From Thermomicrobiales bacterium (GTDB lineage: Bacteria; Chloroflexota; Chloroflexia; Thermomicrobiales; CFX8): a DNA stretch of 64,000 bases. The translations under genes were made by a program, and so were the position numbers. The number at the start of each line of letters is the position of its first letter. Position 1 is the first letter of the stretch. Of the stretch, positions 1 through 64,000 are shown one piece after another. A model generated the notes under the pieces. That model was not told the origin of the DNA and made no database searches. It saw only the letters and a program-made list of their open reading frames with translations. The DNA is taken from the NCBI GenBank assembly GCA_023954495.1, contig JAMLIA010000005.1:6174-70173 (forward strand), given 5' to 3'.

Positions 1-434
1 GTGTCTCGCGCTCGTCGAAGACGCCACTGTCGATCTATCTCTCCATGCGCGGCTGGCGGGTCGCCAACATCCCGATCGTCCTTGGTGTGCCGCCTCCGCC
101 GCAACTGCAGGAGATCGATCAGCACCGGATTGTCGCTGTCACGATCGACTCGCCGTACCTCTTGGAGATTCGCCGCAATCGCCTGCAGGCGCTCGGCCAG
201 CAGACCGACGGTGCGTATACCGATCCGGATCAGGTCGGCGAGGAGATGGCCTACTTGCGACGGATTGTGCGCAGCGGCTACCCGTGGCCGATTGTGAACA
301 TCACCGGCAAGTCGGTCGAGGAAGCGGCCAAGGAAGTCATCGCGATCATTGAGGCGCAGCGGGCGCTGGACGATCCGCTCTACGGCACGCCGCTGCCCGC
401 CCCGCCATTGCGCAACGACGAAGAGCGACCCTGA
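1..434 (+). CDS. ppsR: PEP synthase / pyruvate,phosphate dikinase regulatory protein (DUF299 kinase/pyrophosphorylase), 5'-partial
   Basis: Frame 3 is open from the window edge (codons start at position 3). Translation VSRSSKTPLSIYLSMRGWRVANIPIV... carries the GVSRxxKTP-type P-loop, and the C-terminal half resembles PpsR/PDRP. Stop at 432-434. Confidence 0.85.
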   Translation, partial: VSRSSKTPLSIYLSMRGWRVANIPIVLGVPPPPQLQEIDQHRIVAVTIDSPYLLEIRRNRLQALGQQTDGAYTDPDQVGEEMAYLRRIVRSGYPWPIVNITGKSVEEAAKEVIAIIEAQRALDDPLYGTPLPAPPLRNDEERP

Positions 435-448
435 CCGGATAGAGGAAC

Positions 449-479
449 GAGCCGCGTGAGGATCAACCTCACGCGGCTC
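449..479. terminator. Hairpin between convergent genes (13-bp stem, 5-nt loop)
   Basis: gagccgcgtgagg-atcaa-cctcacgcggctc is a perfect inverted repeat lying between the stop of ppsR (+) and the stop of the 501-731 gene (-). Confidence 0.5.
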
Positions 480-500
480 ATTGGTATTACGGAGTTTCGG

Positions 501-731
501 CTAGTCGCGCTTCTTGAACAGCCCACCAGCAGCATCGCTGATCTTCTCACCGATGCCGGACGGAATCTTGTCCGAGAACTGGCTGAGTCCGGGGATCTTC
601 TCCGCCAGCGCGTGAATTTGCTCGTCTGAGGCGTTGTTGGTCAGGAAGTCGGTGAAGACCAAGACTGCTTTGTTGGCCTGGTCGGCGCTCAATCCGGCCT
701 TCTCCTGCAACTCCTGGAGCAGCTTGTCCAT
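501..731 (-). CDS. Small hypothetical protein (76 aa)
   Basis: The internal ATG (MDKLLQELQEKAG...) is preceded by GAAGGGGG 3 nt upstream. The longer ORF-track start at 791 has no SD. No motif recognised. Confidence 0.5.
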   Translation of the reverse strand: MDKLLQELQEKAGLSADQANKAVLVFTDFLTNNASDEQIHALAEKIPGLSQFSDKIPSGIGEKISDAAGGLFKKRD

Positions 732-794
732 GAACCCCCTTCGTGTGGGTGCGTGGGAACCCGTATCGGGTTCCGAGATGTACGACTTCAAAGC

Positions 795-1478
795 CTACAA
801 CGTCGTGTCTTCGATGTCATAAGCCCTGGCTTCCGCCTCGTGAGCAGTTACCGACAAATGGATCTTGTCGCCGTCAACTTCGCTGACCCAGTCCATCGGC
901 ACGCGGATGTCGCGGGTGAAGATGAGCCCCTTCTTGACGAGGAAGCCGGTGAGCTGCCCATCGTCATCGAGATAGACTTCTTCGACCGTACCAACCTTAT
1001 GGCCATCTGCGCCGACGACATCGGTGCCGTCGCTGATGATGACGTCGTTCTCTTCAACGTTGGTGCGATTCTCGACGATCGGCGGGTCAACTGGCGCGGC
1101 ATCAAAAAAGCTGTCTTTGCTGCCCTCATACCCGCGTCCAACGTACGGAGCGCCGTACAAGTACAACCCCGCCCCGCCGGCATTCGGCAGGATGAATGGG
1201 ACGTTGTGCAGCTCATCGTCCGGTACAGTCGAGTAGTGCGTTTCGACGAACTCTGGCAGCTTCGTCGCTGCCTCTTCCGGCATGTCGAGCACGAGCTCCT
1301 CAACTTCATGGCTGGCGATCATCCCGACATCGACGATGTGGCGGTGGTGGCCGAGGAATCCCCCAGACACAATCATCTCGACGATCTGCCTGGACTTGGG
1401 GTCCAGAACCAGTCGCTCGACGCTGCCGAGCTTCTTGCCGTCTGAGGTCAGAACGTTCATTCCAAGATCAATTCGCAT
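795..1478 (-). CDS. PRC-barrel domain protein (two repeats)
   Basis: Two PRC-barrel-like segments are present (VLTSDGKKLGSVERLVLD... and VVGADGHKVGTVEEVYLDDDGQLTGFLV). ATG 1478 is preceded by GGAGA. Confidence 0.7.
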   Translation of the reverse strand: MRIDLGMNVLTSDGKKLGSVERLVLDPKSRQIVEMIVSGGFLGHHRHIVDVGMIASHEVEELVLDMPEEAATKLPEFVETHYSTVPDDELHNVPFILPNAGGAGLYLYGAPYVGRGYEGSKDSFFDAAPVDPPIVENRTNVEENDVIISDGTDVVGADGHKVGTVEEVYLDDDGQLTGFLVKKGLIFTRDIRVPMDWVSEVDGDKIHLSVTAHEAEARAYDIEDTTL

Positions 1479-1622
1479 GTCGGTCTCCGATTCATTCCGT
1501 ATTTCGTTCTTCCCGCTGTGCCTGTTGCAATCCACATGCCACCTTGTTTCTGGGATGTTACGGCAGGATTCCTGCGCTATCGCTGTCGCGATGAGGACGT
1601 TCAGAGATGTGAGGGAGAGACG

Positions 1623-2759
1623 GTGGTCAACGAAGGACCTTCTTGGCGACCGCGGCAGATGATCGACGGGCGACAGAGCTCTCTCGTGGCGCGAGCAATG
1701 CCGATCTACCTCGCGCTGTTGCTGGCGATCCTGACTGTCGTGGCGTTGCTACTCGTTATCAAGATGACCGACGTCCTGATGCTCATTGCCATTGGTGGGT
1801 TGTTTGCGGCGGCGATATCGGGCCCTTCGGCGCGATTGGAGCGGTGGCATGTGCCGCGGCCGGTCGCTGCGCTAGTGATCTATATGCTTTCGTTGGCTGT
1901 GCTCATCGGCTTGGGCTGGTTCGTTGTTCCACCCCTCGCGGGCCAGATTTCCAACCTGGTTGATGACGCGCCCGACTACGTGGATCGCTACGAAGACGTT
2001 CGCAGGCGTTACGACGAGCTCCGAGAAGACTACCCACAGCTCAGCAGTTTCGATGAGCAGATGAGTGGGTTTCGCGACCGGATTGTGGACGGTGTCGGCG
2101 CGCGACTTATCGATCTACCAACTCGATTGTTCAGCGTGTTCATCGATCTGCTCGCGGTATTCATCATTTCGATGCTGCTCTTGTCCACACGGGAGCGGAT
2201 CCGCGATCTCATACTTTCAATGGTTCATCCGAATCAGCGCGAGCAGACGCATCGAGTAATGAAGATGATGTGGGATCGCGTCGGTCTGTACGTCCGCGCC
2301 AAAGTGATCGTCATGGCGATCATCGGCGCGATCACCTATGTCGCGTTGCTATTGATTGGTGTTCCGTTCCCACTGGTGCTGGCGATTGTGGTGGCGTTTG
2401 GTGAGATCATCCCGCGCGTTGGCCCGTGGCTGGCGCGCATTCCGCTGCTGGCAATTGCGGCGTTGCAGGGCTGGGAAGTGTTTGCACTGACCTTCGGCGC
2501 GTCGATTGTGATTGAGAACTTGAAGGGGCTGGTTATCTCGCCATTTATCGAGGGCGACCAACTCAACATCCATCCGCTGCTGGTTATCATCGCTGTGCTG
2601 ATCGGAGCGGCGCTCCTCGGGCCGTTGGGCGCGTTCATCGCCGTGCCAGCTGCCGCGGCTATTCAGGTGCTGTTCGAGGAAGTCGTTCTGCCCTGGCGGC
2701 TGGGGCAACTTGAAGAAGTGACAGTCGCGGCCGAAGTATCAGAGCGGCGTGTGGAATAG
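1623..2759 (+). CDS. AI-2E family transporter (PerM/UPF0118-like membrane protein)
   Basis: Multiple hydrophobic helices and the family-typical GEIIPRVGPW segment. The start is ambiguous: GTG 1623 follows GAGGGAGAG, and ATG 1659 is an alternative. Confidence 0.8.
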   Translation: MVNEGPSWRPRQMIDGRQSSLVARAMPIYLALLLAILTVVALLLVIKMTDVLMLIAIGGLFAAAISGPSARLERWHVPRPVAALVIYMLSLAVLIGLGWFVVPPLAGQISNLVDDAPDYVDRYEDVRRRYDELREDYPQLSSFDEQMSGFRDRIVDGVGARLIDLPTRLFSVFIDLLAVFIISMLLLSTRERIRDLILSMVHPNQREQTHRVMKMMWDRVGLYVRAKVIVMAIIGAITYVALLLIGVPFPLVLAIVVAFGEIIPRVGPWLARIPLLAIAALQGWEVFALTFGASIVIENLKGLVISPFIEGDQLNIHPLLVIIAVLIGAALLGPLGAFIAVPAAAAIQVLFEEVVLPWRLGQLEEVTVAAEVSERRVE

Positions 2760-2762
2760 ATC

Positions 2763-2792
2763 GCCGACCGACATGTGAGGGTGCCGGTCGGC
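2763..2792. terminator. Hairpin between convergent genes
   Basis: gccgaccg...cggtcggc is an 8-bp inverted repeat with a 14-nt loop, lying between the stops of the AI-2E gene (+) and the M20 gene (-). There is no clear U-tract. Confidence 0.35.
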
Positions 2793-2809
2793 AGATCATC
2801 GATACTCGG

Positions 2810-4156
2810 TCAGGCGTCGCCGACTCGGCCGCCGTCGAACGTCTCGTCACGCGCATTGCGGCGCATGAAGGTCAGGTACTCGTCCTTGGTCATTGGCGGC
2901 TTGCTGGTTTCGAGGATGTGCTTGGCGGTCTCGGCGCTTCCGGCCAGCAGGTCGATGACGGTCATCGCCATCAGCTTGGCCGGCAGGATGTACGCCTGAT
3001 ACTTGTCCTCGATGGCCCAGTCGGTGCCGTGGCCAGTGCCGGAGAAGCCGCGGACGTGCGGGTGCAGGGCCGGCATGATGTGGGCGATGTCGCCCATGTC
3101 GGTCGAGCCGGTCTTGTGGCCGGTCTCTTCCCACTGATCCTCGGCGTAGAAGTTGAAGAAGTTGCCCTTGAACAGATCAGCCATCTGGCGATCGTTGAAC
3201 AGCGGCATGTAACCCGGCAGGGTCGCGATCTCGACCGACGCGCCGAGTGCAACGGCACCCGCTCGCAGTGCGCGATCGACCTTGCGTCCGGCGTCTTCGA
3301 TGGCTTCGGCGGTCTTGCCGCGCACCATCGTCTCGAAGCGGACGTCGTTCGGGATGACGTTCACGAGGTCGCCGCCGCGCGTCAGAATCGGGTGGATGCG
3401 GACGGTGTCCTCGTCGCGGAACGTCTCACGCTGGGCGTTGATTGACGCCAGCGCGATCTCGGCGGCGTAGAGGGCATTGATGCCGCGATGCGGTGCGCCA
3501 CCGGCGTGGGCGGCCTTGCCGACGAAGCGCGCCTGCTTGCCGATGAAGCCGTTGTTCGAGGCACTAACACCGGCGATTGCTTCCATGTTCTGGCTGCTGG
3601 CCCCGTGGACCATCATCGCCATGTCGATGTCGTCGAACGCGCCGAGTCGGATCATCTCGCTCTTGCCACCGAGGAATTCGGTTTTGCCCTCGCGGCGGAG
3701 CTGGACGCGGTAATCGATCTCGACGTACTCCTCGGCCGGGACGGCAAAGAAGGCGACGTTGCCGGCCAGTTCGCCGAGCACCCCGGACTTGATCAGCCCG
3801 TTGGCGACGCCGAGCATGGTCGTGATCTGCGCGTTGTGGCCGCAGCAGTGCGCCGCGCCGGTTTCGGGGTTGGCGAACTCGTGGTCGGCGACGAGCACCG
3901 AGTCCAGCTCGCCGATGACGCCGACGGTTGGTCCGGCTGTGCCGCCGGCGACGACCGTCTTCAGGCCGGTGATCGCAATCTCCTCGTGATAGCCGAGCCC
4001 GAGGCGCTGGAACTCACCGGCCACAATGTTGGCGGTCTTGAACTCCTTGAAGCCCAGCTCGGGATCACGGTAGATGCGCTCGCCGACGCTGATCAGGTGG
4101 TCGGCGTTGCGATCGATCTCATCGAGTACACGTTGTTTGAGCTCTTCGTGCTGCAT
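2810..4156 (-). CDS. M20-family amidohydrolase (AbgB/M20D-like)
   Basis: The layout is typical of M20D amidohydrolases, with metal-binding segments AAHCCGHNAQ and MVHGASS. ATG 4156 is preceded by GAGGAGAGGG. Confidence 0.8.
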   Translation of the reverse strand: MQHEELKQRVLDEIDRNADHLISVGERIYRDPELGFKEFKTANIVAGEFQRLGLGYHEEIAITGLKTVVAGGTAGPTVGVIGELDSVLVADHEFANPETGAAHCCGHNAQITTMLGVANGLIKSGVLGELAGNVAFFAVPAEEYVEIDYRVQLRREGKTEFLGGKSEMIRLGAFDDIDMAMMVHGASSQNMEAIAGVSASNNGFIGKQARFVGKAAHAGGAPHRGINALYAAEIALASINAQRETFRDEDTVRIHPILTRGGDLVNVIPNDVRFETMVRGKTAEAIEDAGRKVDRALRAGAVALGASVEIATLPGYMPLFNDRQMADLFKGNFFNFYAEDQWEETGHKTGSTDMGDIAHIMPALHPHVRGFSGTGHGTDWAIEDKYQAYILPAKLMAMTVIDLLAGSAETAKHILETSKPPMTKDEYLTFMRRNARDETFDGGRVGDA

Positions 4157-4218
4157 TCTGCCCTCTCCTCGTTTGCCAACGATATCGGCCCGTATGTTCG
4201 CCGAGGGCAGCCGGTGCG

Positions 4219-5145
4219 TCAATGTGTGTCTGCTGCGACTGTAGCTTCGAGCTGCTGCGCCAGCATCGCTGCGCGTTCCGCGTAGCCGTGTTCAGCGCCC
4301 CAGAGCATGCGCACGACGATGTGCCAGACGCTGTAGAACCCCAGCGTTGGCAACGGATCGGCCAGACGCGGATGTGGATACGCGCGAGCGACCTGCTCGG
4401 CGAACTCCACGCCGAAGTCATCGGCAATGTACATCAGGTCGCGGACCGGATCGCCGAGGACGAGTCCCTGAAAGTCGATGATGCCGGTGACGGTCAGATC
4501 GTCGGGATTGACAAACACATGATCGGCCGAGACTTCGCCGTGCAACAGGACCGGTTCCGACTGCCGGTCCGACTCGCGGGCCATCTGCGCCTCTGTCAGC
4601 GCATGCAGCCTGTCCAGCGTCGACTGCGCGACGAGTCCGTGCTGCTCGATTCTGGACAGGTCATTCGCGTAATGCGGAGCCGATGGCCCGTCGGCCATGC
4701 CGTCTTCGGTGGCTGCGAACGGGTACCAGGCGACTGGGATGCCGGCGGACTCGGTGAGCTCGCGCGGCGTGGCGTGCAGGTCAGCGAGGAACGCTGCGAG
4801 CGCCTGTGCTGCCGCATGCACGCGTTTCGCGGTCATGGTCTTGAACAGTGAGCGTGAAAGAGGCACGCCGCTCAACCGACGGGTAATCAGGAAGCTTCGT
4901 CCGTCCGGCAGATGCCCGGTTGCAGCATTGGAGGGGATGGCGAGTGATACCCGCTGTTCCAGCATCGGCAGCATGGCTGCTGCGCGGCTGAGTGCATTGC
5001 TCGCTTCGGCCGTTCGGCCAACCAGGAGAAGGAAGGCTTCGCCGATCTCGTGGGCGCTGCAATAGTCGCCACCGTCGAGTTCGGGCAGGTCGTCGGGTGA
5101 CAGGTCGCCGGACGCGAGTTGATCCGCCAGGCGGGTGTTCTTCAC
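4219..5145 (-). CDS. Phosphotransferase family protein (aminoglycoside/choline kinase fold)
   Basis: APH-type catalytic segment LLHGEVSADHVFVNPDDLTVTGIIDFQGLVLGDPVRDL. The ORF-track N-terminus (to 5292) runs through the tRNA, so the in-frame GTG at 5145 is proposed as the start. The start remains uncertain. Confidence 0.7.
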   Translation of the reverse strand: MKNTRLADQLASGDLSPDDLPELDGGDYCSAHEIGEAFLLLVGRTAEASNALSRAAAMLPMLEQRVSLAIPSNAATGHLPDGRSFLITRRLSGVPLSRSLFKTMTAKRVHAAAQALAAFLADLHATPRELTESAGIPVAWYPFAATEDGMADGPSAPHYANDLSRIEQHGLVAQSTLDRLHALTEAQMARESDRQSEPVLLHGEVSADHVFVNPDDLTVTGIIDFQGLVLGDPVRDLMYIADDFGVEFAEQVARAYPHPRLADPLPTLGFYSVWHIVVRMLWGAEHGYAERAAMLAQQLEATVAADTH

Positions 5146-5216
5146 AGGCAGCTCCCGAATGTCATGACGTACGTCGCGCAAACAAAAGCGCGGCTCCAAA
5201 GAGAGCCGCGCTGCTG

Positions 5217-5290
5217 TAGCGCATACGGGATTCGAACCCGTGATCTCCGCCTTGAGAGGGCGGTGTCCTAGGCCGCTAGACGAATGCGCC
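5217..5290 (-). tRNA. tRNA-Glu (anticodon CUC), 74 nt, no encoded CCA
   Basis: A manual cloverleaf fold fits. Acceptor stem GGCGCAT/ATGCGCT, D stem GTCT/GGAC, anticodon stem CCGCC/GGCGG with loop CTCTCAA, T arm ACGGG-TTCGAAT-CCCGT, discriminator A. Confidence 0.9.
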
Positions 5291-5314
5291 ACGCTTAGCC
5301 GGTAGGCCGCGGCG

Positions 5315-5344
5315 AGTATAGCAATCGCCGAATCGGCCTGTCAA
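5315..5344 (-). promoter_or_regulatory. Sigma70-like promoter for tRNA-Glu (TTGACA-18 nt-TATACT)
   Basis: On the minus strand TTGACA lies at 5344-5339 and TATACT at 5320-5315, about 24 nt upstream of the tRNA 5' end. Confidence 0.5.
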
Positions 5345-5392
5345 ACGTGTGCTGAGTGAGCAGCGTCCGGCTGCTGCGCGCGCGTTCGCGCC

Positions 5393-5569
5393 TTAGAACA
5401 TCCCGGTGCGAACCATCGCCTCACGAACGGCGGTGTAGTCGCGTCGGGCCTCAGCGGCAGAAGGGCCACCCTCAGTCTGGTTGCGAACGATCATGCCGTA
5501 GTACGACTCGAAGTCGCCGTCGGACATGTCGCCAGTGAACGAGCGAATGATCTTCTTGAAACGGTTCAT
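5393..5569 (-). CDS. Small hypothetical protein (58 aa)
   Basis: ATG 5569 (MNRFKKIIRSF...) is preceded by GAGGAGG 8 nt upstream. No motif recognised. Confidence 0.45.
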   Translation of the reverse strand: MNRFKKIIRSFTGDMSDGDFESYYGMIVRNQTEGGPSAAEARRDYTAVREAMVRTGMF

Positions 5570-5605
5570 GTGCTGTACCTCCTCGTACTTCATCAACCTG
5601 TGAGA

Positions 5606-5634
5606 ACTATATCACCATATGCGGATATGTGCAA
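5606..5634 (-). promoter_or_regulatory. Sigma70-like promoter (TTGCAC-17 nt-TATAGT) overlapped by an imperfect palindrome
   Basis: On the minus strand TTGCAC lies at 5634-5629 and TATAGT at 5611-5606. The spacer coincides with the palindrome atatcaccatatgcggatat (5609-5628). Confidence 0.4.
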
Positions 5635-5772
5635 GGGAAGGTGAAATATCCGTTTCGCGGTACCCGGATCGACCGAAGCGCGCTCAGGTCTTTCGCTATC
5701 AGCCGTCTCGGCTTATCATCTGCACTACCCTCAACTCTGATCTGCGCCGCCGTTGTCTTGAAGGGACGTTCG

Positions 5773-6618
5773 TTGGAGAAGCTGATCATCTCAGCGGCGA
5801 CGACCGGTTCGAAAACGTCGCGTGCTCAGACCCCGTATGTACCCATTACTGAAGAAGAAATCGCCGCGCAGGCGGTCGATTGCTGGCGAGCCGGCGCGGC
5901 GATCGTGCATATCCACGTTCGTGACGAGAACGGACAGGTCTCCTGTGATGCCTGGCGTTACCAGAAGGTGACTGATCTGGTCCGGGCAGCCGGGTCCGAC
6001 GTGATCATGAACTGGTCGACCGGCGGCGGTGCCGGGATCGTCACTGATGAGCAGCGCACCGCGCCGGTTCGCAATGCGCCGGAAGTCGCAAGCTTCGATT
6101 GCGGCTCGACGAATTTCGGCGATGGCGTGTTCATCAATTCGCCGTCGTTCCTGACGAACCTGGCTCGCGAAATGAACGAGCATCTCGTCACGCCCGAGAT
6201 CGAGATCTTCGATAGCGGCATGGTCGAAAACGCGCGACAGCTCATAGACGACGGATTGCTGCAGCCGCCGTACTGGTTTCAGTTCGTCCTGGGGTTGCGC
6301 GGCGGTGCCCCGGCAACGGCCCGCGAACTGGCGCATCTGGTCGATTCGCTGCCGCCGGGATCGAACTGGTCGGTCTGTGCGATCGGGAAGTACCAGCTAC
6401 CGATGAACGTGATGGCGCTGGCAATGGGCGGACATGCGCGGACCGGGCTGGAAGACAACATCTATTACGGTTATCGCGAGTTGGCGACCAGCAATGCGCA
6501 ACTTGTCGAGCGTCTGGCGCGCCTGGCCACTGAGATGGGCCGACCGATCGCCACGCCCGATGAGGCGCGTGAGATCATCGGCGTCAACGCCCGGCGCGGA
6601 ACGATCGGGGTGTCATGA
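5773..6618 (+). CDS. Beta-keto acid cleavage enzyme (BKACE/DUF849, 3-keto-5-aminohexanoate cleavage-like)
   Basis: KLIISAATTGS...PITEEEIAAQAVDCWRAGAAIVHIHVRDENG is a typical BKACE N-terminus. The start is uncertain (TTG 5773 after GAAGGGA). Confidence 0.8.
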   Translation: MEKLIISAATTGSKTSRAQTPYVPITEEEIAAQAVDCWRAGAAIVHIHVRDENGQVSCDAWRYQKVTDLVRAAGSDVIMNWSTGGGAGIVTDEQRTAPVRNAPEVASFDCGSTNFGDGVFINSPSFLTNLAREMNEHLVTPEIEIFDSGMVENARQLIDDGLLQPPYWFQFVLGLRGGAPATARELAHLVDSLPPGSNWSVCAIGKYQLPMNVMALAMGGHARTGLEDNIYYGYRELATSNAQLVERLARLATEMGRPIATPDEAREIIGVNARRGTIGVS

Positions 6619-8132
6619 CCGACGCATTGACCATCGTTGCGGCCGAACTGTCGCATGAGACAAACACGTTTTCGGTTGTGCCGACCGATCGCGCGGCGTT
6701 CGAACGCGCCGGGCTGCGGCGTGGTAACGAGATCCCGGCGGCGTTGCGCGACACCGCGACATCGTTTGCCGGATTCATTGACGGAGCCGAAGCGAACGGC
6801 GTCATCCTGCTGCCCGCACTCGCGGTCTGGGCGACACCATCGGGTATGGTCGATGATGAGGTGCTGGCGGAACTCGTTGACAGCATCATCGAAGCGATTG
6901 CCTGCTCGCGACCGCACGGTATCGCGCTGGCGCTGCATGGTGCGATGGTGACACGCGCCCACGAAGACGCCGATGCCTGGATCCTTGAACGGGTGCGCGA
7001 GGCCGTGGGCGACAGCACTCCGATTGTCGCGACGCTGGATCTGCACGCCAACATCAGTCCGCGCATGGTTGAGCTGGCCGACATCCTTGTTGGTTACGAC
7101 ACCTACCCACACGTCGATCAGCGTGAGCGAGCCCGCGAGGCGTTCGATCTGCTGATGCGGCTGTGTCGCGGAGAGATTCGCCCGGTCTCCTACCTGCTGA
7201 AGCCACCGATGATGCCGACCTCGCAGAATATGCCAACCGGCCGCGATCCGATGCACCGGATCATCGAGCGCGCCAACGAACTGGAGTCGCGGCGCGGCGT
7301 GCTGAACGTCACCGTCGCCGGAGGCTTTCCGCCGGCCGATACTGAGGAGACCGGATTCAGCGTGCTGGTCACCACCGACGGCGATGCGCGTCTCGCACGG
7401 GAGATCGCTCAAGAAGTCGCCTCAACGGCATGGGAGCGCCGCAGTCAGTTTCTCGGCGGGGTGATCTCGTGGGAAGAGGCCGCCGAGATTCTGCATTCAT
7501 CAACCAGAAGCCCAACTGTTCTGGTGGACATTGCGGACAATCCGTGGACGGGTGGGCCTGGTGATTCAGCTGAGCTTGTCCGATTCCTTCTCAGTCAGGG
7601 CATTAGCAACGCCTGTGTTGCATCCGTGTGCGACCCGGAAGCGGTGGCTCGCTGCCTGGAGGCTGGACCAGGTGCGACGATTGATCTGGAGATCGGCGGG
7701 CACACCGATCATTTGCACGGCGCGCCGCTTGCGATAACCGGTGAGGTACGCAGCCTGAGCACCGGGCGCTATGTGAATGCCGGGCCGATGCACGCCGGGA
7801 TTGAAGTCAACCTCGGGCCAACTGCGGTTGTGCGAACGGGCGGGGTTGAAGTCCTGCTGACGACATACGCCGAGACACCGATTGACCTGAACGTGTTCCG
7901 GTCTCAGGGCATCGAACCGACCGAGCGGCAGGTCATCGGGCTTAAGGGCAAGGGGCATTTTCGGGCGGCGTTCGAGCCGATCGCAGCACAGGTGATTCTG
8001 GTCGAGGGCCCCGGCATTACCGGATCGGACCTCTCGCGGCTGTCATTCCAGCGTGTTCGGCGGCCGATCTGGCCGCTCGATCCGGATGTGCAATGGAGTG
8101 CCGCCAAGGCTGAGGGGTGGCAGTATGATTGA
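6615..8132 (+). CDS. M81-family metallopeptidase (MlrC-like)
   Basis: The N-terminus IVAAELSHETNTFS and overall length fit the MlrC/DUF1485 family. Its start shares an ATGA overlap with the upstream stop. Confidence 0.8.
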   Translation: MTDALTIVAAELSHETNTFSVVPTDRAAFERAGLRRGNEIPAALRDTATSFAGFIDGAEANGVILLPALAVWATPSGMVDDEVLAELVDSIIEAIACSRPHGIALALHGAMVTRAHEDADAWILERVREAVGDSTPIVATLDLHANISPRMVELADILVGYDTYPHVDQRERAREAFDLLMRLCRGEIRPVSYLLKPPMMPTSQNMPTGRDPMHRIIERANELESRRGVLNVTVAGGFPPADTEETGFSVLVTTDGDARLAREIAQEVASTAWERRSQFLGGVISWEEAAEILHSSTRSPTVLVDIADNPWTGGPGDSAELVRFLLSQGISNACVASVCDPEAVARCLEAGPGATIDLEIGGHTDHLHGAPLAITGEVRSLSTGRYVNAGPMHAGIEVNLGPTAVVRTGGVEVLLTTYAETPIDLNVFRSQGIEPTERQVIGLKGKGHFRAAFEPIAAQVILVEGPGITGSDLSRLSFQRVRRPIWPLDPDVQWSAAKAEGWQYD

Positions 8133-8247
8133 GTATTGGCGAGTCTGGTTCGGGTATTCGCGAGTCATCACGAGAGAGTCAGACCGGAATCGAGGAAGTG
8201 CGGCAATCGGGCACAGGCCCTGAACGCGCGTAACGGGAGGCGAGGAA

Positions 8248-9741
<1,494 letters not shown>

Positions 9742-9897
9742 TGCCGACGCCTACCGCAAGCAGGCGCTGAATCTGGCGGAGCGTTTCGGAAGAACTTCGC
9801 GAAGTATGGCGACGGTGTGGATGATGACGTCCGCAACGCCGGTCAGCGCTGGATAGCGAGCCGACTGGCTATCAACGAAATCCAGAAATACACGGAG

Positions 9898-9924
9898 AAG
9901 CGGGCACCATGCGTGCCCGCTTTT
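9898..9924 (+). terminator. Intrinsic terminator downstream of pckA
   Basis: aagcgggcac-catgc-gtgcccgctt is a 10-bp stem followed by a tttt(cc) run. It lies between convergent pckA and thiO. Confidence 0.6.
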
Positions 9925-9936
9925 CCGTGCCTCACT

Positions 9937-11061
9937 TCAGTTTGCGACAGTGAACCGCGCAGGATCGAACGCCTTCAGCGCCGGATCATCCTCGCCGGCC
10001 AGAATACTCGCCGTCAGTAACTCGGCCGTCGCGGGAGCGAGAAGGGCACCCGAGCGGAAGTGGCCGGTGGCAATCCAGGCGTTTTCGACGTGCGGAACGC
10101 GTCCGATGATTGGGTCGCCGTCGGCAGTTCCCGGCCGAAGTCCGGCCCATGTTGCGGCCAAGCGTCCCTGATTCAGCGATGGTGCCAACGTCTCGATGCG
10201 CTCGGTGAGCCAGGCGACTCCTGCCGGTGTCACGCTGGTGTCGAAGCCGGCCTCGTGCTCTTCGGTTGCGCCAACAGCGATGCTGCCGTCCGCGCGCGGC
10301 ACGACGTAGATGCCGCCAGCTGCGACAACACTGGTCATTGGCGTTGGCGGCGCTGTGATCGCCAACATCTGACCGCGCACTGGAATCGTCGGGATCGACA
10401 CATCAAGCGCATCGCCGAGCGTCCGGCTCCAGGCACCGGCAGCGATGATGACCGCGCCGACCGGGTGCTCACCATCGAACGTCTGGATGCTGGCGACCTT
10501 GCCGCGACTCACGTTGATCCCGATGACCGGTGTGTGCTCGCGAATGACTGCGCCGTTGAGCGCAGCGGCGCGTGCGACTGCGGTCGTCATGCGGGAGAGG
10601 ATGACGCTGCCGGCTTCGGCGGCGAACACGCCGCACCCTTCGTCGATCGCGAGGACCGGTTCTCGCTCGCGGACATCAGCTGCCGAGTCGATCCACTCGA
10701 CCAGCATGCCGTTCTCGGTCTGCCACTCCAGCGCGGCACGCATGCGCTCCCGATTTGCCTCTGGTCCGAACTCGATCTCGCCGGTGTGAACGTAGCCAAC
10801 ATCGATGCCGGTGGCGTCCTGCACCTCGGCGATGAGCGATGGATAGCGCCGGTAGGCGCGTAGTCCCAACTCGAGCTTGGTGCCATAACGCGGTGACGGT
10901 GGTGAGATGATGCCTGCGGACGCCCAGCTCGCTTCGCGTGCGAGCTCCCGGCGCTCTAGCAGTTCGACGGTCATGCCGCGCCGCGACAACTCCAGTGCGA
11001 GCGTTGCGCCGACAATACCGCCGCCGATGATGGTGATATCGCGTAGACCAGTCTGTCCCAT
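9937..11061 (-). CDS. thiO: FAD-dependent glycine oxidase-like oxidoreductase (DAO family)
   Basis: Rossmann motif IIGGGIVGATLALELSRRG and C-terminal GHFRSGALLAP, as in ThiO. GGGGGAGGA precedes the ATG. No thiS/thiG neighbours, so the function is assigned with caution. Confidence 0.6.
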   Translation of the reverse strand: MGQTGLRDITIIGGGIVGATLALELSRRGMTVELLERRELAREASWASAGIISPPSPRYGTKLELGLRAYRRYPSLIAEVQDATGIDVGYVHTGEIEFGPEANRERMRAALEWQTENGMLVEWIDSAADVREREPVLAIDEGCGVFAAEAGSVILSRMTTAVARAAALNGAVIREHTPVIGINVSRGKVASIQTFDGEHPVGAVIIAAGAWSRTLGDALDVSIPTIPVRGQMLAITAPPTPMTSVVAAGGIYVVPRADGSIAVGATEEHEAGFDTSVTPAGVAWLTERIETLAPSLNQGRLAATWAGLRPGTADGDPIIGRVPHVENAWIATGHFRSGALLAPATAELLTASILAGEDDPALKAFDPARFTVAN

Positions 11062-11188
11062 GCATCCTCCCCCAGAACGATCCCGGATCCCTCAGGCACG
11101 GAGATACCATGAGCGGTGTGCCCTGTCCAGAATCCATTGTGCGGGAGACCGTGGAATAAGAGAGGATGCTGTGGTCGGACTGAGGCTG

Positions 11189-11392
11189 CTATTGTCGCTG
11201 CAGGTCGCCCTGATCAACGCGCCACTTCAGAAACTGGAGTCGCTTCCACTCTGTCAACGAGTCGACGTACTCGACAAATGGGTAGCACGCCTTCAATGCT
11301 TTCAGAGCGTCAATCTGTTCGTCGGTAAAACCCTGCTCGACGAGGTCAGCAACTGTGACTTCCGAGCGGGGAGTGAGCGAGGAAGCCGTCAA
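11189..11392 (-). CDS. Small hypothetical protein (67 aa)
   Basis: A TTG start is preceded by GGAGGA 6 nt upstream. No motif recognised. Confidence 0.45.
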   Translation of the reverse strand: MTASSLTPRSEVTVADLVEQGFTDEQIDALKALKACYPFVEYVDSLTEWKRLQFLKWRVDQGDLQRQ

Positions 11393-11546
11393 TCCTGTTC
11401 CTCCATTCCATACGACACCGATACAACTCCATCAACGTAGTATCGAGTTGGAACATTCCCCTGGGTCGCGTCTGCGAGGCCGCGGGTCTGCCCCTACTGA
11501 TGCAATTCCTGAGCCAGCGCTGAGGTTACGAACGTCGAACGCAAAC

Positions 11547-11585
11547 ATCCCCCGAGCCTGCCCGTTGAGGCGGCCCGGGGGATGA
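11547..11585 (-). terminator. Hairpin downstream of rpmE
   Basis: atcccccg...cgggggat is an inverted repeat just after the L31 stop. It is followed on the minus strand by a weak T-rich stretch. Confidence 0.4.
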
Positions 11586-11618
11586 TGCTTGCGATCGGGA
11601 TTGTGCGGCGTGGCGAGC

Positions 11619-11945
11619 CTAGCTCTCGCTGTCGCCTTCCGCCTCAGCGGCTGCAACGAGCAGCTGCTCGTCGCGGCCCTGAATCCGCTGTCGCTGATCC
11701 AGCTTCTTCTGTCGTCGCTCGGTCTTCTTGCGACGAGTCTCACCCTGGGCACCTTCGAGTCGGCGCATGAAGCGCTCGACCTGACCGGCGGTATCGACGA
11801 TGCGCTGCTCGCCCGTGTAGAACGGGTGGCACTTGTTGCACAGATCAACCCGCAGGTTTGGCTTGGTTGACCTTGTCGTCCAGGTGTTGCCACAGGAGCA
11901 AACGACGGTTGCTTCCTGATAATTCGGATGAATGCCAGCCTTCAT
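11619..11945 (-). CDS. rpmE: 50S ribosomal protein L31 (Zn-ribbon type) with charged C-terminal extension
   Basis: [20 protein letters not shown]...[10 protein letters not shown] is the L31 signature with four Cys. It is followed by about 35 extra charged residues. Confidence 0.9.
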
Positions 11946-11996
11946 GACTGTTGACTCCAGGTTCCCGTTCTCTCGTGGAACGGTCGTAGATGCTAT

Positions 11997-12293
11997 CTAG
12001 TCGGCTGCCGCGACTTCGGCCTCAACGGCCGGGGCATCGGCGAATGGGTACACGCTGACGCGCTTGCGGTCGCGGTGGAATGGCTCGAACTTCACTTCGC
12101 CGTCAATCAGCGAATAGAGCGTGAAGTCGCGACCCATGCCGACGTTGGTGCCGGGGTAGATCTTCGTGCCCCGCTGGCGGACGATGATGCCGCCTGCGCG
12201 GGTGACGTTGCCGTCATAGAGCTTCACGCCAAGCCGCTTCGCCTTGCTGTCGCGGCCGTTACGGGAGCTACCCATACCCTTTTTATGTGCCAT
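11997..12293 (-). CDS. rpmA: 50S ribosomal protein L27
   Basis: [24 protein letters not shown]... is the canonical L27 N-terminus. Confidence 0.95.
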
Positions 12294-12327
12294 TGTGGTC
12301 TCTCCGTTTCGTCCCGATTACGACACG

Positions 12328-12642
12328 TCAGGCGGTGCGGATCTCGTTGATCTGCAATCGCGTCAGTTCCTGGCGGTGGCCCTGTGTGCGGCGATAGCGC
12401 TTCTTGGGCTTGAACTTGAACACGCGGATCTTTGGTCCGCGGAAGTGCTCGGAGACGGTGGCGACGACAGCCGCTCCGTCCACAACCGGCGCACCGATGG
12501 TAACTCCAGCGTCGCCCGATACCATCAGTACACGGTCGAGCTCGACCTGTGAACCGGCATCGGCGCTGAGCCGCTCGACTGTAATCGTGTCGCCGGCGGC
12601 GACGCGGTATTGCTTACCGCCTGTCTCAATGACCGCGTACAC
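12328..12642 (-). CDS. rplU: 50S ribosomal protein L21
   Basis: (V->M)[13 protein letters not shown] is the canonical L21 start. GTG 12642 is preceded by AGGAGGGGG 5 nt upstream, and the longer ORF-track start lacks an SD. Confidence 0.9.
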
Positions 12643-12753
12643 CGAGTCCCCCTCCTGTGCCCGTTCTGCGGGCATGTCCTCGAATATGCATCCAGGCTCG
12701 TCGTTCAAACATGAACATCAGGCCAACGACATTGCGTGGCCTGCCGACCCGAA

Positions 12754-12782
12754 AGTATATCCAGTCGTTCGCTTGCCGTCAA
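12754..12782 (-). promoter_or_regulatory. Sigma70-like promoter for rplU-rpmA (TTGACG-17 nt-TATACT)
   Basis: On the minus strand TTGACG lies at 12782-12777 and TATACT at 12759-12754, about 110 nt upstream of the rplU start. Confidence 0.45.
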
Positions 12783-12869
12783 AGAGCCGTCTTCAACCGC
12801 ACGATATAAAGTATGCCATTTGGCGCAAGGCGGTTCGCGGTGATTCGGCACCGTAAACACCCGTCGTTC

Positions 12870-12899
12870 TTGACACGCTTCTCGAGCCGTTCCTACACT
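12870..12899 (+). promoter_or_regulatory. Sigma70-like promoter facing hemC (TTGACA-18 nt-TACACT)
   Basis: TTGACA at 12870-12875 and TACACT at 12894-12899, about 180 nt upstream of the proposed hemC start. Confidence 0.4.
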
Positions 12900-13079
12900 T
12901 CCCTGACAAATGAGGTTTGCCCAGATTCCACGCGCCTTCAGGTTCGTTCGTACGAGGTGCAGCGGGAGTCGTCGGGCCATCCACGCGGTGCGTGGCAGGG
13001 ATCGAGTGCGAGACAACATGACCTTATCTCAAGTCCAGTGTGCCGCGCAGTGTGGCATTTCCCAGATCGGTCGATCGTC

Positions 13080-14012
13080 GTGAGTGGAGTAGACGCAGCA
13101 GCACCCCCCAGGAGGCTCCGAATTGCTACACGCGGCAGCGCGCTCGCCAAAGTCCAGACCGCCCGCGTTGCTGCGATCCTCGAATCTTCGCATCCCAATC
13201 TGACCTGTGAGATCGTCGTCGTGTCGACCCACGGTGATCGCGACAAGGAAACGCCGCTCGCTGTGCTGGGCGGGGAGGGCGTCTTTGCCAAGGAACTGCA
13301 GCTAGCAGTCCTGCGCGGCGAAGCCGATTGCGCAGTCCACAGCGCCAAGGATCTCACCTCGATCATGCCGGACGGTTTGACGCTGGCGGCGATCCTGGAT
13401 CGCTCCGATCCTCGTGACGTACTTATCTCGCGGCATCCCGGCGGGCTCGATGGTCTGCCAGCCGGCGCACGGGTCGGAACGAGCAGCCGCCGCCGCATCG
13501 CTGAGTTGCGCCTGGCGCGGCCCGATGTAGAGGCGATTGAGCTGCGTGGGAACATCGATACGCGGATTGCGCGCGTGCTCGATGACGCAGATTCACCGTT
13601 CGATGCAGCCATCCTCGCCGCAGCCGGCGTCGCACGAATGGATCGCTCCGACATCGTCAGCGAGTACCTCGACATCGATCAGTTCATCCCGGCTCCAGGG
13701 CAGGGTGCGCTAGGTGTCGATTGCCGCAGCGACGATCGCGCGACCCGCACATTGCTGCAGGCGGTAACCGATCCGACGACAACGATTGAGGTTGAGGCGG
13801 AGCGGGCCTATTTGCGAACGTGCGGTGGCGGCTGCCGCTCGCCGCTTGCTGCGCATGCGCAGGTAGATGGTGACATCGTCAGGATGTGGGCGATGTACGC
13901 CGATGAGACGCTGGATCGCATCGCGACCGCCGAGGACGAGGACGACATCGAGGACGCGAACGCACTGGCGTCACGCCTGGCGACGATGCTGCAGGAACGC
14001 GTGCAGGCATGA
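13080..14012 (+). CDS. hemC: Hydroxymethylbilane synthase (porphobilinogen deaminase)
   Basis: RIATRGSALAKVQT, HSAKDL and the cofactor-Cys segment GGGCRSPLAAHA. The start is uncertain (GTG 13080). The ORF-track extension back to 12813 has no HemC similarity. Confidence 0.85.
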   Translation: MSGVDAAAPPRRLRIATRGSALAKVQTARVAAILESSHPNLTCEIVVVSTHGDRDKETPLAVLGGEGVFAKELQLAVLRGEADCAVHSAKDLTSIMPDGLTLAAILDRSDPRDVLISRHPGGLDGLPAGARVGTSSRRRIAELRLARPDVEAIELRGNIDTRIARVLDDADSPFDAAILAAAGVARMDRSDIVSEYLDIDQFIPAPGQGALGVDCRSDDRATRTLLQAVTDPTTTIEVEAERAYLRTCGGGCRSPLAAHAQVDGDIVRMWAMYADETLDRIATAEDEDDIEDANALASRLATMLQERVQA

Positions 14013-14821
14013 GCGACGCCGCTGCTGTCCTGCCGCTCTCCGGTTTGCGGATCGTCGTGACCCGCGCGACCGGGCAGGCAGCGGACCTCTCCGAGCGACT
14101 GGAAGCGCTCGGAGCAGTCGTCGGTGAGTTGCCGGCAATCGAGATTGTTCCGCTGCCGCCGAGCGAGCTCGATGCGCGGCTGAGTCAGATCGACACCTAC
14201 GACTGGATCGTGCTTACCAGCACGAACGGCGTCGAGATGTTTGCAGGGCGCCTGCGCGACGCAAATGCACTCGTCGCGGCAGTTCGTCGCTGGCGCATTG
14301 CAGCGATCGGGCAGGCGACTGCAAAGCGGTTGCGGCAGCATGGTCTGCCGGTCGATCTGATCCCTGACCGCGCCGTTGCGGAGAGCCTGCTCGAAGCGCT
14401 GTTGGCAACGGGAGTAGAGGGGCGTCGCCTGCTGTTGCCGGTCGCCGAAGGTGCCCGCGCCGTTCTGCCGGACGGCCTGCGGGCAGCTGGTGCGACGGTC
14501 GATGTGGTGGCGACCTATCGAACCATCCGGCCGCAGGACTACGAATCCGATGCCCTGCAGATCGTTCGGAGCGGGGCCGTCGATGTGCTGACGTTTGCTT
14601 CGCCCTCCGCCGTCCGCAACACCATTGATCTGGTTGGTGGACCGATACCCGCAGCTGTGGCGATTGCCTGCATCGGCCCGGTCACGGCGCGAGCGGCGAG
14701 TGACGTCGGGCTAACCGTCGATATTGAAGCGCAGGATCATTCCATTGCCGGGCTGATTGACGCGATAAGCAGCTGGGCCGCGCAACGAGCGCCGCAGAAG
14801 GAGCAATCCAATGTCTGTTGA
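14009..14821 (+). CDS. hemD: Uroporphyrinogen-III synthase
   Basis: Its position between hemC and hemB, a 4-nt overlap with hemC and an LRIVVTRA... two-lobed layout fit HemD. Sequence conservation in this family is weak. Confidence 0.75.
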   Translation: MSDAAAVLPLSGLRIVVTRATGQAADLSERLEALGAVVGELPAIEIVPLPPSELDARLSQIDTYDWIVLTSTNGVEMFAGRLRDANALVAAVRRWRIAAIGQATAKRLRQHGLPVDLIPDRAVAESLLEALLATGVEGRRLLLPVAEGARAVLPDGLRAAGATVDVVATYRTIRPQDYESDALQIVRSGAVDVLTFASPSAVRNTIDLVGGPIPAAVAIACIGPVTARAASDVGLTVDIEAQDHSIAGLIDAISSWAAQRAPQKEQSNVC

Positions 14822-15845
14822 CCGTGATGGCCATCCACCTTTTCGTCGCTACCGTCGCCTGCGTCAGTCCGCAGGTCTGCGGCGATTTGCGCGTGAGACG
14901 TTGCTGCATCCGGGCGACTTCATCTACCCGCTGTTCGTCACCTTTGGGACCGGCGTCCGGCGCGAGGTACCGTCGATGCCCGACGTGTACCAGATTTCGG
15001 TCGATCAACTCGAGCGCGAGGCGAACGAGCTCCTGTCGCTCGGCGTCGGTAGCGTCATCCTGTTCGGTATTCCGGAGGTCAAGGATGACGAGGCGTCCGA
15101 CGCCTACGATCCCGAAGGCGTGGTGCAACGCGCGATTCGTGAACTCAAGCGCGCGACGCCCGAACTGATGGTGATGGGTGATGTTTGCTGCTGCGAATAC
15201 ACCACACACGGTCACTGCGGAATCCTGGACGGTGAGATCGTCGACAACGATCGCACGCTGACATTGCTGGCTCGTACGGCTGTCGCTCAGGCGCAGGCCG
15301 GCGTGGACATCGTCGCGCCGTCCGACATGATGGACGGTCGGGTGAAGGTCATGCGCGAGGCTCTGGATGCGGCGGGGTATGCGTCGTTGCCGATCCTGTC
15401 GTACGCAGCCAAGTACGCGTCCGGGTTCTACGGTCCGTTCCGCGATGCCGCCGAATCAACACCGGAATTCGGCGACCGGCGTAGCCACCAGATGGATCCG
15501 GCCAACGCCCGCGAAGCCTATCTGGAGATTGCAGCCGACATTGATGAAGGTGCTGATGCGATCATCATCAAGCCCGCGATGCCGTACCTGGATGTCATCG
15601 CCGGGGCGCGTCAACGGTTCGACGTCCCGATCGCTGCCTACAACGTCAGCGGCGAGTATTCGATGGTCCGGGCGGCCGGTCAGGCGGGCTGGATCGACGA
15701 GCGCCGGGTGACGATGGAGCTCCTGACGTCGATCCGTCGGGCAGGTGCCAGCCAGATCATCACCTATCACGCGAAAGACGCTGCGAAGTGGTTGCGTGAA
15801 GAATATGGCGCTGCCTCGACAGCCGCCGAACTGGTGGGCGGCTAG
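14811..15845 (+). CDS. hemB: Porphobilinogen synthase (delta-aminolevulinate dehydratase)
   Basis: RRLRQSAGLRRFARETLLHPGDFIYPLFV, DIVAPSDMMDGRV and the active-site Lys segment IIKPAMPYLD. Confidence 0.9.
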   Translation: MSVDRDGHPPFRRYRRLRQSAGLRRFARETLLHPGDFIYPLFVTFGTGVRREVPSMPDVYQISVDQLEREANELLSLGVGSVILFGIPEVKDDEASDAYDPEGVVQRAIRELKRATPELMVMGDVCCCEYTTHGHCGILDGEIVDNDRTLTLLARTAVAQAQAGVDIVAPSDMMDGRVKVMREALDAAGYASLPILSYAAKYASGFYGPFRDAAESTPEFGDRRSHQMDPANAREAYLEIAADIDEGADAIIIKPAMPYLDVIAGARQRFDVPIAAYNVSGEYSMVRAAGQAGWIDERRVTMELLTSIRRAGASQIITYHAKDAAKWLREEYGAASTAAELVGG

Positions 15846-15943
15846 GGTGACGGCAGCCTAGTCGTACAATCAGTGCATGGGGCCGCAGACACGATCGAGG
15901 TACTGCCGGTCTCGATCGATTTCTGGTGACGACGGAGGAAAGC

Positions 15944-16321
15944 GTGCAGTTCTATCTCAAGTCCGATAAAGCCGATTCGGCTTCCCCAATAGGTGAGACC
16001 GAAGGTCGGCAGGTTCTGAAGCGGCTCCGCACTGGCGGACGCAAGATCGTTGACATATACGTTCTCGAAGCGGATGGCGCAATCGATCGCTATCAGGAGC
16101 GAACGCGGCGACGTCTCGGCTCGAACGCAATCGCCTCGCGAACATGGTTGTGCGAGACCGCTGACGGGGCCGAGTGGGTCAATGGCCGCTATGTGCCGGA
16201 ACCGCTAGAGGCGATCGACGAGACGGAGCCGAGCCCGTTGGCCGTCGTGCTGGTCCTGACCGGTGCCGAGTCCATGCCCGAGACGACGATCGAGCAGCTC
16301 CAGAGCATCCCGACCGCGTAG
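15944..16321 (+). CDS. Hypothetical protein (about 125 aa)
   Basis: An ORF with GTG 15944 preceded by GGAGGA (GTG 15926 is an alternative), followed by a strong terminator. No motif recognised. Confidence 0.5.
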   Translation: MQFYLKSDKADSASPIGETEGRQVLKRLRTGGRKIVDIYVLEADGAIDRYQERTRRRLGSNAIASRTWLCETADGAEWVNGRYVPEPLEAIDETEPSPLAVVLVLTGAESMPETTIEQLQSIPTA

Positions 16322-16342
16322 AGCACTCAGCCACGTTTCGAG

Positions 16343-16368
16343 AAGCCCGCTCCAGGCGGGCTTTTTCG
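16343..16368 (+). terminator. Intrinsic terminator
   Basis: aagcccgc-tccag-gcgggctt followed by tttttcgtt. Confidence 0.7.
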
Positions 16369-16424
16369 TTGTCTGCGCTTCGTGCGATGATCGAACATCA
16401 GACAATCGACAGGGAGGGACGCTG

Positions 16425-17375
16425 ATGGAATACCGACAGCTTGGACGCAGCGGCGTTATGGTCTCAGCACTTGGGTTGGGTGGAAACACGTTCGGTCGAA
16501 CGTGCGATGTCGCGACGACGGCTGCGATCGTCCACCGCGCGCTGGATCTGGGAATCAATCACTTCGACACGGCTGACAGTTACGGCGGCACACGTTCAGA
16601 GGTGTATCTTGGCGCGGCGCTGCGGGGCCGAAGACACGACGCAATCATCGCGACAAAGACCGGCTACCCGGTCGGCAGTGGCCCGAACAGCGACGGTCTC
16701 TCGCGACGGCGAATCATCGCCAGTTGCGAGGCGAGCCTGCGCCGAATGGGAACGGACTACGTTGATGTCTTCTATCTGCACCGTCCGGACCCACTGACGG
16801 ATATTGAGGAGAGCCTCGAGGCGCTGGACGATCTGGTCCGACAAGGCAAAGTCCGCTACGCAGCGTGCTCCAATTACACCGGCTGGGAGATTGCCCGGCT
16901 CTGCGAGCGCGCGGCGGCGCACGGTTGGGCCGTTCCGATTCTGACGCAGTCGCGATACAGCATGCTGTTCCGCGAAACAGCGCACGAGATCGCCCCGGCG
17001 GCGCTCGCCTATGACATGGGCATCGTGCCCTATTCGCCGTTGGCGGGCGGGCTGCTGACCGGGAAGTACCGCTCGGCGGACAACATCGAGCCGGGCACGC
17101 GAGCCTGGAACAACCCGAACCTCCAGTCGCTGCTTGCTGATGTGATGCAGGTTGTCAGCGACCTGCGGGCGTTCGCCGAGCGCCACGATCGCACGATCGG
17201 CGACCTGGCGATCGCCTGGCTGTTGAATCAGCCGGGAGTCTGCTCAGTCATCACCGGTGTTACCAGTGCGGAGCAGGTGGAGACGAACGCGCACGCCGTA
17301 GGTTGGGTACTTGACGACGTTGAGCTCGGTGAAATTGGCGGCATCCTGGCCGCTGCGCCAGTAGAACTGGGGTAA
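16425..17375 (+). CDS. Aldo/keto reductase
   Basis: MEYRQLGRSGVMVSALGLGGNTFG...FDTADSYG is the AKR signature. AGGGAGGGA precedes ATG 16425. The ORF-track extension upstream crosses the terminator. Confidence 0.85.
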   Translation: MEYRQLGRSGVMVSALGLGGNTFGRTCDVATTAAIVHRALDLGINHFDTADSYGGTRSEVYLGAALRGRRHDAIIATKTGYPVGSGPNSDGLSRRRIIASCEASLRRMGTDYVDVFYLHRPDPLTDIEESLEALDDLVRQGKVRYAACSNYTGWEIARLCERAAAHGWAVPILTQSRYSMLFRETAHEIAPAALAYDMGIVPYSPLAGGLLTGKYRSADNIEPGTRAWNNPNLQSLLADVMQVVSDLRAFAERHDRTIGDLAIAWLLNQPGVCSVITGVTSAEQVETNAHAVGWVLDDVELGEIGGILAAAPVELG

Positions 17376-17379
17376 AGCG

Positions 17380-17763
17380 ATGAGTCACGACGAGCAGACG
17401 CCGACCTGCCGGAATCGTATCGAAGCGTTCCGAGAGCAACGGCAGCGCCACAACGAACGCATCTTCGAGATCGAGCACTTGGGCATCAAGCGCTTCTTCA
17501 GACTGGACAGCGCTGCTTACGAAGAGGGTGCGCTCGATTCGCGGACGAAGGAACTGCTGGGCCTCGTCGCGTCGGCTGTGCTGCGCTGCGATGACTGCGT
17601 GGACTACCACCTCGACCAGTGCATCGACATCGGGCTGAGTGATGCAGAGCTCTACGACGCCCTGAACGTGGCACTGGTCGTCGGCGGCAGCATCGTCATC
17701 CCGCACCTGCGCCACGCCGTCGAATCGATCGACCTCATTCGTGAAGGACGCAACGAGCGCTGA
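17380..17763 (+). CDS. Carboxymuconolactone decarboxylase / AhpD-like family protein
   Basis: AVLRCDDCVDYH is a CxxC-type motif in an all-helical, roughly 125-aa protein, typical of the CMD/AhpD core. Confidence 0.75.
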   Translation: MSHDEQTPTCRNRIEAFREQRQRHNERIFEIEHLGIKRFFRLDSAAYEEGALDSRTKELLGLVASAVLRCDDCVDYHLDQCIDIGLSDAELYDALNVALVVGGSIVIPHLRHAVESIDLIREGRNER

Positions 17764-17786
17764 GTCCAACGCGCGCATGCGCGACA

Positions 17787-19073
17787 TCACTCAACCGCCG
17801 GGACTGCCTCGGGCGTTTCGGCGACCGCTGTCGCGCGAGCGCGTGCATTCGCGCGCGAGAAGTAGACGTAAAACAGAATCATTGCCAGTGTCATCGTGAC
17901 ACTGTAGGTGCCGAAGGCGACGTTGTATCCGTGGGTGACGATGAGGCCACCGGCGATGAAGCTGGCGATCGACCAGCCGAAGTTCCACGAGGCCGATCGG
18001 TAACTGAACACGGCAGCGCGCGCTCTGGCCGGCAAGAGCTCGGAGATGTAGGTGCTGTCGATCGGCCACGCCATGTTGATCGACGTCGTTCGCAACATGT
18101 GAGCGACGATTGCGATTGGGAGATTGGCAGTCAGCATCAGCATCAAATACCACGGCACTGGCGCGAGCCGTACGAAGACGACCGCTTTGAGCGAGCCCAT
18201 CCGCTGGGCAACGAGTGGAGAGAGCAATCCAACGAACGCTGCCATGAGTCCCGCCGCGGAGAAGATCAACCCGATCTCGCCAGCACTGGCTCCCTGCCGC
18301 TCCAGAAACACGTTGTAGAACGGGAACAGCGCACCAGCACCGATGCTCATCAGACCACCAACGGCTATGAAAATTGCCATGTGCCGTCGCACGGTGCGCG
18401 GATTGTGAACCACGGGATGCGCGTGCGAGCCGACTTCGTTCTCGTCCTGCGGGATCGATTGCTTGCGCTCCGCGCTCATCATCATCAGCGGGATGATTGC
18501 GAACCCGGCGATGACGATGCCGAGGATGAGTGTGTAACGGTAGGCCTCGGCACTTTGCGCTTGCAGGCCGCTGAACAGGCTCAGCGAGCGCGGCATCCAG
18601 CCACCCAGCAGGCTTCCGAAGGTGATCGACAATGAGTTCAGCGAGAACGCCAGCGCCGCGACGTGGTGGCGTTCGTGGCTGCGGGTGAGGTCGACGATGA
18701 ACGGCATGGTCGGTACAAACAGGAAGGCCGTGCCGGCACCGCTCAGTCCGGCACACACGAGCAGCAGGAGCGGGTCGGTGACGATGCAGGCGAGCAACGA
18801 GGTCAAGACGAACACGATCAGGCCGATCGAGACGGTGCGCCAGACGCCGCTGCGATTGATCATCACCCCCATGCCGAGCGCCACGACGCCCATCGCCAGC
18901 GTGTTGACCGAATTCCAGCGCCCGATGTAATCCTCTTCGTGGCCCAGCTGAACGAGATAGAGGTTAAACAGCAGCGTGAAGACGCCGATACCAACGTTGG
19001 AGATCAGGCTGTAGAGCAGGTACAGCTTGATATCGCGGGCATGCGCAAGGACACCGCGAATGTAGGAGCTCAC
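17787..19073 (-). CDS. MFS transporter
   Basis: About 12 predicted hydrophobic helices in a 428-aa protein with MFS-like loop basic residues. Confidence 0.8.
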   Translation of the reverse strand: MSSYIRGVLAHARDIKLYLLYSLISNVGIGVFTLLFNLYLVQLGHEEDYIGRWNSVNTLAMGVVALGMGVMINRSGVWRTVSIGLIVFVLTSLLACIVTDPLLLLVCAGLSGAGTAFLFVPTMPFIVDLTRSHERHHVAALAFSLNSLSITFGSLLGGWMPRSLSLFSGLQAQSAEAYRYTLILGIVIAGFAIIPLMMMSAERKQSIPQDENEVGSHAHPVVHNPRTVRRHMAIFIAVGGLMSIGAGALFPFYNVFLERQGASAGEIGLIFSAAGLMAAFVGLLSPLVAQRMGSLKAVVFVRLAPVPWYLMLMLTANLPIAIVAHMLRTTSINMAWPIDSTYISELLPARARAAVFSYRSASWNFGWSIASFIAGGLIVTHGYNVAFGTYSVTMTLAMILFYVYFSRANARARATAVAETPEAVPAVE

Positions 19074-19108
19074 GTCTCATCCGTTTCACTCGAACAGGCC
19101 GCAGCGGA

Positions 19109-20869
19109 TTATAGCGGTGGCGTATCCAGATTGTGAGTGGAATTCAGCACAGTCGATGGACGGAAATCGACCAGATAGAGCTTCAGGCTTGTTCGCCCGT
19201 CCCAGGTGTCACGTTGCAGGCGTGTGACGATATCAATGTGCGTGAGCCGGAGCAGCTCCGGAAGCCGATGGCCAGCACCAAAGAGGACGGCGCGATGGCC
19301 GCGGCGACCTTCAGCACCGACCTGTAGCAGCAGATGGCGACCGTCGCGAGACGTCTTCGCGTAGCGGTGTGAAAGCCCGCGTATCAGCAGGTGCGGCTCA
19401 GGGTTGCCCTGCCCGAACGGCTCCAGCTGTTCGAGGGCGTCAACGGTGCCAAGGTCAAGATCGGACGGGTCGGCTTCGGCGTCGATTGCGATCGTCCGTT
19501 GCGGCAAGCGCCCGCCGCACAGGTCGAGGACCGATGCGTTCAGCTCGTGGACAAAGGCGTCGAACATCTCTGCCTGCATCGACAGCCCGGCCGCAGCCTC
19601 GTGACCGCCGAAGCGATCGAGAATATCGCTGCTGGCTGAGATCGCCTGCACGATATCGACGCCGGGCACTGACCGCGCCGAACCGCGCACGACGCCGTCC
19701 CGATGTTCCAGCACGATTGCCGGGCGATAAAAGCGGTCGACAAGGCGGCTCGCAACCAGACCGACGATGCCGTTGCTCCAGCCGTCACCGGCAACGACGA
19801 TGGCTGGGAAGTCAGGTTGCCAACCGATTTCGCGCAATTGCCCTTCGGCTTCTTCCAGCACGCGGGTTGTTTCGGCGCGCCGATGCTCATTGAGGTCGTT
19901 GAGCTGGAGAGCCAATGGTGTGGCGGTCGTGGCATCGTCCGCCAGCAGCAGATCCAGTGCTATATCGGGGTCGGCGACGCGCCCGGCAGCGTTGATGCGT
20001 GGGCCGATAACGAATCCGATGTGCCAGGTCGACAGGCGCGATTGATCCAGCCCGGCGCTCGCGCACATCGCTCGCAAGCCCGGCAGCTGCCAACGCCGCA
20101 TTTTCGAGATGCCCTTCGCGACCAGCACCCGGTTTTCGCCGCGCAGCTCGACGACATCGGCGACGCTGCCAAGGGCGACATACGGCAGGTACATCTCGGC
20201 ATCGTCGTCGCCCAGCAGCAAGCGCACGAGCATGTAGGTGACGCCAACAGCGGCGAGGTCGCGGAACGGATAGGCGTTGTCCGGACGCTGCGGGCTGACG
20301 AACGCGACGCTTTCCGGCAGTGCGCCACTGTAGTGGTGGTGGTCGGCGACGATCGCGTCGATTCCGTTGTCGAGCAGCATCTGCAGCTCGTCCGGGCTGC
20401 TGCTGCCGCAATCGACGCAGATGACGAGATTCGGCTGCTGATCAACGATCTTCTCAGCCATCGGCATCGTCAAGCCGTAGCCATCGCGCAGGCGATGCGG
20501 GATCATCGTCGACGGCGTTGCGCCGAGACGGCACAGAACCCGAACAAGCATGGCCGTCGAGGTCAGCCCGTCAACATCGTAATCGCCATACACGAGGATG
20601 CGCTCACCGCGCTGGATGGCGTCCCGCATCCGGCTCACTGCGCGCTCCGCGTCCGGCAACAGCGCCGGGTCGGCCAGCGATCCCCGCAGCGGATTCAGGA
20701 AGCGCTCTGCGTCGGCTGCGGTGGTGAGTCCGCGAGCGCGGAGGATCGCTGAGATCAGCGGATCATCGACGAGAAGCTCAAGGCTGGAATGTCGGGTTGG
20801 CTCTATCCAGAGAGCATTCGAGCCGTGTTGGCGTGGGTTGTCATTGCAGGTGTCGGTGTCAGCTTGCAT
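19109..20869 (-). CDS. recJ: Single-stranded-DNA-specific exonuclease RecJ
   Basis: DHH-family motifs LVYGDYDVDGLTS, VCVDCGSS and VADHHH. The length of 586 aa fits. Confidence 0.9.
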   Translation of the reverse strand: MQADTDTCNDNPRQHGSNALWIEPTRHSSLELLVDDPLISAILRARGLTTAADAERFLNPLRGSLADPALLPDAERAVSRMRDAIQRGERILVYGDYDVDGLTSTAMLVRVLCRLGATPSTMIPHRLRDGYGLTMPMAEKIVDQQPNLVICVDCGSSSPDELQMLLDNGIDAIVADHHHYSGALPESVAFVSPQRPDNAYPFRDLAAVGVTYMLVRLLLGDDDAEMYLPYVALGSVADVVELRGENRVLVAKGISKMRRWQLPGLRAMCASAGLDQSRLSTWHIGFVIGPRINAAGRVADPDIALDLLLADDATTATPLALQLNDLNEHRRAETTRVLEEAEGQLREIGWQPDFPAIVVAGDGWSNGIVGLVASRLVDRFYRPAIVLEHRDGVVRGSARSVPGVDIVQAISASSDILDRFGGHEAAAGLSMQAEMFDAFVHELNASVLDLCGGRLPQRTIAIDAEADPSDLDLGTVDALEQLEPFGQGNPEPHLLIRGLSHRYAKTSRDGRHLLLQVGAEGRRGHRAVLFGAGHRLPELLRLTHIDIVTRLQRDTWDGRTSLKLYLVDFRPSTVLNSTHNLDTPPL

Positions 20870-21536
20870 TCACCGGCTCATCACGCAGGATGTGGATTGA
20901 ATCTGCCAGCTCCGCGCCGAGGAAGTGCTCTTCGCCATTGACGTTGAGGCGGAGCGGTCCGCCGAACGGCATGCGTTCCATCAACACGATGCGTGCTTCG
21001 GGATACAGCCCGATGGAGCCGAGGTAGCGCAATTTGTCCGGGTCGTCGTCAGTGACGCGACTGATCGTCCCGGAATCACCGACGTTCAGCGATGACAGGC
21101 GGTCGTTGGAAACCTGCGGGACAGAGCCACTCATACTCGGGATCGGGTCGCCGTGCGGATCGATTGTCGGATAGCCGAGCGCGGCGTCGATCCGGGCTTC
21201 GAACTCCTCGGAGATCGTGTGCTCCAGTCGCTCAGCTTCTTCGTGCACTTCGTCCCACGAATAGCCGAGCGCTTCCGCCAGATACAGCTCCAGCAGGCGG
21301 TGATGCCGCACAACCTCCAGCGCCGCCTTTTGCCCGGCGGAGGTGAGTGTGACGGAGCGATAGCGCTGGTGATCGACGAGGTGCAGATCGGCCAGACGCT
21401 TGATCATGCCGGTCACCGACGGCGCCGCGACTTCCAGGCGCTCGGCTATGGCTTGAGTTGTGACGCGCTGGCCGTCCTCAGAGAGACGATAGATCGTCTT
21501 GAGGTAGTCCTCCATCGCGGGTGTGATCGTGACCAC
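20859..21536 (-). CDS. DtxR/MntR-family metal-dependent transcriptional repressor with C-terminal FeoA/SH3-like domain
   Basis: MEDYLKTIYRL...APSVTGMIKRL is a wHTH. Metal-site and dimerisation segment RHHRLLELYL...HEEAERLEH. It overlaps the recJ start by 11 nt. Confidence 0.85.
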   Translation of the reverse strand: MVTITPAMEDYLKTIYRLSEDGQRVTTQAIAERLEVAAPSVTGMIKRLADLHLVDHQRYRSVTLTSAGQKAALEVVRHHRLLELYLAEALGYSWDEVHEEAERLEHTISEEFEARIDAALGYPTIDPHGDPIPSMSGSVPQVSNDRLSSLNVGDSGTISRVTDDDPDKLRYLGSIGLYPEARIVLMERMPFGGPLRLNVNGEEHFLGAELADSIHILRDEPVNAS

Positions 21537-21593
21537 ATCGTCACCTGCTTTGATTATCGCGGTAGCGACCGTCGTCTCGTAGGGCCTCGGAAC

Positions 21594-22088
21594 CTACTCT
21601 TCAGCGCCGAGAACCCTCCAGAGGAGCACCGACTCGATCGCCAGGATCACGGTCGTGATGATGGCCGAGGCCACGCACCACTGGCAAATCGCCTTGATAA
21701 CCCAGATCTCCAGATACGTGAGATAGGCAGCATACGCGAATCCGGCCAGGGCGATGCCCCATGATGCCATCGTCGCGACTTCGAACGACACCGGGAGCTT
21801 GCCTCGCATGCGGCCCAGCGCTGAGACGGCCAGCGCGACATACATGCCGAGCCCCAGGAGCGCGATCGGAACTGGCCCGATCGTCGCGTACTTGCTCTTC
21901 TGCACCGTACCGCAATCGCCGACCGCGCACACAAGCGCGCTCTCGTTGAAGTGCGTGTAGGTCAGATACGCGGCAACGATGATGCCGAGAATACTCAGGC
22001 CGACGATGGCCCCGAGTGCTCGGGGCCAATTGCCGGTCGAATCGCTACTTGCTGAGCTCCGCGTCAATGCGCTGCTGTAGTTGCTCAA
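21594..22088 (-). CDS. Vitamin K epoxide reductase (VKOR) family membrane protein
   Basis: Loop Cys pair CAVGDCG and a CxxC (CQWC) in a transmembrane helix, with 4-5 hydrophobic helices. The start is uncertain because it overlaps the upstream gene by 44 nt. Confidence 0.75.
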   Translation of the reverse strand: MSNYSSALTRSSASSDSTGNWPRALGAIVGLSILGIIVAAYLTYTHFNESALVCAVGDCGTVQKSKYATIGPVPIALLGLGMYVALAVSALGRMRGKLPVSFEVATMASWGIALAGFAYAAYLTYLEIWVIKAICQWCVASAIITTVILAIESVLLWRVLGAEE

Positions 22089-22956
22089 AGGTCTGATACC
22101 CAGTCACTTGTTCGCCGTTGATGAAGAAGGTTGGGGTCGAGTTGACTCCGAGGTTGATCGCCTCATCGTAGCTGGCTCGAACGACATCGAGATAGGTGTC
22201 GTCCTCAAGGCAGCTGACGAATGCAGTTGTATCCAACCCGAGCTGATTCGCCATCTCTTCGAGACGGCTCTGGGTGAATGCGCCCTCGTTCTCGCCATTA
22301 TGGTTGGCGAAGATGGTCTTGTGCATCCGATAGCCGGCACCCTGATCCATCGAGCAGGCGACAGCCTCGGCGGCACGAACCGATTCGCGACCGGCACCGC
22401 TGGCGAAGAACCGGTCAATGAACGGGAAGTTGCGGAACTCGACATAGACCTGGCCGGTATTGACATACTGCTCGACCAGCTTGGCCTCTTCGTTCATCGA
22501 CCACTGTGCGCAAATCGGGCACTGGTAGTCGGCCCACTCCTGAATGGTGACCGGCGCGTTCGGATCACCGATTGCCAGAATCTGGCTGCCATCATGCTGA
22601 CTGCTCACCGGCGTTCCGTCGGCACCTGCCTCAGGCGAGGCGATCGCGCCCTGTTCTGGTCCCGGCGTGAAGACATCATCAATGCCGGTTGGGATGACGA
22701 TCGGATCATCAATCCCGTTATCCCGCAGTGTGTTGACGAGGACCAACCCGAGAATGACCAGAACTGCAACGAGCGCGCCACCACCGAGAATCATCATTCG
22801 ACGGCGCTTGCGATCCTTTTCGGCCTGGATGACGCGCTGCGCACGGCGTGATTGCGCGCGCGATGTGGCGTCTGTTCCCTCGGTTGTCTGCGGGCGGCTC
22901 TTGCCCTTGCTGCTTCTGCGTTTTGGTGTGTTTGACGACACGGCGGACGATCTCAC
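22045..22956 (-). CDS. DsbA-like thiol:disulfide oxidoreductase with N-terminal membrane anchor
   Basis: Thioredoxin-fold active site WADYQCPICAQW and a single N-terminal hydrophobic helix. Confidence 0.8.
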   Translation of the reverse strand: MRSSAVSSNTPKRRSSKGKSRPQTTEGTDATSRAQSRRAQRVIQAEKDRKRRRMMILGGGALVAVLVILGLVLVNTLRDNGIDDPIVIPTGIDDVFTPGPEQGAIASPEAGADGTPVSSQHDGSQILAIGDPNAPVTIQEWADYQCPICAQWSMNEEAKLVEQYVNTGQVYVEFRNFPFIDRFFASGAGRESVRAAEAVACSMDQGAGYRMHKTIFANHNGENEGAFTQSRLEEMANQLGLDTTAFVSCLEDDTYLDVVRASYDEAINLGVNSTPTFFINGEQVTGYQTFEQLQQRIDAELSK

Positions 22957-23081
22957 CCTTCATCGACACGGCGCGTCCACGTCCGGTTAGCCATGGCATC
23001 TCAAGAGACCCTGGCAATCCCTCGAATTTCGTGGCCGCTTGTACAACGGTCGCCTATAGTCAGGCTCACTGAAGGAGGAGT

Positions 23082-24032
23082 ATGCCAAAACGGTGGATTG
23101 TCGGTGGGATCTTTGCTCTCGGAAGTGCGATGGGTTTGACGTGGTTGTACGCGCGGCGAATCGCTCCCTCCTGGCTGGAGACAGTACGGCTACGCGTGGC
23201 AGTACCGGGATTACCTGCCGAGCTCGACGGGCTCAAGGTCGCGCATCTGTCGGACGCGCACGCCGGCGGTCCGGGTGTCACGCTCGATCTGCTCTGGAAA
23301 GCGCGCCGGATTGCCGAGGCATATCAGCCCGACATCATCGCCCTGACCGGCGATTTCTACCATCAGGGTCAGCCAGTTCCGGATGGCGATCTGCTGGGCG
23401 AATGGCCCGAATCAGCGGTCGTGCTGGCTGTCCTTGGGAACCATGATCTACGAGGGACGCGAGCGGAGCTTGATACCGTTCTGAGTCGCCTGGAGGTCGG
23501 CAGAGTGCGGCTGCTGCGCAACGAGGCAGCCAGAATCACGCTTCGCGGTTGCGATCTCTGGGTGGCCGGGGTAGACGATCCATACTCTCAGCAGGCCGAT
23601 ATATCTCGCGCATGCGCTGATGTTCCCGATGAGGAGGACGTGCTGCTGCTTCTGGCGCACTCCCCGGCGATTGTGAACGATCTGCCGACGGGTCGGGTGC
23701 GTCTGGTGCTTTCGGGGCACACCCACGGCGGGCAGATCCGTCTGCTGCCGTCCGGGCGCGTGCCGTTTCAGAATTTGCTGCGCCAACTGAACCACGAACC
23801 ACCGCGCAACGATCCGCCGTTCTATCGCGGGATCCACTGGGTGAAGGGGGGCGTGGTTGTGATCTCAACCGGATTGGGCATGTCAGAATGGCCACTGCGC
23901 TTTCTGACCCGACCGCAGGTGATCCTGATTGAGCTGTCTCAACCTGCAACAGTTGGCCCGGACTGCGACGAGGTGGACCGCTACGTTGAACGAGTCGATC
24001 CCCCACCCTGGTATATCCGGCTGCTGTCGTAA
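23082..24032 (+). CDS. Membrane-anchored metallophosphoesterase (YkuE-like)
   Basis: MPE motifs HLSDAH, TGDFY, LGNHD and GHTHGGQ, plus an N-terminal hydrophobic segment. Confidence 0.8.
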   Translation: MPKRWIVGGIFALGSAMGLTWLYARRIAPSWLETVRLRVAVPGLPAELDGLKVAHLSDAHAGGPGVTLDLLWKARRIAEAYQPDIIALTGDFYHQGQPVPDGDLLGEWPESAVVLAVLGNHDLRGTRAELDTVLSRLEVGRVRLLRNEAARITLRGCDLWVAGVDDPYSQQADISRACADVPDEEDVLLLLAHSPAIVNDLPTGRVRLVLSGHTHGGQIRLLPSGRVPFQNLLRQLNHEPPRNDPPFYRGIHWVKGGVVVISTGLGMSEWPLRFLTRPQVILIELSQPATVGPDCDEVDRYVERVDPPPWYIRLLS

Positions 24033-24092
24033 GCTACGTCCTCACCAGATCTATTCTCAACGTCTGTTCCCTTCGCTAGCGTTTGAGGTGTC

Positions 24093-25202
24093 GTGCTCGT
24101 GCTTGATACGTTGGTTGGTGATCCACTCCGCATACTGGCCATTGATGTCGGTGCCGGGACGCAGGATGTCCTCGTCTATCAGTCGGATCAGGGGGTGGAG
24201 AACTGCACCAAGCTCGTCCTGCCGTCGATGACCCGTGTTGTTGCATGGGAAATCGAGGCGGCAACAATCGCTGGTGTTCCGATCTATCTCGATGGGAACG
24301 TGATGGGCGGTGGCGCGTCGTCGAGCGCGATTGAAGCTCACTTGGCTGCCGGACTGGATGTGTTCGCCAACCCCAACGCTGCGCGTTCACTGCATAACGA
24401 TCTGGACCGCGTCCGCCAATTGGGCGTTAGCGTCGTGAATGAGCGACCAACGGGCACCTGTGTCATCAACATGCGCGACGTCGATCTGGCTGCATTTCAG
24501 GCTGCACTGAGCCCGTTTGGTGTCGAGGTGCCGGAGCTTATTGCCGTGGCTGTCCAGGATCATGGCTATCTGCCGGGCGCTGGCGGGCGTGAGTTTCGCT
24601 ACGAGTTCCTGCAGGCGATGCTGGCGGACGGCGGCGACGTGCTTAACATGTGTTTCCAAAGGCCGCCGGACTACATGTTGCGGATGCACGCGGTGGCCAG
24701 CCAGATTCCCGGTGCGTTCATCATGGACACCGGTGCCGCGGCGGTGCTTGGCGTGCTCGGCGACCCGCTGGTAGCTACGGCCGCCCGCGACGGAGCGATT
24801 CTGGTCAATATCGGCAACATGCACACGTTCGGCGTGGCCGTGCGCGGTCGACGCATCTTCGGTCTCTTCGAGCATCACACCGGCGGAATTAACGCTGAGA
24901 CTCTGCGTTGGCTCGTGGATCGGTTGAGAACAGGTCGGCTCACACATGGCGATGTGCGGGAGCAAGGCGGACATGGTGCGGCGTTTCACCCAGACTATCA
25001 GGCTACCGGCCCGTTTGAATTCGTCGCAATCACCGGCCCGAACCGGCATCTGGCAGCCGAGCTTGGTTATCACCAGGCGGCCCCATTTGGCGACATGATG
25101 CTGACTGGCCCGTTCGGCCTTGTTGAAGGGACGCTGCAACGGTTGCATGCGCTTGGCTATGCATTGCCGGTGCGTTCGTTGTCGCCCAGCCAAGTGCTCT
25201 AG
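24093..25202 (+). CDS. ASKHA-fold (actin-like ATPase) protein, DUF1786-like
   Basis: ILAIDVGAGTQDVLVY is a phosphate-1-like motif near the N-terminus. The family assignment is from memory and unverified. Confidence 0.5.
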   Translation: MLVLDTLVGDPLRILAIDVGAGTQDVLVYQSDQGVENCTKLVLPSMTRVVAWEIEAATIAGVPIYLDGNVMGGGASSSAIEAHLAAGLDVFANPNAARSLHNDLDRVRQLGVSVVNERPTGTCVINMRDVDLAAFQAALSPFGVEVPELIAVAVQDHGYLPGAGGREFRYEFLQAMLADGGDVLNMCFQRPPDYMLRMHAVASQIPGAFIMDTGAAAVLGVLGDPLVATAARDGAILVNIGNMHTFGVAVRGRRIFGLFEHHTGGINAETLRWLVDRLRTGRLTHGDVREQGGHGAAFHPDYQATGPFEFVAITGPNRHLAAELGYHQAAPFGDMMLTGPFGLVEGTLQRLHALGYALPVRSLSPSQVL

Positions 25203-26239
25203 TTGACGCGCGCGACCAGTGCATCGACGAGCTGCTCCAGTGCATCGCGTGCTGGTCCTGAGCCGAGCGCCGAATGGATGAGCGACGATGCCCGTTCGTG
25301 CCAGATGTGGGCTTGTTCCTGCACAGCATCCTCGACCTGATACTCGGCGAGCATTGCCAGAATCTGCGCGATGCCGTCCGGTGAAACATCCTGCTCACCG
25401 TAGAGATGCTCGATTGTCAGGCGGTCGGTTTCGGATGCGCGCTCGTGGAGCAGCAGGATCGGCAGCGACTTCTTCCGTCGGCGGATGTCGTCGGCAGCAG
25501 CTTTGCCCGTTTCATTGGGCGAACCCCAGATGCCGAGGATGTCGTCACGCAACTGAAATCCGACACCCAGTGCAAATCCCGCCTCGCCGAGAACATCAGC
25601 GTCAGCAGCTTTGGAACCAGCGATCGTCGCACCGGCCCAGCAGGCGCAGCGGCAGATGGCTGCCGACTTCCCGCCGATCATCTGCATGTATTCATCGGCA
25701 GTCACGTCGCCGCGTGTTTCGAACCCAAGATCGAGCACTTGCCCCTCGACGATTCGGAGCGTTGTGTCGTGGAGCGCACGCGACAGGGCGATGACGCGAT
25801 CAGTCGCGACGCCGGCATCTTCCGAGCGCAGGAGCGCCAGGTGTGCCGTAGCGAACATGGCATCTCCGGCATTAATAGCCTGGGCGATGCCCCACAGTGA
25901 CCAGACGGTCGCACGGTGACGCCGAAGCGGGCTCTGGTCCTGAATGTCGTCATGGATCAGCGTGAAGTTGTGCAGCAGCTCGATTGCGGCAGCCATCGGC
26001 AACGCAGAGCGGCGGTCGCCATCGGACGCCTCGCAGGCCAGAACGCAGAGCAGCGGACGAATGCGCTTGCCGACGTCTGAGCGCTTCGGCTCGAAGTGCT
26101 CATCTTTGAACCCGAGGTGGTAGAGCATGATGTCGTAGACCGACAGAGTACTGAGATGCGCACCGGGTGCATTGCGCGCAGCAGCACTGACCGTCGCCAG
26201 AATCTCGGCATCGAGCTCGTCATTAAGCGTGGATTGCAT
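25199..26239 (-). CDS. Polyprenyl diphosphate synthase (trans-IPPS family)
   Basis: First Asp-rich motif LIHDDIQD and second motif FQLRDDILG. The ATG at 26239 (MQSTLNDELD) is chosen as the start. Confidence 0.85.
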   Translation of the reverse strand: MQSTLNDELDAEILATVSAAARNAPGAHLSTLSVYDIMLYHLGFKDEHFEPKRSDVGKRIRPLLCVLACEASDGDRRSALPMAAAIELLHNFTLIHDDIQDQSPLRRHRATVWSLWGIAQAINAGDAMFATAHLALLRSEDAGVATDRVIALSRALHDTTLRIVEGQVLDLGFETRGDVTADEYMQMIGGKSAAICRCACWAGATIAGSKAADADVLGEAGFALGVGFQLRDDILGIWGSPNETGKAAADDIRRRKKSLPILLLHERASETDRLTIEHLYGEQDVSPDGIAQILAMLAEYQVEDAVQEQAHIWHERASSLIHSALGSGPARDALEQLVDALVARVN

Positions 26240-26481
26240 GGGAATAGTAGACAGTCGGAATCGCCTTTCCATCGATCGGCAACAAGACCGCGATTGAAGG
26301 GCCGATCCTGCACGCGGCATACTATAGCATGACCGGTGCGCCAAACTCGTGGCCAACCCGGCCACCCCAACGTGATGAGGCGTCTACCGGACAAACTGGA
26401 TGGCAATCGTCAGGGCCGCATCGCGCGGCACGGTTTCCCGCACGTTGGCAGGCAGATTCAATAGCAGACAGGACAACTGCG

Positions 26482-27171
26482 ATGTTTCTCGACCCACTCT
26501 ATTTTGTGTTCATGATACCGGCGATGATCTTCGTCCTCTTCGCGCAGCATCGCGTCAAGAGCACGTTTCAGAAATACTCGAAGGTCATGACGAATCAGGG
26601 GATCACCGGGGCGCAAGCCGCCGCTGAGATCCTGAAATCGAATGGCATCTACGATGTGCAGATTGAGCACATTCCCGGTCAGCTCAGTGATCACTACGAC
26701 CCGCGCAGTAAGGTGCTGCGGCTGTCTGATTCAGTCTATGGCAGCAAGTCCGTCGCGGCTGTTGGCGTCGCGGCGCACGAGTGCGGGCACGCGCTGCAGC
26801 ACGCCAAGGGGTACGCGCCGCTGGCGATGCGAAGCGCGATTGTGCCGGTTGCGAATCTCGGCAGCATGCTTGGGCCGATCATGCTCATTGCCGGCGTCAT
26901 CATTGGTCTGACCCAGCTTGCCTGGCTTGGCATCATCTTCTTCGCCGCTGGTACGGTGTTCGCTGCCGTGACGCTGCCGGTGGAGTTCAACGCTTCGTCA
27001 CGCGCGATGGTGCAGCTCACGAATCTGGGCATCTTCGATCGAACTGAATACGACCAGGGCCGCAAGGTCCTGAATGCCGCCGCACTGACCTACGTCGCCG
27101 GCTTTGCCGCCGCGCTACTGCAGTTGCTGTACTACATCTCGCTCGTTACCGGCATGCGCCGAAGCGACTGA
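26482..27171 (+). CDS. Putative neutral zinc metallopeptidase (membrane, YugP-like)
   Basis: MFLDPLYFVFMIPA...HECGHALQH carries an HExxH motif, and the C-terminus has hydrophobic helices. Confidence 0.8.
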   Translation: MFLDPLYFVFMIPAMIFVLFAQHRVKSTFQKYSKVMTNQGITGAQAAAEILKSNGIYDVQIEHIPGQLSDHYDPRSKVLRLSDSVYGSKSVAAVGVAAHECGHALQHAKGYAPLAMRSAIVPVANLGSMLGPIMLIAGVIIGLTQLAWLGIIFFAAGTVFAAVTLPVEFNASSRAMVQLTNLGIFDRTEYDQGRKVLNAAALTYVAGFAAALLQLLYYISLVTGMRRSD

Positions 27172-27193
27172 CCGCATTCTGAACTCAGGTATG

Positions 27194-27225
27194 AACAAGG
27201 GCAGCCCGACCGGGCTGCCCTTGTT
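27194..27225. terminator. Bidirectional terminator hairpin (14-bp stem)
   Basis: aacaagggcagccc-gacc-gggctgcccttgtt lies between convergent genes. Confidence 0.7.
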
Positions 27226-27227
27226 GC

Positions 27228-28478
27228 TTACCCGGCAAGCGCGGCGGTGAGGCAGAGGTCCGCCCCGGGCGGGTCGCTGCGTTCGACGATCACGGTATCG
27301 CAGTCATTGAACGTGGCGAAGTCTCTGAGCGTCTCGGCCAGGCGGGCGTAGAAGCGCTCGTCGGCGCGGTCGACGAACGAGGGTTCCAGATGCAGTGCGC
27401 GGACGTAGAACTGACCGGTGGCGCGATCGGCCTTTGGATCAAGCCGCCCGACCAATTGATCGCGATAGAGGATCGGCAGGCTGAAGTACCCGTAGCGCCG
27501 CTTCGGTGCGGGCGTGTACGACTCCAGCATCAGCTCGAAGTCAAACATCGTCGCCGTGCGACGGCGATCCCAGACGAGGCTGTCGAACGGCGAGAGCAAG
27601 GTTGTGCGGCTCAGCGGGATGCGCTTTTCCAGCAACTCGGCCCAGACGTAGGCCTCATCGCCCCAGCCGCGGACTCGGGCTGGGACGATGAGGCCGCGCT
27701 CGACGAGGTCCTGCACGACAGCCTGCACGGTGCCGGTGCGCAAGCTGGAGTTGCCCCAGTTCTTGCGGAAGTAGTCCGGCAGCCACCGGGCGGTCGCGAT
27801 GCCCATGGCGGAGAACGCATGGGCCGCCAGCGCTCGGCGCTCGTCGTCGATGTCGGGGAGCTGCGCGTCGTCCCAGTCCGGCATGATTCGCTCTGTCAGG
27901 TCGTACCAGCGCTGGAACTTCTCGCGGCGATGCACCATGAACGTGCCCATCGTCCAGAGCAGCTCCAGGGCGAGGTTGGTCGGCTTGTTGCCGTACCAGG
28001 CCCACGGCTCGGCGCGAGTGCTGCCCTCGGGTGCGGTGAATGTCGTGCTGGAAACGGGGCCGAATTCGGTTGCGTGGGAGATGACCTGATCGAGGACTGC
28101 CGCATTCTCATTCAGCCACTGCACGGTGCGCGCATTCCAGCGTGTGCCGCTCGGGTCTGCGTATTCGAGCATCATGCGGCGGAAGTAGGGGAACAACTCG
28201 ACGGGGACGAATGCCGCCGCGTGGGCCCAGTATTCGAACAGCGCTCGATCTGGATAACACAGTTCGGAGAGCCATTCCTTGGGGTGGTTCCCGAGTCGAC
28301 TCCAGAGGACGATGTGATGGCTGCGAGCGACGACGTGGATTGTGTCGATCTGGAGCGCACCAAGGCGGTAGATGGTTTCGCGTAAGCGCTTCTTGGTCGG
28401 CCGTTTCGGCGTGGGCCCAGCGAGCTGCTGCGCGCCAATGGCCAAGCGTCGTGCCTCGCGAGGGGAGAGCTCCAGCAC
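27228..28478 (-). CDS. Winged-helix DNA-binding protein, YcaQ/AlkZ-like DNA glycosylase family
   Basis: The N-terminus LSPREARRLAIGAQQL...LGALQIDTIHVVARSHHIVLWSRL is typical of the DUF1006/YcaQ family. Assignment from memory. Confidence 0.7.
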   Translation of the reverse strand: MLELSPREARRLAIGAQQLAGPTPKRPTKKRLRETIYRLGALQIDTIHVVARSHHIVLWSRLGNHPKEWLSELCYPDRALFEYWAHAAAFVPVELFPYFRRMMLEYADPSGTRWNARTVQWLNENAAVLDQVISHATEFGPVSSTTFTAPEGSTRAEPWAWYGNKPTNLALELLWTMGTFMVHRREKFQRWYDLTERIMPDWDDAQLPDIDDERRALAAHAFSAMGIATARWLPDYFRKNWGNSSLRTGTVQAVVQDLVERGLIVPARVRGWGDEAYVWAELLEKRIPLSRTTLLSPFDSLVWDRRRTATMFDFELMLESYTPAPKRRYGYFSLPILYRDQLVGRLDPKADRATGQFYVRALHLEPSFVDRADERFYARLAETLRDFATFNDCDTVIVERSDPPGADLCLTAALAG

Positions 28479-28570
28479 GGTTCAATCCTCCTGCTACATG
28501 GATGGTGCGGTGCGACAGACGTGCATTGTAGCAAGGATGCGAACGTTTGTGCGGATTGGTTTGAGTGGGC

Positions 28571-29209
28571 TTAGCCGAGGACCCGTCCGAGCTTCGTCTG
28601 GTGCGATGGGCGGAGATCTGGCGCAGCGTGACGCAGGGCATCGACAGCAGCGACGAGCGCCGAGTGCGAGGCTGACTTCGCTTCCAGCTCGATCTCGCCG
28701 AACGTGATTTCGCGACCGTCGTTCAGGCGCGTTCCGGTGCAGCGGTCGATGGCAAGCTCAAATGAATTGCCATCTGGGTCGACGAGGTCGATGGCGGTGC
28801 GAACGTTCTCGATCGTCGCGACCGGCTGCAGTGGTGCGTCGCCGACGATGCTCCTCGCTGCCGCCAGCGGTTCGGGCAGCTTCGAGAGCCGGCCACCTGC
28901 AAGCAGCGCCTCCGCATCGTTGGCGCTGATTTGCGCGTTGATTTCCGGGCGTGAGGCGACGTGCGCCAGATCTGCGGACATAGCTTCGCGTGGTCCCTTG
29001 AACGTCAGCGTTGCTGCATCGTTGCTCGCTCGAACGCGCAGCGTCGATGACGCCGTCTCGAGTCGCGCGTCCGCAGAGTCGAGGTAGGTGTCATGCTGAT
29101 GGATGGTGCGCGTCCGCGCGATGCGTAACGGCGGGAACGACGTCGCATCGAGGAGTGAGGACACATCGTCAATCTCGAACTTGGCTTCGACTTCGCGTGG
29201 TTCAATCAT
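28571..29209 (-). CDS. CYTH-domain protein (triphosphate tunnel metalloenzyme family)
   Basis: N-terminal ExExK signature EVEAKF, then LRVR...TLTFKG beta-strands and a C-terminal IELE acidic strand. Confidence 0.8.
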   Translation of the reverse strand: MIEPREVEAKFEIDDVSSLLDATSFPPLRIARTRTIHQHDTYLDSADARLETASSTLRVRASNDAATLTFKGPREAMSADLAHVASRPEINAQISANDAEALLAGGRLSKLPEPLAAARSIVGDAPLQPVATIENVRTAIDLVDPDGNSFELAIDRCTGTRLNDGREITFGEIELEAKSASHSALVAAVDALRHAAPDLRPSHQTKLGRVLG

Positions 29210-29932
29210 AGGTCGCTCTCAGCAGATCGCGAATCCGGCGATCGTGGTTTGGCATGCCGCATTCGAGCATCCGCAACACGGTCGTTCCGTGGTCGTAGGG
29301 CACACGATGGATTGCGCCGTGCCACCCGGATCCTGGCGACCATTCGAACGAGCCCCAGACAGCGCGCCGATCCCCATCACGAGGTAACCCGCAAGCGGCC
29401 ACGTCGAAGAGGTGCAGCGCGCCGACCTGGCGGTGATAGGGGATGTGCAGGTGGCCGAAGACCAGAACACCGGCATCGAACGGTGCGACGAGATCGCGCA
29501 GGTCGTCCGGCGGCAGGTCGGGGAAGATGTGTCGATCCAGGTCGGTCGGGTTGGCATGCACGACCATCAGGCGATCGCCGTCCGGCGCGATGGTGTCGCT
29601 GAACTGCAATTCGTTCAGACGCCTGATGCGTGCGTCGCCAAGCTCCTGGCGCGTCCACTCGATCGACGCGAAGGCTTCTTGCGCCAAGGCTCTGGATCGC
29701 TGGCTCCATGCTCGATGATGTCGCGGTCGGTATTACCGACAAGCAGCACGTCGGCGCGTTCTGCAATCAGGTCGAGCGCTGCGGCTGGGTCGGGGCCATT
29801 CAAGCAGTAGTCGCCACCTGCGACAAGGCGATCGAATGTGCCGAGACGCTCAATATCAGCCAGCACAGCTCGCAACGCCTCCAGGTTGCCATGCACATCG
29901 GTGACGACCGCCACGCGAAGCTCAGTCGGCAT
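29202..29932 (-). pseudogene. Metallophosphoesterase (YfcE/MJ0936-like) with interrupted reading frame near 29687-29692
   Basis: The N-terminal part (VAVVTDVHGN, GGDY, VGNTDR) is in one frame to about 29689. The C-terminal part (VVHANP, FGHLH) continues in another frame (ORF 29202-29687). Confidence 0.7.
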
Positions 29933-30548
29933 CCTGCTGCTCGGCTTCCGATGCTGTCGTCGCCTCCGCCTCGGCGATCGCTTCGTCGAGATGGGCACGC
30001 AGGCGACCTGCAAAGTCCGAGCCCATCAATCTTCGCCAGGCTGTGATGAACGCTTCATAGGCGAGGAAGCGGTCTTCTGAACGGAACGCGACGAGGGTGA
30101 AGAGCGCTGCGTCATCGCGCTGACCGCGTGGCGAGGTCGTTGAGCCGCGGATACGCTGCTGGCGTTGCGCGACGGTGCCGCGTTGCCGATTCGTGGCGAT
30201 ATCGAGCAGCTTCTGCGTCCGTTGCTCGGCATTGGCGCGCGAGATGTGGAGCATCCGCTCGATCATGACGTCAGCGTCGTGGAGGTCGCCGATATGCTCC
30301 TGTATCTCCTTGACCTCGTTGATCAGGCTATTCGTCCCCGACGGCAGTGCAAATCGGAATAGCTCGAGTGAATAGCGCAGCCGCTTGGCCGCGATCCGCA
30401 GATTGTGGATCTCTTCAACGTTGTCCGGGTCGTCGACCCAGGGTGCGAAAAAGAGCATCTCATCCAGACGTGTCTGGATGACGAGACGGGCGTTATAGGC
30501 CGTCGAGCGATCGCAGCGGATGCCGCTGATGCGTCGTGCTTTAGCCAC
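29922..30548 (-). CDS. CHAD domain, second half (possible continuation of 30541-31020)
   Basis: HNLRIAAKRLRYSLELF and IGDLHDADV are CHAD repeat motifs. A candidate GTG at 30548 overlaps the upstream stop (GTGGCTAA). Confidence 0.65.
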   Translation of the reverse strand: MAKARRISGIRCDRSTAYNARLVIQTRLDEMLFFAPWVDDPDNVEEIHNLRIAAKRLRYSLELFRFALPSGTNSLINEVKEIQEHIGDLHDADVMIERMLHISRANAEQRTQKLLDIATNRQRGTVAQRQQRIRGSTTSPRGQRDDAALFTLVAFRSEDRFLAYEAFITAWRRLMGSDFAGRLRAHLDEAIAEAEATTASEAEQQDAD

Positions 30549-31020
30549 GAGAGTACTCCGCCAGGAAGCCACGGAACCGCACGTCGAAGCGCTCCGCGTC
30601 GAGCATGTCGAAATAGGCCAGCATGTCAGTGCGCTTGACCTCGCGTTCAGCGCGAATGTCGCGCAGCATGCGATTGATTGTCGGGTGCTCGGCCGCAGGG
30701 CGAGTTCGGCGATAGGCGACGAGCGTTTCGCGCAGGACATCGCAGTCGCGCACGCCGCCCAGCACGTCGGTCAGTTGCTTGATCGTGCGATGGTAGTAGC
30801 GATAGCGCTGGCGTGGGAAGCACTCAACGGCCACGTCCATGGCAGCCCGTAGTCGACGGGAACCGACCCGCATGTCGTGGAGCTGCTCGGGGTCGCGCCC
30901 GAGGAGCGTGCCCGCGCGATACGACATCATCGTGTCGAACCGCTGTTCGATGATCCTCCCGATTGCAATCCGGAACTCAGTCGCGCCATCCATGCCGTCG
31001 AACTGCTCTCGTCGTGCCAT
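30541..31020 (-). CDS. CHAD domain, first half
   Basis: HDMRVGSRRLRAAMDV and LGGVRDCDVL are CHAD repeat motifs. At 159 aa it is about half a normal CHAD domain. Confidence 0.65.
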   Translation of the reverse strand: MARREQFDGMDGATEFRIAIGRIIEQRFDTMMSYRAGTLLGRDPEQLHDMRVGSRRLRAAMDVAVECFPRQRYRYYHRTIKQLTDVLGGVRDCDVLRETLVAYRRTRPAAEHPTINRMLRDIRAEREVKRTDMLAYFDMLDAERFDVRFRGFLAEYSRG

Positions 31021-31069
31021 GGCGTGTCCTCATCTTTGCAACGGTGCGTGCCCTCAGGTTCGGCACAGA

Positions 31070-31723
31070 TCAGAGGATTTCCTTGACCTTCGTCCTGATC
31101 GTCCGGGCAATATCATCTACATCTTCGTTGCCGTCGATAACGGTGAATGCATACGACTGGCTGAGGCGCTCGAACTCGTCGAACACCCGCTGCTGATAGA
31201 TCTGAAACGATTCGGCCGGGTCGCTGCTCAGGCCGAGGTCCATTCCGACTTCGTAGCGGTCGATTGCTTTGACTGGCGTGCTGGGTACGCGATCCTTGGT
31301 CACCTCTGGCGGTACGCGCAAGTAGAACACAGCGTCTGGCTCAGGTGCGAAGCCATATAGCGTTTCCAGCCATGCGTGGTTTGCACCCCGCGCGACATCG
31401 CGGGCGAAGGCGGTGTAGATGTAGCGATCTGCGACCACGATTTCGCCACGCTCCAGTGCGGGGCGAATGACGTTTGCGACGCGATCAGTGAAGTCAGCGG
31501 CGTAGAACAGGCTGAAGGTGATCGGTCGTAGCTCTCCGGCCGCCTTGGCTTTGTGGATCGCCTTCGAGATGTGCGGCGACGTGCTCCAGTCGGTCCGGAT
31601 CGGCTCAATTTCGCGTCGACGCAGCCAATCCAGCAGCAAGCGGACCTGTGTGCTGCGCCCGGAGCGGTCGATGCCTTCGATCACGAACAGGCGTCCTGGA
31701 AGAGCGGGCGCTGCTGCGCTCAT
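31070..31723 (-). CDS. Thymidylate-kinase-fold P-loop protein, paralog B (non-canonical Walker A)
   Basis: LFVIEGIDRSGRSTQ is a P-loop with Arg in place of Lys, followed by ADRYIYTAFARD (DRY motif). Its start shares an ATGA overlap with the upstream stop. Confidence 0.75.
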   Translation of the reverse strand: MSAAAPALPGRLFVIEGIDRSGRSTQVRLLLDWLRRREIEPIRTDWSTSPHISKAIHKAKAAGELRPITFSLFYAADFTDRVANVIRPALERGEIVVADRYIYTAFARDVARGANHAWLETLYGFAPEPDAVFYLRVPPEVTKDRVPSTPVKAIDRYEVGMDLGLSSDPAESFQIYQQRVFDEFERLSQSYAFTVIDGNEDVDDIARTIRTKVKEIL

Positions 31724-32433
31724 GCCGACTCCATCCGTTCCAGCATTCCGGCGACGATCGAGCGTAACTCCAGTTGCTGTTTGCGCACCGGGTCGCGCGC
31801 ATCCAGCGCAACCATGTCGAATGGGCGCACGAATTGCTCGTATTCGGCGACGACGCGCTCCTGGAACTGACGGAACGATCCGAGCTGTCCACGCACTCCG
31901 GCTTGCTCGTCAGCTTCCTCGATCGTCGATTCACCGGCGATTCCCATGACCCGACCTAGCGAGGTATCGGCGTCAATACGCAGATAGACGGACAGATCGG
32001 GTCGGACGGCGAAGCCATAGAGATTGAGGATCCAGTCGATCTCGACGCCGCGCGCGATGTCGCGAGCGAACGCGGTATAGACATAACGATCGGCGAGCAC
32101 GACGTAACCGGCACGCAGGGCGGGGATGACCTCGTTGTCGTTGCGCTCGGCCATGTCGATCGCGTGCAGGATCGAGTAGGTGCGCGCTGCGAGCGTGCGT
32201 TGTCGACGCGCTTCGGCGATTGTCTTGGATACGAGCTTCGAGGAGTTCCAGGACGTGCGGACAACGCCATAGCCCTGCACGCGCAGCCAGGTGTCAAGCA
32301 TGTCGATCTGCGTCGCCCGACCCGACCCGTCGACACCGTCGACGGTGATGAGTGCGCCCGGGAATGTGTGGTGTTCCCAGGACGATGGATTGGCTGGATC
32401 AAGCCGACTGGTCGGCCAGCGATCATCGGTCAT
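31720..32433 (-). CDS. Thymidylate-kinase-fold P-loop protein, paralog A (non-canonical Walker A)
   Basis: LITVDGVDGSGRATQ is a P-loop with Arg in place of Lys, followed by ADRYVYTAFARD. Its start shares an ATGA overlap with the upstream stop. Confidence 0.75.
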   Translation of the reverse strand: MTDDRWPTSRLDPANPSSWEHHTFPGALITVDGVDGSGRATQIDMLDTWLRVQGYGVVRTSWNSSKLVSKTIAEARRQRTLAARTYSILHAIDMAERNDNEVIPALRAGYVVLADRYVYTAFARDIARGVEIDWILNLYGFAVRPDLSVYLRIDADTSLGRVMGIAGESTIEEADEQAGVRGQLGSFRQFQERVVAEYEQFVRPFDMVALDARDPVRKQQLELRSIVAGMLERMESA

Positions 32434-33287
32434 GCGGACCGCTTCTTCCCTTTGCGACGATCGCCCATATCAACGAGAACACGGGACGGGACATCGCCCA
32501 ACGAGTGGAATTCCGCCCTGACACTGCCGTGCTGCTCGATATCGTAAGACAGCAAACCGACCGCCTTGCCGGGCGAGCGATCCAGCAGCGACGGCGCGTT
32601 GACGACGGCCATAACGCGATTGTCGCGGTCAAGCTGCCAGACGTTTACGCGGTGCAGGTGCGCGCAGAGCACGAGGTCGACTCGCGCTTCGAGAAGCAGT
32701 TCGAGGATATCGCCGGCGTTCGGCAGAATGTCGCCCTCCTTCAGCTTCTTGCCCGGCACAGGCATCAGCGACCGATGCGTGCAGAAGATGCGGGTCAGCT
32801 TCGGCGATGAGCCCTCGAAGTACGCTAGTGCGCGATGCAGTGCGTCTTCCGGTATGACTGGTTCGCTATCCAGACCGACGATGCAGGCTTCGCGCGTGCG
32901 GTCGAAGAAGTCGACATCGGCGAAGAAGTCGAGGAACGGCGTGGTACGCGGTCGGTCGTGGTCGTTTTGCTCCAGCGCAGTGTCCGGCGCTGTCAGAAAA
33001 TAATCCAGGTCGGAGTCCGGCGGTCGAGTTGGACCGGGGCCACCAGCGAGGTAATCGCGATTCCCCGGGATCGCCCTGATGCGATCGAGCCCGAGTGAGG
33101 TCAGAAAATCAACCACCGGACCGAACTGCTCGACCAGTCCACGCTGCGTGAGATCGCCGCTCACGATGATCAGATCAGGTTCGAGCTTGTCGATGATCCC
33201 ACGTGCTAATTCCAGGCCGAGATCGACGTCCGGGCCCGGTGCATAGTGAAGGTCAGACAGTTGCACGATACGCAGTTGGCTACTCAC
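32430..33287 (-). CDS. Metallophosphoesterase (calcineurin-like), first gene of the ppk1-divergent operon
   Basis: MPE motifs VQLSDLHY, IVSGDLTQRG, IPGNRDY, CTHRSL and CAHLHRV. Confidence 0.8.
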   Translation of the reverse strand: MSSQLRIVQLSDLHYAPGPDVDLGLELARGIIDKLEPDLIIVSGDLTQRGLVEQFGPVVDFLTSLGLDRIRAIPGNRDYLAGGPGPTRPPDSDLDYFLTAPDTALEQNDHDRPRTTPFLDFFADVDFFDRTREACIVGLDSEPVIPEDALHRALAYFEGSSPKLTRIFCTHRSLMPVPGKKLKEGDILPNAGDILELLLEARVDLVLCAHLHRVNVWQLDRDNRVMAVVNAPSLLDRSPGKAVGLLSYDIEQHGSVRAEFHSLGDVPSRVLVDMGDRRKGKKRSA

Positions 33288-33502
33288 TCTCGATTGAATC
33301 GACCTAAAGCGTAGGACAGATGATACGCTGCAAAAAAGAAGTTTGTGTTAAGCCGCTGCGTCGAGTGTCGGGTACAGTGAATTCAATGGACCTCGGCGCG
33401 GCACCATCTGGCGTACTGGACAGCAGGCGATGCTGCGTCGATCATGCGACGTAAGCCATGTGGCACGTAGCTCGTGCCGCGACCGTGGTGAGATTCAGCA
33501 CG

Positions 33503-35662
33503 ATGACAAAGAGACGGCGACCCGTGACGAGCAGACGAGACCGAGCCAATGCCGCGGCGTTGAAAGCGCCGGAGCTGTACATCAACCGTGAGCTGAGTTG
33601 GCTGGAGTTCAATCGGCGCGTCCTCGAAGAGGCGCAGGACACAGGCAACCCGCTGCTGGAGCGCGCGAAGTTTCTCTCAATCTTCTCGTCCAATCTCGAT
33701 GAGTTCTTCATGGTGCGAGTTGCAGGAATCGTCGGTCAGGTGCGTGCCGGCGATGACACGGCTGCTCGCGATGGTCTCACCCCTGCGGAACAGCTATCGG
33801 CGATCAAGCTGCTGGCCACCGAGATGTCAGTCCGCCAGCGCGAATGCTGGCACGGCGAGATCGTCCCGGCGTTGCGCGAGCACGGTGTGCATATCGAGAC
33901 GTACGCAACGCTCTCAGGGCGCGACCGGCGCTCGCTGACCCGCTACTTCGAGCGGCAGATCTTCCCGGTGCTGACGCCGCTGGCGGTTGACTCCGGCCAC
34001 CCGTTCCCGCACATCTCGAATCGCAGCCTGAATCTGCTGATCCTCATTGAGGACGAACTGGGACGCCACATTGCGCGGATGAAGATTCCGCCGGTTCTGC
34101 CACGCTTCGTTCAGATCCCCGATGCTGACGGCGGGCCGCCGCCGAGTTCTCGGCGCAAGCTCCGCTACGTGATGCTGGAAGACATCATCGAAGCGAACCT
34201 CGATCAACTGTTCCCCGGCAAGCAGATTCAGAGTAGCTACTCTTTCCGTGTCACCCGCGATGCAGATTTCGAGGTCGCCGCCTCAACCGGCGACAGCCTG
34301 CTCAAGGCGATAGAACGTGAGCTCGATCAGCGTCTATTTGGCTTCCCCGTGCGGTTGACTGTTGACGACTCAATGCCGGCGGAGCTGCGCACCTGGCTCG
34401 CAGATCAGCTCGGCGCGGCAGAGACAGATGTCTATATGATGGATCGTCCGCACGGTCTGTCGGATGTCATCGAGCTGTATTCAATTGATCGTCCAGCGTT
34501 GAAGGACAAGGCGTTTGTGCCGCGCTATCCGGAAGTCCTGAGCCAGGCAGATTCGATCTTCCAGGCGATCCGCAAGCAGGATGTGCTCCTGTATCACCCG
34601 TACGATTCGTTCGCGCCGGTTGTCGATTTCGTGCGTCAGGCCGCGTCCGATGAGGATGTCGTCGCGTTCAAGCAGACGCTCTATCGCGTCGGTGCGCACT
34701 CGCCGCTGGTCGATGCGCTGATGGAAGCACGCGACGACGAAACGCAGATCGCAGTGCTGGTGGAGTTGCGTGCCCGCTTCGATGAAGAGAGCAACATCAA
34801 CTGGGCGCGGTCGATGGAGGCCGAGGGCATCCACGTTGCCTATGGCCTGCCCAAGCTGAAGACGCACTGCAAGATCGCGATGGTTGTCCGCCGCGAGGGT
34901 AACGATTTGCGGCAGTACATTCATCTCGGAACCGGTAACTACAATGTCGCGACGTCGAGAATCTATACCGATCTGGGGCTGATGACCTGCGATCCGGACA
35001 TCGCCGCGGACGTCACGGATGTCTTCAATTATTTGACCGGCTATTCGGCGCAGACCGAATATCGCAAGCTCCTCGTCGCACCGGTGAACCTGCGAACCAG
35101 CCTGATAGCGCTGATCGAGCGCGAGATGACGTTTGGCTCCAAGGGCCGCATCATCATGAAGGCCAACGCGCTATCCGATTATGGGATTGCTGAGGCGCTC
35201 TATCGCGCCGCGAAAGCCGGGGTGCAGATCGATCTCATCATCCGCGGCATCTGCGTCTTGCGCCCCGGAATCGAGGGACTGAGCGAGAACATCCGCGTCG
35301 TCAGCATTGTCGGCCGCTTCCTTGAGCACGTCAGATTGTTCTACTTCAAGCACGCAGGACCGGACGGCAAGGAGTGCATGTACGCAGGCAGCGCCGACCT
35401 GATGCGTCGCAACCTCGACTATCGGGTCGAGATCCTCTTCCCGATTCAGGATCGCTCGATCCTGGAGCGCCTGCGCGACGGCATTCTGGAGTTGCAGTTG
35501 CGCGACAACGTGCGTGCCCGTGAGCTCCAGCGCGATGGGTCATATGTGCGTTTGTCGCCAAAGGATGGCGAAGCGCCACTCGATTCACAACTGGTACATC
35601 TGAACTATGAGCCGAGCGCCGCCGCTCGCGCGTTCATCACTGCGCGGCAGGACCCTGATTAG
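33503..35662 (+). CDS. ppk: Polyphosphate kinase 1
   Basis: YINRELSWLEFNRRVLEEA, SNLDEFFMVRV, and two PLD-like C-terminal domains (KTHCKIAMVVR, GRFLEHVRLFYF). The ATG at 33503 (MTKRRRP) is chosen as the start. Confidence 0.9.
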   Translation: MTKRRRPVTSRRDRANAAALKAPELYINRELSWLEFNRRVLEEAQDTGNPLLERAKFLSIFSSNLDEFFMVRVAGIVGQVRAGDDTAARDGLTPAEQLSAIKLLATEMSVRQRECWHGEIVPALREHGVHIETYATLSGRDRRSLTRYFERQIFPVLTPLAVDSGHPFPHISNRSLNLLILIEDELGRHIARMKIPPVLPRFVQIPDADGGPPPSSRRKLRYVMLEDIIEANLDQLFPGKQIQSSYSFRVTRDADFEVAASTGDSLLKAIERELDQRLFGFPVRLTVDDSMPAELRTWLADQLGAAETDVYMMDRPHGLSDVIELYSIDRPALKDKAFVPRYPEVLSQADSIFQAIRKQDVLLYHPYDSFAPVVDFVRQAASDEDVVAFKQTLYRVGAHSPLVDALMEARDDETQIAVLVELRARFDEESNINWARSMEAEGIHVAYGLPKLKTHCKIAMVVRREGNDLRQYIHLGTGNYNVATSRIYTDLGLMTCDPDIAADVTDVFNYLTGYSAQTEYRKLLVAPVNLRTSLIALIEREMTFGSKGRIIMKANALSDYGIAEALYRAAKAGVQIDLIIRGICVLRPGIEGLSENIRVVSIVGRFLEHVRLFYFKHAGPDGKECMYAGSADLMRRNLDYRVEILFPIQDRSILERLRDGILELQLRDNVRARELQRDGSYVRLSPKDGEAPLDSQLVHLNYEPSAAARAFITARQDPD

Positions 35663-35837
35663 CGTCGGTTGTCTCGTCCGCTGCAGGTAACCTGCCGAAC
35701 TGTGCGAGCAGGTCCAGCAGCTCATGCTCGCGCAGGGCGAGGGTTGCACGGGCGTCCTCCAATGCCTGGAGAGCGTCGGCCAGGCGTTGCTCGGCGGCGG
35801 CGATCCTCGCGTCAGCGTCTTCGGCGTTGGACGTCAT
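35637..35837 (-). CDS. Small Ala/Leu/Glu-rich (coiled-coil-like) hypothetical protein (66 aa)
   Basis: Its ATG overlaps the stop of the upstream CitE-like gene (ATGA at 35834-35837). It overlaps the ppk1 3' end convergently by 26 nt. Confidence 0.4.
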   Translation of the reverse strand: MTSNAEDADARIAAAEQRLADALQALEDARATLALREHELLDLLAQFGRLPAADETTDANQGPAAQ

Positions 35838-36676
35838 GCGGACTGCCTGCTCGCGCGCGCCAGCAGCGCGCGGGCACGCTCGGCGACAGGCGGATCTACC
35901 ATCGCGCCATCGACCGACACGGCACCGTGGCCCTCGTGGACAGCGGCGTCGTACGCCTCAACGATCCGGCGAGCTTTGTCGACCTCGTCGCTCGACGGAG
36001 CGAAGGCGACGTGAATCGTCGGAATCTGCGCCGGATGGATCGCGAACTTGCCGTCGAAACCCATCGCTGCCGCCATCTCGCATTCGCGTTGCAGTGGCGC
36101 GGTGTCACGGAATTCCGGGCAGATGCTGTCCCACGCTGCGATCCCCGCCGCCCGCGCGGCCAGTAGCAGCATCCAGCGGGCAGCCTGTAGCTCTGCGCCG
36201 TCGGGCGTCCGCCGCATGCCGATCGAAGCGCTGAGGTCTTCTCCGCCCAGGAAGAGGCCGGTGACACCAATGGCATCGGCGAACGCTTCGGCGTGGAGCA
36301 GGGATCGAGGCGTCTCGATGTTGACAACGAGATCGCGGCCGACAGCGAGGCGACGAACTGGCTCGAGCTCGATCACACGATCGACCTTTGGCACGACGAG
36401 AGTGACATCGGCGTGGTCGGTAACCGCGCGCAAGTCGTCTTCAACGCAGCCGAAGCGTGGCGCATTGATCCGCACGAAGCGTTGCACAGGCGAGCCCGTC
36501 GGCCAGTCGGCGAGCGCCGCTGCGACGTGCCGGCGGGCCTCTTCCTTCTTCGCTAGCGGCACGCTGTCTTCCAGATCGAGGACGACAGCGTCAGCACCGC
36601 GCTCGGTCGCCTTGGCCAGCATTTCCTGCCGGTGGCCGGGCACGAAGAGGAGTGATCGGGGCAGAGGGATTGTCAT
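35834..36676 (-). CDS. HpcH/HpaI aldolase / citrate lyase beta subunit (CitE)-like lyase
   Basis: SLLFVPGHRQEMLAKA...ADAVVLDLEDSV is a CitE/malyl-CoA lyase-type N-terminus. The ATG at 36676 is chosen as the start. Confidence 0.8.
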   Translation of the reverse strand: MTIPLPRSLLFVPGHRQEMLAKATERGADAVVLDLEDSVPLAKKEEARRHVAAALADWPTGSPVQRFVRINAPRFGCVEDDLRAVTDHADVTLVVPKVDRVIELEPVRRLAVGRDLVVNIETPRSLLHAEAFADAIGVTGLFLGGEDLSASIGMRRTPDGAELQAARWMLLLAARAAGIAAWDSICPEFRDTAPLQRECEMAAAMGFDGKFAIHPAQIPTIHVAFAPSSDEVDKARRIVEAYDAAVHEGHGAVSVDGAMVDPPVAERARALLARASRQSA

Positions 36677-36681
36677 CGTCT

Positions 36682-37161
36682 TTACGAGCCCGGTGGTTCG
36701 CGTTCCAGGATGATTGTTGTGCCGCCACACTTCGGGCACACGCTCAGCCGCTCGAAGCCGCGAGTGTAGTAGCCGCACGATTCGCACGACCAGCGGGTCA
36801 CGGCGAACAGGCGAACGAGGTCGGAGCGCGAGATGATCCCGACGACCTGCGCATCCCGCACGACCGGAACGCGGCGAACGTGCTGGCTGATCAGGATTCG
36901 TGCAACTGCCTCGGCGTCGGTGTCTTCGCCGACACTCAGGACGTCGCGAGTCATGATATCGGCAACTGTCGTGCCCTCTTTGGCGATGATGTCGAACTCG
37001 GTCACCATGCCAACCAGGCGCTTGTCCTCAACGACTGGCATACCGGAAATACGTTCGGTGAACAGTGTTCGGGCGGCCGACTCAATTGGTGTATCCGGGG
37101 TCACGGTCATGACCTCGCTGGTCATGATCTCGGTGACCAGCGTCCTGCTAGCAACCGACAT
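36682..37161 (-). CDS. CBS-pair domain protein with C-terminal Zn-ribbon
   Basis: Two CBS repeats (IMTSEVMTV...GMPVV and IMTRDVLSV...RRVPVV), then CESCG...CPKCGG. Confidence 0.8.
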   Translation of the reverse strand: MSVASRTLVTEIMTSEVMTVTPDTPIESAARTLFTERISGMPVVEDKRLVGMVTEFDIIAKEGTTVADIMTRDVLSVGEDTDAEAVARILISQHVRRVPVVRDAQVVGIISRSDLVRLFAVTRWSCESCGYYTRGFERLSVCPKCGGTTIILEREPPGS

Positions 37162-37323
37162 AGTCCCATCTCCTCACGCTGTACCTGTTTCATCGTTGCA
37201 GGTGATTGACACGGGGAGCGTATCACTCACGACGCGAGGCAACGCACGAACGCCGCCACGCGGATTGAGTCCTATCATGATGGGATATTCGCGACAGTAC
37301 GGCAAGGTGAACACCGAAACTGG

Positions 37324-38547
37324 TCAGTTGTCCGCGGCCGCCTCGGGCAGCTCCGTTCGGAGAGCTTCGATGTTTTGCCGCATCACGGCGAGCATGTCCT
37401 TGCGTAAGCCGCGCGATGCTGTCGCCACGTCGTTGAGGATTTGCGATAGCGAGCGCGGGTCATCGGCAAGGATGTCGCCGACCTCGTCGTGGAGCGCGCT
37501 GCGGAACGCACTCTCCAGACCGCCACGAACAATTCGCAGCACCTTGTTGTCGCCGCCAAGTCCTGCCTTCTCGATCTCGGCGCGAACTTCGCGGATGCGG
37601 ATCGGCAGAGTTGCGACTTCGCCAATTGCGGTGCGGGCTCGAACTTGTGGCTCCACGTCCATCGACCACCGTTCGACGACCTCGAACGCGTTCGTCGCCC
37701 GTTCGGCGCGCATCGTGACTGCTGCCGCGACCATACCGGGTTCGGGCTCCGACGCTGGCTCGCTGGTCAGCAACGGCCGATGCTCTTCACCCCACAGATA
37801 GAAGCAGGCGCAACTGAGGCGGAAGTAGTAAATCGCCGAAATCAGGTTGTTGCGCGGCGTCACCGGTAGCTCATCAATGCGGGCCAGCGGGCCGATCAGC
37901 CGGCTCTCCGGAAGCCCGACGAAAAGCTGATCCGGACGTGGCGGAATCGTTACGACCTCGGACCGGTCTACTGTCGCGCGTCGACCAGTCGTGACGCGGC
38001 GCAGCAGGTGTTCGCTCATCTCCGATTCCGGCGAGAGGAAGACGCCACGGACAATGCGTGGAGCCGAGAGGCCATGCGCAGCGCGCGTCTCATCGACGAT
38101 CTGGTGCGCGGCACCGCCGACATCAAGCAGGTTGCTGACGACCGCCGCACTGACCTGGCTCGGTCGGATCCGATCCGGTGCGAATTTGGCGTCGGCTGCC
38201 TGGAGAATTGGTTGGTCTTTGCCCCGTTGCGTGCCAATCAGCAGAAAATCCGGGTTCTCAAGCTGATGACGATTTGCTTCCTTCGAAACTTCCGGGACAT
38301 CGTCGAGCCGCATCACCGAAACGATTCGATAGGCGTCGTCGTGAGGGATGGGCCACTCGGTGCCCTCGGCATCGCGGAGCACCTCGGCACAACGAATTGC
38401 CCAGCGATCACCGATGTGGCGGCTGGCACCTCCGCGGTCGCTCCAGATCATGAGTTGGCGGTCGAGTGCGGCAGCCATGAGGTGACCACCTGGTAGGCGC
38501 GTCGATCGGACATTCTCTCCGTCGCCCGCGCGATGATGTCCCGCCAT
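37324..38547 (-). CDS. Hypothetical protein (407 aa) with PD-(D/E)xK-like motif
   Basis: The long ORF starts at an ATG 11 nt after AGGAGG and only 15 nt after the RidA stop. ENPDFLLIG...ILQAADAKF resembles a restriction-endonuclease-fold core. No family recognised. Confidence 0.6.
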   Translation of the reverse strand: MAGHHRAGDGENVRSTRLPGGHLMAAALDRQLMIWSDRGGASRHIGDRWAIRCAEVLRDAEGTEWPIPHDDAYRIVSVMRLDDVPEVSKEANRHQLENPDFLLIGTQRGKDQPILQAADAKFAPDRIRPSQVSAAVVSNLLDVGGAAHQIVDETRAAHGLSAPRIVRGVFLSPESEMSEHLLRRVTTGRRATVDRSEVVTIPPRPDQLFVGLPESRLIGPLARIDELPVTPRNNLISAIYYFRLSCACFYLWGEEHRPLLTSEPASEPEPGMVAAAVTMRAERATNAFEVVERWSMDVEPQVRARTAIGEVATLPIRIREVRAEIEKAGLGGDNKVLRIVRGGLESAFRSALHDEVGDILADDPRSLSQILNDVATASRGLRKDMLAVMRQNIEALRTELPEAAADN

Positions 38548-38562
38548 GTAGGTTTTGGCCTC

Positions 38563-38985
38563 CTATGCTCGGCTTTCGTCAGCGCCTGTGTTGTTGATGA
38601 TTGCCTCGGCGTCTATCTCAATCAGCATACGCGGGTCAATCAGCCAGGAAATCCCAATCAATGTGCCGGTCGGTCGAGTGTCGAGAAACGCTTCGCCAAG
38701 CGCTCGGCAGGCATCTTCTACATCCTCTCGTCGGGTCAGATAGACGCGATAACGGATGAGATCTGCCAGTGTTGCTCCGGCTTGCTCCAGCGCGAGACGA
38801 ATATTCTCGATCGTCTGCTTCGTCTGAATGTACGCGTCACCAATGCCGGCCAGCTCTCCGGAAGGCAGCGTCGCTGTCGTGCCGGAAACGAAAATCCGAT
38901 CACCAAGCTTGATCGCTCGGGAGTAACCAACCTCGCGTTCCCAGACGGTACCGGTGCTAAACAGTTCGCGGCTATTCGTTGCCAT
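38563..38985 (-). CDS. RidA/YjgF-family protein
   Basis: GDRIFVSGTTA...IQTKQTIENIRLALEQAGATLADLIRYRVYL is typical of RidA. The ORF-track N-terminal extension overlaps the upstream gene and is rejected. Confidence 0.8.
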   Translation of the reverse strand: MATNSRELFSTGTVWEREVGYSRAIKLGDRIFVSGTTATLPSGELAGIGDAYIQTKQTIENIRLALEQAGATLADLIRYRVYLTRREDVEDACRALGEAFLDTRPTGTLIGISWLIDPRMLIEIDAEAIINNTGADESRA

Positions 38986-40039
38986 GTGCATCTCCGTCCA
39001 TTGACGCAACGACTCCGGCCATTGCATAGAGGAATACATACAACATGCACCAGTGGAGCCGCATTGCGTCGAATGGCATGGCCATGAAGGCGATGCCGCC
39101 GAAGCGGTCGCGGCCGGCCGCTTTGCCGACCTCGTACGCCCCCCAGCAGACTTCTGCCACCGACAGCCCCAGCGGCTCGTCGCCGAAGTCGCCAGACTCG
39201 CCGATATCCAGTACATCTGGATCGACAGCGAGCCAGACTTTGTCCGCCCCGCCAATCGACTTCCCCATCACCGAGGCGATCCACTCCTCATAATTCTGAC
39301 GGCGCGCCCGTGCGATTTGCCAGTAGGTGATGATGTTGTCGCGCTGGACGCCCTTATCGAGGAATCGCTGAATTACATCGCGGTCGTTGCGCGGCCCACG
39401 GAGACCGACATGGGTGTAGCGAGCAGGATCGACATTCGGCAGGTCGAGAATGCGCCGTGCCCAGGTCGATCCCCAGCGCGGCAAGCGCGGGTCGTCCTCC
39501 TCGATCTCGCCGGTCAGGTTGTCGTGGTGGGCATCGAAGTTGATAACGGCAACCGGCCCCTGCGCTGCCGCGGCAACCGCTTTCAGAACGCCGTAGGTCG
39601 ACGGGCCGGAATTCCCGCCAAGCGTGAAGGGGATCGCGCCCGCCCGGATGATCTCAGTGACGCGATCGCCGGTCGTAGCGAATGTGGTGGCGTGATCGTT
39701 CGATATCTCAACATCGCCATAATCGACCAGACCCAGGCGCTCGAAGACATCAATGTCCAGCTCCGGCAGGTAGCCACCGTACTTGACGGAGTTGGTTCGG
39801 AACGTGCTCGGCGTGAGGTTCGTACCGAAGTAGTTGGAGCCTGCCGCGCCAATGCGTGAGTCGGGCACCGGCGCTTGCCACGGCACTCCGAGGAACACGA
39901 TGTCGCTGCCGGCCAGGTCGCTTGGCGTTCGGGCCGGTGGCGCTCCGAAGAGCGTCGGAACGCTGCCGTAGTGGCGCGGCAACTGCATCCCAACAACTGG
40001 ATCAGATGGCTTGCGTGGCCACTTCAAGTTCTCGCTCAT
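38972..40039 (-). CDS. Arginase/agmatinase (ureohydrolase) family protein, divergent
   Basis: VINFDAHHDNL and LAVDPDVLD are family motifs. The GGDH motif position reads GGNSG. Confidence 0.7.
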   Translation of the reverse strand: MSENLKWPRKPSDPVVGMQLPRHYGSVPTLFGAPPARTPSDLAGSDIVFLGVPWQAPVPDSRIGAAGSNYFGTNLTPSTFRTNSVKYGGYLPELDIDVFERLGLVDYGDVEISNDHATTFATTGDRVTEIIRAGAIPFTLGGNSGPSTYGVLKAVAAAAQGPVAVINFDAHHDNLTGEIEEDDPRLPRWGSTWARRILDLPNVDPARYTHVGLRGPRNDRDVIQRFLDKGVQRDNIITYWQIARARRQNYEEWIASVMGKSIGGADKVWLAVDPDVLDIGESGDFGDEPLGLSVAEVCWGAYEVGKAAGRDRFGGIAFMAMPFDAMRLHWCMLYVFLYAMAGVVASMDGDAHGNE

Positions 40040-40042
40040 CGT

Positions 40043-41305
40043 CTATCCCCTCTTCCAGAGTCGGCCAGACCAGTCGATCGGCGTATGCTGTCCTGCCTGC
40101 TCCCGTCGTTGACCGTGCTCAATCGCCGTGTCGATTGCCTCGTTCATTCGCATGCTGATCGTTGACCAGTCGTATTCGCGGACGAGTTGCGCTCCATTGT
40201 CGCGCAGAATCTGCGCTTGTTCGGGGTCCGCCATGGCAGTAACAACCGCATTTGCGAACGCCTGCGGTTCGTCGGCCAGCAGCGTTGTGCGGTCAATGCC
40301 CGGGATACCCTCGGCCCCGATCGTGGTCGAGACGACTGGGGCTCCGGCGGCGAGTGCCTCGAAAATCTTCAGGCGCGTGCCTCCGCCGGAGCGTAGTGGC
40401 ACGATCGCGACCGCAGCCGACCACAGCCACGGGCGAATGTCCGCGACTCTTCCGGTGACGACGACCTCGTCGGTGGCGCGGGCGAGCAGCCAGTCCGGCG
40501 GGTCTGCTCCGACGAACACGGTTCGCGCTCCCGGCATGCGCTCGCGAACGAGCGGTTCAATCTCGTCCAGGTACCAGCGTGCCGCGTCGCTGTTCGGCTG
40601 GTGACGCATGACGCCAGTGAAGACGATGTCGTTGCGACGCTCCGCATCGGTCGGGCGTGCGAACGCAGCGACATCAGTGCCATTGGGCACGACACGCGTC
40701 GTCGCTCCAGAAGCTGCGGCAATGGACGCGGCGTCGCGGTCTGACGTAGCGACGACGACGTCTGCCGAGCGCCACAGGCGGCGCTCCAGTTGGGTGACCT
40801 TCCGTGCTTCGGCCAGCTTCAGCGATCGCTCGATGTCGCTGTCCGCGTTCCGCGCCACGCGCAAGAGCAGCTCGGCTTCGACATCGTGGGCATCGATCAC
40901 TGTTGGGCAGGGGCGCGGTGGCTGGAACAGCGCCGTTCGCGTGGATTCATAAAGGATGCAATCAATGTTGCGCGTGAGAAAGAGGCGATCCAGCACGCCC
41001 TGCATAGACTCGGACCAGGTCGATAGCTCAACAAACGACTTGCGCGACGAGATCGATCGCACCTGCAGCCTGCGCTTGGTGCGATTGGCCGGATGCCGCG
41101 GCGTCCAGGGGTGGGGGACGCAGGTGATGTTGCCGAGCGCACGCAGGGTGTCCAGCTCCAGATCGTCAGCATCGGTGATCGGGCAGAGGATCGTTACCTC
41201 GTGGGTGCGCGAGAGTTCGCGAATAAGATGAAACGAGCGCAGGGCACCGCCAAACTCCGGCGGCGTCGGCAGCCACGGCGTCACGACAACCAGATGTCGG
41301 CTCAT
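40043..41305 (-). CDS. Glycosyltransferase family 4 (GT-B fold)
   Basis: The N-terminus VVVTPWLPTPPEFGGALRSFHL, and a C-terminal GGTRLKIFEALAAGAPVVST segment typical of GT4. Confidence 0.8.
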   Translation of the reverse strand: MSRHLVVVTPWLPTPPEFGGALRSFHLIRELSRTHEVTILCPITDADDLELDTLRALGNITCVPHPWTPRHPANRTKRRLQVRSISSRKSFVELSTWSESMQGVLDRLFLTRNIDCILYESTRTALFQPPRPCPTVIDAHDVEAELLLRVARNADSDIERSLKLAEARKVTQLERRLWRSADVVVATSDRDAASIAAASGATTRVVPNGTDVAAFARPTDAERRNDIVFTGVMRHQPNSDAARWYLDEIEPLVRERMPGARTVFVGADPPDWLLARATDEVVVTGRVADIRPWLWSAAVAIVPLRSGGGTRLKIFEALAAGAPVVSTTIGAEGIPGIDRTTLLADEPQAFANAVVTAMADPEQAQILRDNGAQLVREYDWSTISMRMNEAIDTAIEHGQRREQAGQHTPIDWSGRLWKRG

Positions 41306-41511
41306 GCCGACATCCGGGCGTTGTCGTCTCGGCAGTGTCGTCTACAATGACGCCATAGGGGCTGGAACAGAAATGACCTCCGGATCGCTGACGTGCAGCG
41401 CTGATGCCGGGCGACCAACCACAGTTCGTGGCGTCGGCTGCTGCATCTTAATCCAAAATCAGATCAACGCCGGTGGCCGGCGCTGATTGCAATCGAAAGC
41501 AGGAGGGCGAC

Positions 41512-42261
41512 ATGCGACGAGTTCGATTTGCGGCTGATGGCGAGATTCACGAAGGTGAGTCAATCGAACAGGATACGGTGCTGCGCGGCAACGCCGGCCG
41601 ACTGTACAACCCGGCCGATGTCGTCTGGCTGCCACCGGTGAAGCCGGGCAAGGTCGTTGGTCTGGCACTCAACTATGCTGACCACGCAGAAGAGCTCGGG
41701 CTTGCTTCGCCGGAAGAGCCCGCCCTGTTCTTCAAGCCGTTGACCTCGCTGATCGGCAACGGCGCGCCGGTCATTGCGCCGCCGAACGTTGAGTACATGC
41801 ACTATGAAGTCGAGCTGGCCGTCGTCATCGGTCGTGGTGGACGCAAGATCCGCCAGAGTGAGGCGATGGACCACGTGCTCGGCTACACGATCGCGAATGA
41901 CGTCACTGTTCGCGACTTCGTGCACAACTTCTATCGCCCGCCGGTGAAGGCCAAGGGCTTCGACACGTTCGGCCCGCTCGGCCCGTACCTCGTAATCGAC
42001 GAAGTTGACGACCCGAACAATCTGGAGCTGCGAGCATTCGTCAATGGCGAGCTTCGCCAGACCGGTACGACGTCGCTCTTCGTCCGCGACATTCCGACGT
42101 TGATCGAGTACATCAGCGATTTCATGTCGCTGGAGCCGAATGATGTCATCCTGACCGGCACGCCGAAGGGGATCAGTCACATCTATCCGGGCGATGTCAT
42201 GCGGCTTGAGGTCGACGGTTTGGGTGCGCTTGAGAATCCAGTGATTGCAGACGCATCCTGA
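41512..42261 (+). CDS. Fumarylacetoacetate hydrolase family protein (HpaG-like)
   Basis: VVGLALNYADHAEE...YEVELAVVIG...GFDTFGPLGP is the FAH signature. AGGAGGG precedes ATG 41512. Confidence 0.85.
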   Translation: MRRVRFAADGEIHEGESIEQDTVLRGNAGRLYNPADVVWLPPVKPGKVVGLALNYADHAEELGLASPEEPALFFKPLTSLIGNGAPVIAPPNVEYMHYEVELAVVIGRGGRKIRQSEAMDHVLGYTIANDVTVRDFVHNFYRPPVKAKGFDTFGPLGPYLVIDEVDDPNNLELRAFVNGELRQTGTTSLFVRDIPTLIEYISDFMSLEPNDVILTGTPKGISHIYPGDVMRLEVDGLGALENPVIADAS

Positions 42262-42292
42262 TACGCAGTTCGATGGGAAAGGGGCCAGCCTG

Positions 42293-43777
42293 ATGGGCGC
42301 ACGAACCGGCCAGCAATACATCGATGGCCTGAAACAACAGCCTCGTGAGGTGTATATCGAGGGCGAGCGGGTGAGTGATGTCACGGAGCATCGCGCGTTT
42401 CGCAATGTCATTCAGAGCATCGCGCATCTCTACGACATGCAGCACGATGCGGAGCATCGCGACAATCTCACCTACGAATCGCCGGATACGGGGGAGCGAG
42501 TTGGCACAGCCTTTCTGCAACCGCGTACGCGGGCCGATCTACAGCGTCGGGGCAAAGCATTCAAGACCTGGGCGGACTATTCGCACGGGATGCTCGGGCG
42601 AACTCCGGATTACCTGAGCTCGTCGCTGATGGCCTTTTCCGGAGCCCATGATTATTTCGGTACGAACAATCCGGACTTCGGCAAGAACGTCGAAGCGTAC
42701 TATCGCAAGGCACGCGAAGAAGATCTCTGCCTGACGCACACGCTCATCAACCCGCAGGCAAACCGCTCAGTGGGACCGTCGCAACAAGCTGATCCGTATT
42801 TGTCGGCACGTGTGGTTGAGGAGAAGGACGACGGCATCGTCATCCGCGGCGCGCGCATGCTGGCGACGCTCGGCCCGATTGCGGACGAAATCGAGGTCTT
42901 CCCATCGACCGTCGTGAAGGCTGATCCAGCAGACTCTCCGTACGCGTTCGGATTCGTGATTCCATGCGGCGCGCCAGGGCTGAAGTTCCTGTGCCGCGAG
43001 ACCTACGATCTCGGGCGCTCAAAGCACGACCATCCGCTGGGATCGCGCTTTGAAGAGATGGATGCGGTCGTCATCTTCGACGACGTGTTCGTGCCGTGGG
43101 AGCGTGTGTTCCTGTATGGCGATCCGGAGCTGGCCAACGGTGCGTTCGGTGCGACGAACGCCGTCATCCATATGGCCCATCAGGTGATCGCGAAGAACAT
43201 CGCCAAAACCGAGTTCATGCTCGGGCTGGCCAGCACGATCATCGACACGATCGCGATCGAGCCCTTCCAGCACGTCCACGAGAAGGTCGCCGAGATCATC
43301 ATTGGTCTGGAGTGCATGCGCGCCCTGAAGGCGACCGCCGAGAACGACGCGCAGCTCGATCGCTGGGGCATCATGACACCGGCGCGAGAGCCGCTCGATG
43401 CGGCCCGCAATCTCTATCCCCGGCTCTATCCGCGCTTCGCTGAGATCATCCAGCAGCTTTCTGCCAGCGGCCTTATGGCCACGCCGACCGAGGCAGACAT
43501 CAATGGCGAGATGGGTCCGTCGATCGATCGATTCCTGACCGCAGCCAGAGCCGACGCTCGCGATCGGGTGGCGCTCTTCCGCCTGGCCTGGGATACGGCA
43601 GCATCGTCATTTGGTTCGCGGCAGGTGTTGTACGAGCGCTTCTTCTTCGGCGACCCGGTTCGTATGGCCGGCGCGCTGTTCAATTCCTATGATCGCACGC
43701 CGTATATGAATATGATTCGAGAGTTCATCGCCGAGGGCCGCGAGGCATCGATGTCAGATAAAGGAACGAGCGGATGA
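42293..43777 (+). CDS. hpaB: 4-hydroxyphenylacetate 3-monooxygenase, oxygenase component
   Basis: Close resemblance along its length to Thermus-type HpaB as I recall it (GARTGQQYIDGLK..., LYERFFFGDPVRM). Confidence 0.85.
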   Translation: MGARTGQQYIDGLKQQPREVYIEGERVSDVTEHRAFRNVIQSIAHLYDMQHDAEHRDNLTYESPDTGERVGTAFLQPRTRADLQRRGKAFKTWADYSHGMLGRTPDYLSSSLMAFSGAHDYFGTNNPDFGKNVEAYYRKAREEDLCLTHTLINPQANRSVGPSQQADPYLSARVVEEKDDGIVIRGARMLATLGPIADEIEVFPSTVVKADPADSPYAFGFVIPCGAPGLKFLCRETYDLGRSKHDHPLGSRFEEMDAVVIFDDVFVPWERVFLYGDPELANGAFGATNAVIHMAHQVIAKNIAKTEFMLGLASTIIDTIAIEPFQHVHEKVAEIIIGLECMRALKATAENDAQLDRWGIMTPAREPLDAARNLYPRLYPRFAEIIQQLSASGLMATPTEADINGEMGPSIDRFLTAARADARDRVALFRLAWDTAASSFGSRQVLYERFFFGDPVRMAGALFNSYDRTPYMNMIREFIAEGREASMSDKGTSG

Positions 43778-44385
43778 ACTCCCCAGGAACTGTCGATCCG
43801 GGATCGTTTCGTCGCGCTGTAGGGCAGTTCGCGACCGGCGTGACCGTGATCACGGTTCAGCACGGCGGCCATGTCCACGGTATGACGGCGAATTCCTTTA
43901 CTTCGGTTTCGCTCGAACCCCCGCTTGTCCTGTTCTGCGTCATCAAGACGGCGCGAATGGCGCGGATGCTTCCTGATGTCGAAGGCTTCGCGGTCAACAT
44001 TCTCAGCGACCGCCAGCTTGAGATCTCTCGCCAGTTCGCTGGTGCAAACAAGGAGCAGGCCGCGCGAACAGTGACGCTCGAGCAGGGTCAGATCGCGCCG
44101 CTGTTGCCCGGTTCGCTGGCCGCGATGTCGTGCCGGACGACGGCAGTGCACGAGGGCGGCGACCACTGGATTGTCGTTGGCGAAGTCGTCGCGCTTCACG
44201 AGCCGACGACGAGTCTCCAGGGGCCGCTCGCGTTCTTCCGCTCGCGGTATTGCGATCTGGTCGAGCCATCGACACCGGCCGAGGCGGCCGACCGATGGGC
44301 GAACGCGGACATGCGCATTTATCACGACGAGTGGAGTGCCGGGGATCTCAGTGATCCCGCAGAAAGGCAAGACCCACCATGGTGA
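43774..44385 (+). CDS. hpaC: Flavin reductase (HpaC-like)
   Basis: FRRAVGQFATGVTVITV is the flavin-reductase signature. It overlaps hpaB by 4 nt. Confidence 0.8.
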   Translation: MNSPGTVDPGSFRRAVGQFATGVTVITVQHGGHVHGMTANSFTSVSLEPPLVLFCVIKTARMARMLPDVEGFAVNILSDRQLEISRQFAGANKEQAARTVTLEQGQIAPLLPGSLAAMSCRTTAVHEGGDHWIVVGEVVALHEPTTSLQGPLAFFRSRYCDLVEPSTPAEAADRWANADMRIYHDEWSAGDLSDPAERQDPPW

Positions 44386-45416
44386 GCTCAACATCAACAG
44401 GTGTGCAGATTCAACGCGGCAGGCCGACGCCGAGATCAGGCGCGAACATCATCCGGTCGGCGCACGGTGAATTCCATGTCACTGACCTTGACCGAGCCCA
44501 TGCGTTCTATGTCGATGCCCTTGGATTCGTCCTGACGGAGCGGACGAGCGACGCGCTCTATCTGCGTGGGTTTGAAGAGCGCGACCATCACTCGCTGGTC
44601 CTGCGGAACGGAGCGACTCCGGGAGCCAGCCACCTCGCGTTCAAGGTTGCGACGGAGGATGATCTCGATCGCCTGGCGCATTTCGCGGCAGCGGCAGGGA
44701 TTCGGACGATCGAGGTGCCGGAGGGTCAGGACCCGGGACACGGGCGTGCAGTGCGCTTTCACGATCCGTTCGGCCTGCCTCTCGAGTTCGTCGCGCAGAT
44801 GCAGCAGGAGGAGCGCCTGTTGCAGCGCTTCGATCTGTATCGCGGCGCGCAGGTGATGCGCTTCGACCACTTCAATTGCCAGCTGCCGAACGTCTCGGAT
44901 GCATATGCCTGGTATTCGGCCGAGCTCGGCTTTGGATGCTCGGAGTACACCGTCTCCGACGATGGTCGGCTCTGGGCTGCCTGGCTGCAACGCAAGCAGA
45001 ACGTCCACGATCTGGCACTGATGAATGGCACCGGCCCGCGTGTCCACCACTTCGGGTTCTGGGTCACCGATCCGATGTCGGTGCTGCGGGCGTGTGATGT
45101 GCTGGCTGCGTCGGGTTGGGCGGAATCGATCGAGCGCGGCCCGGGACGCCACGGCCTCTCGAACGCGTTCTTCCTGTATTTGCGGGATCCGGACGGCAAT
45201 CGGATCGAGTTGTACGCCAGCGACTACCTGCTGTCCGACCCGGATTGGGAGCCGATCCGCTGGACGCTCAACGATCCACGGCGCGCGACCTTCTGGGGTC
45301 ACATGGCTCCGCCCTCGTGGTTTGACGAAGCTGCCTGCTGCTTCTCGTTCGAGAGCGGCGAGGCGCTGCCGATGTCAGCTGGGATGTTGCAGGATCGTCC
45401 CGATCACGTGACCTAG
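44379..45416 (+). CDS. hpaD: Extradiol ring-cleavage dioxygenase (VOC superfamily; homoprotocatechuate 2,3-dioxygenase-like)
   Basis: Two VOC modules (HVTDLDRAHAFYVDALGF..., FDHFNCQLPNV...). Its context next to hpaBC fits. Confidence 0.75.
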   Translation: MVSSTSTGVQIQRGRPTPRSGANIIRSAHGEFHVTDLDRAHAFYVDALGFVLTERTSDALYLRGFEERDHHSLVLRNGATPGASHLAFKVATEDDLDRLAHFAAAAGIRTIEVPEGQDPGHGRAVRFHDPFGLPLEFVAQMQQEERLLQRFDLYRGAQVMRFDHFNCQLPNVSDAYAWYSAELGFGCSEYTVSDDGRLWAAWLQRKQNVHDLALMNGTGPRVHHFGFWVTDPMSVLRACDVLAASGWAESIERGPGRHGLSNAFFLYLRDPDGNRIELYASDYLLSDPDWEPIRWTLNDPRRATFWGHMAPPSWFDEAACCFSFESGEALPMSAGMLQDRPDHVT

Positions 45417-45874
45417 GATTCTCCGGCGGTCGTGCGCTGCTGCTCTGCGCGGCGCTTCATCGCCTGTCGCCGTGAGCGCTCGAGCGAGCCGGCCAGACGG
45501 AAGGCGCTGGTGACCAGCGAATTGTCAGCCGGCGGCGTGGGGCTCAGGCCCTGCGCCTTGCGCTCGCGCGCGATGCGGCGCTGCTCGGCCGCTTTTGCGA
45601 CTGCCTCTTCGTACTTGCGCTTCTTCCAGCGATAACGGCAAACGCCCAGCGCAACGAACCCGGCGACCAGTCCCATCGCGCCGCCTGCGCCAGTTGGTGA
45701 GGTTGAGACGAACCCATAACCGAGCACCTCGGCGAGGTAGACGGCACCAAGCGTCAACGCGTAGGCAACGTTAAACCAGACCATCTCTTCGAAAGCCTGA
45801 CGCAGGCTCCAGGTCGTCGCTATGCCAATGATGAACGGTGCGATTGGAATGAGCCACATCGCAGTTTGGAGCAT
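45413..45874 (-). CDS. Hypothetical membrane protein with basic C-terminal tail
   Basis: Three or four hydrophobic helices, then a Lys/Arg-rich tail. No motif recognised. Confidence 0.5.
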   Translation of the reverse strand: MLQTAMWLIPIAPFIIGIATTWSLRQAFEEMVWFNVAYALTLGAVYLAEVLGYGFVSTSPTGAGGAMGLVAGFVALGVCRYRWKKRKYEEAVAKAAEQRRIARERKAQGLSPTPPADNSLVTSAFRLAGSLERSRRQAMKRRAEQQRTTAGES

Positions 45875-46071
45875 CTAACCAGTGACCCTTCCAGCGAAAC
45901 TGTCGCTGAGTGTGACCTGCCGCACGCCGCTCATTTGGGAGAGGCGGTATCATTCCATAACAAGTCGTTCGGCTGTGTGGCGATACGGACTGGGGGTCAC
46001 GAATCTCCACGTTGTCGAGCGTTTCCGAAGCATACCAGCGCATGGCATTGTTTCGTCAGGTAGGAGGGTGC

Positions 46072-46200
46072 ATGGGTCCCGGAGAACGATGGCTATTGTT
46101 TGGCGTCCTCGCCAGCCTGTTACCGGCGCTATTGCTGGTGCGAACCCTGATGCACGTGCTCAACATTCAAATCGGCGAGCGACCGAAGTGGCACGGCTAG
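46072..46200 (+). CDS. Candidate small membrane peptide (42 aa)
   Basis: The ATG is preceded by GGAGG 4 nt upstream. The product has a single hydrophobic helix, WLLFGVLASLLPALLLV. The ORF is short, so support is weak. Confidence 0.3.
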   Translation: MGPGERWLLFGVLASLLPALLLVRTLMHVLNIQIGERPKWHG

Positions 46201-46318
46201 GCAGCATTCCAGAGTAATTCCAACGCAGTTGATGGCGTGGGGAACGACATCCTTCCCCAGGCCGCTCTACGCTGGACACGTACCGTTACTCGGGAACTGC
46301 CAACGAAAGGTCGCCACC

Positions 46319-47188
46319 ATGGTTGCACCGGGTTCTGATTGGTCAGATTCGGTCGTGCACGCTGCTTCAGCGCGTACTGACCAGATCGCCTTGGCGCTGG
46401 ACGGCGTGCCGTCTGCTTCGATGTCGCGAACCCTTGCCGCGTACCAGCTTGCCTTCTCACTCTATGGCGGACGCTTCCAGAAGACGCTTGCTCAGTTGCG
46501 CGCGCTGCCCGCCAGCGCCATCGTTCTTGTCGCCAGCAAATTGGTGAAATCGCCCCAGATTATGCAAATCCTGGATCTTCCACACACGTTTGTGGAGTCT
46601 CTTCACGCGATTCCTGAATCGCCGAAGGTTGTTTTCCTCGGATGCCAGGATTCGGCAAGTCTTCCCGAAAATGAGATTGTTGAATTGCTGGCAGAGGGCG
46701 CGACGCTGATTACCAGCGACAAGTCTGCGTTGACTTCGCCGATGAGCGATGCCTTGCGTCCCACCAGCCCGCGGCCTGCCCGCATTGCGCGTGTGCGCTG
46801 GCTCGCCACTCACGATCTGTGCATGGGCCATCCGGCAGGGATTGATACCCACATGCTTCCGGGTGTTCAGCTACCGGCCGGGCATATCCCGGTTGCCGTT
46901 GACGACACGACCTCGGCGCAACTGGATGTCATCGCGGTTGATTCACTGACCGACGAGCCACTCATCGTGCGTGCCGAAGTTGGCGGCGGGCGGCTCCTTC
47001 ATGCGGTCCCGCACTGGTGGCAGCACGACAGTATCGCGCGGACTGTCGTCGACCGGCGTCAACTGAGCGTTATCCCGTCGTTTGCCTCGCTTGGCGCGCG
47101 CGTGAGTGACGTGACTTTCGGTGAGCTGCAAGCTGCGCGAACCATGCTTTGTGGGTTGATGACGGGGCTTGGGGCCGGCGCGAGGTAG
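46319..47188 (+). CDS. Hypothetical protein (289-319 aa), directly upstream of the WYL regulator
   Basis: The ORF abuts the next gene. The start is uncertain (TTG 46229 or ATG 46319). By eye it has more A/T-ending codons than its neighbours. No motif recognised. Confidence 0.55.
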   Translation: MVAPGSDWSDSVVHAASARTDQIALALDGVPSASMSRTLAAYQLAFSLYGGRFQKTLAQLRALPASAIVLVASKLVKSPQIMQILDLPHTFVESLHAIPESPKVVFLGCQDSASLPENEIVELLAEGATLITSDKSALTSPMSDALRPTSPRPARIARVRWLATHDLCMGHPAGIDTHMLPGVQLPAGHIPVAVDDTTSAQLDVIAVDSLTDEPLIVRAEVGGGRLLHAVPHWWQHDSIARTVVDRRQLSVIPSFASLGARVSDVTFGELQAARTMLCGLMTGLGAGAR

Positions 47189-48178
47189 GTGACGATGGGG
47201 CGCGTGCAGGAAACACGACGGATTGCTCGCCTGCTTGAAATCATCTCGTTCATCCAGGGGTCACCGAGGCGGTGGTCCCGGAAGCGTCTGGCCGACGAGT
47301 TCGAAGTCTCGGAGCGTTCGATCACCAGCGATCTGCAGGTCATTCGCCATGGCCTCGGATGGGATTTGCGCGTCGAGCCCGGCGGAGGCTACTACTTTGG
47401 CAGGTCGGTTCCTCGGCTACCGTCGGTCAGTTATTCGATCCCGGAAGCACTTTCACTACTGCTGGCCGTAGAGGCCGGCTTCAGTTACGGCGGCGTGCAG
47501 CAGGAGGAGCTCAGTGCTGCGGTCAGGCGTCTCACGTCCGTGTTCCCAAAAGACTTGCGACGCATCGTCGAGCACCTTGAACAGGGCTCGCCCCCGCAGA
47601 CGGATGGCCGCCGAACGCAGGCGCTCACGAAGGTTCTGTCGGCAATTTCAAACGGTCGGCGGCTGCATCTTGTCTACAAGGTCGCCTCACGCGGCGGTGA
47701 CATGACCGAGCGTGATGTAGATCCCTACGGCATCGTGCCCTACGAGCGCACATGGCACCTGATTGGCTACTGCCATTTGCGCCAGACGGTCCGTGTGTTC
47801 AAGGTGGATCGCATTCGCAGCATCGAGATACTGCCGCAGAGTTTCGTCGCGCCGGTCGATTTCAATACAGAGCGGTTCCTGGCCTCGGGCTGGGGGCTGA
47901 TGCGCGGTCTTGATCTGCCGGTGGACAAAGTGGCGCTGCGTTTTACGCCACCTGCGGCCGACTGGGTCGCCGAGGGCGAATGGTTCGAGGGCGAGCACAT
48001 CGAGCACGAGCCGGACGGATCGGTCGTTTATCGGGCCACCATTCAGGTAACACCCGAATTCCAGCGCTGGGTTCTCCGCTACGGGCAAATGGTGGAGGTA
48101 AACTCGCCCGATCATTTGCGCGACTGGATCGTTGCCGAAGCGCGCGCGACGATAGAACGGACTAGCACCAAGGCCTGA
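47189..48178 (+). CDS. WYL-domain transcriptional regulator (HTH-WYL-WCX architecture)
   Basis: N-terminal HTH RIARLLEIISFIQ...LADEFEVSERSITSDLQVI, and a WYL domain DVDPYGIVPYERTWHLIGYCHLRQTVRVFKVDRI. Confidence 0.8.
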   Translation: MTMGRVQETRRIARLLEIISFIQGSPRRWSRKRLADEFEVSERSITSDLQVIRHGLGWDLRVEPGGGYYFGRSVPRLPSVSYSIPEALSLLLAVEAGFSYGGVQQEELSAAVRRLTSVFPKDLRRIVEHLEQGSPPQTDGRRTQALTKVLSAISNGRRLHLVYKVASRGGDMTERDVDPYGIVPYERTWHLIGYCHLRQTVRVFKVDRIRSIEILPQSFVAPVDFNTERFLASGWGLMRGLDLPVDKVALRFTPPAADWVAEGEWFEGEHIEHEPDGSVVYRATIQVTPEFQRWVLRYGQMVEVNSPDHLRDWIVAEARATIERTSTKA

Positions 48179-48349
48179 CTTCGGGACGGTTGGCCCGCCT
48201 CGTGCGTTATATCTCCGTACCAGACGCACGACGCGATTTCGGTGTGTCGTGCAGGAGAAGTTAGGACGCTACATACCGTGCCACCGCGAGTGACACCATT
48301 TCCTGGGCCGGTTGATTCGGCCCGCCAAATCTTTCAAATCGTTCGCGAG

Positions 48350-49228
48350 ATGTCGTTCGACGATCTGGAGCAGGCAGCGTTGCGGCGGCCTCGCCTGGCC
48401 GTGGTCTCAACAACCGCCGAGGATGCGCAAGTAGCAGCACTCGACATCTTCGGTCCGGAAGCGAGCGAGCGCGTCGTTGCCCTCGGGGAGGCAGACCCGC
48501 TTCCGGACCTCGCTGAAATCATTCTGGTCGAGGAGCGCGCCTGGCGTGCACGCGCGGTCTCCGATGCGCGGGTCGTCGTCTTCAGCCGTTCTGAGCCAAT
48601 TGAGCGCGTCTGGCAGATGCTGTTCGCTCGCGAGCCTGATATTGAGCTCGCGCTGGGACGGTCATTCCCGAAGCTGCGCCGCGCGGCGGCAGCGCACGTC
48701 GTGAACGCCACGTCGCGCGTCAACGCGCAATTCGCTGTCGTCTCGAACATCCCGTCGCTGGTGCCAGTTGTTGGCGGATTGCTGGCTGCCGGCGCGGACA
48801 CAATCGTGCTGACCAAGAATCAGTTGATGATGATCTACAAGCTGGCGGCGATCTACGGCCGAGACACCAGCAACCGGATGGCGATTTATCGAGAGATGGT
48901 GCCGGTCGTCGGTGCCGGCCTGTTCTGGCGCACGGTTGCACGCGACATGGCGGCGATTCTGCCGTTCGCGGCGGGTGCCGTGCCGAAGGTTCTGATCGCG
49001 TTCACCGGCACGTTCGTCGCCGGGATGGCGGCGCAGGTGTACTACGATGAAGGGCGACGCCCGTCGCGTGATCGACTTGACTCGTTCCGCCACTGGGCGA
49101 TGCGAGAAATTCGTCGCACACCAGCGCTGCTCCGATCGGTGCCGAGGCTCCGCGATGGCTTCGTCAACTCAGATGCCGACGTGATCGATGTGCGCTACAC
49201 GACCGACGTTTCGAGTGAAATGCCGTAG
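48350..49228 (+). CDS. DUF697-like membrane-associated protein
   Basis: DTIVLTKNQLMMIYKLAAIYGRD and the following hydrophobic helices resemble the DUF697 (YcjF-like) core. Assignment from memory. Confidence 0.55.
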   Translation: MSFDDLEQAALRRPRLAVVSTTAEDAQVAALDIFGPEASERVVALGEADPLPDLAEIILVEERAWRARAVSDARVVVFSRSEPIERVWQMLFAREPDIELALGRSFPKLRRAAAAHVVNATSRVNAQFAVVSNIPSLVPVVGGLLAAGADTIVLTKNQLMMIYKLAAIYGRDTSNRMAIYREMVPVVGAGLFWRTVARDMAAILPFAAGAVPKVLIAFTGTFVAGMAAQVYYDEGRRPSRDRLDSFRHWAMREIRRTPALLRSVPRLRDGFVNSDADVIDVRYTTDVSSEMP

Positions 49229-50577
49229 TTGTTCAGCTTCTCCGTCAGCTCGTCAAGACTCAAGTCCAGCAGGCTGGCTGCGGCAACACGATCGCCGCTC
49301 GACTGGCGCAGAGCCTCACGGATCATCTGGCGTTCGACATCCTGAAGGACTTCCTGCATCGGCGTTCGGTTGCGCACCGTGCTGGCGATGTCGATGAAGT
49401 GCCCCTGATCGGTCGATGAGAACGTGATCAGGTCTTCGGTGATGATTCCGCCCTGTGCCATGACAATCGCACGTTCGATCGTGTTCTCCAGTTCGCGGAC
49501 ATTGCCGGGCCAGTCGTGATCGATGAGCGTCCGCATCGCGCCGGCTGAGATTTGCGTTGGGCTAGCGGACGAGCTGATGCGGTGCTTGTGCAGAAAGTGC
49601 TCCACCAGCAACGGAATGTCGTCGCGCCGCTCACGCAGCGGCGGAAGATAGATCTCAATGACGTTCAGACGGAAATACAGATCCTCGCGGAACTGGCCAT
49701 CACGCACTTCCTGGGGCAGGTTCTTGTTCGTTGCCGTGATCACGCGGACATCGACCTTGACTGGCACGGTCCCGCCGACACGTTCGAACTCGCGCTCCTG
49801 CAGCACACGCAGCAGCTTCTTCTGGGTTGAGAGCGTCATTTCGCCGATCTCATCCAGAAAGATCGTGCCCCGATTGGCGCGCTCGAAGTGGCCTTTCTTC
49901 TGGGCAATCGCACCGGTGAACGCGCCCTTTTCGTGGCCGAAGAGCTCGCTCTCAAGCAACGTCTCCGGCAGAGCCGCGCAGTTGACCTTCACCAGCGGGC
50001 CGTGCGCATAGCCGGAGTTGCGGTGAATCGTCGTCGCAACCAGCTCCTTGCCGGAGCCGGTTTCGCCGGTAATCAGCACCGTCGAATCTGTGCGCGCGAC
50101 GCGGCCAATGGACTTGAAGACTTCCTGCATCGCCGGGCTGTTGCCGATGATGTATTCATTGGGATCGCGCTCGGCGAGCGCACGAAGCTTCTGCACCTCG
50201 TTGGCCAGCGCCTGGCGCTCAAAGAACCGCTGCACGCGCAGGAGAACGTCATCCAGATCAAATGGCTTGGTGACATAATCATAGGCACCGAACTGGATTG
50301 CATCGATGGCGGTGGAAGCGGAGCCGTAGGCAGTCATGACAATGATCGGAAACGGGCCATCGCGTGTGTCGCTTAGCTTGCGCAGAACGTCGAGGCCGCT
50401 GACATCCGGCATGCGCACGTCCATGATGACCAGATCAGGCGGGTCGTCAGCAGAGATTTCCTCAATGATTGTCGCGCCGTTCGTCACCTCCTCGACATCG
50501 AAGCCCTCGTCTTCGAACAGTTCGCGAAGGAGCGATCGGATACCGGCGTCGTCATCCGCTACCAGTATTCGAGCCAT
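49195..50577 (-). CDS. Sigma54-dependent response regulator (NtrC family: REC-AAA+-HTH)
   Basis: REC domain ILVADDDAGIRSLL...DVRMPD. AAA+ domain GETGSGKELVA and ESELFGHEKGAFTGA (GAFTGA). C-terminal Fis-type HTH. Confidence 0.85.
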   Translation of the reverse strand: MARILVADDDAGIRSLLRELFEDEGFDVEEVTNGATIIEEISADDPPDLVIMDVRMPDVSGLDVLRKLSDTRDGPFPIIVMTAYGSASTAIDAIQFGAYDYVTKPFDLDDVLLRVQRFFERQALANEVQKLRALAERDPNEYIIGNSPAMQEVFKSIGRVARTDSTVLITGETGSGKELVATTIHRNSGYAHGPLVKVNCAALPETLLESELFGHEKGAFTGAIAQKKGHFERANRGTIFLDEIGEMTLSTQKKLLRVLQEREFERVGGTVPVKVDVRVITATNKNLPQEVRDGQFREDLYFRLNVIEIYLPPLRERRDDIPLLVEHFLHKHRISSSASPTQISAGAMRTLIDHDWPGNVRELENTIERAIVMAQGGIITEDLITFSSTDQGHFIDIASTVRNRTPMQEVLQDVERQMIREALRQSSGDRVAAASLLDLSLDELTEKLNNYGISLETSVV

Positions 50578-50810
50578 CCTGAGTATCGTCCTCCCCCCGG
50601 GGCGCATGTGGTATCCATCCACGCGGGAATCCCCGCGCGCTGGAATGTCTGGTTGTGTACATGGTGATCCGCATCGGCGCGGCATCACCCTACTTCCAGC
50701 CCGACGCCCGATGACCGGCACATGACCTGTCAAGGCAGGTTAGATGGGCAAGTATACTCCGGCCCAAGTGATGACTGTTGTGAGACGTATTGTGAAGCAG
50801 GAAACAGTGT

Positions 50811-52454
50811 ATGCCTGACGTGCCGGAGCGAGTAGTGCTCATCGGTCCCAGTGGAGCCGGAAAATCGTCCATCGCCCGTGCCCTGGGTGAGCGCCTGGGC
50901 AAGCCGGTGATCGACACCGATGATGAGCTCAGCGAACGAATCGGGATGCCGATCACCGAGTTCTTCGCACGCTACGGAGAGCCGGCGTTCCGTGCTATTG
51001 AGCGAGAGGTCGTCGCGCAGGCGTGCCAGCAGGGCCCAGCAGTTATTGCGACGGGTGGCGGCGCGGTGCTCTTCGACGAAAACTGGGCCGTCTGGCGTCC
51101 GAACAGCGTTGTCGTTGGCCTGTCGGCTGATCCGGAGACCCTCGTCGGTCGCGTGACGCGCCAGACCGGGGCGGACGGGGAGCGTGCCGAACGGCCGCTA
51201 CTGGCCGGCAACGCTGAGGAGCGTATTCGCGCGCTCGTAGCGCAGCGCTCAGCGCTCTACGCGCAGGCCGATGTCACCATCGATACCTCCGCTCTTGATC
51301 ACGCTGCGGCTATTGAGGCCGTTGTGCGAGCTGTCATGCAGCATTCTGCCGGTGGGCTCAGTCCGCGATTGTCGCTGCTGACGCCGTCTGGACGCTCAGA
51401 CATTTACGTTGGCCGCGGGGTGCGCAGTCAGCTCGGGCAGACGATCCATCAGCGCTGGCCGCGCTCGCGCCGCGCCTGGGTGGTGTCCGACGAGAATGTG
51501 GCCGCGCGCTGGGCTGACGAAGTTTGCGAGTCGCTGGAGCGAGACGGACTGCGGGCCGATCTGCTCGTTGTGCAGCCCGGCGAGACGACCAAGAGCCTGA
51601 CCGACGTAGAACGCCTCTGCAAACAGATGACCGAAGGAGGTGCGACGCGGCGGGATGTCGTGATCGCGCTGGGCGGCGGTGTCGTCGGCGATCTGGCCGG
51701 GTTTGTGGCGAGCATTTGTCTTCGCGGTCTGGCGCTGGTCCAGGTGCCGACGTCGCTCCTGGCGATGGTCGATTCCAGCGTCGGCGGTAAGACCGGCGTC
51801 AACCTGCCGGCCGGTAAGAACCTGGCCGGGGCGTTCTATCAGCCCGGAGTTGTATTGATCGATCCTGCGTTCCTCGATTCGTTGCCACAGGCTGAATACC
51901 GATCCGGCATGGCCGAGGTCATCAAGCACTCGTTGATCCAGCCGAGCACGCCGCTTGGTGGAACGACGCTGCTGGAGACGCTGCAGGAGGTCGAGCTGGA
52001 TCCGCTCCCGGCGGAGCAGGTTGAGGAGATTCTGGCGCTGAACGTCGCAATCAAAGCATCGGTTGTCGCTGCTGACGAGCGCGAGGCTGGACTGCGGATG
52101 GTGCTCAATTTCGGCCACACCGCCGGTCACGCGATCGAGGCCGACGGCTATCGCTACCGCCACGGCGAGGCGATCGGCTTGGGATTGCTGACTATCATTG
52201 GTGCAGCCGTCGCGATGGGTCGCGTGCCGGAGACGGACCTGGATCGCGTCCGGGCGCTCCTGAATCGCGCTGGCTTGCCAACGGACCTTGAGACGGACAT
52301 CGAGCAGGTGCTGAGTAATCTGACGCATGATAAGAAGAATGTCGACGGCGCGATTCACTGGGTGTTGCCGGTCCGCGACGGTGGGGTTGAGCTCGAAACC
52401 GACGTCGCAATCGACGATGTGCGGCGTAGCTTGCTCGCTTTGACCAGGGAATAG
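50811..52454 (+). CDS. Bifunctional shikimate kinase / 3-dehydroquinate synthase
   Basis: N-terminal AroK (LIGPSGAGKSSIARALG...DTD) is fused to AroB (GGGVVGDLAGFVAS, NFGHTAGHAIE). Confidence 0.85.
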   Translation: MPDVPERVVLIGPSGAGKSSIARALGERLGKPVIDTDDELSERIGMPITEFFARYGEPAFRAIEREVVAQACQQGPAVIATGGGAVLFDENWAVWRPNSVVVGLSADPETLVGRVTRQTGADGERAERPLLAGNAEERIRALVAQRSALYAQADVTIDTSALDHAAAIEAVVRAVMQHSAGGLSPRLSLLTPSGRSDIYVGRGVRSQLGQTIHQRWPRSRRAWVVSDENVAARWADEVCESLERDGLRADLLVVQPGETTKSLTDVERLCKQMTEGGATRRDVVIALGGGVVGDLAGFVASICLRGLALVQVPTSLLAMVDSSVGGKTGVNLPAGKNLAGAFYQPGVVLIDPAFLDSLPQAEYRSGMAEVIKHSLIQPSTPLGGTTLLETLQEVELDPLPAEQVEEILALNVAIKASVVAADEREAGLRMVLNFGHTAGHAIEADGYRYRHGEAIGLGLLTIIGAAVAMGRVPETDLDRVRALLNRAGLPTDLETDIEQVLSNLTHDKKNVDGAIHWVLPVRDGGVELETDVAIDDVRRSLLALTRE

Positions 52455-52463
52455 ACTGGCGTG

Positions 52464-52472
52464 TGCTATAGT
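52464..52472 (+). promoter_or_regulatory. Extended -10-like element (TGcTATAGT) upstream of adoK
   Basis: tgctatagt lies 65 nt upstream of GTG 52537. There is no good -35 at 17 nt spacing. Confidence 0.3.
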
Positions 52473-52536
52473 CCGATGGTTACGCCTCCCGAGGACGGGT
52501 GGTGTTGTCGTGCATTGAACACCGGAGACACGCATT

Positions 52537-53535
52537 GTGACCGTCCTGCTCTCAGGTTCCCTCGCATACGATCACATCATGGTTTTTCCCGGTCATTTTG
52601 AAGACCACATAATTCCCGACAAGATCCACGTGCTGAACGTGTCGTTTCTCGTTGATTCGCTGGATCGGCTGCGTGGTGGAGTTGCCGGGAACATCGCCTA
52701 CAGCCTGGCGCTGCTTGGGACACGTTGCCGCGTCGTCGCGACGGCCGGTATTGATTTCGATGAGTACCGCTCGGCGCTGGAGCGCGTTGGTGTAGACACG
52801 TCCGGGATCCACATCATCGAGCACGAGCGCACCGCGAGCGCCTTCATTACGACTGATCGCGCCGACAACCAGATTACGGGGTTCTATCCGGGCGCGATGT
52901 CGAAGGCTCGCGATGTGTCGGTCGATGACCACCGCGAGGATGTGCGGCTTGGCGTGATCTCGCCGACCGACCCGGAAGCGATGATCCGGCACGTGCGGGA
53001 ATTCGCTGCCGCCGGCGTCCCCTACGTCTTCGATCCCGGCCAGCAGATCATTGCACTCTCCGGTACGGCGCTGAGCGAAGGCGTGAAGTCCGCCAGGTTG
53101 CTGATCGGCAATGACTATGAGTTCGCCATGATCTGCGACAAGACGGGCACCAGTCGCGATGAGCTCATTCGGGCCTGCGAAACGGTGGTCATCACCTATG
53201 GTGACCTGGGCTCGACGATCTACGATGGCCACGGCAAATCCGAACATCGCATCCCGGCGGCCCGCGCGTCATCGGTTGTTGACCCAACCGGGGCTGGCGA
53301 CGGATACCGCGCCGGACTGATTCACGGCATGTTGGCCGGCCTTTCCTGGGAAGAGGCTGGGCGTATTGGCTCGCAGGCCGCGACGTTCGTCGTCGAGGTC
53401 AAGGGCACGCAGAGCCATGAGTACACGGCGGCAGCGTTCGCTGAGCGGTTCTCAGAGTCGTTTCCTGAATACGCCGACGCAGTGCGCACACTGCATGAAG
53501 ACCCGGCAGTGGCCGGTCGAAACAGGGAAGAGTAG
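52537..53535 (+). CDS. adoK: PfkB-family adenosine kinase
   Basis: The N-terminus GSLAYDHIMVFPGHFEDHIIPDKIHVLNVSFLVDSLDRLRGGVAGNIAYSLALLG closely resembles the mycobacterial-type adenosine kinase as I recall it. The DPTGAGD motif is present. Confidence 0.75.
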   Translation: MTVLLSGSLAYDHIMVFPGHFEDHIIPDKIHVLNVSFLVDSLDRLRGGVAGNIAYSLALLGTRCRVVATAGIDFDEYRSALERVGVDTSGIHIIEHERTASAFITTDRADNQITGFYPGAMSKARDVSVDDHREDVRLGVISPTDPEAMIRHVREFAAAGVPYVFDPGQQIIALSGTALSEGVKSARLLIGNDYEFAMICDKTGTSRDELIRACETVVITYGDLGSTIYDGHGKSEHRIPAARASSVVDPTGAGDGYRAGLIHGMLAGLSWEEAGRIGSQAATFVVEVKGTQSHEYTAAAFAERFSESFPEYADAVRTLHEDPAVAGRNREE

Positions 53536-54813
<1,278 letters not shown>

Positions 54814-54877
54814 CGCCAGCAGAGAATACGCACGCGGGTGAGACCGACCATCGACTAGCTGGAGGAGACCCAACGCA

Positions 54878-56107
<1,230 letters not shown>

Positions 56108-56124
56108 AGCGTGAGCGGGACGCG

Positions 56125-57081
56125 ATGACGACCGCGCTCATCACCGGCGCGAGTGGTTTCGTTGGCCGTCACCTCGTCGCGGAACTCGAAAGCACCACCG
56201 ACTGGCAGGTTGTCGGCATCGGTCGGCGTGCGTCCACACTCGGCACGCGGACGCGCGTGCTGGCCTGCGATCTTCGGGATGCTGATCTGGTGCGTCGAAC
56301 GGTGACGCACGTTGCCCCGGAGATCATCTTTCATCTGGCCAGTCAGAGCTATGTGCCGCAGTCCGTCGCCGCACCGGCCGAAACCCTCACCAACAATCTG
56401 GTTGGAATGCTCAACGTCCTGGAGGCGATTCGCGGAACCGCGAACAGCGTACGCGTTGTCGCGGTCGGGTCAGCCGAAGAGTACGGTTTCGTCGCGCCGG
56501 ACGAGGTGCCGGTTACCGAAGCACAGCCGTTCCGGCCCGGCAATCCGTACGCTGTCTCCAAGATCGCACAGGACATGCTCGCGCTCCAATATGCGCTGTC
56601 GTACGGTATGGAGATCGTCCGTCTGCGCCCATTCAGCCACGTCGGCCCTGGTCAGAGTGACCGGTTTGTGCTCTCGACATTTGCACGCCAGATAGCAGAG
56701 GCTGAACACGGGCTGATCGAGCCGACAATTCTGACCGGTAACCTCGATGCGATCCGTGACTTCCTCGATGTCCGCGACGTGGTTCAGGCCTATCGCCTGG
56801 CGGCAGATGCCATCGACCCCGGAAAAGGCGAGGTCTACAATCTGGCCAGCGGCGTCGGCTGGCGGATTGGCGACCTGCTGGACAAGCTCACCGGCATGGC
56901 GACGATCCCTGTCGAGGTGCGGCAGGACCCGTCGCGGTTGCGGCCGTCGGACGTGCCGGTGCTGATTGGTGACGCGACGCGGTTCCGCGAGCGCACGGGA
57001 TGGCAACCTGGTTGGACGATTGAGGACACGTTGCGCGACATTCTCGACGATTGGCGCGCGCGGCTGCGCCCAAGCGCCTAG
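56125..57081 (+). CDS. NAD-dependent epimerase/dehydratase (extended SDR)
   Basis: ITGASGFVGRHL is the Rossmann motif, and NPYAVSK is the catalytic YxxxK. Confidence 0.8.
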   Translation: MTTALITGASGFVGRHLVAELESTTDWQVVGIGRRASTLGTRTRVLACDLRDADLVRRTVTHVAPEIIFHLASQSYVPQSVAAPAETLTNNLVGMLNVLEAIRGTANSVRVVAVGSAEEYGFVAPDEVPVTEAQPFRPGNPYAVSKIAQDMLALQYALSYGMEIVRLRPFSHVGPGQSDRFVLSTFARQIAEAEHGLIEPTILTGNLDAIRDFLDVRDVVQAYRLAADAIDPGKGEVYNLASGVGWRIGDLLDKLTGMATIPVEVRQDPSRLRPSDVPVLIGDATRFRERTGWQPGWTIEDTLRDILDDWRARLRPSA

Positions 57082-57854
57082 CCGGTCGTTCCGCCCGGAG
57101 GCGTGTAGCCGGGGACCGCGCTGGCGATCATCGCGCCCAGTGCGTCAAGCATCGCCTGTCCTTCTTCGACCGTTGCCTGTGCCGGATCGCCAAAATATCC
57201 GAGTTCCGCGCCCGCATCGGCAAACGTACGGGCACCTTCACGGAGACGGGCCGGCAGATCGATCCAGACCGGCGGCATTGTCGCCAGCGTCGCGCGATCG
57301 ACAGCTTCCGGCTTTGCGGTGAGCACGATCGATGTCTCGTAACACCCCGCGTGACGAGCGCCCCGGCGGAACTCCTCGCTGAGTGTTGCGGCGTGATGCT
57401 CTTTGCGCTGATCCGGCGAACGCACCGGCAGGCCGGTCGCCTCCTCGACGGTACGGCAGGCTCGCTGGATGCGGTTGACGTGTTCCGGCTCCAGATGCGC
57501 ATTGCAGCAGATCAGCGCCTGATACCCCTGCCTCGCTGCCTGAGTGAGCAGGCTCGTCAGGTAGCGCTCGAACTGCTCCGCCTCAACGGGTGTAGTGCCC
57601 GGAAACGACGTCCCGACGAATGAGACGCTGTACGCAATCGGTGGCAGGATGATCGCAGGTATCCCGGCTGCGTTGAGCTTTTCGGCGGCGTTCTCCGCTG
57701 TCGCGACCGCGATGATGACATCGGTGTCCAGCGGCAAATGCGGCCCATGAGCCTCGGTCGCGCCGATCGGCAGCAGCCCGACTGGCCGCTGCTCCAGGAT
57801 CTCGGCCGCCTGCATCCAGGTGAGATCTGCGAGATGGATGCACTTCGTGGACAT
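57078..57854 (-). CDS. Creatininase-family amidohydrolase
   Basis: LLPIGATEAHGPHLPLDTD is the family signature. Confidence 0.8.
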   Translation of the reverse strand: MSTKCIHLADLTWMQAAEILEQRPVGLLPIGATEAHGPHLPLDTDVIIAVATAENAAEKLNAAGIPAIILPPIAYSVSFVGTSFPGTTPVEAEQFERYLTSLLTQAARQGYQALICCNAHLEPEHVNRIQRACRTVEEATGLPVRSPDQRKEHHAATLSEEFRRGARHAGCYETSIVLTAKPEAVDRATLATMPPVWIDLPARLREGARTFADAGAELGYFGDPAQATVEEGQAMLDALGAMIASAVPGYTPPGGTTG

Positions 57855-57929
57855 GGGGATTGCCTCTCTGAGATGTCAATCGAGTATCCTTGCCCAACCG
57901 AGCCAGATGCGCCAAAGGATTGCCGGGCT

Positions 57930-58256
57930 ATGAAGCTGCTTGTCGCGATTGTGCAGGACTATGATGCCTCATCTCTACTCCAGGCGCTGGTGAAAGCGGG
58001 GTATGGAGCGACCTATATCGGTACAACCGGCAGGTTCTTGCGCAGTGGAACCGCTGCGGTCCTTGTCGGAATCGAGGATGAGCAGCAAGCGAGCGCCACT
58101 GCCATCATCACCCGCCTCACATGTGAGCGTTCTGCTCCGCCTGCGTCGGTTCCGCAATCGCTCGAAAATGACATGGGAACTGATTTGATTGAATCGGTCG
58201 CGCTCGGTGGCGCGCATCTGTTCGTGCTGCGCGTCGCGCGTTTTTGCCAGATGTAG
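57930..58256 (+). CDS. YaaQ/DUF970-family cyclic-di-AMP receptor-like protein
   Basis: MKLLVAIVQDYDASSLLQALVKAGYGATYIGTTGRFLRSGTAAVLVGIED...GGAHLFVLRV parallels B. subtilis YaaQ as I recall it. Confidence 0.7.
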   Translation: MKLLVAIVQDYDASSLLQALVKAGYGATYIGTTGRFLRSGTAAVLVGIEDEQQASATAIITRLTCERSAPPASVPQSLENDMGTDLIESVALGGAHLFVLRVARFCQM

Positions 58257-58265
58257 CGGGGCGCT

Positions 58266-58520
58266 ATGCAGCATTTCGTTCGCCACATCACCCACGCGAG
58301 CATTCGGTATTACGCCGCGCTGCGACTGGCAGCGGGATCGATGCTCGACATCGTGCCTGCCGATGGTATGCCGGATCGGCCGCCAATCGTGCGGCGTTCG
58401 GAAAACGAGCTGCCTTCCGGCTTCGATCGTCGCGAGCTGATTGAACGCAACGGCGTATCGCACGTCGTCACATTGACGGCGCAGGTTGAGCGCAAAGCCC
58501 TTGATATATCGTTGAATTGA
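58266..58520 (+). CDS. Hypothetical protein (84 aa)
   Basis: The ORF starts 9 nt after the yaaQ-like stop and is followed by a strong hairpin. No motif recognised. Confidence 0.4.
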   Translation: MQHFVRHITHASIRYYAALRLAAGSMLDIVPADGMPDRPPIVRRSENELPSGFDRRELIERNGVSHVVTLTAQVERKALDISLN

Positions 58521-58531
58521 AAGCAGATCAC

Positions 58532-58563
58532 TGCCGCGCCGATGGAATCGCATCGGCGCGGCA
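58532..58563. terminator. Hairpin between convergent genes (13-bp stem)
   Basis: tgccgcgccgatg-gaatcg-catcggcgcggca. There is no clear U-tract on either side. Confidence 0.5.
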
Positions 58564-58579
58564 ATCTCGTGGACCCTTG

Positions 58580-58858
58580 TTAGACGCTGGAGAGTGAGAC
58601 AGGCGCGCCGGCAGTGCGCTGCTCTTCCGACATCATGTCATGCAGAATCCTCTGCATGGCCATAATGTGAGCGCAGGTTCCCATGCCCTGCACTGCGAAG
58701 AAGTGGCAAGTACAGGAAAACTCATTGCCGGTCATGGTGGTGGTGTAGTTGTCGTTGTTGCCGTGGAACTCGACAGAAAACGAGTCGAATTTGACTCGCT
58801 CTGGCTCTTCGGCATAACGACGCGACTTCTCGATCTTGGAGATCAACGACGAGTTCAT
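58580..58858 (-). CDS. Small SWIM-type zinc-finger protein (92 aa)
   Basis: FSCTCHFFAVQGMGTCAHIMAM fits the CxCxnCxH SWIM pattern. AAGGAGA precedes the ATG. Confidence 0.55.
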   Translation of the reverse strand: MNSSLISKIEKSRRYAEEPERVKFDSFSVEFHGNNDNYTTTMTGNEFSCTCHFFAVQGMGTCAHIMAMQRILHDMMSEEQRTAGAPVSLSSV

Positions 58859-59161
58859 TGGCCGTCTCCTTTCGCCGTTCCCCGTAACACTCCCACGCTC
58901 TGCAGGAGGTTTGACGGTGCGACTGTGGCGACCGCTCGGATTGGGCGTACCAGCGATAGAGACGAATCAGCACCGCGGCACAGGGCCGGGTGCTGATCAG
59001 TTAACCGTCTCGGATGTCACCGGCAAGTCCATGGCGGGACCACCTTCCTGAACACCGTCTTGGTCGCTTAACAAGAGTCTATCAGATGATTTTGGACGTG
59101 TCAGCAGCGATGGCAGGGCAGTTCTCTGCCCTTCGGTCCAATCGCGGGAACGACGTGGACA

Positions 59162-59800
59162 GTGGGTTTGGTGCGAGAACCGTTGAGCGCCGCGATTCTC
59201 ACCGGCGGCCAGAGTCGGAGAATGGGCGAAGACAAGGCGCTGCTTCGCATCAACGGCCAGGCGATGGTCGCGCGGGCTGCAGCACGGCTTGCTTCGGTCA
59301 GCGATGACGTCTTTCTCGTTGGCGACCGGCCCGAGTATCATGACTTCGGCCTGCGCGTCGTTGGCGATGACCATCCGGGCGGTGGGGCGCTCGGCGGAAT
59401 TGCAACGGCGGTGCGGCAGGCAGGCTATGATCGCGTTCTGGTTGTCGCGTGTGACATGCCGAATCTCTCGCCAGCGTTGCTGCGGGCAATGGCGGCGCTC
59501 GTCGATGATGCGCAAGTGTTGATCCCGACAACTGCCGCAGATCGCAGCGACCAGGGCGGCGCGCTGACCTGGGAGACGACGCACGCGATCTATCGCAGAT
59601 CCTGTCTGCCTGTGTTTGAGCGGCGCTTGCAGGCCGGCCAGCGCAAGATCGTCGATGCTGTTCGCGAGCTGCGCTGGCGCTCGCTATCAGAAGACTGGAT
59701 CCGTGAATACGATCCCAGGCTGGAGTCGTTCGGAAACGTGAACACTCCCGAAGAGCTTGCGGGCCTCCGTGTTGATGTAAAGGGGAATGCTGCACCGTGA
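59162..59800 (+). CDS. mobA: Molybdenum cofactor guanylyltransferase
   Basis: AAILTGGQSRRMGEDKALL is the signature. The start is uncertain (GTG 59162, TTG 59168 or GTG 59171). Confidence 0.8.
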   Translation: MGLVREPLSAAILTGGQSRRMGEDKALLRINGQAMVARAAARLASVSDDVFLVGDRPEYHDFGLRVVGDDHPGGGALGGIATAVRQAGYDRVLVVACDMPNLSPALLRAMAALVDDAQVLIPTTAADRSDQGGALTWETTHAIYRRSCLPVFERRLQAGQRKIVDAVRELRWRSLSEDWIREYDPRLESFGNVNTPEELAGLRVDVKGNAAP

Positions 59801-60180
59801 CCGAGCGCGACTACTCGAAGTTCGTCCGCGAGGATGGACGCATGTGGACAAAGCGCATACCGCGGCCAGTGTATGTCGAGATGGTCCGCGAGTATCAACG
59901 CCGCCCTGAGGTTATCAACGTGGTCTTCGACGATCTGTACTGGCTCTGGGACCTGGAGCAGGCGGAGAAGAAGGCCAAAGATGCCGGGAAAGAAGTGGAC
60001 CGGGTCGCGCTGGCGCACGAGCTGATCGAGGATATGGACGACAAGGACTGGTGGGCGGTGACCGCCGCATTCGAGGAGCATCTCATCACGTCGTTCGCCG
60101 AAGATCCCACACAATGGGCATCGTTCCTCGATCCGGTCTACGATTTGCAGGAGTCCGAGGGCTGGCGCGATCGCCAATAG
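59797..60180 (+). CDS. Hypothetical acidic Trp-rich protein (127 aa)
   Basis: Its GTG overlaps the mobA stop (GTGA). No motif recognised. Confidence 0.5.
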   Translation: MTERDYSKFVREDGRMWTKRIPRPVYVEMVREYQRRPEVINVVFDDLYWLWDLEQAEKKAKDAGKEVDRVALAHELIEDMDDKDWWAVTAAFEEHLITSFAEDPTQWASFLDPVYDLQESEGWRDRQ

Positions 60181-60218
60181 AACGACTGGGCGTGCGTGGG
60201 GGCGTGAAGGGGGCATAC

Positions 60219-61034
60219 ATGAGCGTCGAGCCAAATGGGATCGTGACACTGACGACCGACCTCGGAACTATCGACGGCTACGTCGCGGCGCTGAAAGGGG
60301 TCGTGCTCACGAATCATCGTCATGCGACGCTCATCGACGTTACTCACCACATCCCGAGCCGCGACGTGACTGAGGCGGCGTTTCAAACTGCGATGGTCTG
60401 GTCGACATTTCCAGCAGGAACTGTCCATCTGCTGGTAGTCGATGCCGGAACGGATACGAGTCATCGTCCAGTGGTGGCCGAAGTGGGCGGCCATTACTTT
60501 GTTGCGCCTGACAATGGTGTGCTCACGCTGCTTGTCGCCAATCAACCGGCTAACGCTCTCATTGTTCTGAATGAGCCCGCATTCTTTCGTGATGTACCCG
60601 CTATCTTCCCCGGTCGTGATGTTCTCGCGCCGGTCGCCGGTCGCCTGGCGTCGGGAGACGTCAGCCTCAACCAACTCGGCAGCTCGGTTGACCCGGCAAC
60701 CCTGGCGTCGCTGCCGTGGAAGGCAAGCCACGACAACCCGGAAAGCGTGCACGCACCAGTCGTTTCGATCGATCGCTTCGGCAACTGTCGGACGCTGATC
60801 ACGAGGCGGCAGATCCCGTGGGACCTCTCCTCCGTCTTCGTGCGCTGCGGCGATGCGTTCGTGCGCGGCATCCATCGTTCATACAAGGACGTTCCGGTGG
60901 GGAAGACGTTGGCGTTGTTCGGTAGCCATGGAGGATTGGAGATCGCCGTCCGCGGTGGGAGCGCCACGCAGTCGTGGGAGATCCAGCGCGGTGAGAGCGT
61001 AGTTGTATCGACGGTGGACGATCCGGCTTCGTAA
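60219..61034 (+). CDS. SAM hydrolase / SAM-dependent halogenase family protein (DUF62)
   Basis: IVTLTTDLGTIDGYVAALKGV...VVDAGTDTS...VAPDNGVL matches the S-adenosyl-L-methionine hydroxide adenosyltransferase family layout. Confidence 0.75.
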   Translation: MSVEPNGIVTLTTDLGTIDGYVAALKGVVLTNHRHATLIDVTHHIPSRDVTEAAFQTAMVWSTFPAGTVHLLVVDAGTDTSHRPVVAEVGGHYFVAPDNGVLTLLVANQPANALIVLNEPAFFRDVPAIFPGRDVLAPVAGRLASGDVSLNQLGSSVDPATLASLPWKASHDNPESVHAPVVSIDRFGNCRTLITRRQIPWDLSSVFVRCGDAFVRGIHRSYKDVPVGKTLALFGSHGGLEIAVRGGSATQSWEIQRGESVVVSTVDDPAS

Positions 61035-61101
61035 TCTCTGCATGCTATACTGAGCCGTTGAAACTGACCGCCAATTCGATCCACAGGATGGTTTCGTCGA
61101 C

Positions 61102-61395
61102 GTGAGTAAGCCAGCAAAATCACGAACTCGAACGCAGATGAATCGCGCGCAGCTGAAAGCCTACGAGGCGCGGCGCGCCGAAGAAGTGCAACACAGCCGA
61201 GCGATTCAGCAGGATGTCGACGCTGTCAGCGGGCAGCCAGCGGCAGCCGCTGCCGCGGTCGCGCCTCGACGGCGGATCTATGCGATGAGCCACGAGCAGG
61301 AGATGGCAATCATCCGCTCCGACCTCAAGCGTCTCCTGGGCATTGTTGCGGTTCTGCTCGTCGTTCTGGCAATTGCCACCCTCGTTCTCCGCTAA
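61102..61395 (+). CDS. Hypothetical protein with C-terminal membrane anchor (97 aa)
   Basis: GTG start, a basic N-terminus and a C-terminal hydrophobic helix LLGIVAVLLVVLAIATLVL. A terminator follows. Confidence 0.45.
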   Translation: MSKPAKSRTRTQMNRAQLKAYEARRAEEVQHSRAIQQDVDAVSGQPAAAAAAVAPRRRIYAMSHEQEMAIIRSDLKRLLGIVAVLLVVLAIATLVLR

Positions 61396-61417
61396 CATCC
61401 AGCATCAGTAAGCGCAA

Positions 61418-61447
61418 AAGCGGACGCCCATTGGACGTCCGCTTTCT
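61418..61447. terminator. Terminator hairpin between convergent genes
   Basis: aagcggacg...cgtccgctt followed by tctc. Confidence 0.6.
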
Positions 61448-61480
61448 CATTGTGCAATTGCGCTACGAGATGTGCTCGCG

Positions 61481-62329
61481 CTAGGCGCTTTCTTCGTCTT
61501 CAGCCTCGGTGTCGGACTCGGCGATGTACTCAGTGTCGTCGTCCGCGTCGGCGTCGGTCTCGCGTGCTTCCAGCTCCTCGGTGTCGAGCTCCTCATCCTC
61601 TTCGTCCCCGAGCTCGAGGTCCGGCTCGTCGCGGAAGAGGCGCGTGTCACGGAGATAGGCTCGCGGGACAGAGATCTTGCCCTGGCGCGGGAATGAGAGG
61701 CGAGTGCCCATGTCCGGGCTCTTCACCGACTCCCGGACGATGACGCGGACACTCTCGCCCGTGTTGGCGGTGACATAGACCTCATACTCGTTGCCGAGCT
61801 CGACGAGCTCAATCACGCGGCGTGCCAGTCGTGGCTCCATCTGGCCAATGTACTGACCATCTTCGTCCAGCAGCCGGATCGCGTTGCCGGCCTGCTCCAT
61901 GGTGAGTTGGTCACCGCTGGAGAGCTCGGTTAGTACGGCAGCAGGCGCGACAGTGACGAGGTCGTCGACGTAGGTCTTGCCAACCTCTTCGACGAAGATG
62001 CCTGCGCCGAGATCGCGGGTGCGACCGATCGCTTCGACTTCGGCCTCGGTCTCCTTGAGTGGCTCGAGGCGGCTGATGTTGCGCTGAGCAATCACGTTCG
62101 CCGGATCGATGGCAAACGCCTGCTGGTACGCCTCGTAGGCCGACCGAAATCGGCGCATTTCGAAGTACGCCTTGCCCAGGCGATTGAAGGCTGCGACATC
62201 GCGAGGAGCGCGCTCAAGGATCTCCTGATTGATCGTCACGGCAGCCGTCCAGTCGCCGGCAGCAGCAACTACGCGCGCGTGCTCTTCGAGGAGCCGTTTG
62301 GCTTTTCCCTTAGTAATCTCGATCGACAC
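61481..62329 (-). CDS. TPR-repeat protein with highly acidic C-terminal tail
   Basis: TPR-like helices (AAFNRLGKAYFEMRRFRSAYEAYQQAFAIDPANV), and a tail of Asp/Glu runs. Confidence 0.6.
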   Translation of the reverse strand: MSIEITKGKAKRLLEEHARVVAAAGDWTAAVTINQEILERAPRDVAAFNRLGKAYFEMRRFRSAYEAYQQAFAIDPANVIAQRNISRLEPLKETEAEVEAIGRTRDLGAGIFVEEVGKTYVDDLVTVAPAAVLTELSSGDQLTMEQAGNAIRLLDEDGQYIGQMEPRLARRVIELVELGNEYEVYVTANTGESVRVIVRESVKSPDMGTRLSFPRQGKISVPRAYLRDTRLFRDEPDLELGDEEDEELDTEELEARETDADADDDTEYIAESDTEAEDEESA

Positions 62330-62387
62330 CCTTGTTCCCTTCTCCTCTCAACCTGGAGAGGCGATCCTTGCAATCCAGATATAAACG

Positions 62388-63755
62388 TTATGCGTGCGTG
62401 AGTACCTTGACCGGCTCAGCGAGCACATACCACGTCGTTGCTTCCGTGATCCGCACATCCACGAGCTGGCCCAACCAGTCACCTGATGCCTCGAAAAATA
62501 CGAGCTGGTTGCCGCGCGTTCGGCCACGCCAGCGACCCTTGGCGAAGCCATCGACGAGAATCTCGCGATGCTCGCCGACCATGTGTCGGAACTTCCGCGC
62601 GCTGATCTCCTCCTGAAGACGCTCCACAGCCTGGTGGCGGGCATGCTTGACCTCGTGCGGAATATCATCTTCCCAGCGGGACGAGAGCGTGCCGGGTCGC
62701 GGTGAGTACATCGCCACGTGGACCTTCTCGAAGTCCATGTCCCGCAGCAGATCAATCGTGTCCTGGAACTGTTCGTCCGTCTCTCCCGGGAATCCGACGA
62801 TGATATCGGTCGAAAGGGTAACGCCCGGGATTGTCTCGCGAATCTTCGCGATGCGATCGCGATAGTGCTCCTGCGTGTAGGTGCGGCGCATCCGGCGCAG
62901 AATCTCATTGTTGCCGGCCTGCACCGGCAGATTCACGTGCTCGCAAGCACTCGGCAACTCAGCGATCGTCTCGATCAGCTTGTCCGAGAAATACTTCGGA
63001 TGCGAGGTCAGGAACCGCAAGCGCTCGATCCCATCGATCGAATCGACGGCGCGCAGCAGGTCTGCGAGGTCTCGACCGTCCGGCAGATCGTGTCCGTAGG
63101 CGTTGACGGTCTGGCCGAGCAGTGTCACTTCGCGAACGCCCTGTGCGGCGAGACGTCGCACCTCGTCGACGATCTCGTCGAACGGCCGGCTGATCTCTCG
63201 GCCACGTCGGTACGGCACGATGCAGTAGGAGCAAACGAAGTTGCAGCCATAGATGATCGGCACGAACGCGGAAACGCCCGGGTTCGACGCGATTGGCTGG
63301 TAGTAGTGCGGGAGTTCGGCGAGGTCAGCGTCGGCTTCGTGGAGCTCAGGGACGATCTCGACCAGCCGATCGAATTCTGACGGGCCGAAGAAGAGATCAA
63401 CATGGGGGAAGCGTTCGCGGAGTTTGGGCTCCTGACCGGTGACCATGCAGCCGGTGAGCGCGATGCGGACATCGGGATTCGAGCGCTTCACGCGGGCAAG
63501 GGAGCCGATCTTGCCGACGACCTTATCCTCGGCCGCCTGTCGAACGACGCAGGAGTTCAGGACGATAACATCAGCCTGCTCTTCAACTTCGGTCCGATGG
63601 TAGCCAACCTGACTGAGCATCGCCTCGACCTTGGCGGATTCTGCCTCGTTCATCTGGCAACCGATCGTCCAGATGCAGTAATGCTTCTCGCCGGACTCGA
63701 CTGCGGGTTTTGCTGTCGGCATCGCAGTACGACGAACGAGATGAATTGGCTCCAC
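62388..63755 (-). CDS. miaB: tRNA-2-methylthio-N6-dimethylallyladenosine synthase
   Basis: UPF0004 N-domain (IWTIGCQMNEAES), radical-SAM motif CNFVCSYCIVP and a C-terminal TRAM domain. GTG 63755 is preceded by GGGAGGG 5 nt upstream. Confidence 0.9.
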   Translation of the reverse strand: MEPIHLVRRTAMPTAKPAVESGEKHYCIWTIGCQMNEAESAKVEAMLSQVGYHRTEVEEQADVIVLNSCVVRQAAEDKVVGKIGSLARVKRSNPDVRIALTGCMVTGQEPKLRERFPHVDLFFGPSEFDRLVEIVPELHEADADLAELPHYYQPIASNPGVSAFVPIIYGCNFVCSYCIVPYRRGREISRPFDEIVDEVRRLAAQGVREVTLLGQTVNAYGHDLPDGRDLADLLRAVDSIDGIERLRFLTSHPKYFSDKLIETIAELPSACEHVNLPVQAGNNEILRRMRRTYTQEHYRDRIAKIRETIPGVTLSTDIIVGFPGETDEQFQDTIDLLRDMDFEKVHVAMYSPRPGTLSSRWEDDIPHEVKHARHQAVERLQEEISARKFRHMVGEHREILVDGFAKGRWRGRTRGNQLVFFEASGDWLGQLVDVRITEATTWYVLAEPVKVLTHA

Positions 63756-64000
63756 GCTGACCCTCCCAACGACATAAGGGCACCGCTGGGTGCCCGGCCC
63801 GCGATTATACTATCTCTCACTTCAATATAAAGGTCATCCAGCCTGACCAGTCTCTGTGCCGCATTGTCACCCCCTCCGAGACATAAGCAATAGAACACAC
63901 GTTCGGACACAAAACATGCGAATGAAACTGCGTGTACGTACAGAGTGAAGATGACTCATATCTCTGCTACACTGATTGCCAACGCAGAGGGATGTGACCT

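Follow-up and report, generated by a model that had tools for sequence, protein, structure and literature searches.

In Escherichia coli, the synthase for polyphosphate (polyP) is genetically linked to a polyP hydrolase in the ppk-ppx operon, and the yeast endopolyphosphatase Ppn2, a metallophosphoesterase, provides a precedent for polyP cleavage by an enzyme of this type. To our knowledge, no bacterial polyphosphatase has been identified among the metallophosphoesterases. CHAD has been described as a polyP-binding module and triphosphate-tunnel metalloenzymes (TTMs) as enzymes that hydrolyze tripolyphosphate (10.1101/567040, PMC4641920, PMC8233210). A further system, PPK3, is a heteromeric polyphosphate:ADP phosphotransferase of Sulfolobus, composed of Saci_2019 (cPPK3) and Saci_2020 (rPPK3); in Sulfolobus acidocaldarius, the SaPPK3 operon has the order SixA-PPX-cPPK3-rPPK3-CHAD (JBC 2026; PMC12995831).

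A locus that resembles the SaPPK3 operon was found next to ppk1 in a 64,000-nucleotide stretch (64 kb, the window) of a Thermomicrobiales (Chloroflexota) genome. We consider it probable, at roughly 0.6, that this is a lineage-specific polyP-turnover locus, in which a PPK3-like heteromer and a set of hydrolases would act beside PPK1. An earlier note on this DNA, which knew of no characterized system of such composition although SaPPK3 is one, had described eight ORF segments on the minus strand. Their coordinates, as well as the position of the divergent ppk1 across 215 nt, agree with the ORF list and the minus-strand sequence, and every motif that had been quoted is present. The segments overlap by 4 nt (ATGA at 32430-32433 and 31720-31723), by 8 nt (30541-30548, GTGGCTAA, and 29202-29209) and by 11 nt (29922-29932), with one gap of 49 nt (31021-31069). 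Pfam matches follow the order Metallophos, two Thymidylate_kin, CHAD over two ORFs, Metallophos (N-part only) and CYTH. The operon consists of seven genes, not eight or six, because CHAD is encoded by two true genes and the two MPE2 segments (29615-30013/29932 and 29202-29687) are one broken gene; both the CHAD split and the frameshift had been overlooked (Table 1). The seven genes appear to form a translationally coupled, presumably co-transcribed operon that diverges from ppk1.

Table 1. Features of the ppk1-linked locus, with positions in the window
Feature	Position	Strand	Evidence
ppk1, polyphosphate kinase 1, 719 aa	33503..35662	+	Pfam four-domain full-length match; orthologs
Divergent intergenic region, 215 nt, presumed promoters	33288..33502	.	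Sequence
MPE1, metallophosphoesterase, 285 aa, operon gene 1	32430..33287	-	Pfam Metallophos 1.4e-12
TMK1, cPPK3 ortholog, 237 aa	31720..32433	-	PDB match, subunit HMMs, NJ tree
TMK2, probable rPPK3 ortholog, 217 aa	31070..31723	-	PDB match, gene position, NJ tree
CHADa, N-terminal half of split CHAD, 159 aa	30541..31020	-	Pfam CHAD profile 2-133
CHADb, C-terminal CHAD half and helical tail, 208 aa	29922..30548	-	Pfam CHAD profile 168-226
MPE2, ApaH/SapH-like metallophosphoesterase, frameshifted here	29202..29932	-	Pfam Metallophos, tblastn
CYTH / triphosphate-tunnel metalloenzyme, 212 aa, last operon gene	28571..29209	-	Pfam CYTH 1.5e-21

The seven genes and the divergent ppk1 are kept in 13 Thermomicrobiales loci, down to 56% TMK1 identity, and a fourteenth locus on a fragmented contig (L091) shows the same gene order. 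The neighborhood is thus not limited to very close relatives, and the cluster is kept even though the flanking genes differ or are rearranged among these loci. All genes of the locus are under purifying selection (dN/dS 0.03-0.19). The ppk1 product, which would make polyP from ATP, matches PP_kinase_N, PP_kinase, PP_kinase_C_1 and PP_kinase_C with E-values of 1e-40 to 1e-72; its orthologs have 713-721 aa, are divergent from the operon in every Thermomicrobiales locus and evolve with a dN/dS of 0.04. An alternative in-frame upstream ATG at 33458 is possible, but the relatives favor the start at 33503. The spacer between ppk1 and MPE1 is little conserved beyond close relatives, apart from a -10-like GCGTATCAT that precedes the MPE1 start by about 35 nt; a consensus scan of this spacer revealed nothing convincing and an Rfam search of it gave no match.

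The TMK-fold pair belongs to the PPK3 family, which has already been described in Sulfolobus (PMC12995831). The best PDB match of both proteins is STK_15430 (2plr/5h70; 4.6e-42 for TMK1 and 2e-43 for TMK2), a solved cPPK3 homolog, about 30 E-value orders ahead of true dTMP kinases (dTMPKs), which reach about 1e-12 with TMK1 and at best 1e-12 to 6.5e-14 over the pair. With HMMs built for the two subunits, TMK1 scored 284 bits for the upstream gene and 227 for the downstream gene, comparable to Saci_2019 (296/240), and the scores of TMK2 were ambiguous (259 vs 254); Saci_2019 and Saci_2020 together behave like TMK1 and TMK2. In a neighbor-joining (NJ) tree, TMK1 is basal in the upstream-gene clade and TMK2 in the downstream-gene, rPPK3-like clade, and TMK2 takes the downstream position, like Saci_2020. 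These comparisons identify TMK1 as the cPPK3 ortholog and TMK2 as probably the rPPK3 ortholog.

The core order of the operon (phosphohydrolase, cPPK3, rPPK3, CHAD) is that of the Sulfolobus operon, with the two dTMPK-fold paralogs side by side and identically ordered, a hydrolase upstream, CHAD downstream and a polyP-related context. By analogy, TMK1 and TMK2 most likely form a heteromer that would transfer phosphate between polyP and ADP/ATP, and that, as in SaPPK3, would preferentially regenerate ATP from polyP. The earlier proposal of a polyP-centered module is therefore supported by homology to an experimentally characterized system (PMC12995831), and CHAD, CYTH and PPK1 are linked to polyP as well; the Walker-A arginine of both subunits, discussed below, speaks against the enzymatic part of it. 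Unlike SaPPK3, the Thermomicrobiales locus is bacterial and adjoins ppk1, whereas most genomes with PPK3 were reported to lack PPK1 and PPK2 (PMC12995831). The tight linkage of ppk1 to a PPK3-type operon is a new feature of this variant, as is the presence of two metallophosphoesterases and CYTH in place of PPX and SixA. Tandem PPK3-like pairs were found in 87 of 88 loci. In those from other bacteria (L012-L088; Melainabacteria, Acidobacteriota, Planctomycetota, Nitrospirota and others), each of the two subunits has its ortholog in the Thermomicrobiales pair, and CHAD, which is sometimes split there too, is a frequent neighbor. By comparison, the other flanking genes there encode Ppx-GppA(-HD) and His_Phos_1, neither Metallophos nor CYTH was found among the common neighbors, and ppk1 adjoins the pair in only 1 of 77 loci.

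The third new feature is the replacement of the Walker-A Lys by Arg, which is fixed in both subunits of the Thermomicrobiales clade under strong purifying selection (dN/dS 0.03 for TMK1 and 0.04 for TMK2). TMK1 carries GSGRAT and TMK2 DRSGRST, the latter in 13/13 orthologs; Arg was found in 45/45 scorable clade members vs 0/70 of the next matches from other phyla. Both Sulfolobus subunits keep the Lys. In the other phyla examined, the upstream subunit always retains GKST together with a YEAGMDL lid, and Arg at this position is characteristic of the downstream subunit alone, which is presumed to be regulatory and commonly keeps DRY. TMK1 has lost the YEAGMD/basic lid and its lid is acidic, unlike that of SaPPK3; the lid of TMK2 reads YEVGMDL. 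Kinase activity in the Thermomicrobiales clade is therefore not assured. Moreover, loss of the DRX Arg accounts for the inactivity of Sulfolobus rPPK3 (PMC12995831); this Arg is lost in Saci_2020 but kept in TMK2 (DRY), and therefore the Sulfolobus division into catalytic and regulatory subunits is not simply transferable.

These changes, which coincide with the tight ppk1 linkage and the replacement of the PPX/SixA neighbors, could indicate that the pair has ceased to be a nucleotide-linked kinase and now binds polyP with either no catalytic role or a different one. It might organize granules, regulate the neighboring PPK1 or act as an adaptor that hands polyP to the MPE and CYTH hydrolases, for example, and PPK1 would be the sole polyP kinase. 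The low dN/dS values indicate a maintained function without telling which. However, TMK1 retains DRY, WNSS and a basic patch (ARRQR in place of AKKKD), and Arg, which is positively charged like Lys, could still interact with phosphates. We regard the loss of kinase activity as a serious but unlikely alternative to a PPK3-like phosphotransferase.

The PPK3-like machinery may be tethered to polyP by a CHAD of two polypeptides. CHADa and CHADb are two true genes that encode one CHAD domain between them, and this split is conserved; concatenated, they are colinear with a single CHAD domain of Chlorobium tepidum (3e0s/6qv7, residues 21-255), and the division point is the linker between the two helical halves. 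In every relative, CHADa forms an ORF of its own and CHADb (205-221 aa) has its own start codon. In the window, this start is a GTG that overlaps the CHADa stop and lies inside a longer ORF (29922-30740), and a helical tail of ~110 aa follows the CHAD half. Four other phyla also have split CHAD pairs, with junctions at different places; the SaPPK3 CHAD, by comparison, is not divided. A TTM-type CYTH combined with a polyP-binding CHAD in a polyP gene context recalls E. coli YgiF, the CYTH-CHAD fusions and stand-alone CHAD proteins as described in 10.1101/567040 and PMC4641920, but in the present operon MPE2 separates the CYTH gene from those for CHAD.

As in the E. coli ppk-ppx operon, ppk1 is linked to candidate polyP hydrolases, but no Ppx-GppA gene was found within the 64-kb window. 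MPE1 occupies the slot held by PPX in other PPK3 operons, and MPE1, MPE2 and a putative CYTH tripolyphosphatase together take the place of PPX/SixA; their substrates would be polyP, the short chains left over from it (P3/P4) or nucleotide by-products that carry too many phosphates. The MPE1 family was found only in Thermomicrobiales/Chloroflexota (62 matches); its metal-site motifs (DxH, GD, GNRD, H, HxH) are invariant in 29 homologs, and its dN/dS is 0.07. Fold and sequence searches revealed no specific similarity of MPE1 or MPE2 to any characterized polyphosphatase and nothing beyond generic GpdQ/Rv0805-like and ApaH/SapH-like relationships, respectively; their polyP-related roles are putative. 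The CYTH protein gave no PDB sequence match and is the least constrained operon product (dN/dS 0.19).

The hydrolases might instead act mainly on nucleotides (Ap4A/Np4, cyclic nucleotides, nucleoside triphosphates), with MPE2 as an ApaH-like Ap4A hydrolase, MPE1 as a CpdA-like phosphodiesterase and CYTH as a nucleotide cyclase or triphosphatase, which would link polyP to nucleotide signaling. The best PDB matches of the intact MPE2 ortholog are 3rqz (3e-15), the SapH-like 3qfm and the putative diadenosine tetraphosphatase 2qjc; the AF2 model of MPE1 (pLDDT 85.8) is nearest to YydD, Lmo2642, GpdQ and Rv0805, and some sources name the MPE1 protein CpdA; and the CYTH protein has a weak NCBIfam cyaB match. 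We consider this improbable, as each of these matches is weak or nonspecific and falls well short of curated cut-offs, MPE1 holds the PPX position, and CYTH carries the full TTM phosphatase signature (ExExK, RxR, K and C-terminal ExExE, invariant in 7 orthologs) beside CHAD.

Public annotations ('dTMP kinase'), the Thymidylate_kin matches and an NCBIfam dTMP-kinase score of TMK2 barely above the cut-off (83.7 vs 83.25; TMK1, 71.9) might suggest that the pair consists of ordinary or redundant dTMP kinases in fortuitous adjacency. This reading is effectively refuted by the E-value gap, by replacement of the thymine-stacking Phe and phosphate-binding Arg that contact dTMP (H/M in TMK1, Y/F in TMK2; this site, which the earlier note would have expected to be intact in a housekeeping dTMP kinase, is also lost in SaPPK3), by the lack of dTMPK activity in Saci_2019 and Saci_2020 (PMC12995831) and by conservation of the whole cluster in rearranged surroundings.

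The two MPE2 segments belong to a single gene, broken in the window only. An intact 242-aa ortholog aligned to the window by tblastn in two frames, with the break at residues 82-86 and a net 2-nt insertion relative to L001 and L005, and all 14 related loci that were examined (L001-L011, L089, L090, L094) carry an intact MPE2 of 242-243 aa. Compared with the 99.3%-identical L094, four single-base indels (net +2) fall within 29661-29690 and no other indel occurs across 4.68 kb; the break would be due to a recent mutation or, alternatively, to an error in the assembly.

The open reading frame layout described in the earlier note was reproduced exactly from the listed ORFs and the sequence of the minus strand, with all segments running co-directionally from 33287 down to 28571. 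The coordinates of its eight segments hold, but they correspond to seven genes, as the CHAD domain is encoded by two real genes (CHADa and CHADb) and the second metallophosphoesterase (MPE2) by one broken gene. Neighbouring segments overlap by an ATGA at 32430-32433 and at 31720-31723, by 8 nt at 30541-30548 and at 29202-29209, and by 11 nt at 29922-29932; the sole gap in the operon is 49 nt (31021-31069). On the opposite strand, ppk1 lies across a 215-nt spacer. A consensus scan found no promoters or terminators splitting the operon above the shuffled background and no convincing internal terminator, and no Rfam family was found in 27000-36500 at a permissive threshold; the seven genes are presumably co-transcribed.

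Features of the polyphosphate (polyP) locus and of its surroundings in the window
Feature	Position	Strand	Assignment
MPE1, first metallophosphoesterase	32430-33287	-	Pfam Metallophos
TMK1, first gene of the dTMP-kinase-fold pair	31720-32433	-	Pfam Thymidylate_kin
TMK2, second gene of the pair	31070-31723	-	Pfam Thymidylate_kin
CHADa, first half of split CHAD	30541-31020	-	Pfam CHAD, profile positions 2-133
CHADb, second half of split CHAD	next frame, 29922-30740 ORF	-	Pfam CHAD, profile positions 168-226
MPE2, N-part of domain	29615-30013	-	Pfam Metallophos
CYTH	28571-29209	-	Pfam CYTH, E 1.5e-21
ppk1, complete four-domain PPK1	33503-35662	+	Pfam
-10-like element	33310-33330	-	
Third metallophosphoesterase gene, 316 aa	23082-24032	+	Pfam Metallophos, 1e-11
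AlkZ-like DNA glycosylase gene	27228-28478	-	
407-aa ORF	37324-38547	-	No Pfam match

A -10-like sequence, GCGTATCAT, precedes the GTG of MPE1 by about 35 nt and is common to the window and the related Thermomicrobiales contigs L001, L005 and L090, the rest of the spacer being poorly conserved. This sequence is a candidate promoter element for the operon.

In Sulfolobus acidocaldarius, two neighbouring "thymidylate kinase" paralogs have been reported to form a heterotetrameric polyP kinase, PPK3 (Höfmann et al., JBC 2026, preprint 2024; PMC12995831), with Saci_2019 as its catalytic subunit, cPPK3, and Saci_2020 as its regulatory subunit, rPPK3. The reaction is reversible, with ATP formation from ADP and polyP strongly favoured, and the operon reads SixA-PPX-cPPK3-rPPK3-CHAD; PPK3, described only in 2024-2026, has chiefly been put forward as the polyP kinase missing from archaea, in organisms without PPK1 and PPK2 (PMC12995831). 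TMK1 and TMK2 likewise adjoin each other, co-directional with a 4-nt overlap and in the same order as Saci_2019/2020. Both match the S. tokodaii cPPK3 homologue STK_15430 (2plr/5h70), TMK1 with an E-value of 4.6e-42 (best dTMP kinase, 1e-12) and TMK2 with 2e-43 (best dTMP kinase, 6.5e-14). HMMs built from the upstream (first) and downstream (second) genes of bacterial pairs outside Thermomicrobiales gave, respectively, 296 and 240 bits for Saci_2019, 89 and 132 bits for Saci_2020, 284 and 227 bits for TMK1 and 259 and 254 bits for TMK2. In a neighbor-joining tree (without bootstrap) that included Saci_2019/2020, the TMK1 clade branched at the base of the upstream subunits and the TMK2 clade at the base of the downstream subunits; E-values, HMMs and tree all set the pair apart from canonical dTMP kinases and within the PPK3 clade. 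By its HMM scores and tree placement, TMK1 is an ortholog of cPPK3. TMK2 is probably the ortholog of rPPK3, as gene position and tree suggest, the HMM score being ambiguous. Among partners in polyP metabolism (such as PPX, SixA, CHAD, Nudix and Pst), the locus carries CHAD; CYTH is also present, and PPK1 is adjacent. A tblastn search of the 64-kb window found neither Ppx-GppA nor SixA and no third TMK. The earlier note had proposed a polyP-centred module. This interpretation is of the right kind, but its principle is not new, since the pair at its centre is a member of the PPK3 family already published. What is new in the Thermomicrobiales variant is the linkage to ppk1, the replacement of PPX/SixA by metallophosphoesterases and CYTH, the two-gene CHAD and the Arg Walker A in both subunits.

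The reading that we favour, with a probability of roughly 0.6, is that polyP synthesis by PPK1 is accompanied by operon-encoded polyP mobilisation, with TMK1/TMK2 transferring phosphate from polyP to ADP. PPK1 would polymerise phosphate from ATP, and the operon would represent the mobilisation side of polyP turnover. A CHADa/CHADb heterodimer would tether the TMK1/TMK2 heteromer to polyP, and this heteromer, a putative alpha2beta2 complex acting as a reversible polyP:ADP phosphotransferase, would pass phosphate from polyP to ADP. MPE1, MPE2 and CYTH would break down polyP, the short remnants left by a processive transferase or over-phosphorylated nucleotides. The analysis establishes the gene structure, the family membership, the conserved linkage and the selection on the genes; formation of the complex, the direction of catalysis, the substrates of the hydrolases and co-transcription are inferred.

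Since the Walker A motifs read DGVDGSGRATQ in TMK1 and EGIDRSGRSTQ in TMK2, both subunits have an Arg at the position of the Walker-A lysine. Upstream subunits of the other bacteria examined have EG[IV]DGSGK[ST]TQ, WNSS, DRY and YEAGMDL, much like cPPK3, and their downstream partners usually have EGTDGxGR[ST]TQ with DRY kept; the Gastranaerophilales downstream subunit retains the Walker-A Lys, against the usual Arg. Arg occupies this position in all 45 TMK1-clade proteins that could be scored (at least 55% identity), and Lys in each of the 70 matches that come next, from other phyla; DRSGRST was found in 13/13 TMK2 orthologs. The Lys to Arg substitution is fixed in the Thermomicrobiales TMK1 clade. 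Moreover, the TMK1 lid is acidic (IEEADE), compared with YEAGMDL in bacterial upstream subunits and basic, QEAGAD-type lids in archaeal cPPK3s; TMK1 retains the DRY and WNSS motifs and, with ARRQR for AKKKD, a basic patch. With GSGRAT and the IEEADE lid, TMK1 departs from the full set of catalytic-subunit features (GK[ST] P-loop, DRX Arg, lid and basic polyP cleft). TMK2 departs from the regulatory subunit, in which the DRX arginine is lost: Saci_2020 reads DGY, whereas TMK2 and the other bacterial downstream subunits examined keep DRY. Loss of this arginine seems to be a trait of archaeal rPPK3 only.

The double Lys to Arg substitution could indicate lost or altered nucleotide-linked catalysis, in which case the TMK pair would be a polyP-binding or regulatory module beside PPK1; set against the retained DRY, WNSS and basic patch, this is the main alternative, less likely than the favoured reading. 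The dN/dS ratio is 0.03 for TMK1, the most constrained gene of the cluster, 0.04 for ppk1 and 0.04-0.19 for all other genes, and because these values are low, the cluster genes are not decaying. As a tentative proposal, the locus may hold a rebuilt PPK3 pair with a new activity alongside PPK1, with MPE1 and MPE2 as previously unrecognised bacterial polyphosphatase families replacing PPX and CHADa/CHADb as a heterodimeric polyP anchor. The pair, in which both subunits have the Arg form of Walker A and the formerly catalytic one an acidic lid, would then be an enzyme or an adaptor, its activity being, for example, nucleotide-independent polyP handling, transfer to another phosphoryl acceptor or regulation of PPK1 at the granule.

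Both MPE1 and MPE2 have the dinuclear metal-site motifs of calcineurin-like metallophosphoesterases (PF00149), represented by SDLH, GD, GNRD, H171 and H210xH212 in MPE1, which are unchanged in 29 homologs, and by DVHGN, GGD, GNTD, VHAN and GHLH in MPE2; the His of GNH is substituted in both, by Arg in MPE1 and by Thr in MPE2. The AF2 model of MPE1 is good (pLDDT 85.8), and Foldseek found no specific function for this protein, returning generic metallophosphoesterases only (YydD, Lmo2642, GpdQ and Rv0805). The MPE1 family (62 matches) was found only in the Thermomicrobiales lineage, and MPE1 occupies the position in the operon that PPX has in Sulfolobus and many bacteria. The basic C-terminal tail of MPE1 (RRKGKKRSA) was considered as a polyP-binding element and dropped, as it is missing in the more distant orthologs, those of contigs L089 and L090.

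MPE2 is a single gene of 242-243 aa in all other loci compared, and its interruption, a 2-nt net insertion relative to these, is confined to the window. Compared with contig L094, which is 99.3% identical to the window, four indels of one base each (+C, -G, +C, +T; net +2) are clustered within about 26 nt (29661-29690), and there are no indels elsewhere in 4.68 kb. The break may represent either a very recent (complex) mutation or inactivation, or a local assembly or consensus artefact. Residues E6, E8, K10, R58, R60, K71, R87, E89, E172, E174 and E176 of the CYTH protein do not vary among 7 orthologs, and ExExK, RxR, Lys and the C-terminal ExExE are kept in all seven. The N-terminal ExExK and the basic and acidic tunnel residues are those of CYTH/triphosphate tunnel metalloenzymes (TTMs; PF01928), and the protein fits a predicted triphosphate-tunnel phosphatase; it had no match among PDB sequences, and its exact sequence is not on record. 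CHAD domains are described as binding polyP and TTMs as hydrolysing tripolyphosphate (10.1101/567040, PMC4641920, PMC8233210). The nearest relatives of intact MPE2 orthologs are 3rqz (3e-15), a Sphaerobacter metallophosphoesterase without known function, the SapH-like 3qfm and a putative Ap4A hydrolase. Roles in nucleotide signalling for the operon hydrolases appear improbable and, like plain dTMP kinases, rank below the double-Arg alternative.

At the dTMP site, in columns read from an alignment with A. aeolicus and P. falciparum dTMP kinase fragments, the Phe that stacks on thymine is replaced by H in TMK1 and Y in TMK2, and the Arg that binds phosphate by M in TMK1 and F in TMK2. The dTMP-binding residues are thus not kept in the pair, and cPPK3 proteins have H and F, respectively, at these columns. 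Against the NCBIfam dTMP kinase model TIGR00041 (cut-off 83.25), TMK1 scored 71.9, below the cut-off, and TMK2 a borderline 83.7; neither combines a score clear of the cut-off with an intact site. The earlier note had set its reading against ordinary dTMP kinases with an intact dTMP site, and because the site residues are replaced and the TIGR00041 scores are low or borderline, it is very improbable that TMK1 and TMK2 are plain dTMP kinases.

A CHAD domain encoded by two ORFs (158-161 aa and 205-221 aa) was found in all related Thermomicrobiales contigs compared, the second ORF having its own GTG/TTG start overlapping the TAA of the first. Together CHADa and CHADb span positions 2-226 of Pfam CHAD (PF05235), and they have the features of a single domain, two helical halves each with a His/Arg-rich motif, even though two genes encode it. 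Since the concatenated halves are colinear with one Chlorobium tepidum CHAD domain (3e0s/6qv7, residues 21-255), the gene is divided at the linker between the helical halves. Sequencing error was ruled out by the presence of the split in all relatives, and a programmed frameshift by the start codon of every CHADb; a frameshift is also disfavoured by halves in other phyla that are parted by an in-frame stop and spacer or by an ATGA overlap. Two-gene splits beside PPK3-like pairs were seen at L038:11433-12595 (Chthonomonadales-labelled MAG), L045:8481-9449 (Chlorobiaceae-labelled), L058:6582-7564 (Ignavibacteria-labelled MAG) and L084:8157-9195 (Bacteroidetes-labelled). Because split pairs occur in these four other phyla with junctions of differing geometry (ATGA overlap, or in-frame stop and spacer), the predicted two-polypeptide CHAD is a recurrent arrangement.

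The neighbourhood that the earlier note had treated as a unit is conserved, with divergent ppk1, MPE1, TMK1, TMK2, CHADa, CHADb, MPE2 and CYTH in every relative compared. TMK1 identity to the window is 96% in L001-L004, 95% in L009, 82% in L005-L008, 71% in L010, 67% in L011, 65% in L090 and 56% in L089, and the block is intact in L089 and L090 despite reshuffled flanks. A bacterial lineage retains a PPK3-type pair under strong selection directly beside ppk1, a natural setting in which to test whether polyP is made by PPK1 and used by PPK3 as an energy buffer. The natural Walker-A Lys to Arg variants of both subunits could be used to probe how catalysis works and how catalytic and regulatory roles are divided, and two metallophosphoesterase families and the split CHAD are nominated as new polyP-associated components.

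In a scan of species-representative genomes, at least 597 stretches encode TMK relatives, and a tandem pair was present in 87 of the 88 loci examined; among the matches listed, pair-bearing loci come from Melainabacteria/Gastranaerophilales, Acidobacteriota, Planctomycetota, Nitrospirota, Chloroflexota, Ignavibacteria, Omnitrophota and others. Predicted PPK3-like tandem pairs are common in bacteria, a broader spread than the "few bacteria" of the PPK3 abstract (PMC12995831). Outside Thermomicrobiales, the immediate upstream neighbour was Ppx-GppA in 10/65 loci (often with an HD domain) and His_Phos_1 in 3/65, and the immediate downstream neighbour was CHAD in 11/65, Ppx-GppA in 3/65 and His_Phos_1 in 3/65. 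Because Metallophos and CYTH were not among the recurrent neighbours in these 65 loci and ppk1 adjoined the pair in 1 of 77 loci, the combination of ppk1, MPE1, MPE2 and CYTH is a Thermomicrobiales innovation. Nearly all pair members in the scan of other bacteria (L012-L088) are annotated as "dTMP kinase", and thousands of such bacterial annotations are probably wrong.

In L005 (9459-9776), an 82%-identity relative, and also in L006-L008, an extra ORF of 105 aa, Lys/Arg/Glu-rich and probably helical, lies between TMK2 and CHADa, where the window has only the 49-nt gap; it had no Pfam match. The AlkZ-like gene follows CYTH by 92 nt on the same strand, likewise in close relatives, and falls outside the conserved unit because it has moved to the ppk1 side in L089 and is absent in L090. 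In L001-L008 the 407-aa ORF has equally placed counterparts of 406-407 aa, also without a Pfam match. An equivalent of the third metallophosphoesterase gene (308-319 aa, Metallophos) is found about 2-9 kb from the cluster in L001, L005, L089 and L090, even with rearranged flanks, and a loose linkage of this gene to the polyP locus is possible.

Follow-up and report, generated by a model that had tools for sequence, protein, structure and literature searches.

A pair of adjacent genes in a 64-kb window of Thermomicrobiales DNA (the whole stretch analyzed here) very probably encodes two members of the PPK3 family of polyphosphate (polyP) kinases, and not dTMP kinases. Both proteins carry Arg in place of the Walker-A Lys. 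The two genes, termed A and B, are translationally coupled within a polyphosphate operon, and both are under strong purifying selection. As the best explanation for these features, we favor with moderate confidence a PPK3-family pair whose ATP-dependent phosphoryl transfer has been abolished or strongly slowed, and which plays an accessory role in the polyP operon. The pair and its neighbors are as follows (positions are those of the window; Arg/Arg loci are those in which both PPK3-like proteins have the Lys-to-Arg change):

31720-32433, minus strand: ORF B, 237 aa, putative c-type PPK3 homolog with a remodelled nucleotide site
31070-31723, minus strand: ORF A, 217 aa, putative r-type PPK3 homolog, second subunit
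32430..33287, minus strand: metallophosphoesterase MPE1 (PF00149, E 1.4e-12), first operon gene, upstream of B in 7/7 Arg/Arg loci
33458..35662, plus strand: PPK1 (all four PPK1 Pfam domains, 136-242 bits), divergent from the operon
30541..31020, minus strand: CHAD-N, N-terminal half of CHAD, a polyP-binding module (PF05235 profile positions 2-133 of 228)
29922..30548, minus strand: CHAD-C, C-terminal half of CHAD (PF05235 profile positions 168-226)
29202..29932, minus strand: MPE2, second metallophosphoesterase (its L001 ortholog matches PF00149/PF12850), with a frameshift near 29675-29687
28571..29209, minus strand: CYTH, a triphosphate tunnel metalloenzyme (PF01928, E 1.5e-21), last operon gene

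A and B are thymidylate-kinase-fold paralogs with 37% identity. The first-pass annotation had described two open reading frames joined by an ATGA overlap; both were found at these coordinates on the minus strand, and the overlap at the B/A junction is a 4-bp stop/start overlap. A second ATGA overlap connects the stop codon of MPE1 with the start codon of B. The thymidylate kinase (TMK) layout attributed to the two proteins was likewise borne out, with a P-loop followed by a DRY motif in each. In hmmscan searches against Pfam-A (E<0.01), PF02223 was the only family returned, with 78.5 bits for A and 66.6 bits for B. The PPK2 profile PF03976 matched neither protein in these searches, and we rejected membership in PPK2 on that ground.

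PPK3 is a heteromeric polyphosphate kinase of the thymidylate kinase fold, first characterized in Sulfolobus acidocaldarius (Hofmann et al., J Biol Chem 2026, PMC12995831). SaPPK3 is an alpha2beta2 heterotetramer composed of Saci_2019 (cPPK3) and Saci_2020 (rPPK3), and it interconverts polyP and ATP with a preference for the direction polyP + ADP -> ATP (PMC12995831). Within PPK3, reversible ATP:polyP phosphotransferase activity is established for SaPPK3 alone (PMC12995831). Saci_2019 is active as a polyP kinase but not as a dTMPK, and Saci_2020 activates it; the inactivity of rPPK3 itself is explained by replacement of the DRX Arg (PMC12995831). The c-type subunit is further distinguished by a conserved, positively charged polyP cleft (PMC12995831). 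The genomes in which members of the PPK3 clade occur as paralogs also have a canonical dTMPK gene at another site (Saci_0893 in S. acidocaldarius), and the operon neighbors of PPK3 come from polyP metabolism (PPX, SixA, CHAD, and Pst) (PMC12995831).

Several lines of evidence place A and B in this family. The best PDB match of both proteins was ST1543/STK_15430 (E 4.6e-42 for B and 2e-43 for A), with 33-39% identity to the two sequences, while canonical TMKs matched them with E values of 1e-14 or worse. AlphaFold2 models had pLDDT values of 87.9 for B and 88.3 for A, and superimposed on 5h70/4nzy with TM scores of 0.85-0.88 (B) and on 5h70 with TM scores of 0.83-0.89 (A). The family hallmark V[LIV][AMS]DRYxYTA is present in both proteins. 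The first-pass annotation had singled out the sequence ADRY[IV]YTAFARD at and after the DRY motif as a peculiarity of the pair; it is real in both proteins, but it characterizes a large family in which most members have a normal GSGKST P-loop. The broader suggestion of a distinct, selected subfamily, as opposed to decay, proved sound: this subfamily corresponds to the PPK3 clade of the dTMPK superfamily, with strong purifying selection on both genes.

By comparison, it is highly improbable that A and B are ordinary or divergent dTMP kinases, one of which supplies the thymidylate kinase activity of the cell. Both proteins match PF02223, A scores 83.7 bits against the TIGR00041 equivalog cutoff of 83.25, many homologs carry the name dTMP kinase in their source records, and the four ST1543 structures (2PLR, 4NZY, 4RZX, and 5H70) were deposited under that name. 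However, B stays under the TIGR00041 cutoff with 71.9 bits, the Walker-A Lys is missing in both proteins, and where dTMP kinases have their dTMP-site motif both carry the PPK3 hallmark YTAFARDxxRG. In GTDB, B orthologs were found in only three of the Thermomicrobiales species representatives, which is a poor fit for an essential housekeeping gene, and the genes lie in a polyP operon. The close relative Saci_2019 lacks the activity in question, which in S. acidocaldarius is carried out by the separate canonical enzyme Saci_0893 (PMC12995831). On the basis of motif, genomic context, distribution, and the lack of dTMPK activity in a close homolog (PMC12995831), we rejected the canonical tmk reading. 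No other TMK-like ORF is present within the 64-kb window.

The operon runs in the order MPE1, B, A, CHAD-N, CHAD-C, MPE2, CYTH, and is divergent from ppk1. This polyP cluster is conserved in loci L001-L003 and L007-L009. PPK1 is adjacent and divergent in 7/7 Arg/Arg loci, in contrast to 0/79 loci with a Lys-type gene 1. Two metallophosphoesterases are found in all seven Arg/Arg loci, whereas other lineages have PPX and SixA there; both of the latter are absent from this operon. The position of the CYTH gene is also conserved in 7/7 Arg/Arg loci. PDB searches with the two metallophosphoesterases returned only weak or uncharacterized matches (3rqz, GpdQ-like, and Ap4A-hydrolase-like), and it is our guess that these enzymes are polyphosphatases. 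We considered whether the CHAD pair was one frameshifted gene and rejected this possibility, as the two halves are separate genes in all relatives, and the split is therefore not an artifact. The likely start of CHAD-C is a GTG at 30548, placed by alignment to the L001 ortholog. When the intact L001 ortholog of MPE2 was used as a tblastn query, the match was divided between two frames in the window and lay in one frame in L007, a 95%-identical relative without the frameshift; the MPE2 frameshift may thus have arisen in assembly. When the 28-36 kb region was scanned for promoters and terminators, nothing rose above the shuffled background.

The Arg residues at issue lie in the P-loops of the two proteins, which read IEGIDRSGRSTQ in A (aa 15-26) and VDGVDGSGRATQ in B (aa 31-42). 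Together with the DRY (DRX) motifs, they map as follows:

32311..32337, minus strand: P-loop of B, GVDGSGRAT (within VDGVDGSGRAT), aa 33-41, located by alignments
31649..31675, minus strand: P-loop of A, GIDRSGRST (within IEGIDRSGRST), aa 17-25, located by alignments
32083..32091, minus strand: DRY motif of B, aa 115-117, retained, with D, R, and Y 98-100% conserved in B orthologs
31421..31429, minus strand: DRY motif of A, aa 99-101, retained, with D99-R100-Y101 100% conserved among orthologs

Pairwise HMMER alignments to solved structures, including S. tokodaii ST1543 (GSGKSS), Aquifex (GSGKTT), and P. falciparum (DRSGKST), placed an Arg of each protein exactly at the Walker-A Lys position, as had been read from the sequence, and in neither case did the Arg align elsewhere. 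GR[ST] P-loops were not found to be common in proven dTMP kinases. In B, the residue is Arg39 (codon CGG, 32317-32319), and it is followed by Ala40 in place of the Mg-coordinating Ser/Thr. In A, it is Arg23 (codon CGC, 31655-31657), followed by the retained Ser24, and A has an additional Arg20 (codon CGC, 31664-31666) at the P-loop Arg position of type-I TMPKs. Among orthologs, these substitutions occur at the following frequencies: K-to-R at 96% and S-to-A at 84% in B orthologs, and G-to-R and K-to-R at 98% each in A orthologs. At the position of Arg20, all other groups have a Gly that is conserved to at least 95%.

Outside the P-loop Lys position, much of the active site is preserved. Of 50 c-type-invariant sites, 41 are kept in B and 44 in A. 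Those kept in A include Ser24, DRY, and the lid motif YExGxD, with G20R and K23R as its only P-loop changes. In B, the ATP site is altered by K39R, S40A, E32D, G174A, and D176E, and the c-type lid Lys is lost. All nine changes of B at c-type-invariant sites are chemically conservative, among them K-to-R (twice), E-to-D, D-to-E, S-to-A, G-to-A, F-to-V, and Y-to-F; they look more like a retuned than a dead active site. Invariant in both proteins are the P-loop Asp, the Arg74 equivalent, DRY, the R/D/R residues of TAFARDxxRG, and the lid Arg138 equivalent, and in A the lid YExGxD motif is invariant as well. The lid of B is more acidic than that of ST1543.

The distribution of these changes was examined across 87 loci, of which 86 are bacterial (seven Arg/Arg and 79 with a Lys-type gene 1) and one is archaeal. 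The two genes are adjacent and in c-then-r order in 87/87 loci. Lys-to-Arg at the Walker-A position of the c-type subunit was found in this Thermomicrobiales clade only, accompanied there by Ala in place of the Mg-ligand Ser and by the missing lid Lys. Bacterial gene-1 proteins outside Thermomicrobiales have GK[ST] in 79/79 cases (77 readable by pattern, and the other two from tree labels and alignment), as do 120/120 archaeal and bacterial c-type homologs of ST1543 among the matches listed. By contrast, among the 77 bacterial gene-2 proteins that could be read, GR[ST] occurs in 40, and the gene-1 partner is of the Lys type in each of these cases. Since GR[ST] is widespread in bacterial r-type subunits, the unusual event is the Arg in the c-type protein B, not the Arg as such.

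Both P-loops are maintained among the closest homologs. Of 83 A-type clusters (at least 59% identical), all except two truncated sequences have GxDRSGRST, and the B-type clusters (identity of 55% or more) have GVDGSGR[AS]T wherever the P-loop could be read. The Arg codons differ synonymously among orthologs (CGG/CGA/CGC), and dN/dS is 0.03-0.17 for both genes, with dS saturated. Such values leave little room for the notion that A and B are decaying remnants of a PPK3 that became redundant once PPK1 had been acquired or retained, and whose Arg residues were early inactivating hits. PPK1 does adjoin Arg/Arg loci only, and the MPE2 frameshift means that the operon, as assembled here, is not fully intact. 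Nonetheless, the low dN/dS extends across lineages with saturated synonymous sites, the ORFs are full-length and the P-loops identical in about 80 A-type and 50 B-type clusters (90% identity), seven loci share the ATGA coupling and the operon order, and the frameshift is missing in L007. We thus consider decay scarcely credible, and a pseudogene reading was rejected in view of dN/dS and ortholog conservation.

Assignment of the two proteins to subunit types was based on several criteria, from which B is assigned as the c-type and A as the r-type subunit. B scored 255 bits against the gene-1 HMM and 215 bits against the gene-2 HMM, a c-type result that Saci_2019 also gives, grouped with Saci_2019/ST1543 in a crude neighbor-joining tree, and comes first in gene order like Saci_2019. 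A comes second like Saci_2020. Its HMM scores are ambiguous (241 and 240 bits), and in the same tree its clade is placed ambiguously between the c and r groups on a long branch. At nine signature columns, B has five c-type residues and one r-type residue, and A has five r-type residues and one c-type residue, the same as Saci_2020. The r-type assignment of A accordingly draws on synteny and these columns, the whole-sequence HMM and tree being ambiguous. A basic stretch that reads AKKKxLL in c-type proteins reads ARRQRTL in B and AKAAGEL in A, letters that fit the proposed assignment. A keeps the DRX Arg, as do 77 other bacterial gene-2 proteins, whereas Saci_2020 has DGY; the replacement of this Arg thus seems specific to archaeal rPPK3.

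The proposal in the first-pass annotation that the two genes are co-expressed or form a hetero-oligomer is strongly, if indirectly, supported by the alpha2beta2 homologs in Sulfolobus, the translational coupling, the fact that the genes are adjacent at every locus examined, and the existence of proteins in which c and r are naturally fused (P0361, P0373, and P0428). A further apparent B-A fusion, P0127, was discounted because only one contig carries it and there is a frameshift in its A part. By analogy with SaPPK3, A and B would assemble into an alpha2beta2 complex.

What such a complex would do depends on how the Arg P-loops behave. When the Walker-A Lys of a P-loop kinase or NTPase is mutated to Arg, nucleotide binding usually survives and most catalysis is lost. 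Measured against the intact nucleotide site of a PPK3 catalytic subunit, B keeps the DRX Arg and has lost the Lys, the Ser, and the lid Lys. Elsewhere, GR[ST] proteins partner a Lys-type subunit, which suggests that Arg marks a non-catalytic site. In our preferred reading, the pair would still bind polyP, a property predicted because the basic stretch ARRQR is kept along with the DRY clamp, and the P-loops could still hold a nucleotide or a phosphate chain, while ATP-dependent phosphoryl transfer would be lost or much slowed. PPK1 next door would make polyP, and the complex would serve as a ligand-binding accessory of the operon, either as a possible sensor of polyP or of energy charge, or with a possible action on polyP at the granule or the chain end. 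Points that weigh against this reading are the invariance of the other catalytic-type residues in both proteins, the conservative nature of the changes in B, the extra Arg of A, its ambiguous placement as an r-type protein, and its retained DRX Arg. Taken as a question of its own, catalytic silence or attenuation of the complex falls somewhat short of an even call, and retained activity is a tentative possibility.

The principal alternative is that the complex is an active Arg-type PPK3 in which the roles are swapped relative to Sulfolobus, with A as the working subunit and B as its structural, polyP-binding partner. Arg20 and Arg23 would replace the Lys, Ser24 would bind Mg, and DRY and the lid would be intact. 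Arg20 could compensate for the missing Lys, as it occupies the position of the catalytic P-loop Arg of type-I TMPKs. In favor of this alternative are the 44 c-type-invariant sites kept in A, including Ser24, DRY, and the lid YExGxD; the near-fixation of G20R at a position that is Gly elsewhere; the match of DRSGRST in A to DRSGKST in P. falciparum at every position save the Lys; the lack of Ser40 and the c-type lid Lys in B; and the strong purifying selection on all catalytic-type residues. We nevertheless regard it as unlikely. Full-text literature searches gave no example of a natural P-loop kinase documented to function with a Walker-A Arg, 40 other bacterial lineages have the Arg P-loop in a protein paired with a Lys-type subunit, and the adjacent PPK1 already provides reversible polyP/ATP chemistry. 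Slightly less probable still is the prospect that the pair represents the first natural P-loop phosphotransferase without a Walker-A Lys, with Arg20 and Arg23 catalyzing the reaction in A, and B demoted to polyP binding.

Our findings bear on a family whose biochemistry dates from 2024-2026 and comes from one archaeon. Its bacterial members were described as occurring in "a few bacteria" (PMC12995831); PPK3-like pairs are present in hundreds of bacterial species, a breadth that is absent from the published main-text discussion. PPK3-like genes are also routinely annotated as dTMP kinases. In the bacterial second subunit, the DRX Arg is kept and the Walker-A residue is often Arg, which points to a mode of inactivation or specialization unlike that of archaeal rPPK3, and this Lys-to-Arg change with DRX kept is absent from the main-text discussion of the PPK3 paper. 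By extension of the less probable reading in which Arg alone serves catalysis, the GR[ST] P-loop present in about half of the sampled bacterial second subunits may be a dedicated binding site for phosphate chains (polyP ends), not a dead ATP site. The Thermomicrobiales clade has carried the change into the c-type subunit exactly where PPK1 adjoins and metallophosphoesterases replace PPX/SixA, a configuration that is likewise absent from the main-text discussion of that paper. The clade thus offers a natural experiment on the capacity of an Arg P-loop for phosphoryl transfer and on how pseudoenzymes emerge under strong selection, and it bears on the ways in which polyP systems built on PPK1 and on PPK3 supplant or complement one another.

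Among known systems, SaPPK3 is the closest in organization, with adjacent TMK-fold paralogs in c-then-r order and a CHAD gene within the same polyP operon. The hallmark DRYxYTA[FY]ARD is kept on the c-type side in both. Saci_2019 (GSGKSS) and Saci_2020 (SSGKTT) keep the Walker-A Lys, whereas A and B both have Arg; conversely, Saci_2020 lacks the DRX Arg and many other catalytic-type residues, all of which A retains. The Sulfolobus operon contains SixA and PPX and has no PPK1, in contrast to the two metallophosphoesterases, split CHAD, CYTH, and neighboring PPK1 found here. ST1543 of Sulfurisphaera tokodaii, now regarded as a cPPK3 homolog, shares the overall architecture of A and B and has the motif DRYIYTAYARD. 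It differs in having a canonical GSGKSS and the c-type lid Lys, whereas B has R and A at the corresponding P-loop positions and no lid Lys, and A has RSGRST.

Bacterial Lys/Arg pairs, such as those of Binatia (L004), Nitrospirota (L063/L065/L082), Deltaproteobacteria (L030/L066), and other Chloroflexota (L018/L054/L058), resemble the present pair in their tandem order and often overlapping genes, and many lie beside CHAD or CYTH-CHAD genes. Their second subunit (GTDGVGRST) has Arg at the Walker-A position and keeps DRY, like A, but it does not have the extra Arg of A. Their first subunit has G[IV]DGSGKST in 79/79 cases, whereas B has Arg, and their neighbors are PPX and a SixA-type His_Phos_1 protein instead of PPK1 or metallophosphoesterases.

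Two further systems outside PPK3 offer partial parallels. A likeness to two-domain PPK2 enzymes, suggested in the first-pass annotation, was well founded, in that the PPK3 authors draw the same analogy (PMC12995831), and the PPK1, CHAD, and CYTH neighbors mark a polyphosphate locus. Class II PPK2 (for example P. aeruginosa PA3455) similarly pairs inactive and active P-loop-kinase modules for polyP; it nevertheless belongs to another family, is a single polypeptide, and keeps the Walker-A Lys in its active domain. In type-I TMPKs (human, yeast, and P. falciparum; GxDRxGKST), the P-loop Arg position is that of Arg20 in A, and the P. falciparum enzyme (2WWF/2YOF) is the best non-PPK3 match of A in both fold and sequence. 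The type-I enzymes, however, have both the Walker-A Lys and the residues that bind dTMP, whereas A has Arg and the PPK3 hallmark.

The two adjacent genes on which this analysis centers both encode proteins with a thymidylate-kinase (TMK) fold:

31070-31723, minus strand: ORF A, 217 aa, Pfam PF02223 match of 78.5 bits
31720-32433, minus strand: ORF B, 237 aa, Pfam PF02223 match of 66.6 bits

The stop codon of B and the start codon of A have an ATGA in common, and the start of B is overlapped in the same manner (ATGA) by the upstream metallophosphoesterase gene (32430-33287). The two proteins are 37% identical. In HMMER alignments to solved structures, with S. tokodaii ST1543 (GSGKSS), Aquifex TMK (GSGKTT) and P. 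falciparum TMPK (DRSGKST) as reference P-loops, the arginine of both P-loops (IEGIDRSGRSTQ in A, VDGVDGSGRATQ in B) aligns exactly with the Walker-A lysine, as the first-pass annotation had claimed for these two ORFs. No further TMK-like ORF was found within the 64-kb window. The nearest solved relative of both proteins is ST1543/STK_15430 (PDB 2PLR/4NZY/5H70), which leads with an E-value margin of some 30 orders of magnitude; the AlphaFold models of A (pLDDT 88.3) and B (pLDDT 87.9) also superpose best on ST1543 structures, with target-normalised TM-scores of 0.85-0.89.

In a 2026 JBC paper, the S. acidocaldarius orthologs were reported not to be dTMP kinases: Saci_2019 and its neighbor Saci_2020 make up an alpha2beta2 polyphosphate kinase, named PPK3, in which Saci_2019 is the catalytic subunit (cPPK3) and Saci_2020 an inactive activator (rPPK3) (PMC12995831; preprint 10.1101/2024.08.28.610084). 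The Sulfolobus enzyme prefers the reaction polyP + ADP -> ATP, and its operon is ordered SixA-PPX-cPPK3-rPPK3-CHAD (PMC12995831); the retrieved Saci locus confirmed the order c then r. ST1543 combines the DRYIYTAYARD motif of the PPK3 family with a normal GSGKSS P-loop. The DRY[IV]YTAFARD sequence, previously considered peculiar to A and B, is thus a PPK3 hallmark. That A/B is an ordinary dTMP kinase is very improbable.

Signature columns, HMM scores and synteny point to B as the c-type and A as the r-type gene, the assignment of A being the weaker. B scores 255 bits on the HMM of gene 1 (the first, c-type gene of a pair) versus 215 on that of gene 2 (the second, r-type gene), a margin equal to that of Saci_2019 and ST1543; A scores equally on both (241 versus 240 bits). 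At the nine alignment columns that distinguish bacterial gene 1 from gene 2, B is c-like at five and r-like at one, while A is r-like at five and c-like at one, a score identical to that of Saci_2020. A crude neighbor-joining tree places the A clade between the two groups, on a long branch.

More than 596 stretches were confirmed when GTDB species representatives were scanned for the hallmark peptide, so that bacterial PPK3-like tandem pairs are far commoner than the "few bacteria" mentioned in the PPK3 paper (PMC12995831). Gut Gastranaerophilales/Melainabacteria account for a large block of these pairs, with Lys in both subunits and polyP genes not nearby. The best 80 loci were kept and, with six from other look-ups, made up a survey set of 86 bacterial loci plus Sulfolobus; every examined locus carries the tandem pair in the same gene order. 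Gene 1 reads G[IV]DGSGKST at 79/79 non-Thermomicrobiales loci examined (77 readable by pattern, the remaining two read from tree labels and alignment), and among the 86 bacterial loci GVDGSGRAT occurs only in the Thermomicrobiales clade. All 120 closest ST1543 homologs among the protein database matches listed, archaeal and bacterial, have GK[ST]. Gene 2 reads GTDG[SA]GKST at 37 examined loci, mostly of gut Gastranaerophilales, and none of the 37 has a polyP neighbor. Another 40 loci have GTDGVGRST or something close to it in gene 2; their hosts belong to Nitrospirota, Deltaproteobacteria, several Chloroflexota classes, Melainabacteria/Obscuribacterales, Omnitrophota, Ignavibacteria and Binatia. 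Wherever a Lys-type gene 1 has PPX/SixA/CHAD neighbors, gene 2 is Arg-type at every readable locus (L016 is unreadable). Of the clusters in a representative library at 50% identity, 143 match B at E<1e-30, and the P-loops among the 150 best B matches comprise 98 Lys versus 38 Arg. Among the matches listed from this library, a single c-type cluster shows an Arg P-loop that can be read, the Thermomicrobiales cluster P0123; the other Arg-type matches were looked at by P-loop motif alone. Our survey therefore indicates that bacterial PPK3 pairs linked to polyP normally have Walker-A Arg in their second subunit; what is novel at this locus is the extension of this Arg to the first subunit.

Across seven loci, the pairwise dN/dS of each gene was 0.03-0.17, and synonymous sites were close to saturation or beyond it. 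The Walker-A Arg codons alternate between CGG, CGA and CGC among loci, and matching P-loops recur in approximately 80 A-type and 50 B-type 90%-identity clusters. The Arg P-loops are therefore a maintained state and not decay, which bears out the earlier proposal of a distinct, selected subfamily; against such constraint and such widely shared P-loops, a decaying remnant is a most unlikely description of A/B.

The pair lies in a polyP gene cluster in which a minus-strand operon, ordered MPE1, B, A, CHAD N-half, CHAD C-half, MPE2 and CYTH (MPE1 and MPE2 being metallophosphoesterase genes), lies next to a plus-strand ppk1:

33458-35662, plus strand: ppk1, divergent from the operon
30541-31020, minus strand: CHAD N-terminal half, profile positions 2-133
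29922-30548, minus strand: CHAD C-terminal half, profile positions 168-226
29202-30013, minus strand: MPE2, divided between two reading frames, break near 29675-29687

This arrangement is repeated in six other Thermomicrobiales loci (L001-L003, L007-L009). PPK1 is encoded within 7 kb at 7/7 loci with Walker-A Arg in both subunits versus 0/79 loci with Lys at the gene-1 Walker-A position. At the Arg/Arg loci, two metallophosphoesterases take the place of PPX and the SixA-type His_Phos_1, both of which are absent. Most PPK3 genomes are without PPK1 and PPK2, and in-situ replacement of one polyP kinase by the other has been suggested (PMC12995831). The Thermomicrobiales clade retains PPK1 and PPK3 side by side and has lost the lysines from its PPK3 pair.

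Several other features of the cluster were observed. The CHAD domain is encoded by two separate, slightly overlapping genes. We ruled out a frameshift artefact because the same division recurs in every Thermomicrobiales relative as well as in some other phyla (L001-L003, L007-L009, L040, L048, L060). The MPE2 ortholog (242 aa) is unbroken in L001 and also in L007, a relative with 95% identity; the break in the window is due either to an indel introduced when the MAG was sequenced or assembled, or to pseudogenisation that happened very recently. Five of the six relatives have an extra small ORF of 105-153 aa, without a Pfam match, between A and the first CHAD gene (L001 and L002, 8749-9066; L003, 8767-9228; L008, ~7634; L009, ~8466); it is missing from the window and L007, where 50 bp separate the two genes.

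Homologs of A and B include natural single-chain proteins with two PPK3-like domains, c then r: P0361 (460 aa), P0373 (359 aa), P0428, P0365 (471 aa), P0377 (454 aa) and the longer P0362/P0364/P0371 (650-696 aa). In examples of these, the domain after the Lys-type one has GTDGVGRST or a degenerate GSDYSGHYQ. Such fusions lend Rosetta-stone support to a heteromer. Very long multidomain proteins (900-2575 aa; P0383, P0395, P0400, P0406, P0416, P0433, P0443-P0445, P0497) contain one PPK3-like domain with VEGLDGSGKST ... DRWFFTALARD. In one relative, B and A appear to be fused in frame (P0127, 414 aa, from a single ENA contig), but the A part runs out into frameshifted sequence, so this is probably an artefact of assembly or of an indel and not a genuine fusion.

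We compared A and B at 50 positions whose conservation in archaeal and bacterial c-type PPK3 is 95% or higher. B keeps 41 and alters nine, with changes in the P-loop (E32D, K39R, S40A), the basic stretch (K76R) and the lid (G174A, D176E) in addition to F94V and Y119F. These eight changes are conservative; the lid Lys that marks c-type proteins is lost. The B ortholog at L001 7291-8004 has a GAGRET P-loop, with Glu after Arg, whereas the others have GRAT; the position that usually coordinates Mg is thus variable (A/S/E) in the B clade while the Arg is fixed. A keeps 44 of the 50, its changes including G20R, K23R, N47S, S48T and one Tyr-to-Phe. The G20R change is shared by 98% of A orthologs, at a position where all other groups conserve Gly to 95% or more. 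Position 20 is the site of the P-loop Arg in type-I TMPKs, which earlier structural studies of TMPKs established as catalytic in those enzymes, and DRSGRST of A differs from DRSGKST of P. falciparum TMPK solely at the Lys. The more distant homolog P0486 (243 aa) has the same DR..GR double Arg in LEGTDRSGRST; this arrangement may have arisen independently, or P0486 may belong to a remote lineage of the A type. The DRX Arg, the TAFARDxxRG R/D/R and the lid Arg are all retained in A and in B, whereas Saci_2020 is missing most of them.

By homology, A and B would form an A2B2-type complex of fixed stoichiometry in which B would contribute the basic polyP cleft (ARRQR, DRY) and the P-loops of both subunits could still hold phosphates. 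In P-loop enzymes, as established enzymology has it, a Walker-A Lys-to-Arg change normally leaves binding and takes away most catalysis, and B is also without the Mg-ligand hydroxyl and the lid Lys. Our preferred, though tentative, reading of these sequences is that A/B may serve a PPK1-centered polyP system as an accessory that binds ligand but whose catalysis is silent or strongly attenuated; its role could be to sense polyP or ATP/ADP, or to work on the granule or the end of the chain. The leading rival, to which we give a smaller but substantial chance, is that A would be the present catalytic subunit, using two arginines; it stays alive because the listed substitutions are conservative and the other catalytic residues completely retained.

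The A/B pair is homologous to known PPK3, with which it shares clade, tandem gene pair and genomic context. It departs from the published description in that B does not have the intact nucleotide site stated for c, and A retains the DRX Arg stated to be replaced in r. The same Arg is retained by all 77 other bacterial second subunits, and its replacement is therefore probably specific to archaea. The main text of the PPK3 paper makes no mention of a Walker-A Lys-to-Arg change (PMC12995831).
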